Below are positions 1-36,330 of a stretch of 36,330 nt of DNA, in pieces. The notes beneath the pieces were generated by a model. It worked only from the letters and a program-made list of their open reading frames with translations. It made no database searches and was not told where the DNA came from. The first letter of the stretch is position 1. Every line of letters begins with the position of its first letter. The stretch is from positions 1 to 36,330 of the IMG/VR virus record IMGVR_UViG_3300022742_000101; one strand, given 5' to 3'. Origin of the DNA: a virus. Lineage: Duplodnaviria; Caudoviricetes. The position numbers and the translations under genes are program-made.

Positions 1-495
1 TTACGCCGGCGATGCAGATGCAGGAGCTGCATCTACCCAAGCCGGCACCACCGGTCGTTCACTGTCATCAGGGAAGCCGGTCGATTGCGGCCAAGTACGG
101 AGGTCCTGCATGTAGGCCAGTAGCTCCTCGTACTGCTCCACCGCCAGCGTCGTACTCAGACCCAGTTCAACTTCGTCCCTGTGTCGCTCACGCAGCCATT
201 TGACCCGCTCCAGCTCGCTGTCTCGCCAGATCCGCTCCCTGGCCTCCAAATCAGCCCGCACCGGCATCGGAGCCGGCAAGTCCTCGGGGACCACACCGGC
301 TTCAATATCCGCCAGGATCTGACGGTATACGTCCGGCGTATCGAGCTCGGTGGCATGATATGGATATCCGTTATACACGACTTCAAAGCTACCATCAGCG
401 CGGCGTTTAATCTCGGTAAAGAATTGGCCTGTCACATTTGAATCGTACATATAGGTCCCCGAAATCGCTCCGCCCACCTCAAACTTATCCGCCAT
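1..495 (-). CDS. Tail fibre assembly chaperone
   Basis: Follows the fibre gene with TGATG coupling and a GGAGG SD (start MADKF at 495). C-terminal ERIWRDSEL..WLRERHRDE..YMQDLRTWPQ..FP..RP motif is typical of Pseudomonas tail assembly chaperones. Confidence 0.85.
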   Translation of the reverse strand: MADKFEVGGAISGTYMYDSNVTGQFFTEIKRRADGSFEVVYNGYPYHATELDTPDVYRQILADIEAGVVPEDLPAPMPVRADLEARERIWRDSELERVKWLRERHRDEVELGLSTTLAVEQYEELLAYMQDLRTWPQSTGFPDDSERPVVPAWVDAAPASASPA

Positions 496-1613
496 CAGTA
501 AATCCTCCATGCGAACCCAACCGAATTACTGTTTTGCCCAACAGTCGTTCCGCCGGCGGCAATTCCGGCATTGCCACCAAGGATGTTGCCGCTGCCGTTA
601 TATGCGCCAACATAATATGCCCAGCTTCCCCCGGCCGGAAGCGTTGCGGTTCCTTGCAGCACTACGAATTGCCCTGCTACTGGCTTCATGAAACTAGCCG
701 CGGTATGGCATAGAGAACCGTTAGATGTTACTGAGCCAACGTCCAAGTCCGCAGCATTTCCAGCCGCGTTACGGGCTGCCATGATGTTCGTGTTCTGCGT
801 ATGCATCCATGCAGTTGCAGTGCTCTGAGTTGAAAGGCGGAGAACTACAGTGCCGCCAGCCGCCGGATTATTCAAGTGTAGGGCCGCAGAGGTAACGTCC
901 TGTCCGGTAACCGAGATCACAACTCCGCCAGTACAGGTCCCGCCGGTTTTGGAAAGCTTGGCATTAAATGAACTATCAATCTGCGCTTTGTCATAGGCAT
1001 CAGTGATCTCATAACCTGCAAGCGTGGTCGCTTTCGAAGCCTTGCTTAAAAGAGAACTGTCAATCTGAGCCTTGGTGTAAGCGTCAGTAATACCGTAACC
1101 AGCGAGAGTCGTGGCTTTCGAGGCCTTGCTCAACAAGGAACTATCAATCTGACCCTTGGTGTAAGCGTCAGTAATACCGTAACCGTCGAGAGTCGTAGCT
1201 TTCGAGGCCTTGCTCAACAAAGAACTATCAATCTGACCTTTGGTGTAAGCGTCAGTAATACCGTAACCGTCGAGAGTCGTGGCTTTCGAGGCCTTGCTCA
1301 ACAAAGAACTATCAATCTGACCTTTGGTGTAGGCGTCAGTAATACCGTAACCGCCGAGTGTGGTCGGCAGGTTTGAAATTTTATTAAAGTTTGCCGCACC
1401 TGCGGCAAGCTCTTTCACAGCCTTAAGAACTTGCCCATCATCTGCGGCGTTGAGCTGAATCCCTGCCCCGAGGACAAGTCCGACCAATTCACGTTGCACC
1501 GTATTGAGCCATGGGGCCCGGAGCAGAGTTGCGGGAATCCCACCAACAGGATTACCTTCCGTGAACTCTCCAGAAGGATTCGCTGTATTAGTACTTTCGC
1601 CAATCTTCTGCAT
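495..1613 (-). CDS. Tail fibre protein
   Basis: N-terminal FTEGNP..GIPAT..WLNTVQREL anchor domain, TTLxGYGITDAY repeats, position after gp48. Confidence 0.9.
   Translation of the reverse strand: MQKIGESTNTANPSGEFTEGNPVGGIPATLLRAPWLNTVQRELVGLVLGAGIQLNAADDGQVLKAVKELAAGAANFNKISNLPTTLGGYGITDAYTKGQIDSSLLSKASKATTLDGYGITDAYTKGQIDSSLLSKASKATTLDGYGITDAYTKGQIDSSLLSKASKATTLAGYGITDAYTKAQIDSSLLSKASKATTLAGYEITDAYDKAQIDSSFNAKLSKTGGTCTGGVVISVTGQDVTSAALHLNNPAAGGTVVLRLSTQSTATAWMHTQNTNIMAARNAAGNAADLDVGSVTSNGSLCHTAASFMKPVAGQFVVLQGTATLPAGGSWAYYVGAYNGSGNILGGNAGIAAGGTTVGQNSNSVGFAWRIY
970..1364 (-). repeat. 84-bp (28-aa) tandem repeat, ~5 copies, in tail fibre
   Basis: gtaataccgtaacc recurs at 1087, 1171, 1255 and 1339. 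Unit is TTLDGYGITDAYTKGQIDSSLLSKASKA; the last copy is degenerate. Confidence 0.95.
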
Positions 1614-1696
1614 CTGTTTTTCTCCGACGAACTATAAACGTGGCGACCTGCGGAAGGTTTAATCGCCTAGTAATCAAAGTAATTAGTTTGGCCCCG

Positions 1697-2272
1697 CTAT
1701 ACGGGCTCGTAACTGAATAGCAAAGTAGTGTGAGCTGGCTGCATTGACCGCATTCGACATTCCAGCACCTTGTTGCCCCATACCGCCAACGGCTCGCCAG
1801 CCGCAGCACTGCCGGCCCGAGCTGGAAAAACGCTTACTGCACTTGCGTTAATCATCCAAGCGGATGTCCAAGCGTCACCATTTATAGCGTCACCTGCACG
1901 GGCAAAGCCGGCGCGTGCAGGACGAAATTCGGTAATGGTGATGGCATACCCAAGATTTGCGGCCAGCTGTATATAGAAAGCTCTCGACTGCCCAACAACC
2001 CCGTTAAGTTTCGCCATTACTGCCGCGATACGCTGCCTTGTTGTCAGGCTCTCATATGCAACGCAAGGATCAGGCAGGTCAAGTACCCGCTCAAATTCAT
2101 CAAGTGCTGCCCCCGAGTCGGGCCAGACTCTGTCATAAAGGCGATTATTGCTAGTCTGCGCATCGTCAAGCGCATGCGCTTCTGCCTCCAGCAACCCGGA
2201 CAGCACAGGGGCAGTCCCGTCGTATGCCTCGGGCGGCAGCAATAGACGCAACTGCACGGCCAGGCCACTCAC
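1697..2272 (-). CDS. Baseplate protein, Mu gp48/YmfQ-like (DUF2313)
   Basis: ERVLDLPDPC, GQSRAFYIQLA..LGY.ITITEF and LEC..PAHT motifs; synteny. Confidence 0.9.
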   Translation of the reverse strand: MSGLAVQLRLLLPPEAYDGTAPVLSGLLEAEAHALDDAQTSNNRLYDRVWPDSGAALDEFERVLDLPDPCVAYESLTTRQRIAAVMAKLNGVVGQSRAFYIQLAANLGYAITITEFRPARAGFARAGDAINGDAWTSAWMINASAVSVFPARAGSAAAGEPLAVWGNKVLECRMRSMQPAHTTLLFSYEPV

Positions 2273-3339
2273 GACATCAGTCCTAGCGTGATAGCACCTG
2301 GCCTGATCCAGCCTACTGCCCCGGCAACAGTAGTTGGTGCCACGTTCGCCACAGGTGTCAGTACCTGGTAGTCAGCAACGCCGGCCAAGTTGCCCAAGAT
2401 AGTTCCGATACGATTTCGCTTTAGAGGCACGTCGGGAGCCAGCGCGTTGAGTTCTTCCTCGTATGCAGCCTGAGCAGCGCTCTGAACGTCGTCGAGCTTG
2501 TAGCCATCTACTAGCTCGACATTCGCCGTCGCCGCTACAACTTGAACAAGGGGGGCGTATACGAACACTTCAGCCGTTACCGGACGCAAATAATCAATAT
2601 GAGCAGCACAGGCGGCGATCACTTGGGCTGTGGGCAATCCCTCTTGGCTTGTGATGATGACATCGACCGTGTTGGCCCCTCGCCGCCTTGGAAAGATAGT
2701 CGCTGATGCGACCCCATCAACCTCTAACGCCCAGCGCTTGTAGTCGTGTGCAGCACCGCCGGCCGGTGGCGCGCGGAGCACGTCGAGCAACCGGGCGAGG
2801 ACCGAGGCTGGAGGCTCAATGTCGCTTCCGCCGACAAGGCCCTCGACGAGGGTGCACGCCGAATCGATGCCTAGTGGCGGGCTGGTCAGGATGACTGGCC
2901 CCGTCAGACCGTTCGCGCTCACGCCGACCGACTGCGCAATCACCGGCGCCAATGCATTGCCTGAACTTCCGACGCTAACTGCCGCCGTGGTTGTCAGCAG
3001 AGCACCGCTGGCGACATGTCTTATCACGCTGCCGGCATCAAGAATTGCGCCTGGCGTGCCACTGATTTGCACTATTCCTGTTGCCGCCACGGCTGCGCGC
3101 GGGCGGATACCACGATTCGCGGCATGGTGCAGCACCTCGGCATCGTCGGCGGTGTCGGGAAAAATCTGACGAAATAGCCAGGACTGGTGCTGGTAGAGCC
3201 CTTCGATTGAGGCCGCCACAGCGGCGCTGCGAATGAAGTTATCCGAATCGCTTCCGATGTCTGCATCGGGTAGCAAGCTGCGGATGTTCCGCAGAATTGC
3301 ATCGCGTATGTTTTCGTAGCTTGGGGGGGCAAAAGGCAT
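2269..3339 (-). CDS. Baseplate J / Mu gp47 wedge protein
   Basis: QIFPDTAD, GGSDIE and PPAGGAAHDYKRWALEVDGV motifs. Confidence 0.92.
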   Translation of the reverse strand: MPFAPPSYENIRDAILRNIRSLLPDADIGSDSDNFIRSAAVAASIEGLYQHQSWLFRQIFPDTADDAEVLHHAANRGIRPRAAVAATGIVQISGTPGAILDAGSVIRHVASGALLTTTAAVSVGSSGNALAPVIAQSVGVSANGLTGPVILTSPPLGIDSACTLVEGLVGGSDIEPPASVLARLLDVLRAPPAGGAAHDYKRWALEVDGVASATIFPRRRGANTVDVIITSQEGLPTAQVIAACAAHIDYLRPVTAEVFVYAPLVQVVAATANVELVDGYKLDDVQSAAQAAYEEELNALAPDVPLKRNRIGTILGNLAGVADYQVLTPVANVAPTTVAGAVGWIRPGAITLGLMS

Positions 3340-3689
3340 CAGATCACCCGGACGTTATGCGTGAATGTCTGGAGCTGGCCGTCTGCCTGCACGACCTCGA
3401 CAGCCAAACGCAGCCAGCCGTCGTGCAGCTGCTCTGCACTCACTGTGATGGTTATTGCTCGACCGTCATCGAGCAGCGGTTGCAATGCGACTTCCGCGTA
3501 CTGCTTAGCCAGACGCCCCACGCAGGACCGGTCTTTCTCGCGGCGAAGGGTATAGAGCAGCGAGCCCAGCTGAGGGTCAGCCCAGTAGCTGCCCAGCGGG
3601 GTCATGAGTCGAAGGTAGACCGCATTGGCAAGCGTGCTGATGCGCTTGCCGGTTGCGTCTCCTGTAGTTGGGTTTATGCCTGCGTCCAT
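3339..3689 (-). CDS. Mu gp46-like baseplate protein
   Basis: Start MDAGINP at 3689. LRLMTPLGSYWADPQLGSLL and YAEVALQPLLDDGRA motifs. Confidence 0.9.
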   Translation of the reverse strand: MDAGINPTTGDATGKRISTLANAVYLRLMTPLGSYWADPQLGSLLYTLRREKDRSCVGRLAKQYAEVALQPLLDDGRAITITVSAEQLHDGWLRLAVEVVQADGQLQTFTHNVRVI

Positions 3690-3696
3690 ACCCGGC

Positions 3697-3744
3697 AGGA
3701 TCCCTTGCGCGGGCAAGAAAGTGTTTTTCTTGCCCATGAAAAAA
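3697..3744 (-). promoter_or_regulatory. Putative late promoter (activator dyad plus -10), leaderless gp46
   Basis: TTTTTTC-ATGG-GCAAGAA, 24 nt, GATCCT, 7 nt, ATG. Same geometry as the sites at 15708-15755 and 24988-25035. Confidence 0.7.
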
Positions 3745-3745
3745 A

Positions 3746-4270
3746 CTATTGCTGCGGCGATGGGGCCGGGCTTGCCCCATGGGTGTGACCGTTGTACAGC
3801 CCTCGGTCCTCTTGCATCGTTCTGATTTTGTCCTTGATATCGCCTGTCGCTTCCACAAGCGGCGTTTCAAGCGTGACCTTCGTTGTCGCTCGGACAACAA
3901 GCGTCTCGGTCTCGACTTCGATCAAACGCCCACGCTTCATGTGTATGTAGTCGCCCTCATCCGTGTAGAGCGACACCTCACCGTCGGCAACCTTGACGCG
4001 GTAGCGACCGTCACCGCTTGCGATCACAACCGAGTGTTTCGTATCGCCACCCACTGGCAATACGATGTACTCAGCGCCCTCCAGCGGCGCGGACACAAAG
4101 CCATAGTGCTGCATCAGCTCGCCATTGACCGCCTCGCCGGCGAGCCCTTCCATTGCCACCCCGATCTGCGCTCCGCCATGGGCATTCCGCGATGCCACAG
4201 CGCGGAATGCCTGACGTATACCTTGTTGCGCACGCTGCACCTGGCCGCGCATTGTCTTTATCAAACTCAT
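3746..4270 (-). CDS. Baseplate spike, Mu gp45/gpV-like
   Basis: QHYGFVSAP, GEVSLYTDEGD and C-terminal HTH (His-x-His) iron-binding motif. Confidence 0.92.
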   Translation of the reverse strand: MSLIKTMRGQVQRAQQGIRQAFRAVASRNAHGGAQIGVAMEGLAGEAVNGELMQHYGFVSAPLEGAEYIVLPVGGDTKHSVVIASGDGRYRVKVADGEVSLYTDEGDYIHMKRGRLIEVETETLVVRATTKVTLETPLVEATGDIKDKIRTMQEDRGLYNGHTHGASPAPSPQQ

Positions 4271-5388
4271 AGCTTGTGCAGCTCCCGAATGAATTCAGCG
4301 TCTGCGCTGGATTTCCGTTTTTTCTTGCTCTTCGATGGGTTGCCATCGAGCACCCATGTCTTGTCTTCACGCAGCCGCAACTCAGTGATTGCGCCTTCCC
4401 GCCTGGTCAGACGCAGTGTGCGGGACATGAGGAAATAGATTGCGCTGAGGCCGTGTGGCTCGCTGAACACCCTGACGCGCTGTCCGGGTGCCCAGACAGC
4501 GCCGTTGCCGGCGCGGTGCCCCATGACAATTGCGCGGATTTCCAGACCCTCCAGCCGACTGTCCGCGAGCAGCTTTCTAGCCCGCGCAGATGCCATGTCC
4601 TGGTCCTCACATGAGCTGTCTATCACGACCTTCGGACGGAAGATTCCACGCTGTGCCAACGCTTCGTCGCGCACGACTGTTTTCAGCTTCGCGCGGCTTG
4701 TGTCGTAGCCGTCGGCGTCGTACTGGCCATGCTGCCCCAGGACCGTGACCTGGCTGAATCGACCCGGCAGCGACCGCCTGAGCGAAAGCTGCTCGACATT
4801 GTTGCCCACGCCATCCTCACGCATGACCAGCGTCGCGACGGGGGGCGCAGTGTAGTTCGGACCGCCGATCACTAGACGTCCGTCCGGCTCAATCCAAGGC
4901 CAAAGCCCGTTGGCCTCAGCCACCTGGAGCAGCACCTCCCACGCGCTTTGGCCGGGCTCAACCTGAATGCGCTTGCGCGTTTTCTCTTTCTCGGCGCGAA
5001 TCTCAACCCGAACGACGCCCAGCGGCTTGACGACCTTGTCGACAATGTCCGCCAGTCCGACTTCGCGCATTGCAACAAACGGCGTCGAGCAATCAACCAG
5101 CACCGCAGCGTTATCACGCCCGTTGATTCGAATCGTTCGCCCTTTGCGAGACACATCGAGTTCGACCTCGTCGACGACTCCGGTCAGCACGCGATCCCCG
5201 CCCAGGCTCAACGTACACGGCGCACCCTCACGAAGCGCCGCCGGCAATGGACCGGGGTCGCGCGTATATAGCTCAAGCTGGAATGCGTCGGCTGGTGTCA
5301 GCAGATCACTTTCAACAGACCAGCCTTCCCACAGTTCATGCGCATGAGCGCCGATTGCCAGCCTGATTTGCTCAACGGGCGTAGGCAC
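4267..5388 (-). CDS. Baseplate hub, Mu P/gp44-like
   Basis: VESDLLTPADAF, GRDNAAVLVDCS and WAPGQRV motifs; synteny. Confidence 0.9.
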   Translation of the reverse strand: MPTPVEQIRLAIGAHAHELWEGWSVESDLLTPADAFQLELYTRDPGPLPAALREGAPCTLSLGGDRVLTGVVDEVELDVSRKGRTIRINGRDNAAVLVDCSTPFVAMREVGLADIVDKVVKPLGVVRVEIRAEKEKTRKRIQVEPGQSAWEVLLQVAEANGLWPWIEPDGRLVIGGPNYTAPPVATLVMREDGVGNNVEQLSLRRSLPGRFSQVTVLGQHGQYDADGYDTSRAKLKTVVRDEALAQRGIFRPKVVIDSSCEDQDMASARARKLLADSRLEGLEIRAIVMGHRAGNGAVWAPGQRVRVFSEPHGLSAIYFLMSRTLRLTRREGAITELRLREDKTWVLDGNPSKSKKKRKSSADAEFIRELHKL

Positions 5389-6844
5389 GCAGCACCTCCC
5401 CGGCCTGGATCGCCTGCGGACTTCTCAGCGCAGGATTCAAGCGCAGCAGCTCAGCGGCGCGCGAGTGATCGCCATACCAGTGATGCGCCAACAGACGCAG
5501 ATTGGTTTCACTCCCGACCGTGCGCTGCACTACGGGCGGTCGCAACTGCAACACATGCCGCGCTGCTCCCTGCACAATCCCCGAGATTGCCCGCAATGGT
5601 TCGATCACCTTCAGCGCGCTCTCGACATCGAGCAAGCGCCGGTGCAGCACAATTGCTGCTTGAGCAAGAGCCCGAGCGCTGGCAACAACAGTTTCAAGTT
5701 GCTCAGGCGTGAGCGTCGGCACCTGGCGCTCATCATCGAGCAGTGCAATGACAGCAGACGCTTGAGCCAATGCCGCTTCAGTCACGACAATGCGCACCAA
5801 CTCCCACGCGACTGCCGATGTCGGCGGCAGCATCGTGTCTGCCCCCCTAGCCAACCCGCCTGCCGGAACGCTGGCCAGCATTGCTTCAGTCGGAGCCAGT
5901 CCGAGTCTAGCCTGAGCAAGCATTGCAGTGCCGACTCGCGCTGCGCTTGCTTCGATTGAGTCCGCACCGGGAAAAACAAGCAACAGATTGTCTTGCGCGA
6001 CAAAGCGCTGATTGATCATCGCGAGGTTGGCGGCAGTTTGTTCGATCACATTGCCCGAGCCGGCAGCGCTCGAAGTTGCAGCGGTTGCAGCGATTGCAAA
6101 TGTGCCAGACGAAGTGCCGGGCAGTGGGGACGGGTCGATATACGCGGAGATCGCTGCACGGATTTCAGTCGGAGTGCGTTGCAGGTCAAGCAGCGGGTCG
6201 AACTGGGCACCTGCCCGCTTACCGAACAAGCTCGCGAGGCCGGACACGATGCCCATGATCTGGCTACGTAACTGCAACAACCGCAGGCCGATACCCGGCA
6301 GACCGAGCAAGTTCTCCAGGAGGCCAATCCAACCACCGCCAATCAACTGCTGCACCGCTGCGACCAGGGCATCCACCTGGCCGATCAGATCGAGCAGACC
6401 GTCTTGCCAGCGCCACTCATCCTCACCGGTAAGCACACCCTCATCAACGAATTCGAACTGGCGCGCGAAGAACGGCTCCGAAGGCGTGCGCTCGACGAAC
6501 TGGAGATCAACTTGAGCGTAATCCGGGCGCTCGGCGGAGTGCTCGACTTTCCAGCTCCGGGTCAGCACGTCCACGCGACCGTAGATCGGGTGGATCAACT
6601 CCCCCGGGCCAGGCGTGTCAACTTCGGCCAGCAGGTTCTGTAGGGCGATCTCGTAGTTGGTGCCAAAGAAGACGACCGAAAGCGAGAACTCGCGAGCCTT
6701 CCGCCCCATGTCCTCCACGTCGTCGCCGTCGCGGTACGGCACGCCATGCTGTGCCAGCTCCCGGCCGCCACCAAGGCTCTCGGCAAGGACTTCCAGCGCA
6801 ACGCCCCGGAAGGATGCGTCCAGTAACGTTTCTTCCCAAGCCAT
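5372..6844 (-). CDS. DNA circularization protein, Mu N-like
   Basis: N-terminal LLDASFRGV..VEDMGRKAR..GELIHPIYG; C-terminal LAHHWYGDHSRAAELLRLNP. Confidence 0.92.
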   Translation of the reverse strand: MAWEETLLDASFRGVALEVLAESLGGGRELAQHGVPYRDGDDVEDMGRKAREFSLSVVFFGTNYEIALQNLLAEVDTPGPGELIHPIYGRVDVLTRSWKVEHSAERPDYAQVDLQFVERTPSEPFFARQFEFVDEGVLTGEDEWRWQDGLLDLIGQVDALVAAVQQLIGGGWIGLLENLLGLPGIGLRLLQLRSQIMGIVSGLASLFGKRAGAQFDPLLDLQRTPTEIRAAISAYIDPSPLPGTSSGTFAIAATAATSSAAGSGNVIEQTAANLAMINQRFVAQDNLLLVFPGADSIEASAARVGTAMLAQARLGLAPTEAMLASVPAGGLARGADTMLPPTSAVAWELVRIVVTEAALAQASAVIALLDDERQVPTLTPEQLETVVASARALAQAAIVLHRRLLDVESALKVIEPLRAISGIVQGAARHVLQLRPPVVQRTVGSETNLRLLAHHWYGDHSRAAELLRLNPALRSPQAIQAGEVLRAYAR

Positions 6845-9492
6845 TAGCCTCGCCTCGATTGAATGCCGACACGTCGCTCGACTTCGGCATAGATGTTGTC
6901 GCTATCACTGCGCACGTCGATCACAAGCGGACGCCCGACCAGCGCCTGGAGCTGACTAATCTGCTGCTGCAGGACTTCCGAAAGTTCCCTCACCAATGCC
7001 GCATCTTGACCGCCACCCGGGGCTGAGCCAGGCACGCCCGCTTGCGGCGGCAGGCCGGGCTGTTCCATGCGGCTCAACGCACCTTCGGCAAATTGTGCAA
7101 GCGGTGCATTTGGCACCGGGCTGCCGGGCATGACGCGACCTGGTTCCGTCAGACTTTCAAGCCGGCGCGCCGGCCCTTCCCAGGACGTCGACCCGACTTG
7201 CGATTTCGGAGCCATGACGCCGACAGTGTCACGGCCAGGCTCGGCAGCCCGGAGCAGGTCCAGCCCCCTGGCCGGCTCGCTCAACCCAGCCAGCGCCACG
7301 CGACGCGCCCAGGCGTTCGCCTCGGATACTCGGCCACCGGACGCCGTAAGCCCGGTCTGCTGCTGCGCCAGTTGCCGGGCCTGATCCGAAAGCCAATCTT
7401 GAGACGCATCAGGGTTGGCCTGCGCCAAGTCGATTCGGTTGCGATAGAAGGCGACGCCGTATGTGCGCTGGTCTTCTGTATGAATCTTTGATCGTTCAAT
7501 GACACTCAGTCGGCCCTCGTCAGTATTTTGCGAAGAGCCGCTAATAACCGACGCGACGGTTGCAAGCGCGACACCACCGGCAATTTTTGTCCAGGGCGAC
7601 GGCTCAACGGGCACGACCGGCGGAACCTTCGTGCCGCCGACCTTCTTGTCCGGACCGCCGGGCATCGAAAAGCCACCGCCATCACCGCCCGGCCAGTTCG
7701 TGACAAAGACCGAAGTCACACCAGCAGCTTCTTCCAGCACCTTACCCACGGCGATGTTCTTCAACGTCTCAGGCCCGCCGAGGAACTTGTTCAGCAGCGC
7801 GCCGCCACCGGCCATCGCCCCACGCCCTGCGACGTAGCCGCCGACGCCAGTGGCAAGCCCGGCGCCGAGCATCTGCTCGCCAGACAAGTTGAGGTCGTTG
7901 AGCAGGTAGTTACCCATGTCGGCCAACCCCTTGTTCAGCGGCTGCGACATCCGGTCAATCGCGGCGCCGAGCGTCGCCTTCAGCCTGCCCGCCGTGCCAG
8001 TTGTGCTGTCGACGTTGTCGGCAAGATCCTTTTCGAAGATCGCTTTTGCACCGCCGATTGTCTCTGTGTTCTTCGCGAAGTTCTCCAACCGGTCACCGGT
8101 CAAGAAGGCTTTGATGCCTTTTTGCGTGTCCTGGTCCATCTTGCCGAATGCCACGTCCATGAACTTGGCGCGATCCTTGTCAGTTTTCAGCGCTTTGTAC
8201 TTGCGCTGGAGGTCGGCAAACACGTCTTTCGTGTCGCGCAGACTTTTGTCCTTGTTGAAGAACTCGACGCCCGTCGCCTTGGTCACTTCCTTTCTATAAC
8301 TGCCGTTGTTGAACGCGCGCAACGTCGACTGGGCGAGCGTGCCCAAACGGTCTGGATCAAGCTCAATCAGCGACAAGGTTTCGGCGAACGACAGGGCCTG
8401 CGCCATGCTCATGCCAGCCGACTTGGCGTCTTGGCCAATCTTCGGGAAGATGCTCGACAGGTTCTCAAGCTCGGCGTTACCGAGGCGCCCGGCCACGGTC
8501 ATCTTCTGCAAGATGTCGAGCGCGGCCCCAGGCTTCGACAGGTCGATGTCGAATGCACTTGCCCCTGTCACCACCGCTTTAGCGAGAATCCCGCTGTCCG
8601 CGCCTGTCACAGCACTTGCTTGCGCAATTGCATCGGCACTGGGCTTTGCCTCGGCATACGAAAGACCGCTCGCAATCAACGTGTCGAAACCAGTCTGAAC
8701 TTGCTCACGCTCGACGCCATACTTCTGAGCAAGACGCCATTGCTCGCCGCGCCATTCGTCGCGCTGCTCGACTGTAAGCCCTGCCGTCTGCTGCGTCCGA
8801 ATCAACTGGCGGTCGAGCGTTGCGCTCGACTTCAATCCCGCCGCGACGCCCACGCCGGCGCCGAGCCCTGCAAGCTGGCCCTGTGCCGAACTGCCAGCCC
8901 GCTTGATGCGTTCGAACTCAGAGCGCACGCCTGCTGCGACAGACTTCAGGCCGCGCAGGTTGCGACCGCCGTTCTGTGCCAAGCGGCGGAAGGACTGCTC
9001 AGTCCGATCAACGCTCTGCCGCAGCGGCTCGACGCCCTGGCGCTCCGTGCTATTGAGTTCGGTCTTTGCATCACGCGCGGCTTTACGCGCGTCGTTCGAC
9101 AGCTTCTTGAATTCAGCGGCTGTCTTTGTCACTACGAACTGAGTGCCGCTACCTTCTTTCGCGGTTTGGCGCATGGCCTCACGCACGACCTTATAGCTTG
9201 TCGCACCGTCCGTGCCGGCCTTCCTCATGGCCCCGGCGGACCTGGTGCTTTCCTCGGCCACTGTCCGGCTTGCTTTGGCCGTGTCCCGCATCGCGTCACG
9301 CACGACCCTGTAGCTCGTCGCTCCGGTTGTGCCAATCCTGGTGATCGCGCCGGACACCTTCCAGCTCTCATCTGCAAGCGACCGGGCGCCTTGCTTGCCT
9401 GCGTTGTGCAGGTCGCGATTCAACTGCCCGATTTCTCGCCGGCTGTCGCCTGCATGGGCTTGAATGCGCAACGCGACGCGCAAATCAGACAT
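6844..9492 (-). CDS. Tail tape measure protein
   Basis: 882 aa, Ala/Gly-rich and helical, between the tail chaperone and N. Confidence 0.9.
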   Translation of the reverse strand: MSDLRVALRIQAHAGDSRREIGQLNRDLHNAGKQGARSLADESWKVSGAITRIGTTGATSYRVVRDAMRDTAKASRTVAEESTRSAGAMRKAGTDGATSYKVVREAMRQTAKEGSGTQFVVTKTAAEFKKLSNDARKAARDAKTELNSTERQGVEPLRQSVDRTEQSFRRLAQNGGRNLRGLKSVAAGVRSEFERIKRAGSSAQGQLAGLGAGVGVAAGLKSSATLDRQLIRTQQTAGLTVEQRDEWRGEQWRLAQKYGVEREQVQTGFDTLIASGLSYAEAKPSADAIAQASAVTGADSGILAKAVVTGASAFDIDLSKPGAALDILQKMTVAGRLGNAELENLSSIFPKIGQDAKSAGMSMAQALSFAETLSLIELDPDRLGTLAQSTLRAFNNGSYRKEVTKATGVEFFNKDKSLRDTKDVFADLQRKYKALKTDKDRAKFMDVAFGKMDQDTQKGIKAFLTGDRLENFAKNTETIGGAKAIFEKDLADNVDSTTGTAGRLKATLGAAIDRMSQPLNKGLADMGNYLLNDLNLSGEQMLGAGLATGVGGYVAGRGAMAGGGALLNKFLGGPETLKNIAVGKVLEEAAGVTSVFVTNWPGGDGGGFSMPGGPDKKVGGTKVPPVVPVEPSPWTKIAGGVALATVASVISGSSQNTDEGRLSVIERSKIHTEDQRTYGVAFYRNRIDLAQANPDASQDWLSDQARQLAQQQTGLTASGGRVSEANAWARRVALAGLSEPARGLDLLRAAEPGRDTVGVMAPKSQVGSTSWEGPARRLESLTEPGRVMPGSPVPNAPLAQFAEGALSRMEQPGLPPQAGVPGSAPGGGQDAALVRELSEVLQQQISQLQALVGRPLVIDVRSDSDNIYAEVERRVGIQSRRG

Positions 9493-9513
9493 ATGTACTC
9501 ACCTTATTACAGA

Positions 9514-9542
9514 TAGAAGAAAGGCCCGTTGCCGAGCCTTCT
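9514..9542 (-). terminator. Hairpin / possible intrinsic terminator before tape measure
   Basis: Minus strand GAAGGCTCG-GCAA-CGGGCCTTTC then TTCT. Confidence 0.5.
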
Positions 9543-9544
9543 GG

Positions 9545-10038
9545 TTATTTCTTGAGCCTGCCGGTGCGCTTGCTGACGATGCGTTCGCGCTTGGTCTTGC
9601 CGGCAATCAGGTCCAGCCGCGTTTCAACTTCACGGCGGGTCATGCTACGGATTTCGTCTAGCCGGTAGCCGTGTCGGGCGAGGTGGTGCTCGATGCGGCG
9701 CCAGGCTTGCTGGCCGCGCTCTGCGGCTTCAGCTTTTTTTCCAGTTCAACGTCCGCATCAGCAATGACCGCCAGATCCGTTTCCAACAACTCGTCGCGCA
9801 GCAAGTCCGTTGTCAGATACTTCAGCTCGATGTCGCCCAGGCTGAGCAACTGGCGACGGTAGACTTCCAGGGTGATCAGTTGCATCGGCCCATCCGGATG
9901 GGCCTCCTGTGCCACGATCAGGTCGCCAGTCACCCCGGCCCGGAGTGTGAACTGCTTGTGCCGCACGCCGCCGAAGTAGACGCCAACCGGCAGCTCGCGT
10001 GTGATCGTCAGGCCGTCCCAACGCTTGTCTTCGCTCAT
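9545..10038 (-). CDS. Tail assembly chaperone GT-type product via -1 frameshift
   Basis: The -1 frame after the slippery site reads AEAAERGQQAWRRIEHHLARHGYRLDEIRSMTRREVETRLDLIAG..KK to TAA at 9547-9545. Confidence 0.8.
9658..10038 (-). CDS. Tail assembly chaperone (G-type)
   Basis: Lies between tube and tape measure; contains an in-frame slippery A AAA AAG at 9739-9733. Confidence 0.85.
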   Translation of the reverse strand: MSEDKRWDGLTITRELPVGVYFGGVRHKQFTLRAGVTGDLIVAQEAHPDGPMQLITLEVYRRQLLSLGDIELKYLTTDLLRDELLETDLAVIADADVELEKKLKPQSAASKPGAASSTTSPDTATG

Positions 10039-10041
10039 GGC

Positions 10042-10413
10042 TTATTCCGTGTAGTAGTTCAGGGCAACAACGGTCAGGTCGCGGGTGGCTTCGTTGTCGA
10101 CTGCGTACTTGCTGCCGACTTCGATCAGGCTGCAGCCGGTGTAGGTCTCGCGTTTTCCGCCGCCGTCTTGGGGGAAGATGGTGATCTTCGCGTCCATCAG
10201 CGCCCGCCAGTCCGGCTCTCCGGTTTTCGGGATTGCGACCGAGATTTTCAGGTCGTACTCTTCGATGCCCTTGGACGTGCCAGTCGGACGACCGGAACGG
10301 TTCATGGTCTTGACCACTTTGCGGCCGGTCTTGATCGACGGCTCAACGCTGGTCACTTCGTATTCGCTCCCGTTGATTTCGAGAACGATCATTCCGACGA
10401 ATTTGTCAGACAT
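10042..10413 (-). CDS. Tail tube protein
   Basis: 123-aa beta-rich protein directly after the sheath gene. Confidence 0.8.
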   Translation of the reverse strand: MSDKFVGMIVLEINGSEYEVTSVEPSIKTGRKVVKTMNRSGRPTGTSKGIEEYDLKISVAIPKTGEPDWRALMDAKITIFPQDGGGKRETYTGCSLIEVGSKYAVDNEATRDLTVVALNYYTE

Positions 10414-10424
10414 GGGATTGGCTC

Positions 10425-11522
10425 CTACAGCAGCAGATCGATGCGGCCTGCGAACACATGCAGACCGTTGACGATGTCAGTTGGAATGGCGGCATTGAGT
10501 CGGTTCACGTCCTGGCCCGAGCGCTCGACGATCAGACCTGCGGCGTTGTCGTCGACGTTCTCCAGAATTTCCAGCTCTTCGCACTTCTTGAGCACGTCCA
10601 GCAGCTCGCCTCGCACTGCGTCCGGGGTCTTGCTGCTCAGCTTCGAGCGCGGGAAGCGCAGGCGAATGCGGTCGCGGCATGCCTGGCGGACGTAGTACAG
10701 GGTGCGGATCGAGGTCAGGTCGAGCAGCGAGACATCAGTCGCCCCGGCAGCGCTTTTGGTGTAGGTGCTGACCGCACGGACGATCTGCACCACATTGCCG
10801 GCAGCAACCTCCAGAGGGGTGACGCCGTTCGCCAGGCAGGTTTCCTGTTCGACCCGACCCAACCGACTGGCGATGGGGGGAACGCCGATCCCGGCCAGCG
10901 CGAGGGTGTTCAGTGGCCGCGCCGGATCTTCCTCAGACGCGATTACTGCGGCATAGGCCGCAGCGACCTGGCGGGCGCTTGACGGAGTACCAGGAAGCAA
11001 GGCGAGCGTGATCGCTCCACCATTCAAGCTGGCCGCCAGTGCAGTAGCGGCAGACAGGGTGCTGGTGACAGCACAGACACCGAGGATCGACTGCTGCTCG
11101 ATGGAGCTGGTCCAGGTTGCGATATGGGTCCGCAGTGCGGTCATGGCGACCTGGCTGAACCAGGCGGGGACCACGATGGTGAATCCGCCCTGGGCAGTGG
11201 AGGCCAAGGCCTCGGCGATGTCCGGCTCAGCTTCGCCAGCTACCGTCACGCCGACACACGAAATCGCCACGTATCGATATGCAGCGATGGCCGCAGCAAC
11301 CATTTCCTCGGCCACGGCACCGAACGCGGCCTTGGCTTCGGCGGCGCTGTAGACCTGCTGGGGCAGATTCGCATCGGCAGTTGCACCCTCTCCGAGCGGA
11401 ACGACCAGGCAGACGTGTTGAGCGTTGGTCGGCAGGTTGCGCACCGCAAGGCTGGTGTTGAACTCCATGTACACACCAGGCTTGCGGATGCTCGCCGGGA
11501 TGGTGTCAAAGGCAATGGTCAT
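10425..11522 (-). CDS. Tail sheath protein (Mu L-like, short form)
   Basis: IPASIRKPGVYMEFNTSLA, DPARPL, NGVTPL and C-terminal VNGLHVFAGRIDL. Confidence 0.92.
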   Translation of the reverse strand: MTIAFDTIPASIRKPGVYMEFNTSLAVRNLPTNAQHVCLVVPLGEGATADANLPQQVYSAAEAKAAFGAVAEEMVAAAIAAYRYVAISCVGVTVAGEAEPDIAEALASTAQGGFTIVVPAWFSQVAMTALRTHIATWTSSIEQQSILGVCAVTSTLSAATALAASLNGGAITLALLPGTPSSARQVAAAYAAVIASEEDPARPLNTLALAGIGVPPIASRLGRVEQETCLANGVTPLEVAAGNVVQIVRAVSTYTKSAAGATDVSLLDLTSIRTLYYVRQACRDRIRLRFPRSKLSSKTPDAVRGELLDVLKKCEELEILENVDDNAAGLIVERSGQDVNRLNAAIPTDIVNGLHVFAGRIDLLL

Positions 11523-11728
11523 TGGCTGGCCTCTTCATTTTGAGCGGTCTGTTTGGCACCGCTCTTGGGTTTCACTCGTTCCAGCTCGCCAGCGGCGATC
11601 CGGCGCAGGTAGTAAGGGTGTTCTTCAACGTCCACCGGTTTGGCCGGGGACGGCTTGATGAACTCGTTGCCGTCCTTGGCAGTGCCCGGCAGGACCGGCA
11701 CAGGATGTTTGGTAGCGATCACCTGCAT
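11519..11728 (-). CDS. Mu gp38-like small protein (DUF2635-like)
   Basis: V...PYYLRRIAAGEL motif upstream of the sheath gene. Confidence 0.75.
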   Translation of the reverse strand: MQVIATKHPVPVLPGTAKDGNEFIKPSPAKPVDVEEHPYYLRRIAAGELERVKPKSGAKQTAQNEEASQ

Positions 11729-12304
11729 CTATTGCTCTCCCAGGTCGATTGAATCGGTGACGGTTGCGTCCGGGTTGCCTGCCGGTACGTGATAAGAGAT
11801 GTCGACGCCCTCCAGCCATGGCAGCTCGCCTTCTGGAATCTCCCAGTCCGTCTCAACTGCGAAGGACTGGCCGAGCACCGAGAGATGACTGCCCTGGTAC
11901 TTGCCGTTCACAAGGTTGGTGAACTCGGTCGGTTTCACCAGAGCGCCACCCGGCTTGTGCGGCCAGTTGGCCAGCAGTCGCAGGCAGCTTTCCCAGATCC
12001 AATAGCTGCCCGGGTCGCTGGCAACTGATCCGGAGCCACGTCGAGTTTCGCGCTCACCCCGCACCGAGGTGCTGGAGATGACCAGGCGGAAAACAACAGT
12101 GGCCAGGTAACGGCGGTTCGACTTCGGCTTGAATGCAATCTTTGGTGTCGTGATCAAGACGCTGGGCGAGTTCTTCAGCATCTCAACAAGCAGGTCGTCG
12201 TCACTGAGTTCGCCGCCGTAGTCCCCTACATTCAAGCGGCGCACCTGGCTCTTCAGGTCGCCCAGCCTGGCCTTGATGGCGTCTTCCAGTTCGCCAATCA
12301 TCAC
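11729..12304 (-). CDS. Mu gp37-like tail completion protein (DUF1834)
   Basis: IGELEDAIKARL..YGGEL motif; synteny. Confidence 0.8.
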   Translation of the reverse strand: MMIGELEDAIKARLGDLKSQVRRLNVGDYGGELSDDDLLVEMLKNSPSVLITTPKIAFKPKSNRRYLATVVFRLVISSTSVRGERETRRGSGSVASDPGSYWIWESCLRLLANWPHKPGGALVKPTEFTNLVNGKYQGSHLSVLGQSFAVETDWEIPEGELPWLEGVDISYHVPAGNPDATVTDSIDLGEQ

Positions 12305-12792
12305 AGCCCCCGCAATGTGGTTCGGCCGAACATCCGAGGCTGGTTGCTCACCTGAAAACCTGACTGACCAGACTCCGCAGCCCCACCTTGTTTGTCCTCA
12401 TCAGCCAGCTTTTCCAGCCGCTTGATGATGTCTCGGTAGCGCAGGCGCACGGCGGACTCGGCGTTGGCCTTCTCGCCGTACAGGTGGAAGCGGGTCAGCT
12501 CGGGGATGTCGTCGGCGACCCAGTCCGGAGCGTCCTGCCCTGGCTGGCGAAAGCGCAGGTAATACTGGATCTCGCTGCGAGCCCGCGTGGCCGCATCAGC
12601 GATGCGAGCCAATGCCGCGACGGCGGACGACACATCCTCGGCGTCCCAGTCGTCCAGCGAATCCCCCTTGGCAGCAGCCTCCATCAGCTCGCCAGAGATA
12701 GGCCGGTTGATCTCGGGGACCGCGAGGTCCGCGATTTCTTTGGCACCAAACCGGGTGATCAGGGAAATTGCGCTCGGCAGCGAGAGATTCAT
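12301..12792 (-). CDS. Mu gp36-like head-tail connector (DUF1320)
   Basis: LITRFGAKEIADL, SEIQYYLRFR and VRLRYRDIIKRLE motifs; synteny. Confidence 0.8.
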   Translation of the reverse strand: MNLSLPSAISLITRFGAKEIADLAVPEINRPISGELMEAAAKGDSLDDWDAEDVSSAVAALARIADAATRARSEIQYYLRFRQPGQDAPDWVADDIPELTRFHLYGEKANAESAVRLRYRDIIKRLEKLADEDKQGGAAESGQSGFQVSNQPRMFGRTTLRGL

Positions 12793-13385
12793 TCGCCGTT
12801 ACCCTTCTTGTCACCGGCTCCGCGCTTACCCGCCGGCTTGTCCGCTTTCACGGTCGCGTCAGCACCAGGTGCCGCAGATACTGGCGGAACCGCCTCCGAA
12901 GGCGGCGGCGCTTCAGGACCGCCGGAATTGTCGAGCGTCGTACTTCCATCGGTATGCGCCTCCGGTTTGGTCAGGGACTGGCGGATGATCGCGGCCAGGT
13001 CGTCTTCCTTGATGCAAATCACGCCTTGCGCCGCAGCGTCCGCTGGCTCCAGGACACGCACAGCGTCGAGGATCAGGACGGGCGCTTGCTTCTGGCGCTC
13101 CAGAGCGTCGATCAGATCTCGCGATGCCGAACGCAACCCGTTACGGGCCTGCTCCAGCGAGTGCTCCAGATTGGCGACGGTGTCGCCCAGTTCCTGGACC
13201 AGCTCGCTTTGGTCAGTGGAAACGGCGCTTTCGGCCTGTTCAGTAACCAGCAGTTGCGGTTCACGCTTGAGCTGATCCAGTTCGGCGTCGGTAAAGAAGC
13301 CATCGGGGTGATAGGTGCCGTGGGAGCGGTGCACGACGCCACAGCGACGGAAGCCATCCACTTTGGCCTTGATCAGTACGCCCAT
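12789..13385 (-). CDS. Mu gp35/HI1506-like protein with coiled-coil extension
   Basis: GFRRCGVVH..FTDAELDQLKREPQL N-terminal motif. Confidence 0.7.
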   Translation of the reverse strand: MGVLIKAKVDGFRRCGVVHRSHGTYHPDGFFTDAELDQLKREPQLLVTEQAESAVSTDQSELVQELGDTVANLEHSLEQARNGLRSASRDLIDALERQKQAPVLILDAVRVLEPADAAAQGVICIKEDDLAAIIRQSLTKPEAHTDGSTTLDNSGGPEAPPPSEAVPPVSAAPGADATVKADKPAGKRGAGDKKGNGE

Positions 13386-13387
13386 GG

Positions 13388-14296
13388 TTATGCCCCCGTA
13401 CCGGTGGAGCCGAAAGCCAGCTGCCAGAAGCCGTACCCGCCGGCCGCGCGAGCCTCGGCGCCGAACTTGTACTTCTTGCGGCTGAAGACACCTTCGGCCT
13501 CGGGGTCGGTTTGCTGGACGAAGACCGGGGCTTTACGTTCCTGATAGATGAACGGGAGTACCGGCTTGCTGGTATCCAGCAGGAACCAGGCAGTGCGCGA
13601 GATCAGGCGAGGTTCGACGACGACCTCAGCAGCGCCCTTGTAGGGGTTCGCCTGGCCGTCTTCCAGCTTCTCCGATGTCATCATTCGACGCGCGGTGTCG
13701 CGCAGTGCCGGCGGCACCAGAAGCACGTTGGGCATGACGCTGATGGGGCGTCCGTCTTCGTCCTTGAATTCCTGCATGATGGTGCATGCGGCCCCGAAGC
13801 TTTGCTCCGCATGAGCCAGCGTTGCAACGGACAAGGGCATGGTGCCCATGTTGCTCACACTGCTGCCGGCAACCGGATGGTCGGTGTCGAAGAAGTATTG
13901 ACCGTCGTAGCACTGAGTCGTGAAGGCGCTATTCACCAGCTCGTAGACGATCTCATCAGGCAACTGCTTGGCCGAGTGCCCGGCCATCTTGGCTTGAGGC
14001 TCATAGATACCCAGCTGGTCGTCTTCGATATGGTTGCGGTCGACTTCAACCGTGGCTTCAAAGTCTTCGTTGACCACCGAGTAGGTGTAAGCCTGGAGGT
14101 TCTTGACGTGCTTGGCGCCGACCCAGCGGCGCATCCGTGGGAATGCCGACAGCCAGGCATAGAGGTTGCTGCCGGTGCTGGACGGCACCTTCATAGCGAT
14201 CTTCTGCCAGGTGCTCGGCGCTGCCGCGAAAGCATTGTTGAACAGCGTTTTCATGGCGACGAATGCCGCCTGGATGGATCCTTTGTTTACCAGCAT
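13388..14296 (-). CDS. Major capsid protein, Mu T-like
   Basis: VPSSTGSNLYAWL, IEDDQLGIY, CYDGQYFFDTDHPV and GYGFWQLAFGS. Confidence 0.95.
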   Translation of the reverse strand: MLVNKGSIQAAFVAMKTLFNNAFAAAPSTWQKIAMKVPSSTGSNLYAWLSAFPRMRRWVGAKHVKNLQAYTYSVVNEDFEATVEVDRNHIEDDQLGIYEPQAKMAGHSAKQLPDEIVYELVNSAFTTQCYDGQYFFDTDHPVAGSSVSNMGTMPLSVATLAHAEQSFGAACTIMQEFKDEDGRPISVMPNVLLVPPALRDTARRMMTSEKLEDGQANPYKGAAEVVVEPRLISRTAWFLLDTSKPVLPFIYQERKAPVFVQQTDPEAEGVFSRKKYKFGAEARAAGGYGFWQLAFGSTGTGA

Positions 14297-14322
14297 GCGC
14301 AGTGCGCTCCTATATAGAGGGG

Positions 14323-14718
14323 TTACTCGACCCAGACGCCGTCGGAATCGATGCCGACGATCAGGCCGGACGCAGAGCGCGTCCCGCCGCCGTCAGTAGC
14401 GCTGACCGTGGCGTCATCCACGACGTAGGCCCGTTTCAGCAGGTGCGCTTTGGTGACGGACCCGTCGTTGTTCCACTTGAAGGCGTTGCCACGGCTGATC
14501 TCGACGGTTTTCGCACCGTCGATGCCTGCGGCGTTGTCGACCGATTCCTCGGCCCGTCCTGCATAGGTCAACCCAGTCGCGGTTTTGCCGGGGATGGCGA
14601 AGCCAGTCGCGGACAGAACGACCTGGGCACCGGCGAAAATGCGCACGCCGGCACCGACGCCGATAACCAGGACGTTCGCTTGTTGCTGGGGGGTGTTGTG
14701 ATCAGCGGCCAAAGCCAT
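14323..14718 (-). CDS. Putative head decoration / capsid cement protein
   Basis: 131 aa, Gly/Ala/Val-rich, VDNAAG.DG and YVVDDATV motifs, between I and T. Confidence 0.65.
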   Translation of the reverse strand: MALAADHNTPQQQANVLVIGVGAGVRIFAGAQVVLSATGFAIPGKTATGLTYAGRAEESVDNAAGIDGAKTVEISRGNAFKWNNDGSVTKAHLLKRAYVVDDATVSATDGGGTRSASGLIVGIDSDGVWVE

Positions 14719-14720
14719 GG

Positions 14721-15221
14721 TCAGCCCTCGCTTTTCAGGGTTTTGGCGAACTCCACCGGATCGAGACCGAACTGATCGCAGACAGCCTGCTGCTCGGCAT
14801 TCAGGGCGGTGGAAGTGCCGTCGGGTTTGCGGTCGCCCAGGCCGGATGGATCAGCAACGGCTGGAGCGGCTTTGACGTACTCGCGGAAGCGGTCCAGGCC
14901 GGACTGCTCGGAACATGCGGCGCGGTGGTAGTCGGCTGTGGCTGGCGTGATCTTGCCGGCCTTGAGTGCTGCGTCGATTTCGCTATCGACCACTTTCTTG
15001 TGTTCGGCGTCCTTCTGCGCAGCCAAGGCCTGTTCGGCATTGGTTGCACGGGATACGGCATTGTCGTAGTCGCCGCGAGGGACGAACTTGTCCAGACTCG
15101 GCTGTTCGTTATTGCGGGCCGTGGCGGTGGCCTTCAGTTGAGTGACGGCGGCGACGGCTTGGTCATCAGTGGCGGTTGCGTCCAGACCGAGCAATGCCGC
15201 AAGTGCGAGTGGGATAGCCAC
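14721..15221 (-). CDS. Putative scaffold protein Z from an in-frame internal start in I
   Basis: AGGAG SD at 15235-15231, then an in-frame GTG at 15221 just after the protease domain. Mu I/Z has this arrangement. Confidence 0.65.
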   Translation of the reverse strand: MAIPLALAALLGLDATATDDQAVAAVTQLKATATARNNEQPSLDKFVPRGDYDNAVSRATNAEQALAAQKDAEHKKVVDSEIDAALKAGKITPATADYHRAACSEQSGLDRFREYVKAAPAVADPSGLGDRKPDGTSTALNAEQQAVCDQFGLDPVEFAKTLKSEG

Positions 15222-15701
15222 TTTGTGAGTCTCCTGCTGTTCATGATTCAGGGCGGTTAAAACGAGGTTCGGCTTGTTGGTCAGGCCGGCGCTGACCAGG
15301 CGAAGGATTCGCCGGTCGGTGTCGTCGTAGTCGAAGACGGGGGAAATGAAGCGGTACTCACGGGCGACGACTTGAGCATCAGCCCGAGGCGTCCAGGACA
15401 CATGGCCCCACAGCGCGTCGGCGCGGATCTCCAGCTTGTCGATCCAGGCGGCAGCCGGCGCTGGATAGCCTTTGGGGGCAGCCACTTCGGTGGCGTGCTC
15501 CCAGTCGATGACCACATCAATGGCGCGATCAGTGAACGCGGTCAGCACCAGTTGCCGACCCAGTTCATCGAACAGCCAGGTACGCCTGTCCCGCCCCTCG
15601 ATAATCGGGCCGGCGGGAATCAGTTCGACCCAGTCGGGCGCCTTGCCGTCGATCAATGGCAGCGCGTAGAGGTCGGTGTTCAGTGCGAGAAGTGTTTTCA
15701 T
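14721..15701 (-). CDS. Prohead protease I (Mu I-like)
   Basis: VIDWEHAT, PAAAWI, EYRFISPVF and AGLTNKPNL motifs. Confidence 0.93.
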   Translation of the reverse strand: MKTLLALNTDLYALPLIDGKAPDWVELIPAGPIIEGRDRRTWLFDELGRQLVLTAFTDRAIDVVIDWEHATEVAAPKGYPAPAAAWIDKLEIRADALWGHVSWTPRADAQVVAREYRFISPVFDYDDTDRRILRLVSAGLTNKPNLVLTALNHEQQETHKVAIPLALAALLGLDATATDDQAVAAVTQLKATATARNNEQPSLDKFVPRGDYDNAVSRATNAEQALAAQKDAEHKKVVDSEIDAALKAGKITPATADYHRAACSEQSGLDRFREYVKAAPAVADPSGLGDRKPDGTSTALNAEQQAVCDQFGLDPVEFAKTLKSEG

Positions 15702-15707
15702 GCCGCC

Positions 15708-15755
15708 AGTGTCAGCGGCGGCGCGGGGAAAGTGTTTTTAAGCTCGGCGCAAGAA
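15708..15755 (-). promoter_or_regulatory. Putative late promoter P-I, leaderless
   Basis: TTCTTGC-GCCG-AGCTTAA, 24 nt, GACACT, 6 nt, ATG; no SD. Confidence 0.7.
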
Positions 15756-15859
15756 AATGGCCGATTGTGGGGGGACGGGCATCCGGCGGAATGCTACCCG
15801 AGATCGATGAGCGAACTGGGTGAGACTCCTCGTTTCTGGTCAAACTTAGAAACTGGTCG

Positions 15860-15990
15860 GCATCCACGGGGTGTAAATGGGGCAGGAACAAAATCTAACG
15901 CTGGTCTAACGCTGCTCTAAACGAACTTCCGCCCGGATGTACCGGCTAACGCCTCTACAGGGCCCACAGAGGCGCGCTGCTGGCAATGCT
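15860..15990. other. Candidate strong gyrase site (SGS-like)
   Basis: G-I intergenic region, where the Mu SGS lies. 11-bp phased repeats TCTAACGCTGG/TCTAACGCTGC/TCTAAACG at 15894-15923. Confidence 0.5.
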
Positions 15991-15993
15991 CAT

Positions 15994-16542
15994 TTACCCC
16001 TTGAGATAGGCTCCGACGATCTCCAGCAGCTCCGTTTCGTCCTCGGCGGAGAGCCCGAGATAAGGTCGAGCCGGCATCTCGACTGTTCGTGCGCCGTGGG
16101 ACACCCACTGCGAGAAGTTCGACTGGCGCTTTTTCACGAAGCGATTGCCCACCACGCCACCCTTTTCCTTGAAGTACACCTGCTGTGATCGAGCAGCGTG
16201 CTCGACCTTGCCCCCGAACTGATGGATCGCGCCGTAGGGTCGGTCAGTACCGAACTGCAATTCATCACCAGCAACCTGGTGCCGGAGCGTATCGAGCAGC
16301 GCCCCGGACTCGCGGAGTGTCTTGTTACCCTTCTTCCGCGCGAGCGTGCGCGGCGACAAGGGCGCCCAAGGCGAGCCATCCGGTCCGACCTGGTTCCTCG
16401 CCCGACTGTCAGTGGACTGGTGCAGGTACTCACCGATGTCCAGTAGCGGGGTGCGCATATCCCCCAGCCGTTCGGCCAATTTCTCCAGCGCCTGGCCGAC
16501 GCTCGACACGTCAAGCGTCACATCAAGGATTGCCCCGGCCAT
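15994..16542 (-). CDS. Virion morphogenesis protein, Mu G-like
   Basis: PDGSPWAPLS, YGAIHQFGG and MPARPYLGLS motifs. Confidence 0.93.
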   Translation of the reverse strand: MAGAILDVTLDVSSVGQALEKLAERLGDMRTPLLDIGEYLHQSTDSRARNQVGPDGSPWAPLSPRTLARKKGNKTLRESGALLDTLRHQVAGDELQFGTDRPYGAIHQFGGKVEHAARSQQVYFKEKGGVVGNRFVKKRQSNFSQWVSHGARTVEMPARPYLGLSAEDETELLEIVGAYLKG

Positions 16543-16559
16543 GGAATACCTCCTACTAT
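16530..16559 (+). promoter_or_regulatory. Putative sigma70 promoter for a small RNA
   Basis: TTGCCC (16530-35), 18 nt, TACTAT (16554-59). Confidence 0.55.
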
Positions 16560-16565
16560 CTATAG

Positions 16566-16647
16566 ACGTTCATTGGCTGAGCAGTCCCCGCCGGGACCTC
16601 CAAGCCTACAGCCAGAGCTAAAACCCGTGCGGCGGCGCGGGTTTTTT
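16566..16647 (+). ncRNA. Putative structured small RNA convergent with MuF-nuclease
   Basis: Stem TGGCTG/CAGCCA encloses hairpin GTCCC-CGCC-GGGAC. A terminator hairpin with loop GGCG, complementary to CGCC, follows, then a T run. Confidence 0.6.
16620..16647 (+). terminator. Intrinsic terminator (potentially bidirectional)
   Basis: AAAACCCGTGC-GGCG-GCGCGGGTTTTTT. Confidence 0.75.
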
Positions 16648-17926
16648 ATTGCCCGCTTTCCGGGCGGCGGTACAGCCGCACGCCGAGTCGCAGTTGCTCC
16701 AGGTACTCGGGGTTGTCAGCGTCCGGGGCAAAGGTGGTGATGCCATCCCAGCCATCTGGCCCGACTTCGAACACTGCCAGCGCCGCCACCGGCTCACCCT
16801 CGACCTGGAGCCGGCTTATATAGCGGCGACGCACCACGGCCTTGTTCTGCGCATACTGCCATTCCAGCCTGACCCAGACTTCGTCCGGTTCCTTCAGCGC
16901 GTCGGCGAGCAACAGCAGCTCGCGCGCATGGCCTCGCTTGCTGACTTTCAGTGCGCCGGTTTTGGCATTTGTGAACAGGTCACGACCGATCACCACGCCG
17001 TCGCCGACTTTGTCGCGGAACACGACAGGCTTGGCCTCGGTCGCCCCGAACTCGCCCAGGAACCGCCCGACATACTCTTCATCAGACAGTCCGGCCGGCA
17101 GCAGGCGGTCAGCCGCCGCAGGCCGTGGCGCCGGAAGCGGACCAGGCGGACGCCGGTTCGGTAGGCCTGCGCCTTGTACCGCGGTACGGCTGCCCGGCTC
17201 CGGAAGTGGGTCGTGGGCCCGCAGCGGCGGCACCGCCGACGTCAGGCGCGACTGACCAGGTGCGTACTCAAAGCCGGGATCGATGCCAACTGGAACGCGC
17301 ACGGTGCGCGGCCCGTTCGGGCTGTTCACACCAATGGTACGGTCTTCGTACTCGATCACGGGCGCCGGGCCAACCTTGAGGCCTTGGCGCTCAACGTCCC
17401 GCTCGCTGAGCATGAACTTTTTGCACTTGCAGCCCCATCCGTTTTGAGGTGTATGCGTGGACCACCAAGGGTCATCATGCGGCAACACGGTGCCGTCCCA
17501 TGCTTTGTGCTGCGGACGTGGATGTGCGCTATCGCCGTGACGGTACATTGCGTACGGTCTGGCTTTCCGCAGTTCGGGGTCAGCCATCTGCGCTTCACGG
17601 CCTGCGTTGTAAGACTGGCGCAGGTTTGTTTCGAAGATCGTCTGCGTCCGCCATGCCCGCCCGCCGTTGTACTGCCAGCCGTGCTGGCTGACGATCTTGT
17701 CGAAGTCTGTCCTGAATTGCTCAAGCGTCAGGCCCTTTGTGATCGCCTTTTCGACTGCGCCGCGCATGTCTGCCAACAGCTCGCGCTTAACGGTGCCGGC
17801 TACGACAAACGCCCAGTCATGCTCCGCCGCGTATATGTCGGTCCAGGCCCTGGTCGGCACGTTGGTCTTGCCTTTGAAGTAGTCGATCTGCTCCTTGAAC
17901 GGTAGGGAGCCATGCGATACAGACAT
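16646..17926 (-). CDS. MuF/gp30 minor head protein with C-terminal PBECR2-like nuclease domain
   Basis: MuF core (TIFETNLRQSYNAGR, RPQH.AWDG, PQNGWGCKC), Pro-rich linker, then a ~150-aa domain with KVSKRGH..LADALKEPDEVW..RRRYI..GITTF. Confidence 0.85.
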   Translation of the reverse strand: MSVSHGSLPFKEQIDYFKGKTNVPTRAWTDIYAAEHDWAFVVAGTVKRELLADMRGAVEKAITKGLTLEQFRTDFDKIVSQHGWQYNGGRAWRTQTIFETNLRQSYNAGREAQMADPELRKARPYAMYRHGDSAHPRPQHKAWDGTVLPHDDPWWSTHTPQNGWGCKCKKFMLSERDVERQGLKVGPAPVIEYEDRTIGVNSPNGPRTVRVPVGIDPGFEYAPGQSRLTSAVPPLRAHDPLPEPGSRTAVQGAGLPNRRPPGPLPAPRPAAADRLLPAGLSDEEYVGRFLGEFGATEAKPVVFRDKVGDGVVIGRDLFTNAKTGALKVSKRGHARELLLLADALKEPDEVWVRLEWQYAQNKAVVRRRYISRLQVEGEPVAALAVFEVGPDGWDGITTFAPDADNPEYLEQLRLGVRLYRRPESGQ

Positions 17927-18132
17927 TACACCCCCCGCCTGATGAACTCGGCGACTTCGATTGCTTCGGTGCGACTCAGCTCGATTTCGAGTGAGCTCTC
18001 TTCGGCCTGGATATAGAAAACAACAGCGCCGGGAGCCTGCTTACAGGTGATGGAAAAGGCCATTCCATCGGTGCTATAGAACGAGATCACCTTTTTCTTT
18101 GTCGTTGAGTTCTCGGTATCACCTCGCATCAC
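17926..18132 (-). CDS. Small hypothetical protein between portal and MuF
   Basis: 68 aa, overlapping both neighbours (ATGA and TAATG junctions). Confidence 0.65.
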   Translation of the reverse strand: MMRGDTENSTTKKKVISFYSTDGMAFSITCKQAPGAVVFYIQAEESSLEIELSRTEAIEVAEFIRRGV

Positions 18133-19673
18133 AGCCCCCTCAATACGTCGTAACGCCCAGCCAACGACGCCGCCATCAATCCATCCGCCATCGCATTTGC
18201 GAGCTGATCTGCGCTCATATCTGGGTAGATCTCGATCAGCCGGTCACGGAACTCTTCCAAGCTTGACGCCGAGTCCAGCAGCTCTTTGATCGACTCGATC
18301 ATGTCGTCCATACCCGCCGCAGCTGCTCCTTCCAGTGTCTTCACCTGGTTGTCCAGGATGTCCGGAACTGCTGCCGGCACCGGCTTTTGCTCGCGGTTGA
18401 GCGCAGTTGCGACGGCCGGTGCAGCGGGAGCCCCGAGAATTTCAGCATCGTCCGCAGGCTCGGGCAGGCCGAGCTTGTCGCGGACGACAGACTGTTCAAC
18501 CCGCAACCCAAACGGCACCAGTGCCGCCAGAGAATCAACCAGCAGCTTGAGGTCTTCCGGCTGCGGGACATGGATGATCAGGCGGGGGTAAGATCGGCCC
18601 GGCGGGAAATTCAAGTCACAGAAGGCACGGACAAACATGCGGTTCAGCGCGTTCGATTCAGCCTTGGCATCTGCCTGCAAAAGGTCCAGGCGCACTTCGT
18701 TGTGCACCTTGGCCTGTGCCATGCTGGAGCCATCGTCTGTGCTCATCGTCTGCCCAACGATGGCCTTCGACATCTGCTTGTCCCACCACTCCGCGAGTCC
18801 CCGGAAGAAGTCGCCGGCACCGGCTACGTTCGCGGCTTGAGTGAAGTCGATACGCATCGAGTCCGGAATAACCGCAGCAGCATCGCTTCCAAGGTTCGCC
18901 ACAGCAGACATCAAGATGCCGATGTCTTCTTTGCTCGCGTTCGGCCCGTAGCGTCCGACCCGCATCGGTATACCGTAGATGTCCGCGAAGCCCATCCAGT
19001 CTTTCCACGTCCACGCTTTGCACATGTAGCCGACCGCTGCAAGGCGGGCCAGGCCACCACGAATCGGCAATCCAGTACGAAGCCTGGGGCGGTGGACGAT
19101 GAACTTGTATGGGGCAAGCGGCAGGCCGTTGACCACATCTGCTTCATCGAGCAATCGCAGTTCCTGCCCTGTCTCGCGGTCGAACATGAAGAAGCGCTGG
19201 TCACGCCACTCGAAACGCTCTGGCACCCACGTCTTACCGCTGCGGTCCCAGATGATCTCCGCAACCGAATAGCCTTTGCCCAGTGCGTCAGTGAGGTCCG
19301 CTTGCATCTCGCCGAACTCGGGTGACTCGACAACCTCGCGCAGCGCATCGGCGCGCCGAACGTCCTCGGCGTCATCGGTCGCAGCCTCCACCCGAATGTT
19401 CAGACCACCGAGAGCGAGCTTGCGAGTTCCGAGAACTGATGCGTAGTGCAAGTCACGCTCTTCCATTTCTTCGGCAAGGGTCAAATAGTCGCGGGCGTCG
19501 CCTTCGGCAGCGGCTTGAAGTACCGCCGCAAGACGGCCAGGCGTCAGCCCGCCGGCCACCGACGGGTGCCAAACCTGGCGCACACCCGCAACCCTTGGAG
19601 CTGCGACTTCCTCAGTGAGCTGGTCGTATTCAATGGGCCGACCGTATTGGTCAACGATGGGTGAGCGGGCCAT
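18129..19673 (-). CDS. Portal protein, Mu gp29 (DUF935)
   Basis: LAEEMEERDLHY, YGIPMRVGRY, SKAIVGQT and AQAKVHNEVR. Confidence 0.95.
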   Translation of the reverse strand: MARSPIVDQYGRPIEYDQLTEEVAAPRVAGVRQVWHPSVAGGLTPGRLAAVLQAAAEGDARDYLTLAEEMEERDLHYASVLGTRKLALGGLNIRVEAATDDAEDVRRADALREVVESPEFGEMQADLTDALGKGYSVAEIIWDRSGKTWVPERFEWRDQRFFMFDRETGQELRLLDEADVVNGLPLAPYKFIVHRPRLRTGLPIRGGLARLAAVGYMCKAWTWKDWMGFADIYGIPMRVGRYGPNASKEDIGILMSAVANLGSDAAAVIPDSMRIDFTQAANVAGAGDFFRGLAEWWDKQMSKAIVGQTMSTDDGSSMAQAKVHNEVRLDLLQADAKAESNALNRMFVRAFCDLNFPPGRSYPRLIIHVPQPEDLKLLVDSLAALVPFGLRVEQSVVRDKLGLPEPADDAEILGAPAAPAVATALNREQKPVPAAVPDILDNQVKTLEGAAAAGMDDMIESIKELLDSASSLEEFRDRLIEIYPDMSADQLANAMADGLMAASLAGRYDVLRGL

Positions 19674-21214
19674 TAATAGATGCCTTTTGCTGATCGCCAG
19701 CCGGCGCCCATCTTGACCTGTCGGTCGTGCTGGACGTCTGGCTGGACGCGGTGATATTCGAAAATCTCGACGTCTTGGCGACTGGCGAAATCCGCCAGGG
19801 CGAGTGCGACACCGGCGTCACCGTGGCGCTTGTCGCCGCCTTTCTCGGATGTGCGCTTTTCTGGAATCCGAGCCACGCCTTTCACAACCCGGAAAGCGCG
19901 GATGTCGCCGGTCACGTCTTTGTCCGCCGGGATGTCGTAGAGGGTGTCGTCTTCCAGCGCGGCTTTGAGCGGCGGCATGTTGTCGCGATACCAACCCTCG
20001 GTGAGCATCACTTGCGCAATGCGGTTGAACCCGAACTCAACAGCGGCCGATTCGGCGATCTGCTGGCCGTTGCCCCGGGCGTCGTGTGCCCCCTTGAGGA
20101 AGTTCGGCAACCGCCGGACGATATAGAACAGAATGAACTCCTGCTGCTTGAACGGTACGTTGCGCAGCTCCAGCACGAAGGGCACTCGCTTGCGCAGGTT
20201 CTGCTCTTTCAGCAGAGGCCAGATCACAGACAGGTCGCCAGATCGCGCGAAGTCCATCCCGTAGAACGACTGCACGCCCATCGGCAGGCTTTCCAGCATC
20301 GGCAGCAACTCGCTGTCGCACCATTCCTTTGTCTCAGCAATACGCAGATGCTCAGCCGTGGTTTCATAGCCTTGGGGGTACTTGAGCCGAACGACCGGAA
20401 CGTCACGGCTTGTACGACTCTCGACCAGGGCAAGCGAGAAGTAGGCACCACCGCCTTGGCTCGGCACGCAGTCCAGTTCCTCGTTTGCGGCATCGCCGTA
20501 GAAGTCATAGACGTCCTGCACCCACGCATCACGCTCGGCATCGTCGAAGGGGATGCCCTTGCGCATGCACACGCGGTCGTAGAGCCCGTCCTCTACGGCC
20601 TCACGGAATGTGCAGCGGAACAACGCACCCTTGCGCTTGCCGGCGCGGATTTCTTCGATCAGCTCGTTGAACGGATTTTCAGTGCCGTCATGAGTACTGA
20701 TCACATGCACTTCACCGCCCCAAATCAGAAGCGCGAGTGCTGCCTTCAGTAGTTCGGCAAGATCCTGGTGGAACGCGGCTTCGTCGATGACAACGATGCC
20801 CTGACGACCACGGAGGTTACTCGGGCGGCTGGTCAGGGCAACGATGCGGTGCCCGCTGGGGAAGGTGATGGTGTAGGTCTTGATGTGCTTGTCCGGGTCT
20901 TCATCAGGCCAGATACCTTCCTCGATTTCGCCCGCAGCGTAGTTGAATGCGCGAGCCCACATCGCGCACGCTTGGATGTACTCGACCGTCATGTCCTGGT
21001 TGTAACCCAGGTAGTACACGGTTTGGCCGCCGGCCTTTTTCTCCGAAGCAGCGACAAGCACGTTGTCCGCTGCCTCAGCCCAGGTCAGGCCGATCCGCCG
21101 GGATTTCTCTCCGACCTTCAGCGGGGCCCGGATGCCAATCCAGTTTTTCTGGTAGCCAAGAAGAACGGACGGAACAGCCGCACCTGTATCGCTCATCATA
21201 AGGGGGCTGCTCAC
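19673..21214 (-). CDS. Terminase large subunit, Mu gp28-like
   Basis: KSRRIGLTW Walker A, VVIDEAAFH Walker B, GMDFARSGD nuclease motif and RHGDAG. GTG start at 21214 after GGAGG (21220 is an alternative). Confidence 0.93.
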   Translation of the reverse strand: MSSPLMMSDTGAAVPSVLLGYQKNWIGIRAPLKVGEKSRRIGLTWAEAADNVLVAASEKKAGGQTVYYLGYNQDMTVEYIQACAMWARAFNYAAGEIEEGIWPDEDPDKHIKTYTITFPSGHRIVALTSRPSNLRGRQGIVVIDEAAFHQDLAELLKAALALLIWGGEVHVISTHDGTENPFNELIEEIRAGKRKGALFRCTFREAVEDGLYDRVCMRKGIPFDDAERDAWVQDVYDFYGDAANEELDCVPSQGGGAYFSLALVESRTSRDVPVVRLKYPQGYETTAEHLRIAETKEWCDSELLPMLESLPMGVQSFYGMDFARSGDLSVIWPLLKEQNLRKRVPFVLELRNVPFKQQEFILFYIVRRLPNFLKGAHDARGNGQQIAESAAVEFGFNRIAQVMLTEGWYRDNMPPLKAALEDDTLYDIPADKDVTGDIRAFRVVKGVARIPEKRTSEKGGDKRHGDAGVALALADFASRQDVEIFEYHRVQPDVQHDRQVKMGAGWRSAKGIY

Positions 21215-21270
21215 GCGCACCTCCAGCCTGATAGGCTATTGCCACTATCAATGGAATGCGGAGGTGTTAA

Positions 21271-21726
21271 ATGCTTGACTGGATTGCTGGTGCGGTGCAA
21301 AGCGCAAAGACGATGAAGGACATTAGCCAGTCGCTGCTTACCCTTCGCGATGAAAATCTTATCCGGGAGCGCGTCTATGATCTGAACAACAACCTGATGG
21401 AGCTTCAGCAAAAGCTGCTTGAAGCCCAACTCAGTCAGATAGAGCTGGTCAGTCGCATACAAGCGCTTGAAAGTGAAAGGGACCGAGCCAATCAGGCCAC
21501 TGATGTTAAAGCGCAATACACCATTTATACCTTCCCCACATCGGCTCATGCATACGTTTTGAACACTGAGGACCCTGAGAAAGCCACGCGCTATTTTTGC
21601 AGCAACTGCCTGGAAACAGGGTCTGTGGCTGTCACTCTCCAAGGATCCAAGGTGCTGGGCTGCCCCAAGTGCAAGACCGAGATTCGCTCCGTACCTGCTC
21701 AGAGTCGCTATACGGTTCGCCGATAG
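21271..21726 (+). CDS. Opposite-strand moron: coiled coil plus C4 zinc ribbon, unknown function
   Basis: GGAGG SD; lower GC than the flanks; CSNC...CPKC. Confidence 0.85.
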   Translation: MLDWIAGAVQSAKTMKDISQSLLTLRDENLIRERVYDLNNNLMELQQKLLEAQLSQIELVSRIQALESERDRANQATDVKAQYTIYTFPTSAHAYVLNTEDPEKATRYFCSNCLETGSVAVTLQGSKVLGCPKCKTEIRSVPAQSRYTVRR

Positions 21727-21728
21727 CT

Positions 21729-22247
21729 TCACGATGCGACCCCCAAAATCTCTCGACGGATCTCGGCCACGGTCTCGGCATTAAGTCCGCCTTTCTTTGC
21801 GATCTTCTCGATTTGATTTGCGGCAGCTTCCGCCTTGGTTCGGACTTCGGCCTTCCATTTCGCCTGGACGACAGATGCTCGACCCAACTCGGCGACGGCC
21901 TTGGCGACTTTCGGCAGATCCATCTTCTGATCGTCGCCTGTCGCCATGAGCAGTTTGAAAAGATGCTCTTGGACGAGCCGCATCAGCGCCTCATTGACCG
22001 CGCCCTCATCGTCGGGCGCAGCCTGGACGACGGCCTTGGCTTGCTCGCTGGACATCTTGAGCGCTGCCAGTTTTTCTTCGAACTCGCTGCCGTAGCGATG
22101 GAGCGCACTCTTGCCGATTGAGTAGCCGCGCGACTCCAGCTCGGCGGACAGCGCCTCGTAGCCGGCGAAGTTGGATTCGACTAGGGCCTGATCAAGCCAG
22201 GCCTTCACATCCTTCGGAAGGCCGGCGACTTTGCTACGCGGCGGCAT
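21729..22247 (-). CDS. Terminase small subunit, Mu gp27-like (DUF3486)
   Basis: MPPRSKVAGLP and SIGKSALHRYG; ends EIRREILG. Confidence 0.88.
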   Translation of the reverse strand: MPPRSKVAGLPKDVKAWLDQALVESNFAGYEALSAELESRGYSIGKSALHRYGSEFEEKLAALKMSSEQAKAVVQAAPDDEGAVNEALMRLVQEHLFKLLMATGDDQKMDLPKVAKAVAELGRASVVQAKWKAEVRTKAEAAANQIEKIAKKGGLNAETVAEIRREILGVAS

Positions 22248-22555
22248 TACCAGTACTTCTCGGGACGGGCGATGCCTGGACGGCATTCCACGGTGTATTC
22301 CGCGATGTCCACGCCCAGCGACGTGAGCCCCACAACCCACGGGCCCGATGGCGATTTCTCGACGGTGGCCAGCGAACGGTCAGCCAGGTAGTCCAGTTCT
22401 CGACGCAGCTCATGGGCAGTCGCGTCTGGGTAGATGCCTTGAACAGTAGCGAGCACTACAGCTTCGTGTGGGTCGACCGGGCGGCTGGTGTTCAGGGTCA
22501 TCAGGATGTACCAGCGCAGCGATTCGCGCCGGACCTTTGCAGGATCGATGTTCAT
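22247..22555 (-). CDS. Mu gp26-like winged-helix protein
   Basis: RRESLRWYIL, ELRRELDYL, G.DIAEY..PGIARP; start MNIDP. Confidence 0.85.
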   Translation of the reverse strand: MNIDPAKVRRESLRWYILMTLNTSRPVDPHEAVVLATVQGIYPDATAHELRRELDYLADRSLATVEKSPSGPWVVGLTSLGVDIAEYTVECRPGIARPEKYW

Positions 22556-22884
22556 TGGCGGGCTCCTTTGAGCTGGACGTTTTCGAGTTTCAGAGCCAAG
22601 GCGTCGAGCTTGGCTTCGATGATCGTTTGGTTGCGCACGAAGTCTTCTCGGCGCACGTAGTGAAGCGGCATCTCGCCGCGAAGCCGTTCCAAACCGAGTT
22701 CGACTTGGCGTAGCCGATCCGAGTCTTTCGCAAGCTCTTCGAATCGGCTGTCCATGGTTTCGAAACGCTGGTCGAGGCGGCGCTCGATGGCGGCAACAAC
22801 GAGTTTCAGCACACCGAGAAAGCCACCGAGCAGGGTGATTCCCGTACCGATCAACTGCCAGAGCGGCAGCTCGATAGTGGTCAT
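22552..22884 (-). CDS. Mu gp25-like membrane-anchored coiled-coil protein
   Basis: N-terminal TM, coiled coil, PLHYVRREDF. Confidence 0.75.
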   Translation of the reverse strand: MTTIELPLWQLIGTGITLLGGFLGVLKLVVAAIERRLDQRFETMDSRFEELAKDSDRLRQVELGLERLRGEMPLHYVRREDFVRNQTIIEAKLDALALKLENVQLKGARQ

Positions 22885-23096
22885 CGTCCGCCCATCCGTT
22901 CGATGTGCTGCTTGCAGGGCACGCAGAGCACCACCCCGGGGACGGCCACACGGCGCGCTTCAGGGATTGCCTCGCCGCAGTGTTCGCAATGCGTTGCCGA
23001 TACACCAGAGCCGCAAGGCTGTACGGCTAGTTGCGCGGCAATCGCGTGCTCACGAAACATTTCCTCCACCTCGGAGGCCATGTCATTTACTTCCAT
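22881..23096 (-). CDS. TraR/DksA C4 zinc-finger protein
   Basis: CEHCGEAIPEARRVAVPGVVLCVPC. Confidence 0.92.
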   Translation of the reverse strand: MEVNDMASEVEEMFREHAIAAQLAVQPCGSGVSATHCEHCGEAIPEARRVAVPGVVLCVPCKQHIERMGGR

Positions 23097-23721
23097 TGTT
23101 CGAATTCCATTTGATCAGGTCGTTGAGCTGCGCGCGGCACACCGCCCAGCGCTCGCCATTGCGGGTGTGGTTCGTGAGCAGGTCAGCACGGGTGATGCTG
23201 ACTATCAGATCATCAGCGGCTCCGGCTCCTGCGCTGGTCGCATCAGCTCGGCCGGTGGCTGGGCTGGGGGAAGGCACTGCGACTGCGGAGGTGGTGCCAA
23301 AGAGGGCGCTGTTCCACACGCGGACAAAGCCAGCAGTGAAGTCAGCAGGAGGCAGCGGTTCCAGTTGCGCGTCGAGCGCGCGGCGATAGAGGGTCGTAAC
23401 ACGTTGAACTTCTCCGGTGAGCTTGTCGGTGACAGCGCGCAGCTCGTCCTTCTTGGCACCGAGTTCCGCAGCCAGTTGAATGCCGCGCGCTTGCTCGGCG
23501 CGGAGCTTGTCTGCCTCGGCTTTGATGCCGATGGCGGCAGACTCTGCGAGGTAGCGCATTTCTGACTCATGCTCTAAGGCGAGTTGAGCCAATGCCCTGT
23601 CGCCGTCAGCTTTCGCGGCGGTGAAACCGGCGTCGTAGCCAGCCCGAAGGTTGAAGACGATGCCGGCGACAACCAATGCGACGGCGAGCAGAAACCAGAG
23701 AATTGGCTTCAAAGGATTCAT
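23083..23721 (-). CDS. i-spanin (Rz-like)
   Basis: N-terminal TM and periplasmic coiled coil; ATGA-coupled to the endolysin; hosts an embedded lipoprotein ORF. Confidence 0.8.
   Translation of the reverse strand: MNPLKPILWFLLAVALVVAGIVFNLRAGYDAGFTAAKADGDRALAQLALEHESEMRYLAESAAIGIKAEADKLRAEQARGIQLAAELGAKKDELRAVTDKLTGEVQRVTTLYRRALDAQLEPLPPADFTAGFVRVWNSALFGTTSAVAVPSPSPATGRADATSAGAGAADDLIVSITRADLLTNHTRNGERWAVCRAQLNDLIKWNSNNGSK
23205..23402 (-). CDS. Embedded o-spanin lipoprotein (Rz1-like)
   Basis: GGAG SD, 9 nt, GTG at 23402 in the +1 frame. Lipobox LLLTSLLALSAC and Pro-rich PPAELMRP tail. Confidence 0.75.
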   Translation of the reverse strand: MLRPSIAARSTRNWNRCLLLTSLLALSACGTAPSLAPPPQSQCLPPAQPPAELMRPAQEPEPLMI

Positions 23722-24365
23722 GAGCACACCCCCGTGCCCCAGCCGGCGGCGATGTAGTCAGCTTCCCAGCGCCGCAGGATCAGCCGTGGATAGCCCCGGT
23801 TCTCGCTGAAGGCGGCAGCCGAGCGGCCCGCGTTGAACCGCTCGACAGATCCGAACCAAACCAGCTGATCGGCGCCCTTCGCCGAGGCAAGCTTGCGGTC
23901 ACGGATCAGCCAGCCAAGGCCACCGTTGTATGAGGACAAGACCATTGCGGCCTGCTCGCAGGCACTGCGAGCCTTGATGCGATCAGCCAGCCAACGGTCG
24001 TAGCTGACAAGGGCCATCAGGGACCACGCCGGGTTGTACGGCTCGACCTTGCCCAGCGTCTTGGGAAACAACTGGGCGAGCCAGGTCGCGGTCGAGGGCA
24101 TCACCTGGCCCAAGCCTTGCGCGCCTACTGGTGATCTCGCGTTGAACTTCCAGCGCGATTCCTGGTGAACTTGCGCCGCGAATGTAGCGACTGGCGCGTC
24201 CAGGCCCCATTCGGCATGTGCGATGCGGGTCAGCTCGCGACGGTACTGCTCGGCGTCAGCCGGGACCGCAGCCTGCGCCCGCCTTGAGCTGGAGAAAGTC
24301 GCAAGCAGGATTACGGCGATCAGAAATAGAACAGACGCAATGACACGGTTGCGCTTCAGCTTCAT
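23718..24365 (-). CDS. Endolysin, SLT lytic transglycosylase with N-terminal signal/TM
   Basis: QES, GAQGLGQVMPST, SYNGG and ENRGYP motifs. Confidence 0.92.
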   Translation of the reverse strand: MKLKRNRVIASVLFLIAVILLATFSSSRRAQAAVPADAEQYRRELTRIAHAEWGLDAPVATFAAQVHQESRWKFNARSPVGAQGLGQVMPSTATWLAQLFPKTLGKVEPYNPAWSLMALVSYDRWLADRIKARSACEQAAMVLSSYNGGLGWLIRDRKLASAKGADQLVWFGSVERFNAGRSAAAFSENRGYPRLILRRWEADYIAAGWGTGVCS

Positions 24366-24366
24366 G

Positions 24367-24669
24367 TCAGAGCCCCAGCGTCAGGCCGAGCACGCAGGCC
24401 AGGACGATGACCGCCCGGCGCAGGCCAGCCCATGGTTGGTGGGCCGCTCGGACCTGGTCCGGTCGGGCGTAGGGGAACAGAGCGCGGTCGATCCAGTAAC
24501 CGAGCACAGCGGCGCCCGTGACCAGTGCAGTTTTGTACAGCACGACAGCAATCTTGGTCGGGGCGATCAGGTAGAGCGCGATCAGCAGCAGGATGGTGAT
24601 CAGGGCCCAGAATGTCAGGCGCGGTGCGCGCGGCCGGCGACGGGGCAATCTTGGTCGGGGGGTGTTCAT
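24367..24669 (-). CDS. Putative holin (2-3 TM)
   Basis: Start MNTPRP after AAGGAAG; LGYWIDRALFPYARP motif; three hydrophobic segments. Confidence 0.85.
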   Translation of the reverse strand: MNTPRPRLPRRRPRAPRLTFWALITILLLIALYLIAPTKIAVVLYKTALVTGAAVLGYWIDRALFPYARPDQVRAAHQPWAGLRRAVIVLACVLGLTLGL

Positions 24670-24957
24670 TGACGAGCTTCCTTGGATGGGTTCAGGGTTG
24701 CGCGAATGTCGGCGAGAGAGCGGGCGGCAACTGCGGGATTGCCCCGCACATTGACCGGGGCGCTCTTGCCTGGAGGGGTGGGTTGATCGAGAGGAAAAGT
24801 CGCGCGCTACTTGGCGCTGATGCACGGCGAGCCGCGAAATGACGTATGTGCGCCATTCCTTCGGGCAGTCGTCGATCAGTTGTTTACGAGCCACAGCGCA
24901 ACGCTCGTCAATGACGCGCTGTGCGTATTCAGCGGAGTGCGGTTCGTGTTCAAACAT
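24666..24957 (-). pseudogene. First late gene, apparently frameshifted (reads into holin in frame 0)
   Basis: The +1 frame from ~24805 encodes TFPLDQPT..PAVAARSLADIRATLNPSKEARQ*, ending in an ATGA overlap with the holin start. Confidence 0.45.
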
Positions 24958-24987
24958 GGTCGAATCTGCCGAGGGTTGGACCTGGCT

Positions 24988-25035
24988 AGATTCGCTCGCT
25001 ATCGAGCGCTACTGAGTTTCTTGCAGACGCAAGAA
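24988..25035 (-). promoter_or_regulatory. Putative late promoter P-lys
   Basis: Perfect dyad TTCTTGC-GTCT-GCAAGAA, 24 nt, GAATCT. Confidence 0.7.
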
Positions 25036-25057
25036 AAACCCCGCTCAGGGCGGGGTC
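25031..25057 (-). terminator. Intrinsic terminator after Mor/C gene
   Basis: CCCCGC-CCTGA-GCGGGG-TTTTTCTT. Confidence 0.8.
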
Positions 25058-25065
25058 GGTGGGGG

Positions 25066-25518
25066 CTAATGCAGCCGTGGGGGCTGTTCGTCAAACCCGA
25101 ACAGGTCCGGCTCTGCCCGGCGGTGCAGCTCGCGCTGGCGGGCAATGATGTCATAAACCGTTTGGCTGACAAGGCCGAACTTGCGAGCCAGCTCGTCGGG
25201 GCGCGTGTTGCTCTCGCGCCAGTCCCGAAAGATTTCGGCATCACGCAGAGCCCTCTTCAGCGGGGCACCGCGAGGAACGTAAAATACGGCACCGCCCATG
25301 GTGTCGCAGATCGCGAATACGACCGCGCGAGCAAGGATCGGCACTTGGTCCGCGCGATCCGGCAGCAACTCGCGCAACTTGATTTCAGCGAGCGTAGACA
25401 TCTCGGTCAATGTACCTTCCCAGCGCTTGAGCACAACCGGGTCATTCATGTGCTCAAGCACCTTGGCGGGGTCGAGCTTGTCTACCTCCCCGCTGTCAAA
25501 CAGCTCTCCGTTACTCAT
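25066..25518 (-). CDS. Mor/C family transcription activator
   Basis: GGAVFYVPRG..RDAEIF..ELARKFGL..TVYDII; GGAGG SD before MSNGEL. Confidence 0.92.
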   Translation of the reverse strand: MSNGELFDSGEVDKLDPAKVLEHMNDPVVLKRWEGTLTEMSTLAEIKLRELLPDRADQVPILARAVVFAICDTMGGAVFYVPRGAPLKRALRDAEIFRDWRESNTRPDELARKFGLVSQTVYDIIARQRELHRRAEPDLFGFDEQPPRLH

Positions 25519-25915
25519 GTTGCCTCCCATGTCGTTTTGCGTCTTTAGCCAGAGCAGTGACGACGCCGCGCAACTGCTCGGGGTTCAGCCACTCCACTTT
25601 TTCCACCTTGTACAGCCGCTTGGCGATGCCGTCCCCGTACTCCCATTGCCGGCCTGCTGACGCGAGCTGCGCTTCGATCTTTCCGACTAGCTTCGCGCGA
25701 TCTGCGGCGGGCTTCGGCTTTGCTCGTCCGCGCTTCGGCTTGAAGCCCAGGCGCTCCAGCTCTTGCAGTACTTTCGCGACCTCAAGCGGGGTCAGATCCT
25801 TTGAGGACGACTTGCCAACAACCCGGACCAACATCGCGCGGTATGTGTCGTCGTCCAGACCGAGGTCTTTCTTGGCGATGTGGATCTTGCTCAGTTGCTT
25901 GTTGCGGCTGCTCAT
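25511..25915 (-). CDS. gemA: GemA/gp16 family protein (DUF1018)
   Basis: KIHIAKKDLGLDDDTYRAML..GKSSSKDL. Confidence 0.9.
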   Translation of the reverse strand: MSSRNKQLSKIHIAKKDLGLDDDTYRAMLVRVVGKSSSKDLTPLEVAKVLQELERLGFKPKRGRAKPKPAADRAKLVGKIEAQLASAGRQWEYGDGIAKRLYKVEKVEWLNPEQLRGVVTALAKDAKRHGRQHE

Positions 25916-26592
25916 GACGCCTCCAGTGCCGGCGTCGGTGAGCCGGTCATGCCGTGGTTGAGGCGGACGTCCGACGCAGCCAAGCGTCCACGCATCGAGT
26001 CGCTGAGGGCTCGCAGACCAAAGCGCTGACGTGTTGTTTTATTCCGGTCACGCGCGGGCTCGCTCACAAGGTCGGGGTAGTGGTGCGAGAGATACAGCTC
26101 AACTGCCGGCGAAAGCTTAGCGTTTGCGAACTTCATCACCTGGTTGTACACGGCAAGAACCCAGCCTTCGCAGAACACGTCGGCCCGCTTGATTTTCGTT
26201 GCTTGCTTGCAGCGCTTCAGCGTGTTCAAGGTGAAGTCGCGTCGCGCTTGGCGCACCTGGCGCAGCAGCACCGTCATGGTGTAGCTCGCAATCTCTGCAA
26301 CCTCACCGACGAATTTCCAGCGACCGAGGCCCGCAGCAAAGATCACTTTGCACGCATAAGCCTTCGACACGGTGTTCGCCAACTGGCTCTCCCACTTCGC
26401 GGGCGTCACCTTGGAGCCAGCGACGGCAGTGCTTTCTTCAATGCCAGACATCTCGACGTCCGCTTGGCCGACGCCGTGCTCTTTCATCAAGGCCTGAGCC
26501 TGGCGCATCGCAGCCGCAGCTTCGTGCGGATTTGCGCTGGTAGCCAGCCGCAGGCATTTCTTGATCTTGTCCAGGGCCTTCTTACGGTCCAT
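25912..26592 (-). CDS. DUF2786-domain protein
   Basis: LDKIKKCLRLATSANPHEAAAAMRQAQALM. Confidence 0.85.
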   Translation of the reverse strand: MDRKKALDKIKKCLRLATSANPHEAAAAMRQAQALMKEHGVGQADVEMSGIEESTAVAGSKVTPAKWESQLANTVSKAYACKVIFAAGLGRWKFVGEVAEIASYTMTVLLRQVRQARRDFTLNTLKRCKQATKIKRADVFCEGWVLAVYNQVMKFANAKLSPAVELYLSHHYPDLVSEPARDRNKTTRQRFGLRALSDSMRGRLAASDVRLNHGMTGSPTPALEAS

Positions 26593-26613
26593 GATTTTCC
26601 CTATCCGTGCTGC

Positions 26614-27021
26614 TCAGTGAATGCGCTCGATCTTGGTGTTGTTGGCCTGAAGGTGCTTCTTCAGTGAGTTGAAGCTCGACCAGTCCCAGTTCAGAGAGGT
26701 GATCACCTTCGCGGCCAGTTCGTCGGCCCGCTTCTTGCCGTAGGCCTTGCGGTGAAGCGCGATCTCGGCAGCGGAGTACAGTTTCTTGTTGGACCGGCGA
26801 TAGAAGCGGCGCGCTTCGTCGTGAACCGGTTTCCCGCCATGGTCCACGCTCAACCAGGCCCCTTTGATGGAGTCGTTGACGTAGATATTTGTGCACCAGC
26901 TCCGCTTACCAGGTTCGATGTACTGGATCAGGTCCACGCGAAATCCATCGCACATCAAAGCCATCTGCCCATAGGGCGAGTCCATCTGTTCCTTCAAATC
27001 GTCCCAATCAGACTGCTGCAT
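26614..27021 (-). CDS. Hypothetical phage protein
   Basis: 135-aa ORF with a GAGG SD, in operon orientation. Confidence 0.8.
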   Translation of the reverse strand: MQQSDWDDLKEQMDSPYGQMALMCDGFRVDLIQYIEPGKRSWCTNIYVNDSIKGAWLSVDHGGKPVHDEARRFYRRSNKKLYSAAEIALHRKAYGKKRADELAAKVITSLNWDWSSFNSLKKHLQANNTKIERIH

Positions 27022-27033
27022 GTCTCAATCCTC

Positions 27034-27099
27034 GGCTGCTCGTCAGTACCCGGCCACCATGGCGGGCAGACCACCCCGGACAAGCCGGGGCGGTTTCGC
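27034..27099 (-). ncRNA. Type II hammerhead ribozyme
   Basis: GC-GAAA-CCGCCCCGG-cuugu-CCGGGGUG-GUC^-UGCCCG-loop-CGGGUA-CUGACGA-GC-aGCC. All core nucleotides and three stems are present. Confidence 0.9.
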
Positions 27100-27333
27100 T
27101 CAGTGGATGGTCGGTTTTGTCTGAAGCAGCTCGCGGGTGGCTTTACAGACTTCGCAGTCACAGCCCGGCATGGCCGCGCTGATCGGAAGGGCGATACGGC
27201 CCAGCAGTTTGACGCCGTTCATCATGGCGTCCACAACGCGCCCGGCGGGGGTACTGTGCAGGTCGCTCTGGTTGTCGATGCTGATTGAAACTGCGCCTTC
27301 GCTGTCGTCTACGGTGATTTGGATCTTAGCCAT
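27100..27333 (-). CDS. Hypothetical protein (77 aa, CxCxxC)
   Basis: Start MAKIQITV after GAG; operon orientation. Confidence 0.75.
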   Translation of the reverse strand: MAKIQITVDDSEGAVSISIDNQSDLHSTPAGRVVDAMMNGVKLLGRIALPISAAMPGCDCEVCKATRELLQTKPTIH

Positions 27334-27364
27334 TTGTACTACTCTCGATTCGGTCAAAAGGGGA

Positions 27365-28009
27365 TCAGTGCAGGGTTGCCGGCGCTTGGTCGGCGACGAA
27401 GATGCTCGCGATGTCCAAGGGGATTGGCGCGTACTGGTCAGTCGTGCCGATGCGCTCGTAGACGCGGATGTAGCTCTTCGAGCCCACGACCTGGACCGCT
27501 TCTCCAATGGCCGTCATGGCGCGTACCCAGCGTTCGTCCTGGATCTCCAACCGGCGCAGACCGAGGACGCGACCGGTGCTGATCTCGCCGGCCTTGTCCG
27601 CTCGGAATGCTTCGTTGACAAGCACCCGAACTTCACTGCGCGCATCCTGCGTCCACTCCGCGGCGCATTCATCGATCAGAGCGCGAGCGGCTTGCAGGCG
27701 CTCGTCGAACTTGATCGAGTCCTGCACGGCATGAACGATCTTGTAGCGACCGTCGAACGAAAGGAGGGTGACGTTGCCCTTCTTGCCGCCGATGGTGGCC
27801 TTGTACTGCTCGGCAGACATCTCGACGAACGCCTTGATGTCGCCGAATGCCGACGTCTTGAACTGACTCAGCGCCGCCGATACCGCCTTTGCACGCCCGA
27901 CCAGTTCGCTGACAAGCTCGTCGCGAGCAAGGTCGATTGGCTTGATCAGTTCCTCTGGAACCAGGTGGCCCTTGGCGTCCTGGCGAAACCCTTGTGGGAT
28001 GTTGTTCAT
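27365..28009 (-). CDS. DUF3164 family protein
   Basis: DAKGHLVP..IKPIDLARD, GGKKGNVTLLSFDG and SKSYIRVYER. Confidence 0.88.
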   Translation of the reverse strand: MNNIPQGFRQDAKGHLVPEELIKPIDLARDELVSELVGRAKAVSAALSQFKTSAFGDIKAFVEMSAEQYKATIGGKKGNVTLLSFDGRYKIVHAVQDSIKFDERLQAARALIDECAAEWTQDARSEVRVLVNEAFRADKAGEISTGRVLGLRRLEIQDERWVRAMTAIGEAVQVVGSKSYIRVYERIGTTDQYAPIPLDIASIFVADQAPATLH

Positions 28010-28482
28010 CAACTGTTTTCCATGTTCGTTTGGGGGGTGGCCTGGCCTTGCACCGTTGCAACTGCCTTCATGGCCTGCTTTTTTGTGTCTTCGATTTGCT
28101 CGTCCGATTTGAGCGCTGCGTCTGGATTCGCCCGGCGCTTCATCGTCGCCATCAGTCCATCCAGTGCCGCATTTCCGGTCTGTATCTGCTTGCCTGTTCG
28201 CTTCGGTTTCGGGATCTGCAACGGGGCCTCGGCTGCTGGCATAGCGCGCAGCAACTGAGCCGGTGCGGGCCACCGCTCGCAGGTTGCGAACAACGTTTCA
28301 AACCCTTTGCGAATCCGAGGCGCGTCGACGTGTTCCTCGCGCTGACTGCCCTTGCTGAGCGCGACCAGCCAGACGTCGAGCGTCAGCGTGATTGCGTCCG
28401 CTGCCGGTGCTCCTTCGAGCCGCAACGCAACCAGCTTCTTCAGTCCTTTGCCGACCTCACGCTCCAGCCATTTCTCAACCAC
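28009..28482 (-). CDS. Hypothetical phage protein
   Basis: GL.KLVALRLEGAPAAD..WPAPAQLL; coupled to neighbours. Confidence 0.8.
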   Translation of the reverse strand: MVEKWLEREVGKGLKKLVALRLEGAPAADAITLTLDVWLVALSKGSQREEHVDAPRIRKGFETLFATCERWPAPAQLLRAMPAAEAPLQIPKPKRTGKQIQTGNAALDGLMATMKRRANPDAALKSDEQIEDTKKQAMKAVATVQGQATPQTNMENS

Positions 28483-28969
28483 TGATCCTGGCCTCCAATG
28501 CGTCTAGGGCTGCGACGGTCTGGCTCGCCTTCCTTGGCTGCGGCAGCACACCGCGCCCCTCCGGTGCCAAAGCCAGCGCGGTACTACTCGCGCCGGGCTG
28601 GTACTGGGTCATGACCTGGTACAGCCAGCCATGGCCCTTCAGCGGAGTGACAAGCTTCCCGGTTTCACGCGCTGTCAACGTCTGCTCGATGGCCCACAAC
28701 CAGCACTCGGGCGGCGCCTCGTAAGCGACGCCACCGCGCTCGATGCGCTGCGCCTGGACATCCGGCAGCAGTTCGCCGAGCAGCTTTGCCACGCGATCCA
28801 TGGTCAGCTCGCGGGTTTCAGGACGGAACAGGCCGAGGTAGCGCACCAAGGCGTTACCGAGCTGGCCGGACATCTTGAAGGCAATACCCAACGCCTCGCG
28901 GGCGCCGTCGTGCGCAATCAGGGCGTCGAGGGACAGGGTCGTCCCGCAGTTAGGGCAGCGTGTCCGCAT
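28475..28969 (-). CDS. Hypothetical phage protein (CxxC N-terminus)
   Basis: MRTRCPNCG..YLGLFRP..PLKGHGWLY; TGATG coupling. Confidence 0.82.
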   Translation of the reverse strand: MRTRCPNCGTTLSLDALIAHDGAREALGIAFKMSGQLGNALVRYLGLFRPETRELTMDRVAKLLGELLPDVQAQRIERGGVAYEAPPECWLWAIEQTLTARETGKLVTPLKGHGWLYQVMTQYQPGASSTALALAPEGRGVLPQPRKASQTVAALDALEARISG

Positions 28970-29466
28970 CAGTGGACCTCCACAGCCAAGGGCCGGACAT
29001 ACAGGCGACCGCCATACGCCGAGGCAATTGGGGCAGGGTGTCCGCGAAACCAGTCGATCTGCTCGGCAGTCCACTCGCCGGCCTCGCCGCATGGAGGCAT
29101 CAACCGGTCGTACTCTTCAACAGCACGGCAGAACCACTCTGCGACAGCTTTCGAAGGGCAAGCCCTGACGGGTGTGCCGTCGATAGCCTCGACAACCCAC
29201 GCCTCGCGCATGACCTCATACATGCGGCCTACGGAAATTTCCGACAACGCGGAACTGAACGAAACTTCTGCTGTCGCATCACCGGGCAAGACTCGCCCGT
29301 GTTCCTTGAGAGTCAAAAGAAGCTTGTCCAGGCAGTCAGCCTGGTGGCCTGCCGAGCGGTACGACACGGCGAACCCAACGCACTGTCCTGCGAACTGAAG
29401 CCGGATCATCCCCGCGCCCCTTACATGGATCTGAATTGCCGGTACTGCTTTAGTGAGCTGCTGCAT
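28969..29466 (-). CDS. Hypothetical phage protein
   Basis: GGAGG SD upstream of the ATG at 29466 (29472 is an alternative). Confidence 0.7.
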   Translation of the reverse strand: MQQLTKAVPAIQIHVRGAGMIRLQFAGQCVGFAVSYRSAGHQADCLDKLLLTLKEHGRVLPGDATAEVSFSSALSEISVGRMYEVMREAWVVEAIDGTPVRACPSKAVAEWFCRAVEEYDRLMPPCGEAGEWTAEQIDWFRGHPAPIASAYGGRLYVRPLAVEVH

Positions 29467-29824
29467 TTCCATTGCCTCCACAGTTGGGATTGAACGAGCA
29501 CTGTTGGCATGCCCGCCAATGCTGCATCGCCATCGGGTTATGGGTCGGGGCCTGGCGTTGATAGAAGCCCTGGCACCGCTCGACGGTCAGTTGCTCACCA
29601 AGGGCCGGGCAGTCGATCTGGCCCAAGACTTCCATCACACGTCGCTCAACATGTGCAGTGCTCGGACTGTCGTACTTGTTCGAAAGGATCAGGCTGACCG
29701 CCGTTCGGCTCATGCCGATGCGCTGAGCAGCAGCTGTACGATTAGTCGCTGCGGCCTCAGCAGCAAGCAGGCGGACGAAGAGGGGCGGCTCAGCGCCCCA
29801 GCCGGAGATATCAACGTTGGTCAT
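29450..29824 (-). CDS. HTH DNA-binding protein with Cys-rich C-terminus
   Basis: RTAAAQRIGMSRTAVSLILSNKY; CPALG..C..CQQC. Confidence 0.8.
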   Translation of the reverse strand: MTNVDISGWGAEPPLFVRLLAAEAAATNRTAAAQRIGMSRTAVSLILSNKYDSPSTAHVERRVMEVLGQIDCPALGEQLTVERCQGFYQRQAPTHNPMAMQHWRACQQCSFNPNCGGNGNAAAH

Positions 29825-30591
29825 TGCAGACCTCCAGACTCTCCAGGCTCCGCCAACTCAAGACGGGTCCGCTCGACCAAGTCGGCGGAAAACTTGCCTT
29901 TTTGCTCTTCCGCCAAGGCAAGCCATTCGCTCAGCAGATCGCGGCTGCGGATCAGGGCAATACCCGGCTCGACCAGGCTGCGGTCCCCATCGATAGAACC
30001 TGTAGTTTTCACGTAGACAAGCTTGCTCAGGTTCGGGTCGTAGACTTGGAGCGAGTCCAGTTGACGGATCTCGGGTGGCCGTGGCCCCGTATTTTTCGTG
30101 CGCACCAGTCGATACGTGTCTGCTACTCGGCCCCCAACGTGGGTTTTCTCCAGATAGCCGGCCTCGGCAAGGGCGTTCATGTACTGGCGTACTTTCACAA
30201 TGCTCAGCACGGCGTTCCCGACTGCGGCGGTGTGGAGGACGTCCTCAACAGTGAGGTCGCCGCTCAAGATTCTGAGCGTTCTCCAAATGTTCTCCGTAGC
30301 CAAGTGGGCGTAGGTTCGCTGGCCTTTGCTGTCCAGCCGGGGGTGATCTGCCCCTTCGTCGCGGGCGAGCGCAAAGACTCGACCTTCTTTCCCGGATGGC
30401 GTATCGATCAGCTTGATGATTCCGGCCTTCACAAGGGCGCGAAGGTACTGATTAATTTCCTTGGGCTTCTGAGCACAACGCCTTGCGATGTCGTGAGCGG
30501 AAAAGCCTTTGGCAAGCATTCGGATGGATTCCCAGATTCGTTGCCGAGGCTCTTTCGCTCCAAGCACTACCAGTTGCGAGCGACCAGTCAT
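29821..30591 (-). CDS. Tandem winged-helix protein downstream of MuB
   Basis: Two repeats of IW..R..YL.AL..AG; NTGPRPP..VYDPNL. Confidence 0.78.
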   Translation of the reverse strand: MTGRSQLVVLGAKEPRQRIWESIRMLAKGFSAHDIARRCAQKPKEINQYLRALVKAGIIKLIDTPSGKEGRVFALARDEGADHPRLDSKGQRTYAHLATENIWRTLRILSGDLTVEDVLHTAAVGNAVLSIVKVRQYMNALAEAGYLEKTHVGGRVADTYRLVRTKNTGPRPPEIRQLDSLQVYDPNLSKLVYVKTTGSIDGDRSLVEPGIALIRSRDLLSEWLALAEEQKGKFSADLVERTRLELAEPGESGGLQ

Positions 30592-31313
30592 TAGCTCGCC
30601 CTCCGGCGCGGGGCCTCACCAGTAAACCAATCCCGTTTGCCCCAGACTGCGAGGTCGACGTAATCGATCATGTTTGCCGAGGCCTCGCCCTGCACGCGAT
30701 GCAGATTCACAGCGGCTCGGCGTAGGCACCCATTGGTGGCTCGTACCAAGTCAGCAAGAAGATCGTCAGCGATCTTGAGGTCGGGGTAGTTTGCATCTGC
30801 AAACTTCCTCAGGTCGGTAAGGGTGGCCCGCTGTGCCGGAACCCACTCAAGGACCCGGTTGTGCAAACGCTCCAGCTTCACAAGCGAGCTTGGTACACGC
30901 TCTTCGCCAATCAAGACAATCGTGCCCTGGCTCGCGTTGTAGAGATCTGTCAGGACGTTAGCGATGGCTTTGTCCAGCATGTACTGCACATCATCAACAA
31001 TGAGAGGGCGCATCGAACGTGACAGTTGTTCTGCGATCTGATCAAGCATGTCACTGAGGGTGCGCCCCGGGATTATCGACATCTCTTTCAGAACAGCCAG
31101 CAGGAACGCCTTCTTTGACCAAGTGTCACGACACTCGACGTAATAGGCGCGGTGCTGGTTCGCGGCATAAGACGCAGCAACACTTTTGCCCAGGCCGCTT
31201 GGGCCGTACATTACAACGAGTCCAGGGAGCCCTACCGGGCGCGTTTGAGCGCGATGCATCGCGCCACCTAGCAAGCCGACGTTTGTCAGCGCTACGATTT
31301 TAGTTACACTCAC
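30591..31313 (-). CDS. MuB-like AAA+ transposition ATPase
   Basis: GPSGLGKS Walker A, LIVDD Walker B, directly after the transposase. Confidence 0.93.
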   Translation of the reverse strand: MSVTKIVALTNVGLLGGAMHRAQTRPVGLPGLVVMYGPSGLGKSVAASYAANQHRAYYVECRDTWSKKAFLLAVLKEMSIIPGRTLSDMLDQIAEQLSRSMRPLIVDDVQYMLDKAIANVLTDLYNASQGTIVLIGEERVPSSLVKLERLHNRVLEWVPAQRATLTDLRKFADANYPDLKIADDLLADLVRATNGCLRRAAVNLHRVQGEASANMIDYVDLAVWGKRDWFTGEAPRRRAS

Positions 31314-31375
31314 TTTGCTTACTCCTGTAAACAGCGTGTTGGCGCACGCTGGTACTTACGAATGCGGGCTGGCTA

Positions 31376-33439
31376 TCAGCCCGCATGCTTCTCAAATCCT
31401 TCCATCAGCTCGCGCTGATAAATGAGGTCGGGATGGGTTGAGTAGGCCTTCCACCATCGGGCCTCTTCGGCGGTCAATGCCTCTCCAGCTCTCTGTCGCT
31501 GATCCAGCTTTTCCCACAACTCGTATCGCGCTACGTCATTTCCAGGTATCGCGAATTGCTCCCGCTTCGACTGCATCTCTTCCGCAAACTCCAAAGCTGC
31601 CGCCAATTCGCCTGCATCCAGGTTTGCTGACGGAGCCGAGGTCGGAGCGATCATTTCGACCTGATGTCCTGTAAGCGTTTCGAGCTTGTTCACCGCTCGC
31701 TTGAATTGCCCTTTTTCTCGCTTCTCGCGAGCCATCTCCAACATCGACTGAGGCATATAGTCGGTGGTGTTTCCATCGAGACGGGCAGAGCTGATCAACT
31801 CACCTTCAAGCGTGTATGCCCAGACTTGGCTAGGATCTCTAACGTCGTAGGCAATCCGTATTTCTTGGTCATGAAAGGCCGTTAGATCAATGGAGAAATA
31901 CGTATTACCGGCCCACGCAATCTCTCCACGCCGCGACTTGCGAATAACCTGCGGGCGCATTAGGGATTCCACTATTGCGTCCGGAGCACTCATGGGCTCC
32001 CAGCCATCAGCTATTGCCGCCTGCCAAGCCTCGTTCGGGCTCATGTGTCTCAGAACACCAGTAATAGGGTCTCTGAACTTCTCCAGCCCCCGGTGAGGGG
32101 TATCGTTATAGTCCGCAATCTCAAACTCAGCGCCTGACATGAACTCGCCGAAGGTTGGCAAAGCGCGTGTCTTGCCGGTTTCTTTCAGTTCTTTTCGGCT
32201 AACACGGTGCACACGGTTACCTGCGTGCTTATCCATGTCTTGGCCCATATAGCTGATCAGCTTTTTTGCGGCGCGAACCCAAATGGTTTTATGGCCTCGC
32301 TCGGATAGCCCCCGCGCCTGGCTGTTGTATGGCAGTGAGTGCGTCATAGTTCCGCCCAGGCGATCTACAACTTCACGTACCGTGTCGTTGTCAAATCCCG
32401 AGCCATTGTCTACATAAAAGATCGAGAACATGCATTCGCGGATGGCTCCCTTGAGGGCGTCCAACACACCAATAGCCGATTCAGCCTCGCCAACAGAAAT
32501 TCCGACGACACGCCTTGTTGCCACGTCTAGGACGGTTGTGATCTCTGGGCGATACGGTTTCCCAGTTAGCGGGTTAATAACCTCGGCATCAAACTTATGC
32601 CCGTCAGCGGTATATACATCACCGGGAAACAGCATTTTTGTGGAGCGGCGCCGGAAGGGTTGAAGTGCCTTCAGCTCTTGCGGGCTCATGCGACCACGGT
32701 TGAGAGCGTCCGGCGAGATTTTCTTGAGCAGTCTTTGAACTGCGTGAATACTCGGTGCCACCCCTTCGTATTTTGTTACGAACTCTGCATAACTAGCAGT
32801 GACAGAAGGTTTGGTTGGGCGCTGATAGCAGCGAAGAAACTCTGAAGCCCAATCAGGCATTCCGAGATTTGCTCGCTGACGCAGCGGCGCCAAAGCTGCC
32901 TCATTGCGGTCAGCCGACCGCCAACTCGCTAACCAGCGCTTTAAAGTTCGCTCGGACAGACCCCGATCTTCGGTTTTGCGGTCGTTTGCAACTTCCACAC
33001 GACTTTGTAGGTACGGCGAAAGAGTGCCGGCCTGAGCATGTTTGACCAGAGCGTCGATTGCTGACTTTTGAGATACAAGTTGCATCATTCGCTCTATCTC
33101 ACGACAGAACGCCAAGCGAGCACTCATAACAGCGCGCTGCCTGTCATTCAGAGCGGTAGAGGACATGCAGACCTGGCTATCGACTTGGCTCGCGATCTGA
33201 GTTGTTTCTCCCGAGAGACGAACCAGCAGTGCAGCCTGAGTGTCTGGTGGAAGGCACGAAAAGAGAAACTCGCGACCGCCGCCCTGTGCTTTCCGAGGTT
33301 GCCAAGACCAGCCCTCTTGGCGGGCCCGGTAATTGACGCCCTGGACAGTTCCGGGCAGGCCGGGAAGTCCGCTTAATTCCTGCGCGGTGTACCAGTCGGC
33401 AAGCTTCGAACTGGTCATATCGAGTGTGTGCTTGCTCAT
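31376..33439 (-). CDS. MuA-like DDE transposase
   Basis: N-terminal Mu HTH (WYTAQEL.GLPGLP..GGGRE); catalytic TADGH, YVDNGSG and GLSER; Mu C-terminal domain. Confidence 0.96.
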   Translation of the reverse strand: MSKHTLDMTSSKLADWYTAQELSGLPGLPGTVQGVNYRARQEGWSWQPRKAQGGGREFLFSCLPPDTQAALLVRLSGETTQIASQVDSQVCMSSTALNDRQRAVMSARLAFCREIERMMQLVSQKSAIDALVKHAQAGTLSPYLQSRVEVANDRKTEDRGLSERTLKRWLASWRSADRNEAALAPLRQRANLGMPDWASEFLRCYQRPTKPSVTASYAEFVTKYEGVAPSIHAVQRLLKKISPDALNRGRMSPQELKALQPFRRRSTKMLFPGDVYTADGHKFDAEVINPLTGKPYRPEITTVLDVATRRVVGISVGEAESAIGVLDALKGAIRECMFSIFYVDNGSGFDNDTVREVVDRLGGTMTHSLPYNSQARGLSERGHKTIWVRAAKKLISYMGQDMDKHAGNRVHRVSRKELKETGKTRALPTFGEFMSGAEFEIADYNDTPHRGLEKFRDPITGVLRHMSPNEAWQAAIADGWEPMSAPDAIVESLMRPQVIRKSRRGEIAWAGNTYFSIDLTAFHDQEIRIAYDVRDPSQVWAYTLEGELISSARLDGNTTDYMPQSMLEMAREKREKGQFKRAVNKLETLTGHQVEMIAPTSAPSANLDAGELAAALEFAEEMQSKREQFAIPGNDVARYELWEKLDQRQRAGEALTAEEARWWKAYSTHPDLIYQRELMEGFEKHAG

Positions 33440-33747
33440 AAAACGTTAGACTCAGGACTATTGTTCGAGAGCTCCGGTCGTTTCGGGCGTTGCCGCTGCG
33501 GCGTGCCGCTAGCATCCCAGCGGTCCGGCCATAGTTCTTTAGGTTCAAGTCCTAGTGCTTTGGCGATAGCTCTTTCCATTCGTGGGTAAGGCAGGCGCTT
33601 AACGTTCAGAACTGCGGAGATCGAGACGTTCATTTTCCTAGCGACCTTCGCCAAGGATGTCCCCTTAGCGCGCAGCTGGAATTTGATCCATTCCCACCGC
33701 AGCTCGGGATCGCTGGGTACTTCGGGGGGTGGCGTTTTGGTTTTCAT
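33436..33747 (-). CDS. ner: Ner-like DNA-binding protein
   Basis: IKFQLRAKGTSLAKVA..PYPRMERAIAKALG..LWPDRW; divergent from the repressor. Confidence 0.9.
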   Translation of the reverse strand: MKTKTPPPEVPSDPELRWEWIKFQLRAKGTSLAKVARKMNVSISAVLNVKRLPYPRMERAIAKALGLEPKELWPDRWDASGTPQRQRPKRPELSNNSPESNVL

Positions 33748-33893
33748 CTGGCGGCCTATGGGTCGTTTTTTTTGACAGCTAACGTGATGTACGTCATAGG
33801 CTAGTGCCATAGAAGTTGAAAGGCAACCCCTATAGAAGTGTTTTCAGCTTTTTTTAGCGCTTGATTCTAGTGCTAAAGAGATAAACCCTTTGA

Positions 33894-33906
33894 AATCAAT
33901 GACTTG
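33894..33906 (+). promoter_or_regulatory. IHF binding site in the c-ner control region
   Basis: AATCAA-TGAC-TTG matches WATCAANNNNTTR. Confidence 0.7.
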
Positions 33907-33912
33907 CAGAAG

Positions 33913-34617
33913 ATGAAAAAAGACGATTTGCCCGATAACCAGCTTTCATCTTCCCCAGCAAAAGCTGAAAGTGACCCAGCATTCATCGAGAGGCTGCGCG
34001 TCATCGCCGCGAAGGTGGGGAGCGTCAATGCTCTAGCGCGCGCATCAGGGCTCTCGCAGGGAGGGTTGCAGCGCTACATGAAGGGTGGGGAGCCAACTCG
34101 GCCAAATCTGATCAGCCTGGCAAAAGCAGGCGGAGTCAGCCTTACCTGGTTGATGACTGGTGACGACGCTCCAGACGGGCAGCCAACGGCAGACGATGAT
34201 ATCTATGCCTACATCCCGCTGTACGACGCCCGCATAAGCCAAGGGCACGGCGCATGGAACGATGGGGTTAGGGTACTGACCAAGTTGGCGTTTACTCGCT
34301 ACAGCCTGCGCAAAAAGGGCCTGGACCCTGCAAAGCTGGCCGCTGTGCGTGTGGATGGAGACTCGAACGAGCCCATTCTGAGCGACGGTGACACCGTTAT
34401 GGTTGATCTGAGCCGGAACGTCCTTCAGGGGGAGGCGTTCTACGTCATCCGCATAGATGACCTGCTCTACGCCAAGCGCCTACAGCGCGAGTTTGACGGC
34501 AGCATCCTGGTCATCAGTGCCAACCCGGCATATCGGGTGATCACCGTCCCGCAGAGCCAGCTCAACTCGTTTGAGGTTATTGGACGGGTGGTTTGGGCTG
34601 GAGGCTGGATGGTCTGA
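33913..34617 (+). CDS. CI-type repressor (HTH plus S24 peptidase)
   Basis: N-terminal HTH (LARASGLSQGGLQRY), VDGDSNEP serine and YAKRL lysine. Confidence 0.93.
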   Translation: MKKDDLPDNQLSSSPAKAESDPAFIERLRVIAAKVGSVNALARASGLSQGGLQRYMKGGEPTRPNLISLAKAGGVSLTWLMTGDDAPDGQPTADDDIYAYIPLYDARISQGHGAWNDGVRVLTKLAFTRYSLRKKGLDPAKLAAVRVDGDSNEPILSDGDTVMVDLSRNVLQGEAFYVIRIDDLLYAKRLQREFDGSILVISANPAYRVITVPQSQLNSFEVIGRVVWAGGWMV

Positions 34618-34813
34618 GCGGGGCTAGCGGTTCGCTTTCTCGGGCGCTCCGTTAGCGATCTTAAACCGCCGAAACCCTTGCAGATCAAGGCTTTCAGAGA
34701 ATCCGAAAGATGATGATTGGGACGTTTCGCTTTCTCGGCCAGCAAAACGAAGCAGCGCGTGGCGGTTTGCCTCGGTCGCCCCGAGCCTTGGAGTACCTTC
34801 CGTCACGCAGATC

Positions 34814-35000
34814 CCGGTGCCAAAGAATTCGCTCAATATCTCGACTTTCGAGCGATTCGCTTATTTTTTGATCGTTTTCTCCTGAGCGCCTATTTGGCAC
34901 CGCCATGCTTCCTGAAAGTCCCATGTTTCCTAGCTCTTCCCACTTTGCCCTGCTTCTTCCCCCCTCTTTCATCTAGTGCCATATCCAACACTTCCTCACA
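34814..35000 (-). repeat. Putative prophage left end with repeated GTGCCA boxes
   Basis: CCGGTGCCAAA (34814), inverted TTTGGCACCGC (34893), CTAGTGCCATA (34973), terminal CA at 34999-35000. Confidence 0.6.
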
Positions 35001-35136
35001 CGCGCGCGGCAGCTGTCCCGACGGACAGCAGCGCAAGGATGAGAATTGCTGTCGTTTACCCCGTGCGGCAGGCTTTGGCGGCCCATTGCTGCTGTGTATA
35101 CTGGCCGCCATTTTTAATGACCTGGAACACCCTCCG

Positions 35137-35553
35137 ATGGTTGCTCATCTGATTGAATTCGCGACAAATCACTACCTGCTGGTTGCTATCTTCCTGGTTC
35201 TGCTGGTCCTGCTGATTGTCTACGAGGCCCGCAAAGGCGGCCGCAGCCTGAGCAATGGCGAGCTGACCGCGCTGGTCAACGGCGACAAGGGCCTGGTGAT
35301 CGACATCCGCCCGAGCAAGGAATTCGCCGCTGGCCATATCGTTGGCGCGCTGAACATTCCGCAGGACAAGTTCGCCGCCCGCATCGGCGAGCTGGAGAAA
35401 CACAAGGCCAGCAAGACCCTGATCGTGGTCGACAACATGGGCCAGCACTCCGGCGCGATCTGCCGCGACCTGCTCAAGGCCGGCTTCACCGCCGCCAAGC
35501 TGTCCGGTGGCGTGTCCAGCTGGAAAGCCGACAACCTGCCGCTGGTGAAGTGA
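35137..35553 (+). CDS. Rhodanese-like domain protein (YibN-like), host
   Basis: N-terminal TM, VIDIR..GHIVGALNIP and LSGGVSSW; upstream of grxC. Confidence 0.93.
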   Translation: MVAHLIEFATNHYLLVAIFLVLLVLLIVYEARKGGRSLSNGELTALVNGDKGLVIDIRPSKEFAAGHIVGALNIPQDKFAARIGELEKHKASKTLIVVDNMGQHSGAICRDLLKAGFTAAKLSGGVSSWKADNLPLVK

Positions 35554-35554
35554 C

Positions 35555-35809
35555 ATGACCCAGGTCACCGTCTACTCCAGCGACTACTGCCCTTATTGCA
35601 TGCGCGCCAAGCAGCTGCTGTCGAGCAAAGGCGTGGCCTTCGAAGAAATCAAGGTCGACGGCAAACCCCAGGTGCGCGCGGAAATGGCCCAGAAGGCCGG
35701 CCGCACCTCGGTGCCGCAGATCTGGATCGGCAATACCCACGTCGGTGGTTGCGACGACCTCTATGCGCTGGAGCGCGCCGGCAAGCTCGACGCCCTGCTC
35801 AACGCTTGA
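35555..35809 (+). CDS. grxC: Glutaredoxin 3
   Basis: CPYC, TSVPQIWI and GGCDDL. Confidence 0.97.
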   Translation: MTQVTVYSSDYCPYCMRAKQLLSSKGVAFEEIKVDGKPQVRAEMAQKAGRTSVPQIWIGNTHVGGCDDLYALERAGKLDALLNA

Positions 35810-35850
35810 ACTCCCAAACCCTCTAAAGACCCTGCAAGGAAGGATCTGCC

Positions 35851-36330
35851 ATGACCGAGCAAAACAACGGCGCTGCCGAAGACAACGCACCACAATTCTC
35901 CCTGCAGCGCATCTACGTGCGTGACCTGTCGTTCGAAGCGCCGAAAAGCCCGGCGATCTTCCGTCAGCAGTGGGAGCCGAGCGTTTCCCTGGACCTGAAC
36001 ACCAAGCAGAAAGGCCTGGAAGGCGACTTCCACGAAGTGGTCCTGACCCTGTCGGTCACCGTGAAGAACGGCGACGAAGTGGCCTTCATCGCTGAAGTCC
36101 AGCAAGCCGGCATCTTCCTGATCAAGAACCTGGATGCGGCCTCGATGAGCCACACCCTGGGTGCGTTCTGCCCGAACATCCTGTTCCCGTACGCGCGCGA
36201 AGCCCTGGACAGCCTGGTCACCCGTGGTTCGTTCCCGGCGCTGATGCTGTCTCCGGTCAACTTCGACGCCCTGTACGCGCAGGAAATGCAGCGCATGCAG
36301 GAAGCCGGCGAAGCGCCTTCGCTGCAATAA
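35851..36330 (+). CDS. secB: Protein-export chaperone SecB
   Basis: [22 protein letters not shown] and [11 protein letters not shown]. Confidence 0.98.

Follow-up and report, generated by a model that had tools for sequence, protein, structure and literature searches.

The window (the whole 36 330-nt stretch of DNA that was analysed, IMG/VR IMGVR_UViG_3300022742_000101) corresponds to an entire Mu-like provirus record and encodes a transposase, a transposition protein, a repressor, lysis functions, a terminase, a portal protein, MuF, gpG, a protease and a major head protein. We infer that its host is a Pseudomonas, because the closest genome match for the PBECR2 domain of its MuF protein lies in a member of this genus (97 % identity). 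The following features were located at the MuF–gpG junction (positions in the window).

15994..16542, minus strand: gpG virion morphogenesis gene (PF05069, E value 8.7e-35); its start region doubles as the predicted RNA promoter
16530..16559, plus strand: predicted sigma70-type promoter (TTGCCC at 16530-35, 18-nt spacer, TACTAT at 16554-59)
16566..16648, plus strand: structured RNA motif of about 83 nt, with the 5′ end placed from the −10 box (model R1, 85 bits)
16574-81/16606-14, plus strand: P1 stem with a bulged A16608 (6/8 pairs change on both sides)
16584-87/16594-97, plus strand: P2 stem (3/4 pairs change on both sides)
16588..16593, plus strand: loop L2, CCGCCG, first half of the loop–loop kiss (6/6 kiss pairs covary)
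16598-605, plus strand: 3′ side of an asymmetric 2x8 internal loop
16620..16647, plus strand: P3 hairpin (hairpin 16620-45, T run to 16647; 9/9 pairs covary), a probable terminator
16630-35, plus strand: loop L3, CGGCGG, second half of the kiss
16646..17926, minus strand: MuF (gpF) minor head protein, 426 aa (Phage_Mu_F at aa 54-169 plus C-terminal PBECR2)
16667..17065, minus strand: PBECR2, predicted RNase domain, aa 288-420 (PF18810, E value 6.7e-27; second search 1.4e-29)
16730..16738, minus strand: T397-x-F399, predicted to form the second half of the active site and located on the last strand of the core (120-127 in the domain model)
16928..16948, minus strand: K327, K330 and H333 (the last being R in most homologues), a basic motif predicted to belong to the active site, on the short helix that precedes the core helix

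MuF matched PHROG 220 (minor head protein and DNA pilot; E value 6e-96) and has the architecture of a MuF polymorphic toxin, with an N-terminal PF04233 and a C-terminal PF18810 predicted toxin domain. A preliminary description made from the sequence had recognised the C-terminal domain as PBECR2-like at approximately 17100-16646, and the profile search bears this out, placing PF18810 at 16667-17065 with 94.5 bits against a curated cut-off of 27.1. At E≤1, the protein returned PF18810 and PF04233 only, with no match to ToxN/CptN/TenpN/AbiQ or AbiF. The small immunity ORF that usually lies directly downstream of MuF polymorphic toxins is absent at this locus, as had been claimed: the 103-nt gap between MuF and the gpG start at 16542 holds no fitting ORF. 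Elsewhere, a MuF with a metallopeptidase-type tail (locus L101) has a 65-aa ORF in the immunity slot.

The predicted active site of PBECR2

An AlphaFold2 model of the PBECR2 domain (pLDDT 89) assigns K330-H333 to the short helix preceding the core helix and T397-F399 to the final strand of the core. The available part of Iyer et al. 2017 (PMC5512222) describes the PBECR active site as His plus Thr/Ser, with an inactive copy in Mu gp30, and H333 and T397 of the window protein fit this definition. PBECRs belong to the colicin-like BECR group, in which the site is built from the pre-helix and the last strand and whose characterised members mostly cut tRNA, according to the accessible portion of 10.64898/2026.08.28.747851; the motif residues of PBECR2 sit at these same two places. 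A wide structure search returned 7vd7 (Z 4.2), colicin D (Z 3.9, rmsd 2.9, 77 aligned), CdiA RNases and colicin E5 near the top. However, these scores span only 3-4.2, with BECR RNases leading the weak matches and no match at Z>=5; Foldseek of the model against PDB and BFVD returned nothing at E<=0.001, and a sequence search of PDB gave no match. With all structure matches below Z 5, the RNase activity of PBECR2 is a prediction. Since most homologues have Arg where the window protein has His, the basic motif could be an RNA-binding rather than a catalytic site.

A conserved kissing-loop RNA motif in the MuF–gpG gap

The plus strand of the gap is predicted to fold into a P1–P2 unit (16574..16614, with the inner hairpin spanning 16584-97) followed by P3, whose T run abuts the MuF stop codon (16646-48). 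The fold of 16560-16650(+) has a free energy of −37.3 kcal/mol (z −3.3, 0/200 shuffles as good), compared with z −1.3 for the opposite strand. All of the elements named in the preliminary description were found in place, although some of its readings required adjustment. The two loops, which it had described as kissing through 4 nt, do kiss, as covariation shows, but they are 6-nt loops forming a 6-bp kiss. The sigma70-like promoter, which overlaps the first codons and the ribosome-binding site of gpG on the opposite strand, scores 7.5 in the window (family threshold >=8), and a strict promoter/terminator scan of the window called neither it nor the P3 terminator; its support comes from conservation across the family and not from the window sequence alone. 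Taken with that conservation, the arrangement is consistent with an independently transcribed RNA of about 83 nt. An Rfam 15 search of the window returned only a hammerhead located elsewhere, and the gap itself gave terminator-like weak hits and no gathering-score match.

Homologous loci drawn from IMG/VR and GTDB share this motif, which lies antisense to the 3′ end of MuF; it is conserved across Mu-like prophages in the Gamma-, Beta- and Alphaproteobacteria, including those of Pseudomonas, Gilliamella, Pasteurellaceae, Comamonadaceae and others. Rfam gave 0 hits in 15 homologous loci, and a BLASTn search with the RNA found short chance matches only among 50,697 phage records. Covariation in the MuF-PBECR2 3′ flanks, including the loop–loop pairs, had been proposed as a check. 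In an alignment of 38 selected, distinct main-clade sequences, from which the structure was itself drawn, 24/27 pairs show changes on both sides, including all six pairs of the kiss, and 98.2 % of 1021 cells are paired. None of 500 shuffles reached the observed covariation, a control that is inflated by the relatedness of the sequences. Sliding the register lowers pairing from 98 % to 33-49 %. Fourteen different L2 sequences occur; full pairing is seen with the L3 of the same RNA in 34/38 cases and with the L3 of others in 408/1406. G-U cells outnumber A-C cells (64 vs 8), which therefore fixes the RNA strand as antisense to the late operon, and this asymmetry upholds the plus-strand unit originally proposed.

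The G-C pairs flanking the internal loop are invariant in the alignment, and an unpaired C-C within the loop is conserved. A T-loop reading of the internal loop was rejected, because T, A and G all occur at its first position and there is no conserved closing pair. CTCCAA is a frequent sequence of the loop and, as we take it, resembles a tRNA anticodon loop; such mimicry is a lead only, given that the U-turn base is not conserved.

A promoter score of >=8, based on −35/−10 matches around the gpG start, was obtained for 67/103 non-redundant loci with an RNA-sized gap (defined in the next section) and for 0/39 RNA-less loci, with a 17-nt spacer in 62 of the promoter-positive representatives and an 18-nt spacer in five. 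A U-tract follows P3 on the RNA strand in 44/59 kiss-positive main-clade representatives and on the other strand in 4/59. As the U-tract is not found in all of them, we regard P3, previously described as a terminator, as a kissing partner first and a terminator second. Automatic detection recovered a kiss of at least 5 bp in 80/103 RNA-gap representatives, and in 21/38 of those in one clade with a non-kissing variant. Besides the main clade, a second clade has the same layout with its own loop pair, and part of it has a non-kissing variant. Two RNA copies were found in only three loci (L305, L342 and L072); at the tandem copies of L342 and L305, each copy keeps its own loop pair. Where genes have inserted between the RNA and MuF, the RNA stays beside its promoter and gpG, 300-400 nt from MuF. 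The cultured phages RcapMu and RcWaterboi combine intact protein motifs with complementary loops (GGTGA/TCACC) after a TATATT box, the RNA of RcapMu being placed at 21525-21616 on the minus strand of NC_016165; the RcapMu homologue, with its intact motif and kiss, is not among the 422 putative sRNAs of R. capsulatus SB1003, as far as the accessible part of that source extends (PMC5546546).

Co-occurrence with the predicted active site, and orphan copies

From 333 domain-bearing loci, 307 were retained (20 without a locatable gpG and six weak or short loci were left out) and collapsed at 90 % identity within gap class, giving 156 representatives; only one of the patterns used to retrieve loci contained motif residues. 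The presence of the RNA was scored by proxy, as a MuF–gpG gap of 61-150 nt, and loci with a gap of <=60 nt were taken as RNA-less. By this measure, among 142 non-redundant homologues, all 103 RNA-gap representatives keep K327, K330, H/R333 and T397, whereas none of the 39 RNA-less representatives keeps all four. Among representatives with longer gaps, which contain inserted genes or tandem RNAs, 12/14 keep these residues. Retention in the RNA-less class is 15 % for K327, 5 % for K330, 23 % for H/R333 and 46 % for T397, against 100 % in the RNA-gap class. The decay in the RNA-less class is specific to the motif residues, because the scaffold residues P347, E349, W351, R367, Y369, W393, R413 and G415 stay at 95-100 % in both classes. 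The slot between MuF and gpG holds the RNA where PBECR2 has an intact motif, and as long as the motif is preserved the RNA is not lost.

In a tree of the whole protein computed with the motif columns removed (135 rows; seven short rows omitted), 20 changes were counted for both traits, and 18/18 independent pairs on supported branches agree (p 7.6e-6); a domain-only tree yields only five supported pairs, all of which agree (5/5, p 0.06). Two near-exceptions were noted, namely L176 (A-K-R-T-F, no RNA) and the L025 group (T-K-R-S-F, with a single remaining hairpin); in both, one or more motif residues are changed. A reverse search by RNA pattern found PBECR2 convergent on 94/99 matches, nearly all with the basic motif; the remaining matches comprise three at contig ends and two at CRISPR arrays beside decayed PBECR2 tails. 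Short MuFs at two loci (L085 and L089) abut gpG.

Whole genomes were searched with model R1 in five overlapping samples of 151 genomes each, two of which gave no new locus. Of 14 distinct matches, 12 were examined: seven adjoin PBECR2 and gpG, and five do not (orphans), the weak matches L459 and L461 being left out of the orphan count. All five orphans have their own −10 box and, as read from their sequences, a 6-bp kiss. One adjoins purC (L468), one lies between an aldehyde dehydrogenase gene and an NYN gene (L470) and two copies with their own terminator are situated near an MmeI-type gene (L471 and L473). The fifth (L458) forms a 145-nt oversized spacer in a 22-repeat CRISPR array and comprises a −10 box, the RNA and the last PBECR2 codons; together with L424 and L427, it represents one of three independent RNA copies at CRISPR arrays. 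PF18810 was not found in 3/4 of the orphan-bearing genomes, which may be incomplete.

The covariation, the co-occurrence with the active site and the orphan copies all favour the functional link between RNA and nuclease that had been proposed. At the level of sequence comparison, they support the conclusion that the RNA is functionally tied to the PBECR2 domain, having been gained and lost together with the predicted catalytic residues.

A candidate RNA antitoxin and the alternatives

We consider that the plus-strand kissing-loop RNA probably acts as a protein-binding antitoxin of the MuF-fused PBECR2, a putative virion-borne, colicin-like RNase, and assign this reading a probability of approximately 0.65. 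The RNA would fill the slot in which MuF toxins usually have a protein immunity gene, and its synthesis by the host sigma70 RNA polymerase, with the prophage or newly injected DNA as template, would not depend on the late operon. The RNA would fold into a compact P1–P2/P3 unit whose internal loop faces, and blocks, the basic cleft of PBECR2. The nuclease, for which tRNA is the likeliest target by family precedent, would be made late and packed in the head with MuF, and would be harmful to cells without the RNA. Decay of the nuclease would render the RNA dispensable, permitting its deletion. The orphans speak for an antidote, because a cis-acting or antisense element would have no use at such sites while an antidote would.

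Alternatively, the RNA may be a cofactor, bound by PBECR2 via the basic motif to give a non-toxic or RNA-activated ribonucleoprotein, which we view as rather unlikely. Variants of this idea include a sponge or decoy for host defence proteins delivered with the virion, or a head- or portal-associated RNA, for which the phi29 packaging RNA is the model. Co-loss of the RNA with the K/K/R/T residues fits binding as well as it fits inhibition, most members have Arg instead of His, and the loop–loop pairs could be intermolecular; furthermore, RNA binding has been proposed for the inactive PBECR of Mu gp30 (PMC5512222, in its available part). Intact orphans in chromosomes without a detected PF18810 are, however, hard to explain by a cofactor and natural for an antidote, and the lost residues occupy colicin-like catalytic positions (as given in the accessible portion of 10.64898/2026.08.28.747851). 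RNA-less phages such as JBD25 also exist, and the RNA is therefore not essential for packaging.

An antisense action like that of type I systems, in which base pairing of the RNA to the late mRNA just beyond the MuF stop would trigger degradation of this mRNA and lower MuF-PBECR2 levels, appears improbable. Neither a covarying intramolecular kiss nor conserved unpaired bases would be needed for such pairing, and the orphans have no complementary mRNA. Although the convergent layout, the separate promoter and the U-tract speak for such a mechanism, which is that of the RatA/SR4-type 3′-overlap antitoxins, the RNA begins beyond the ribosome-binding site of gpG, does not extend past the MuF stop and stays with gpG, 300-400 nt from MuF, where genes insert. 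Its full complementarity to the intergenic mRNA arises by construction, and co-loss with an active toxin is expected from this mechanism also. A 426-aa virion protein differs from the small hydrophobic toxins of type I systems, as does the covarying tertiary structure from their RNAs.

It is very improbable that the RNA serves PBECR2 as its natural substrate or trigger, with processing by the enzyme yielding an active small RNA directed at another target: the 15/59 representatives without a U-tract would need 3′ processing and the unpaired C-C in the internal loop is conserved, but the orphans, having no enzyme, would go unprocessed, and we saw no conserved single-stranded stretch that could serve as a seed for an outside target. 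A cis-acting role in the late mRNA or DNA, as terminator, attenuator or processing site and unrelated to the nuclease, is largely refuted, for while the site lies between two late genes and P3 of the window can be read on either strand as a weak hairpin followed by a T run, the G-U/A-C asymmetry favours the antisense strand, a sense-strand U-tract occurs in only 4/59 and the tie to the PBECR2 residues and the orphans are left unexplained. A ribozyme was rejected, since Rfam gave no match and a ribozyme would have no cause to be lost together with residues of the protein.

Read as an antitoxin, the RNA resembles those of the type III toxin–antitoxin systems (ToxIN/AbiQ, CptIN and TenpIN) and of AbiF with RCd22, which likewise pair a predicted RNase with a small pseudoknotted RNA, lack a protein antitoxin, reside on mobile elements and occasionally have the RNA in two copies. 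The ToxI knot, which we take to be of the H-type, differs in topology from the loop–loop pseudoknot described here. Type III antitoxins are encoded as tandem repeats upstream of the toxin and co-transcribed with it, with a terminator between them (10.1101/2025.04.15.648962, available part). In contrast, the MuF-PBECR2 RNA is single, downstream and convergent, has its own promoter and uses a hairpin–hairpin kiss, and its presumed toxin, a BECR domain, forms part of a virion protein. As the preliminary description had observed, the single-copy convergent layout is unlike that of type III loci; neither the tandem upstream array nor the type III toxin families were found. The system would work like a type III toxin–antitoxin and lies outside type III by its layout and toxin family.

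MuF polymorphic toxins (Jamet et al. 2017, PMC5576092) share the MuF N-terminus, the C-terminal predicted toxin, the head-packaging module and the temperate phage background, but here the immunity slot holds an RNA motif rather than a small ORF. Similarly, PBECR (PMC5512222), colicin D/E5 and the CdiA tRNases share the domain family and the His plus Thr layout, with inactive copies in some MuF proteins; the available part of PMC5512222 mentions no RNA partner, and the characterised colicin-like toxins have protein immunity. A further comparable case is DNAVirus_1035 (Fremin et al. 2023, PMC10690425), which the accessible part of that source presents as an unnamed candidate structure of 76 nt, located no more than 25 bp from gpG-type (Phage_tail_S/COG5005) genes, mostly in hosts from Rhodobacteraceae, Deltaproteobacteria and Methylophilaceae, with no link to PBECR2 or to a function. 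On comparison by description, it may be a sister or a member of the same class. A literature search found no description of a PBECR- or MuF-linked RNA; the main text of PMC5737381 does not mention MuF or kissing, and that of 10.64898/2026.09.22.753630 does not mention MuF, kissing or BECR.

A wider scenario, possible but doubtful at present, is a poison-and-antidote switch. MuF-PBECR2 would be a virion-injected RNase whose sole antidote is the RNA transcribed by the host polymerase from incoming phage DNA, such that destruction of that DNA (by restriction or CRISPR) would leave the cell poisoned, while lysogens would be immune to kin and bacteria would steal the antidote gene into chromosomes and CRISPR arrays. 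Other PBECR/MuF_C families, whose RNAs are unrelated (a tRNA-like cloverleaf is among them), would seem to follow the same logic, in which case non-coding RNAs would form a general class of immunity genes for phage polymorphic toxins. Among 12 loci carrying other PBECR-type domains, one of them the cloverleaf-like L083, ARAGORN detected no tRNA.

Protein-binding RNA antitoxins are known from only a few toxin families, and the antitoxin reading, if true, would add the BECR-fold family to these. Within the literature searched, it would also be the first RNA to replace the immunity protein of a polymorphic virion-borne toxin, and would provide a function for the unexplained C-terminal extensions of proteobacterial MuF proteins. 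The orphans in host chromosomes and CRISPR arrays would point to a new counter-defence route. The system is compact enough for testing (150 aa plus 85 nt), with natural dead variants marking the residues and compensatory loop pairs already present in nature, and the cultured Rhodobacter phages RcapMu and RcWaterboi carry intact versions.

Altered junctions and an altered fold

At homologous locus L019 (673-767; coordinates here and below are local to each locus), the convergent, putatively antitoxic RNA is intact although the MuF stop codon has been lost and the reading frame continues through the RNA. Additional genes, on either strand, separate the MuF stop codon from the RNA at six further loci (L038, L063, L109, L118, L140 and L301); the RNA is retained at the gpG promoter. 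The fold itself varies in a clade comprising L075, L077, L084, L191 and their kin, which keeps the outer stem and the 3′ hairpin; in place of the kissing loop, its RNA has a hairpin capped by a tetraloop and set in a conserved internal motif.

Tandem, orphan and CRISPR-associated copies

Three loci carry two RNA copies in tandem, each copy with a separate loop pair:

L305, 2238-2445, tandem RNA pair
L342, 2245-2435, tandem RNA pair
L072, 2800-3000, tandem RNA pair

Chromosomal orphans of the RNA, with the kissing interaction intact and a predicted promoter of their own, are found in L468, L470, L471 and L473 (around 1500-1600). Three CRISPR arrays with differing repeats also hold the RNA together with a PBECR2 remnant, inside the array or at its trailer end:

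L458, 1491-1635, RNA and PBECR2 remnant
L424, 512-990, RNA and PBECR2 remnant
L427, 1400-1552, RNA and PBECR2 remnant

RNAs beside other MuF tails

In L083 and L091, where the MuF tail is of a different PBECR/MuF_C-like type, an antisense tRNA-like cloverleaf lies downstream of MuF (about 2775-2885, minus strand), with a TTCGAAT loop, a TATACT box and a terminator; neither ARAGORN nor Rfam calls it. The MuF tails of L447-L456, L060, L080 and L086 are distant PBECR2 domains or other types, and downstream of most of them lies a -10-like box in convergent orientation, along with a structured but unrelated segment, suggesting that an RNA partner may be a general trait of PBECR domains, with many folds.

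Other features of the window

One small ORF lies between the portal and MuF genes:

17926-18132, minus strand, 68-aa ORF

The early region contains a type II hammerhead ribozyme (27030-27101, minus strand; 62.8 bits, E value 6.8e-11).
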